DNA of 16,354 nt. Origin: a bacterium. Its GTDB lineage: Bacteria; Bdellovibrionota_C; UBA2361; CALJRW01. Every line of letters starts with the position of its first letter. The stretch's first letter is position 1. The translations under genes and the position numbers were made by a program. The stretch spans positions 1 through 16,354 of the forward strand of contig JANNBC010000044.1 in assembly GCA_031385045.1 (NCBI GenBank). Reading direction: 5' to 3'. The notes below the pieces were generated by a model. That model was not told the origin of the DNA. It saw nothing but the letters and a program-made list of their open reading frames with translations, and did not search any database. Shown here piece after piece: positions 1 through 16,354 of this stretch.

Positions 1-141
1 CTAGTATCAATAACTGGATATAAAATTTCTACAATCCGAGGAGAATGCATTCACCTCTGGGATATTGTAGTCCTGACGAATTTGAAGAAATTCACAAGGA
101 AAGTTTATAGGGATTGGTGTCCAAGATTTTGGCGAAGCTCA
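1..141 (+). mobile_element. Right end of a degenerate IS3-family insertion sequence (transposase OrfB C-terminus plus right terminal inverted repeat)
   Basis: Frame 3 reads SINNWI*NFYNPRRMHSPLGYCSPDEFEEIHKESL* (stop 108-110), matching the typical IS3 OrfB C-terminal pattern YIExFYNxxRxHSxLGYxSPxEFE, with an in-frame TAA at 21-23. It is followed by GTGTCCAAGATTTTGGCGAAGCTCA (117-141), resembling IS3-family right ends that finish in CA. Confidence 0.8.
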
Positions 142-486
142 ATGTAGTTTACCTCAAAACGCTCCTTCAGATGCAGAGTGTTCTTCTGATTGTAAGATGA
201 CTTATTGTGGAGATGGAATTATAAATAATGCGGAAGTATGTGATGGTATTTTGCCAGAGTCTGCTCCTGCTGGTGCCGAATGTACATATGAATGCGAGTT
301 GGCATATTGTGGAGATTCTGTAATTAATGCAACTGGCGAAGAATGCGATAGCACTTTAGCCCCAGAGCTATTGGCCATGGGTTATACGTGTGAGGCATGT
401 AAGATTGTAGGTCCAGAATGCCAACGCCAGAACCAACTCTAGCCTGGGCATCTCCAACACCGGAAGAGGATCCAACTCTGTGGTAA
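142..486 (+). pseudogene. 3' remnant of a cysteine-rich repeat protein (Myxococcus Cys-rich/DUF4215-like CGDGxxxxxEECD repeats), interrupted by the IS and probably frameshifted
   Basis: Frame 2 is open upstream of ATG197 with repeat-like sequence (SLPQNAPSDAECSSDCKMTYCGDGIINNAEVCDGILPESAPAGAECTYECELAYCGDSVINATGEECD) starting right at the IS end. After ~420 a Pro/Thr-rich tail PTPEPTLAWASPTPEEDPTLW* continues in frame 1 to a stop at 484-486. Confidence 0.7.
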
Positions 487-910
487 GGATTGTTATTATT
501 CATCAGGCGCAAACGAACTGATATCGGGATATTGATGGTTCTTATTTTTAATTCAAAGTTTATTAGGTTAAGCAGATAGCGATTAATCCAAAATTATCAT
601 GGATTAATCAGAAGCTGGGTTCGTTTAAGTGTCGCTAAGTGCTCTTTGGAAAAGACTATTGATTTTATTAAGTAAATTCCTATCAGCTTCCTCGGGTAGT
701 CACACATCGGTCGGTTAAAGTTCAGAATCTTATCTTCTTCTGCCCCTAATGCTTGATTAGGCAGTGAGAGATTTGTTAAGCTTTCCTCTGGCCTAGTCTT
801 TGGTCGTACACTGTTGTTCGCAAAGACTAAATTTAAAATTTAGATTTCAATCTGAGCAAGTAAAAATATCTCTTGTAAAAGATTTAGAAAGGTATATAAG
901 CAAAATTTAG

Positions 911-1312
911 ATGATCGATCCAACATTGTTAGAAATTGTCCCGCCCGTAAAAATTTACGTTAAAGAATCTCCTGGTAAAGGTTTAGGTGTCTTTGCTCGC
1001 AACCCAATAATGAAAGGGGATGTGGTGGAGGTTGCGCCGGTTCGAGTGCTTTCAGTTAAAGAGCGTGATCATTTAATCAAAGATGTTCCACCACTTGCTG
1101 ACTATGATTTCTATTGGAGTGATCGGCCAGAAGCTTCGGGGGCGATTGCCTTTGGTTATGCTGAGCTTTACAATCATTCTGAAAACCCTAATGTTGATTT
1201 GGTAAGAAGTGAGCAGAACCGAACTATCTCTTTTGTGGCTAAGCAAGACATTCATATCGGGGAAGAACTTTGTTTCGATTATGGGATTGAACTTTGGTTC
1301 GACGCCAAGTAG
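911..1312 (+). CDS. SET domain protein (putative lysine N-methyltransferase)
   Basis: SET motifs GKGLGVFA, YNHS and GEELCFDYG in a 133-aa stand-alone domain. Confidence 0.92.
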   Translation: MIDPTLLEIVPPVKIYVKESPGKGLGVFARNPIMKGDVVEVAPVRVLSVKERDHLIKDVPPLADYDFYWSDRPEASGAIAFGYAELYNHSENPNVDLVRSEQNRTISFVAKQDIHIGEELCFDYGIELWFDAK

Positions 1313-1389
1313 ATTTAAATTAAATTTGGGATCCTTAGTTGCTGGTTTGGAATGTTGAGGATATTCTTCTTTGTACAGAGTTATAATTT

Positions 1390-2649
1390 ATGAAAAAAAC
1401 TAACACTAAGGCTTCCTTGACCGTGATTTCGAAGCCTGATTCCTCTTGCGATACTGCTTCGGCAGAATCTGTTGCCTATATTCAAAAAACTCCCTCCCGT
1501 CGCAGTAAGTCAATTTATGTTAATGCCAGTCCGCGTTCTGTGGAGTTCATGAAGAAAAATTTTCCAAATATTGGACTTGCCGAATGGAACGACTGGAAGT
1601 GGCAAGTTCGTTGTCGTTACCGAACGGCAGAAACTCTTCGCACTATTATTAATTTGGCACCAGCAGAAGAGGAGGCAGTCGTCCGCTACCGACAGTCCTT
1701 GCCACTAGGCATTACTCCTTACTATGCTTCACTACTTGACCCTGATAATCATTTACAGCCGATTCGCAAAACTGTGGTTCCTGTTGTTGATGAATTTACA
1801 ACTACTCCTGGGGAGTCAAAAGACCCTTTGGGGGAGGATGCTGATAGTCCTGTTCCAGGACTGGTTCATCGCTATCCCGACCGAGTACTTTTCTTATCAA
1901 CAGCTTTTTGTTCCGTTTACTGTCGTTATTGCACACGTTCTAGGGCTGTTGGTAATTTTGCTGAGTATAAGTTTAATCGTCAGCAATGGGAGAAGGCTTT
2001 GGAGTATATCGAAAATACTCCAGCCATTAGAGATGTTTTAATTTCTGGTGGAGATGCCTTTGATTTAGCTGATGAACATTTGGAATATTTAATATCTCGT
2101 TTAAAGAAGATTAAGCATGTTGAATTTATTCGCCTAGGAACTAAGGTGCCAGCAGTTTTGCCGCAACGAATTACGCCAGCATTAGTTAAAATGCTAAAAA
2201 AGTATTCTCCAATTTGGCTTAGTTTACATTTTACTCATCCAGATGAGTTAACCCCTGAAACAGCCGAGGCCTGTAACCGCTTAAGTGATGCCGGTATTCC
2301 TTTGGGTAGCCAAACTGTTTTACTGAAAGGAATTAATGATAACTCGGAAACTTTAAAAGAACTCTTTCATGGATTGCTGAAAATTCGTGTTCGGCCTTAC
2401 TATGTATATCAGTGCGATCCGATTGCTGGATCGGCTCATTTTAGGACTCCGGTTGAACAGATGGTTCAGATCATTAAAGAGTTGCGTGGACATACCACTG
2501 GTTATGCCATTCCAACTTTTGTAATTGATGGTCCGGGGGGTGGTGGAAAGATTCCAATTCAGCCACAATACTTGAAAGGTCGCGAAGGGGACAATATCGT
2601 GTTAGAAAATTTTGAGGGTGAGAAATTTTATTACCCAGATCCATTATAG
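1390..2649 (+). CDS. kamA: KamA-family radical SAM/PLP enzyme (lysine 2,3-aminomutase-like)
   Basis: WNDWKWQ, LVHRYPDRVL, radical SAM CxxxCxxC (CSVYCRYC), SQTVLLKGIND, PYYVYQCD and the PLP-lysine motif DGPGGGGKIP. Confidence 0.93.
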   Translation: MKKTNTKASLTVISKPDSSCDTASAESVAYIQKTPSRRSKSIYVNASPRSVEFMKKNFPNIGLAEWNDWKWQVRCRYRTAETLRTIINLAPAEEEAVVRYRQSLPLGITPYYASLLDPDNHLQPIRKTVVPVVDEFTTTPGESKDPLGEDADSPVPGLVHRYPDRVLFLSTAFCSVYCRYCTRSRAVGNFAEYKFNRQQWEKALEYIENTPAIRDVLISGGDAFDLADEHLEYLISRLKKIKHVEFIRLGTKVPAVLPQRITPALVKMLKKYSPIWLSLHFTHPDELTPETAEACNRLSDAGIPLGSQTVLLKGINDNSETLKELFHGLLKIRVRPYYVYQCDPIAGSAHFRTPVEQMVQIIKELRGHTTGYAIPTFVIDGPGGGGKIPIQPQYLKGREGDNIVLENFEGEKFYYPDPL

Positions 2650-2660
2650 AGGTTAATCTT

Positions 2661-3704
2661 ATGTTGATTGGTTTAACTTATGATCTAAAAGAAGAGTACC
2701 TCGCCGAAGGGTTTGGGGAAATGGAAGTTGCTGAATTTGATTCGGAGCGGACTATCGCAGCTCTGGAATCCGCACTTCAAAATCTTGGTCATCAAGTTGA
2801 GAGAATTGGGCATGTGAGATCGCTGACACAAAGATTAGCTGATGGTCAGCGTTGGGATTTAGTTTTTAATATCTCAGAAGGTCTCTATGGCTATGGGCGC
2901 GAAGCTCAAGTGCCGGCTTTGCTCGATGCTTATCGGATACCATATACTTTTTCTGATCCACTAACGCTTTGTCTTAGTTTAAATAAAGCTGTTAGTAAGC
3001 GCATGATGCAGAGCTATGGTTTGCCAACTGCTTCATTTTTTCTTGTTGAAAAATTAGTCGATCTTAATAATCTCACATTACCTTTTCCGCTATTCGCTAA
3101 GCCTGTGGCCGAAGGAAGTAGTAAAGGAGTCTCAGCAGAATCTTGTATTCATAATAAAACTCAACTTAAAAAAACATGCTCTCGCTTATTAAAAGAATTT
3201 AAGCAGCCAGTTTTAGTTGAGAAATATTTATCTGGGGAAGAGTTTACTGTTGGCATGGTCGGTACTGGTGATACGGCAAAGGTGATTGGCATCTTTCAAA
3301 TTATTCTAACTGATCAAGCAGAGCAGGGTGGGTATTCTTACGAAAATAAAGTTAATTACGAAGACCGTGTCAAATATCAAATTTATGAAGGCACTCCACT
3401 CGCCGCTAAGATTAAAAAAATTGCGCTTGCCTGTTGGAGAAATTTAGGTGGCTGTGATGCTGGACGGATTGATATTCGCTGCGATGGAAGTGGGGAGCCT
3501 TATATTCTAGAACTTAATCCACTTGCTGGATTAACTCCTGACTACGGGGATATTATTTTACTTTCGCAGGCAGTTGGTATTAGTTATCAAAAACTAATCT
3601 CTTTAATCATGAGATCTGCCATGCAGCGTTTAAATCTAAATAATGATTCTGATGCGGACTCTCCTTCTAAGCCTGTGGCTGAAGGACAGGTGCTTAATAA
3701 TTAA
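2661..3704 (+). CDS. D-alanine--D-alanine ligase-like ATP-grasp enzyme
   Basis: DLVFNISEG, FAKPVAEGSSKG, LVEKYLSGEEFTVG, GRIDIR and ELNPLAG; AGAGG Shine-Dalgarno-like sequence upstream. Confidence 0.88.
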   Translation: MLIGLTYDLKEEYLAEGFGEMEVAEFDSERTIAALESALQNLGHQVERIGHVRSLTQRLADGQRWDLVFNISEGLYGYGREAQVPALLDAYRIPYTFSDPLTLCLSLNKAVSKRMMQSYGLPTASFFLVEKLVDLNNLTLPFPLFAKPVAEGSSKGVSAESCIHNKTQLKKTCSRLLKEFKQPVLVEKYLSGEEFTVGMVGTGDTAKVIGIFQIILTDQAEQGGYSYENKVNYEDRVKYQIYEGTPLAAKIKKIALACWRNLGGCDAGRIDIRCDGSGEPYILELNPLAGLTPDYGDIILLSQAVGISYQKLISLIMRSAMQRLNLNNDSDADSPSKPVAEGQVLNN

Positions 3705-3707
3705 TTC

Positions 3708-4676
3708 ATGAAAATTGCTGTACTATATACAGAGTTAACAGCTAATAATTCATCCTTTGAAGAATTAAGTATTTTACAGGATGCCGAACAAGTTCGGACT
3801 GTCTTAATTGAGTTAGGGTATGGTTCAATCCTAATTCCTTTTTGTCTCAATGATTTAAGTCGAACAACGGTCTTACTTCGGGAGTACCAACCAGATCTTG
3901 TTTTTAATCTAGTTGATGAAGTTGATGGCGTTCATGAGCTTTCTCACTTACCAACATCTTATCTGACGGCCTTAAGGTTTAAGTATACAGGGTGTAGTGG
4001 AATCTCTTTGGCGCTTACTACTGATAAGGTTTTAGCTAAGGAGATTCTCCTTAAAAATGGTTTACCAACTCCGCCTTGGCTTAGCTATCAAAACATTAGC
4101 AGTGAACCAGTATCCTCAGAAAAGTTTATTGTTAAACATCGTTATCTAGATGGTTCAGCTGGCTTAGATGAGACTAAGTTGCAGTTGTATGCTGATGGGA
4201 AGGAATTACGAGAGCTCTTGTTAGCAGATCCTGATCTAATGGCAGAGGTCTATGTCGATGGTCGAGAGTTTGCCGTACCCGTTTTTAATTATCATGGTGA
4301 GATTTTAATGCCCGGTGCTGCCGAGACGATCTTTAAAGACTTTCCCGCAGATAAATTAAAAGTAGTTGGTGCCTTAGCGAAATGGGAGCCAGCCTCGTTT
4401 GAGTATCAGAATACAATTGCCGAATTTAATTTTTCTGAAAACGATCAGCCATTAATTGATCAGCTAAAACAAATCTCTAGAAAATGTTGGGACGCTTTGC
4501 ATCTTTCTTCCTATGCTCGAGTAGATTTTCGAGTAGATCAGAATAATCGCCCTTGGATCTTAGAGGTGAATGGCAACCCCTCAATTGCAGCTAATGACTG
4601 GGTTGCTTGCGTTGCGGAACTTGCAAGTATTGCCTATCCGGAACTAATTAGATCAATTGTTGAGGTTGCTAAATAG
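3708..4676 (+). CDS. Second D-alanine--D-alanine ligase-like ATP-grasp enzyme
   Basis: PDLVFNLVD, TTDKVLAK, AEVYVDGREF, YARVDFR and LEVNGNP; starts 3 nt after the previous stop. Confidence 0.87.
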   Translation: MKIAVLYTELTANNSSFEELSILQDAEQVRTVLIELGYGSILIPFCLNDLSRTTVLLREYQPDLVFNLVDEVDGVHELSHLPTSYLTALRFKYTGCSGISLALTTDKVLAKEILLKNGLPTPPWLSYQNISSEPVSSEKFIVKHRYLDGSAGLDETKLQLYADGKELRELLLADPDLMAEVYVDGREFAVPVFNYHGEILMPGAAETIFKDFPADKLKVVGALAKWEPASFEYQNTIAEFNFSENDQPLIDQLKQISRKCWDALHLSSYARVDFRVDQNNRPWILEVNGNPSIAANDWVACVAELASIAYPELIRSIVEVAK

Positions 4677-4677
4677 G

Positions 4678-5169
4678 ATGATTAAAAACTCCCTTCCTTT
4701 AATCAGAACTAATTGTCGGCAGGCAGACTTGAGTAGTCTTTTAGATTTGGCCAAGCGTTCTAGGTTTTTTTACGATCATGAGATTTTGGTTTTAAAGAAT
4801 CTTTGTGAAGAGCACTTTCTTTTAGGTGAGGACACCTCGTATCATTTTTTATTATTAAATCAAGGCGGAAGGCTTATTGGTTTTGCTTGTTATGGTTTGA
4901 TTGAAGAGGCTGAAGATAACTACGACTTGTATTGGATGGTGGTAGATCCGGAAGAGCAAAGACAAGGTCATGGAAAGTTACTTCTGAGGGAGTCAGAGTC
5001 AGGAATTCGGGCTTTGGGTGGAAGACAAGTTAACATTGAAACATCCAGTCGGGAATTGTATTTACCAACTAGAAAGTTTTATGAAAGTCAGGGATATCTT
5101 CAGTCAGCTAGCCTGCCAGATTATTACGCTATTGGGGATCATAAGATTTGTTATTATAAGAATTTATAA
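4678..5169 (+). CDS. GNAT family N-acetyltransferase
   Basis: Acetyl-CoA motif A VDPEEQRQGHGKLLL and C-terminal FYESQGY. ATG4678 lies 1 nt after the upstream stop and is preferred over TTG4657. Confidence 0.9.
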   Translation: MIKNSLPLIRTNCRQADLSSLLDLAKRSRFFYDHEILVLKNLCEEHFLLGEDTSYHFLLLNQGGRLIGFACYGLIEEAEDNYDLYWMVVDPEEQRQGHGKLLLRESESGIRALGGRQVNIETSSRELYLPTRKFYESQGYLQSASLPDYYAIGDHKICYYKNL

Positions 5170-5176
5170 CTGAGAT

Positions 5177-5896
5177 ATGAGAATTCACATTGTTATGCAT
5201 GAAAGCTTTGAAGCCCCTGGAGCAATTGCTAAATGGATTAGTAAAAACAACTTAATGGTATCTTATACTCGTCTTTATCAAGGGGATCTTTTCCCTAATA
5301 CTGCGGATGCTTTTGATTTTCTAATTGTGATGGGAGGACCACAATCTCCCGCAACAACTCTAGCTGAATGTTCGCACTTTAATGCGATTAGAGAAATAGA
5401 TTTTATTCGCTCAGCAATTGTCCACGATAAGTTTGTTCTAGGAATTTGTTTGGGTGCGCAGATGATTGGCGAGGCGCTTGGTGCGAAGTTTGACCATAGT
5501 CCAAATCGCGAGATCGGAGTTTATCAATTAACTCTTACTGGGGATGCTAAGCAAGATCCGATCTTCCAGAGTTTTCCAGAAAGTTTTTTAGTTGGTCATT
5601 GGCATGGTGATATGCCAGGCTTAACCGCCGACTCCAAAATTCTAGCTAGTAGTGAAGGGTGCCCTCGTCAGATTGTTCGCTATACTTCTCGGGTTTACGG
5701 TTTTCAATGTCATTTCGAATTTACATCAGAATCAATCGAGGGGATGATTCAAAGTTGTGGACAGGAATTAGTTGACTATCAGCAACTTCCTTTTGTGGAA
5801 ACTTCAGAGCAATTACGTAGTCATGATTATTCAGCAATTAATCAACTACTTTTTCAGTTTCTTGATCAGCTAACAGGTGCTTTCAAAAACAGCTAG
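5177..5896 (+). CDS. Class I glutamine amidotransferase-like protein (stand-alone, GMP synthase glutaminase-like)
   Basis: Oxyanion motif MGGP, nucleophile elbow GICLGAQ, WHGD and the His-x-Glu of the triad in QCHFE. Confidence 0.9.
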   Translation: MRIHIVMHESFEAPGAIAKWISKNNLMVSYTRLYQGDLFPNTADAFDFLIVMGGPQSPATTLAECSHFNAIREIDFIRSAIVHDKFVLGICLGAQMIGEALGAKFDHSPNREIGVYQLTLTGDAKQDPIFQSFPESFLVGHWHGDMPGLTADSKILASSEGCPRQIVRYTSRVYGFQCHFEFTSESIEGMIQSCGQELVDYQQLPFVETSEQLRSHDYSAINQLLFQFLDQLTGAFKNS

Positions 5897-5921
5897 GACA
5901 ATTGAGTATTAAGGAGTTATC

Positions 5922-5950
5922 TTGATTCTCCAATGACTATTTGTGATAAT
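5922..5950 (+). promoter_or_regulatory. Putative sigma70 promoter for the 5959 ORF
   Basis: TTGATT (5922-5927), 17-nt spacer, GATAAT (5945-5950) with an extended -10 TG at 5942-5943. Confidence 0.5.
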
Positions 5951-5958
5951 TACTTCAT

Positions 5959-6909
5959 ATGATTTCTGTAGACCAAATAAATTTACCAGCAGTTGGGGAG
6001 AAGCTTAGTGAGAGCTTTGGTTATGTCTCAGAGAAAAGCTTGTCGCAGGCTAATATAATAGTTATGCCATTGGCCTCTAAGGTGACAGTTTCGGATATTC
6101 GCAAGCTAGCTGGTTGTGAGTCTGGTGAGGTAATAGTTTGTGATTTTAAGATTGAGGGGATTGAGCAAGGCGAGCAACTCCCCAATCTAGCAACATTTAG
6201 TCTAGAAAAAATAATTAATATTGATCATCATGCCAGTTTGGAATCAATGTTTAAGCCGATCTCTAGCGCTAATTTAGCAATTGAGTATGTCCGACTAAAT
6301 GGTGCCGTAAATCCAGAGATTCCAATTGTTGTTAATCACTATGATTGTGATAGCGTGCTATCTGCTCTAATCATGCGTGGGATTTTACCACCACTAGAAG
6401 TTTTTGGAGATGCTGTGATCGCCGCTGATCATACTGGTGTCTCAAACCCAATCGCCGATCTGTTACAGTCTTTTAAAGATCAGCGAGATTTTGAATTTTC
6501 TGCTAGAAACTTGGCTTTGTTTTTAAGGGGTCAAACACTTGAGACTAAAGCTGAGGAATTATTAGCCCAGCGACTGGCAACACGTGATTCTTTGGCTCGC
6601 TTGCCAGCTATAAAAATAGGAGCAGTAGTTTTAATTAAAACTGATGGGCGCGTTGATGCGGAACTATTCCCAGGTGTATATCCTGAAGCTTCTGTAGTGA
6701 TGTCTTATCATCGGCGGGAAGATGATCACTGGGAAGTAAGGCTTAGGCTTTGCAAATCTGCACCCGAGGGCTTAAATCTTCAAAAATTAAATATTAGAAG
6801 TATCGATCCCGCTTTTGGTGGACGTTGGAATGCGGGATCTAATGAGCGTGGCGGTGGCACGGCACTTGACCCCCAAGAGTATGCTAGGAGATTAAGTCTT
6901 TTGCTCTAA
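5959..6909 (+). CDS. Hypothetical protein, DHH phosphoesterase-like
   Basis: 316-aa ORF with IDHHA, NHYDCDS, AADHTG and C-terminal FGGRWNAGS motifs. Confidence 0.6.
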   Translation: MISVDQINLPAVGEKLSESFGYVSEKSLSQANIIVMPLASKVTVSDIRKLAGCESGEVIVCDFKIEGIEQGEQLPNLATFSLEKIINIDHHASLESMFKPISSANLAIEYVRLNGAVNPEIPIVVNHYDCDSVLSALIMRGILPPLEVFGDAVIAADHTGVSNPIADLLQSFKDQRDFEFSARNLALFLRGQTLETKAEELLAQRLATRDSLARLPAIKIGAVVLIKTDGRVDAELFPGVYPEASVVMSYHRREDDHWEVRLRLCKSAPEGLNLQKLNIRSIDPAFGGRWNAGSNERGGGTALDPQEYARRLSLLL

Positions 6910-7144
6910 AGGTTGCTGGAGTGACTTTTAGTAAAGGAGTTTTTTTAACTCTTTCTAGTAATAATAAAGAGATGTCTTACGAAGCTACATTGTAGCTAAA
7001 ATCTTGATCATGCCAAGCTAAGTCTATTAAAGGAACAAGGGTCTCTGTTAACTTTAACTTCTGATTTACATAAAAACTGATTGTCCAGGCGGTTAATTCA
7101 GTCCATACTTATTAGATGGTTTTTGTAAGTATTGAACTATTCCT

Positions 7145-16354: not shown

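Follow-up and report, generated by a model that had tools for sequence, protein, structure and literature searches.

Several described systems resemble parts of the locus reported here. AblA/AblB (TIGR03820 and TIGR03827) pairs a lysine 2,3-aminomutase with a GNAT acetyltransferase, and in the EpmA/EpmB system for EF-P beta-lysylation an aminomutase feeds beta-lysine to a ligase. In the pyrrolysine route, the radical SAM enzyme PylB rearranges lysine and the ATP-grasp enzyme PylC (4FFL) ligates the product to an amine. Streptothricin and blasticidin S, which are beta-lysyl or beta-arginyl antibiotics, rely on an aminomutase, amide ligation of a beta-amino acid and protective acetylation. The polyamine acetylation cycle (6PHR, 3Q9B) combines a SpeG-type acetyltransferase, which neutralises a polycation, with an acetylpolyamine amidohydrolase. 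The D-Ala-D-Ala ligases (Ddl; TIGR01205; 8EVX, 2DLN) are the nearest structural reference for the ligases discussed below.

The window, that is the whole stretch of 16,354 nucleotides analysed (contig JANNBC010000044.1), carries a cassette of an aminomutase, two ATP-grasp ligases named LigA and LigB, and a GNAT, which departs from each of these systems. It differs from AblA/AblB by its two ligases and by a 163-aa GNAT giving no match to the AblB model TIGR03827; in Desulfovibrio alaskensis G20, moreover, ablAB lie elsewhere in the genome and their mutants behave differently. Unlike EpmA, the ligases are ATP-grasp enzymes and not synthetase-like, the aminomutase remains under the EpmB cut-off (250 against 369 bits), and no link to efp was observed. 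PylB/PylC is an analogy only: the cassette has a mutase of another family, two ligases, an acetyltransferase in place of a dehydrogenase, and neither tRNA nor synthetase. The streptothricin and blasticidin S systems differ in that NRPS, nucleoside or sugar scaffold genes and a conserved exporter are missing here. In contrast to the polyamine cycle, the polycation of the cassette would be amide-linked and ligase-made, and the deacetylase is optional and absent from the host. LigA and LigB share with Ddl the fold and the residues activating ATP, metal and carboxylate, but their identity is 20-26%, the donor-site His is replaced by an acid, the acceptor site is changed and there is no mur context. 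A literature search restricted to papers outside subscription returned no description of the cassette or its product, in agreement with the earlier note on this DNA, which knew of no characterised product. A 2009 survey of ATP-grasp amidoligases may mention the operon.

Gene order and conservation of the cassette

The core genes follow one another on the plus strand and encode a KamA-type radical SAM/PLP 2,3-aminomutase (1390..2649, 419 aa), predicted to make beta-lysine, LigA (2661..3704, 347 aa), LigB (3708..4676, 322 aa) and the GNAT (4678..5169, 163 aa from its ATG), a predicted capping enzyme. A fifth plus-strand gene specifies a class I glutamine amidotransferase-like protein of the PRK08250 family (5177..5896, 239 aa). 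The ORF coordinates confirm the five co-oriented genes and the gaps of 11, 3, 1 and 7 nt from which a single operon had been proposed. An alternative TTG is present at 4657, upstream of the GNAT ATG, and the ATG was retained because the orthologue in the sister genome is likewise 163 aa long. Upstream lies a lineage-specific SET-domain gene (PF00856; 911..1312, plus strand), possibly co-transcribed with the cassette, whose product is 82% identical to the copy found at the same position in the sister genome; the gene occurs in none of the 160 other loci listed. The non-coding stretch ahead of its start (861..913, plus strand) is a putative promoter: over about 50 nt it differs from the sister genome at one position, whereas synonymous sites approach saturation. 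A consensus promoter scan made no call at 861..913. No conservation was found in the leader between the SET gene and the aminomutase, Rfam returned no family except rRNAs, and PADLOC gave no match for the 7 proteins submitted.

The tetranucleotide fit of the contig (0.963) is within the range of the host genome (median 0.980, 5th percentile 0.951) and the sister genome also possesses the cassette locus, so misbinning looks unlikely. Profile searches of the host genome, which is 95% complete, retrieved neither EpmA nor AblB over cut-off, nor any lysine 5,6-aminomutase; the latter search was functional, because it produced a match in one of the 52 genomes overall. The earlier note had already seen no lysine-fermentation genes or epmA in the window.

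Each linkage count below takes only loci with enough flanking sequence, out of 160 loci listed. The aminomutase is located upstream of LigA in 94 of 100 such loci, LigB is present in 98/109 (missing in 11), the GNAT in 58/79 (missing in 21), and all four core genes occur together in 44/58, with the cassette found under eight phylum labels. This conserved neighbourhood supports the proposal of the earlier note that an aminomutase, two non-Ddl ligases and a GNAT constitute a conserved, undescribed beta-amino-acid amide pathway. Gene fusions join the aminomutase to LigA (locus L164), LigA to LigB and GNAT (L135), and LigB to GNAT (L016 and others). Two 728-aa ORFs in L182 and L183 were rejected as fusions, since each runs in a different frame across a separate aminomutase gene. 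A search with LigA yielded at least 8000 candidates. Distribution is patchy: LigA was carried by 30 of 121 genomes in a Desulfobacterota-centred sample and the cassette by 2 of 41 genomes of the host's order.

Enzyme families and substrate pockets

The aminomutase scores 473 bits against TIGR03820, under the cut-off of 525 and with the final 56 profile positions unmatched, and exceeds the cut-off of the subfamily model TIGR00238. Rival models all score lower (glutamate 416, arginine 390, EpmB 250 bits). Alignment to PDB 2A5H (E 1e-136) places the radical SAM CxxxCxxC cysteines C174/C178/C181 on C125/C129/C132, and R183, D343, D380 and K387 on R134, D293, D330 and K337. In 2A5H we take the Arg to bind the substrate carboxylate, the two Asp the side-chain amine and the Lys the PLP. 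D343, D380 and K387 are present in 111/111 cassette aminomutases. The retention of these lysine-binding residues supports lysine, already put forward as the likely substrate, and L-lysine is very probably what the enzyme rearranges. In Bacillus, deletion of kamA left the cell shape unchanged (PMC12361552).

LigA and LigB both belong to the Dala_Dala_lig_C (PF07478) ATP-grasp family and are 23% identical to each other. They reach 126 and 71 bits, respectively, against TIGR01205, whose cut-off is 246. The predicted models have pLDDT values of 92.6 (LigA) and 94.0 (LigB), and the best Foldseek matches of LigA are Ddl structures at 20-26% identity. In a wide fold search with LigB as the query, Ddl was the nearest fold (Z 30.3), followed by ArgX/LysX/RimK (Z about 20), with PylC 4FFL at rank 19 (Z 18.1, rmsd 3.4, 244 residues aligned). 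Models and alignment place the catalytic Arg, Asp, Glu, Asn and Lys of the Ddl fold in both ligases; LigA retains R269, D271, E284, N286, K109, K147 and K230. The pockets are different, donor-site and acceptor-site roles being presumably those of the corresponding Ddl residues. The donor-site His of Ddl is replaced by E73 in LigA and by D70 in the host LigB, Glu occupying the position in 95/98 LigB copies, and the omega-loop Tyr becomes V231 and W226, respectively. LigA displays D8, E25, D27, E73 and D297 in 143/143 copies, and at the acceptor-site positions Asp297 is accompanied by Glu231 in 108/143. Such acidic donor and acceptor pockets would therefore be suited to amine-rich substrates. 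Judged by profile scores and pocket residues, LigA and LigB are not D-Ala-D-Ala ligases.

The host enzymes are atypical within this family. Host LigB keeps 76% of the family-conserved columns (family median 98%), with 11/45 columns deviating, S21, S292 and N296 among them, and host LigA deviates at 5/112, including V231 and G296; the host product may therefore differ from that of the family. By sequence comparison both LigB and GNAT of the host lineage are unusually diverged, a divergence common to the sister genome, and LigB is under purifying selection between the two (pN 0.20, pS 0.78). In an unrooted FastTree phylogeny the host LigA sits on a long branch closest to a copy from Rhodospirillales, and with a tree of this kind no donor is claimed.

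The GNAT belongs to PF00583/PF13508 and its nearest solved structure is 2R7H (E 1e-27). The commonest accessory gene, present in 24 of the 160 loci listed, encodes a protein in which a GNAT-like domain is joined to a deacetylase. The latter is probably of the acetylpolyamine type, its closest solved relatives being acetylpolyamine amidohydrolases (6PHR, E 1e-75, 258 bits, versus 136 bits for other bacterial HDAC-like amidohydrolases). Neither this deacetylase nor a polyamine-making decarboxylase was found in the host genome, and a polyamine would therefore not be the general acceptor unless imported.

Mutant phenotypes in Desulfovibrio alaskensis G20

An apparent copy of the cassette in G20, Dde_3041-3044, was matched by annotation, order and spacing rather than by sequence. 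We take 2R7H to be the product of Dde_3044, which was also used in this matching. Fitness values were drawn from published transposon data (DataSheet2 rows of PMC4215793). Insertions in the GNAT gene were detrimental in two 800 mM NaCl tests (-0.58 to -0.97 and -1.00 to -1.63) and at pH 6.0 (-0.73 to -1.01), whereas in NaCl those in the aminomutase, LigA and the centre of LigB gave means of only -0.02 to -0.18, and those in the gene downstream of the cassette means of -0.04 and -0.14 (PMC4215793). An insertion 12 bp ahead of the GNAT start, leaving LigB nearly whole, produced a partial GNAT-like defect (-0.39, -0.50) and correlated with the GNAT profile over 19 stress tests (r 0.73). A same-orientation insertion within LigB had no such defect (-0.07, -0.03), and this is the pattern expected when a toxic intermediate is suppressed. 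The insertions are assumed here to be polar, the word 'polarity' being absent from PMC4045070. The effects are moderate and come from three strains, two with GNAT insertions and one with the edge insertion; at pH 6.0 the aminomutase and LigA insertions themselves showed a mild defect (mean -0.30 each). A defect confined to the GNAT favours a protection or capping role, in line with the suggestion that acetylation serves tailoring or self-protection, although the G20 GNAT could also act on a second, unrelated substrate.

Under copper, the four G20 cassette genes fall together (log2 -1.7 to -2.7; PMC8836040 Table S3). The GNAT profile resembled those of spermidine-synthesis mutants only weakly, with r 0.26 and 0.38, or 0.53 and 0.44 once the NaCl tests were left out, and this resemblance was not used; aphA mutants displayed no mirror pattern (r 0.05).

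Proposed pathway and alternative readings

The evidence above establishes that the genes are linked and sometimes fused, that the catalytic residues are intact and that the pockets are unlike those of Ddl; the individual substrates and the order of the steps are inferred. The best model, to which we assign a probability of roughly one half, is a short polycationic beta-lysyl amide capped with acetyl by the GNAT. The aminomutase would convert L-lysine to beta-lysine, LigA and LigB would build a short chain of polycationic character by amide-linking it to an amine acceptor, and acetylation of a free amine of this chain by the GNAT would yield a capped and neutralised product. Uncapped product would probably harm the cell upon build-up, and the acetylpolyamine-type deacetylase of some genomes could reverse the cap. 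Beta-lysine is a likely donor for the ligases, and action of the GNAT on the ligase product is reasonably probable; the acceptor can be named only tentatively as lysine, beta-lysine or a polyamine. The loci in which GNAT (21/79) or LigB (11/109) is missing are not what a strict detoxification role would predict.

Attachment of beta-lysine by the ligases to a protein or envelope polymer, with the GNAT acetylating the adduct and the deacetylase erasing the mark, is unlikely. The gene set does resemble a writer/eraser system, a SET-domain gene lies upstream in the host, a CxxCxxCC (YkgJ-type) gene separates aminomutase and LigA in 9 loci, and the host EF-P carries a PGKG motif in a genome where no EpmA was found; ATP-grasp protein modifiers such as RimK/LysX also exist, but the LigB fold is far closer to Ddl (Z 30 against about 20). 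Furthermore, the deacetylase is an acetylpolyamine-type enzyme, no conserved carrier protein was found (small carrier or target genes recur in at most 9 of 161 clustered loci), EF-P adjoins 0/161 loci, EpmA is present in 32/50 cassette genomes, and the list of essential G20 genes includes efp, whereas the four genes of the cassette are all dispensable there. A compatible solute extending N-epsilon-acetyl-beta-lysine follows the logic of AblA/AblB and the salt sensitivity of G20 GNAT mutants; since AblB occurs in only 4/50 cassette genomes, the cassette might substitute for it elsewhere. The salt tests on the apparent G20 copy make this rather improbable: ablA and ablB insertions at their separate locus cause strong salt sensitivity (means -0.83 to -2.00), whereas those in the cassette aminomutase and ligases have little effect, and the cassette aminomutase does not rescue the loss of ablA. 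The host GNAT also lacks an AblB match, although AblAB could mask a minor osmolyte in G20. Beta-lysyl antibiotics are inactivated through acetylation. An exported antibacterial of the streptothricin/negamycin type, with the GNAT as self-resistance enzyme, would agree with the GNAT-only defect, the apparent suppression and the patchy distribution, yet is improbable, as there is no conserved exporter (ABC-type genes in 8/161 and a DMT gene in 5/161 loci clustered) and no scaffold-building enzyme, and strong conservation under eight phylum labels resembles housekeeping or stress chemistry.

Synthesis of an alternative peptidoglycan dipeptide would fit the Ddl fold, the MraY gene upstream of the cassette in 3 loci and the 3 of 11 genomes tested that, apart from one weak match, gave no Ddl-like hit. 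This reading is highly improbable: both ligases score far under Ddl cut-offs with the D-Ala pocket residues replaced, the host has a Ddl-like gene of its own, scoring 240 bits (cut-off 246), next to a MurF-like gene, and in G20 a separate ddlB is essential; a cell-wall precursor, formerly considered as a product, is thus unlikely. Cooperation of all five genes in the host, in which the amidotransferase would amidate or hydrolyse the product, is suggested by the 7-nt gap, the common strand and the intact triad motifs (C91, H179, E181) of a protein scoring 344 bits against NF006098 (cut-off 301). Peptidase C26, another hydrolase with the GATase fold, occurs close to the cassette in 4/17 further loci, a weak point toward the amidotransferase idea of the earlier note, and Peptidase S58 (DmpA-type) in 3/178. 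The five-gene reading is very unlikely all the same. The amidotransferase occurs in 0/160 related loci listed, its family in 0/50 other cassette genomes over cut-off, and the sister genome, with the same diverged LigB and GNAT, lacks it genome-wide and carries a DUF2339 gene in the slot after the GNAT. Its nearest named relatives are from Patescibacteria and Micrarchaeota. Hence the original five-gene arrangement exceeds chance for its first four members, while the fifth is not supported and is probably a local passenger, its slot being variable.

The acetyl-capped beta-lysyl amide could be generalised further, in a reading that we consider doubtful: a polyamine-like polycation of many phyla, obtained without decarboxylases, in which beta-lysine would be amide-linked by two Ddl-fold ligases and charge and chain length set by an acetyl switch of GNAT and acetylpolyamine deacetylase. 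In the host it might be the main home-made polycation, the diverged LigB and GNAT giving a second chemical variant. The cassette is common and widespread, and if the capped amide is its product, a new beta-lysine metabolite and two new amide-forming enzymes would correct the D-Ala-D-Ala ligase labels borne by most named LigA and LigB relatives among the matches listed. Mapped G20 mutants exist for all four genes, salt or low pH provides a selectable GNAT phenotype, and the GNAT has a close relative of solved structure in 2R7H.

Organization and conservation of the cassette

The five open reading frames announced in the earlier note, separated by 11, 3, 1 and 7 nt, were re-derived exactly on this window, which makes up one entire contig of a 2.83 Mb genome (95% complete). 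Four of them, encoding an aminomutase (1390..2649), two ATP-grasp ligases, LigA (2661..3704) and LigB (3708..4676), and a GNAT protein (4678..5169), all on the forward strand, are a real, conserved and undescribed predicted pathway. The loci compared were the best 80 of many from genome collections and the best 80 of many from metagenome collections, a set of closest matches that includes kin or duplicate loci. Among these 160, the aminomutase lies upstream of LigA in 94 of the 100 whose flank extends 2.5 kb or more; where the flank is sufficient, LigB follows LigA in 98/109 loci and a GNAT gene is present in 58/79. The co-occurrence on which the earlier note had made its proposal depend was found elsewhere for these four genes, all of them being carried by 44 of the 58 loci having 5 kb on each side. 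Eight phylum labels are represented, and aminomutase-LigA, LigB-GNAT, LigA-LigB-GNAT and LigA-LigB fusions were seen. No account of the cassette was found in a search of openly accessible literature. Within the organism's order, LigA is limited to 2 of 41 genomes, that of the window and a sister genome of the same genus. Non-synonymous changes between these two loci are far below synonymous ones in every shared gene, which indicates that the shared genes are maintained.

In the tree-nearest relative (L020, 6758-10388), LigB and GNAT, which are diverged there too, run on the strand opposite to LigA and face it. A sensor kinase and response regulators separate LigA from the aminomutase and LigB in loci L186, L187, L194 and L195. 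Among the best-matched loci, sigma-54-type regulators lie near 16, and a CxxCxxCC gene is inserted between aminomutase and LigA in 9.

The cassette is adjoined upstream by a stand-alone SET-domain gene (911-1312, forward strand), fixed in the window's genus only and having a paralogue on contig C54. The segment of about 50 nt ahead of its start (861-913) is near-identical in the sister genome and contains a possible -35/-10 pair ending about 10 nt upstream of the ATG, so that the SET message would be almost leaderless. Downstream of the five genes lie a gene for a weakly DHH-like protein of 316 aa (5959-6909; DHH match at E 4e-4), an SLC13-type transporter gene and a complete 16S-23S-5S rRNA operon (10170-16106). 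The 316-aa protein has two paralogues in the window's genome (42% and 31%), and its orthologue is present in the sister genome. At 197-442, a short ORF that matches the acidic, cysteine-rich repeat model TIGR02232 may represent the tail of a larger surface protein, or else a remnant of one.

Predicted enzymes and mechanism

The sole solved relative aligning with the aminomutase is 2A5H. The cluster cysteines and the PLP lysine are present, and the residues assigned to the lysine carboxylate and side-chain amine, which we take to be the binders of these groups in 2A5H, are kept. The lysine model is top-scoring, yet the score is under its cut-off. Both ligases retain a Ddl-like fold and the catalytic residues, and in both the donor-site His of Ddl (D-Ala-D-Ala ligase) is replaced by an acidic residue. 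LigA, aligned over 79 sequences out of 120 homologues among the matches listed, displays further invariant acids, N-terminally and at one acceptor-site position. These acidic pocket residues suggest that donor and acceptor are amine-rich. The window LigB keeps 76% of the family-conserved columns (median 98%) and the GNAT 77% (median 96%); the LigB changes cluster in the acceptor loop and are common to the sister genome. Such divergence suggests that this lineage may make a variant of the family product.

A third Ddl-like ATP-grasp gene (L181:5097-7185, contig C60 of G000) shares the His-to-Glu change and resembles the LigB family far more than Ddl. It overlaps the gene of a putative zinc metallopeptidase (PF15887), the two forming a second orphan ligase-plus-hydrolase pair.

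The structure nearest to the GNAT is 2R7H, presumably Dde_3044 of Desulfovibrio alaskensis G20. The commonest accessory gene (24 of the 160 best-matched loci) encodes a deacetylase that carries a fused GNAT-like domain and whose nearest solved relatives are acetylpolyamine amidohydrolases; it often lies between LigB and GNAT or is fused to the GNAT. Of 50 cassette genomes, 15 have it (at least 59% identity, full length), 12 of these next to the cassette, and none was found in the window's genome. In a second, independent sample taken at phylum level, the cassette occurs in 3 of 4 further deacetylase-bearing genomes versus about 30 of 120 overall, the numbers being small.

Most likely, lysine would be converted to beta-lysine, two ATP-dependent amide bonds would join beta-lysine to an amine acceptor, the free amine would be acetylated and, optionally, deacetylation would follow; PylBC works alike in part. 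The identity of the acceptor is the weakest step. The window's genome yielded LysA and no polyamine-making decarboxylase, which favors lysine or beta-lysine itself, or an imported amine, as the acceptor here.

The amidotransferase and alternative readings

The fifth gene (5177..5896, forward strand), a class I amidotransferase that the earlier note had included in the pathway, does not travel with the cassette. Using TBLASTN, it was absent from 160/160 best-matched loci; its profile gave a single weak match, on a 510-aa protein, among 161 loci, and the 50 other cassette genomes covered, drawn from the 80 genome loci, gave no member of the family over cut-off. The sister genome displays the order SET, aminomutase, LigA, LigB, GNAT, a DUF2339 gene in opposite orientation occupying the amidotransferase slot, and the same two downstream genes; no orthologue was found elsewhere in that genome. 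Of 17 further loci, 4 have Peptidase C26, another GATase-fold hydrolase, in the vicinity of the cassette; a DmpA-type S58 peptidase adjoins it in 3 of 178 loci (L034, L086 and L184, the first two being kin). The S58 family includes beta-peptidyl aminopeptidases. Amide hydrolases therefore seem to be recruited at times, which speaks weakly for a five-gene pathway, a reading made quite improbable by the distribution of the amidotransferase itself.

An apparent cassette copy occurs in G20, where published supplementary tables give Dde_3041 as aminomutase, Dde_3042 and Dde_3043 as Ddl-like and Dde_3044 as GNAT, in identical order and matching spacing behind a sigma-54 regulator, as matched by annotation and not by sequence. 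In PMC4045070 Dataset S2, all four are dispensable, a separate ddlB and efp are given as essential, and ablAB and aphA occupy loci apart. In PMC4215793 DataSheet2, GNAT insertions have fitness means of -0.77 and -1.31 in 800 mM NaCl and -0.84 at pH 6.0; aminomutase, LigA and central LigB insertions range from -0.02 to -0.18 in NaCl and from -0.14 to -0.30, a mild loss, at pH 6.0; those in the gene after GNAT are neutral, and ablA and ablB are required in NaCl only. In the same dataset, one strain with an insertion 12 bp upstream of the GNAT start reproduces part of the GNAT defect, which a same-orientation insertion within LigB does not. If both cut GNAT expression, LigB loss would suppress GNAT loss, a reading based on few strains and on assumed polarity. 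This pattern argues for capping of a harmful intermediate and against an osmolyte. The latter is accordingly unlikely, the aminomutase and ligase insertions being near zero in NaCl, unlike those in GNAT, ablA and ablB; the cassette is alike in part to AblAB, the N-epsilon-acetyl-beta-lysine enzymes, and failed the AblAB membership tests. Protein or envelope modification is only slightly less unlikely. The cassette also failed the EpmAB membership tests; no EpmA was found in the window's genome, though its EF-P (L178:1303-1860) has a PGKG motif, and this genome also failed the membership test for lysine fermentation. An exported antibacterial is unlikely, slightly more so than an osmolyte; beta-lysyl antibiotic pathways work alike in part. 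A cell-wall dipeptide is the least credible product: the suggestion that the ligases simply make D-Ala-D-Ala is contradicted by failed Ddl membership, with scores far under the cut-offs, and by the replaced donor-site His. Elsewhere in the genome, its own Ddl-like gene adjoins a MurF-like one, each scoring slightly or well under its cut-off.

In the published G20 data for 0.1 mM THPS, insertions in Dde_3040-3043 (regulator, aminomutase, ligase) are mostly slightly fitter, with gene means of +0.30 to +0.48. The regulator reaches +0.49 to +0.97 in 4/5 rows, the effects being small, and the gain is much weaker in a second THPS test.
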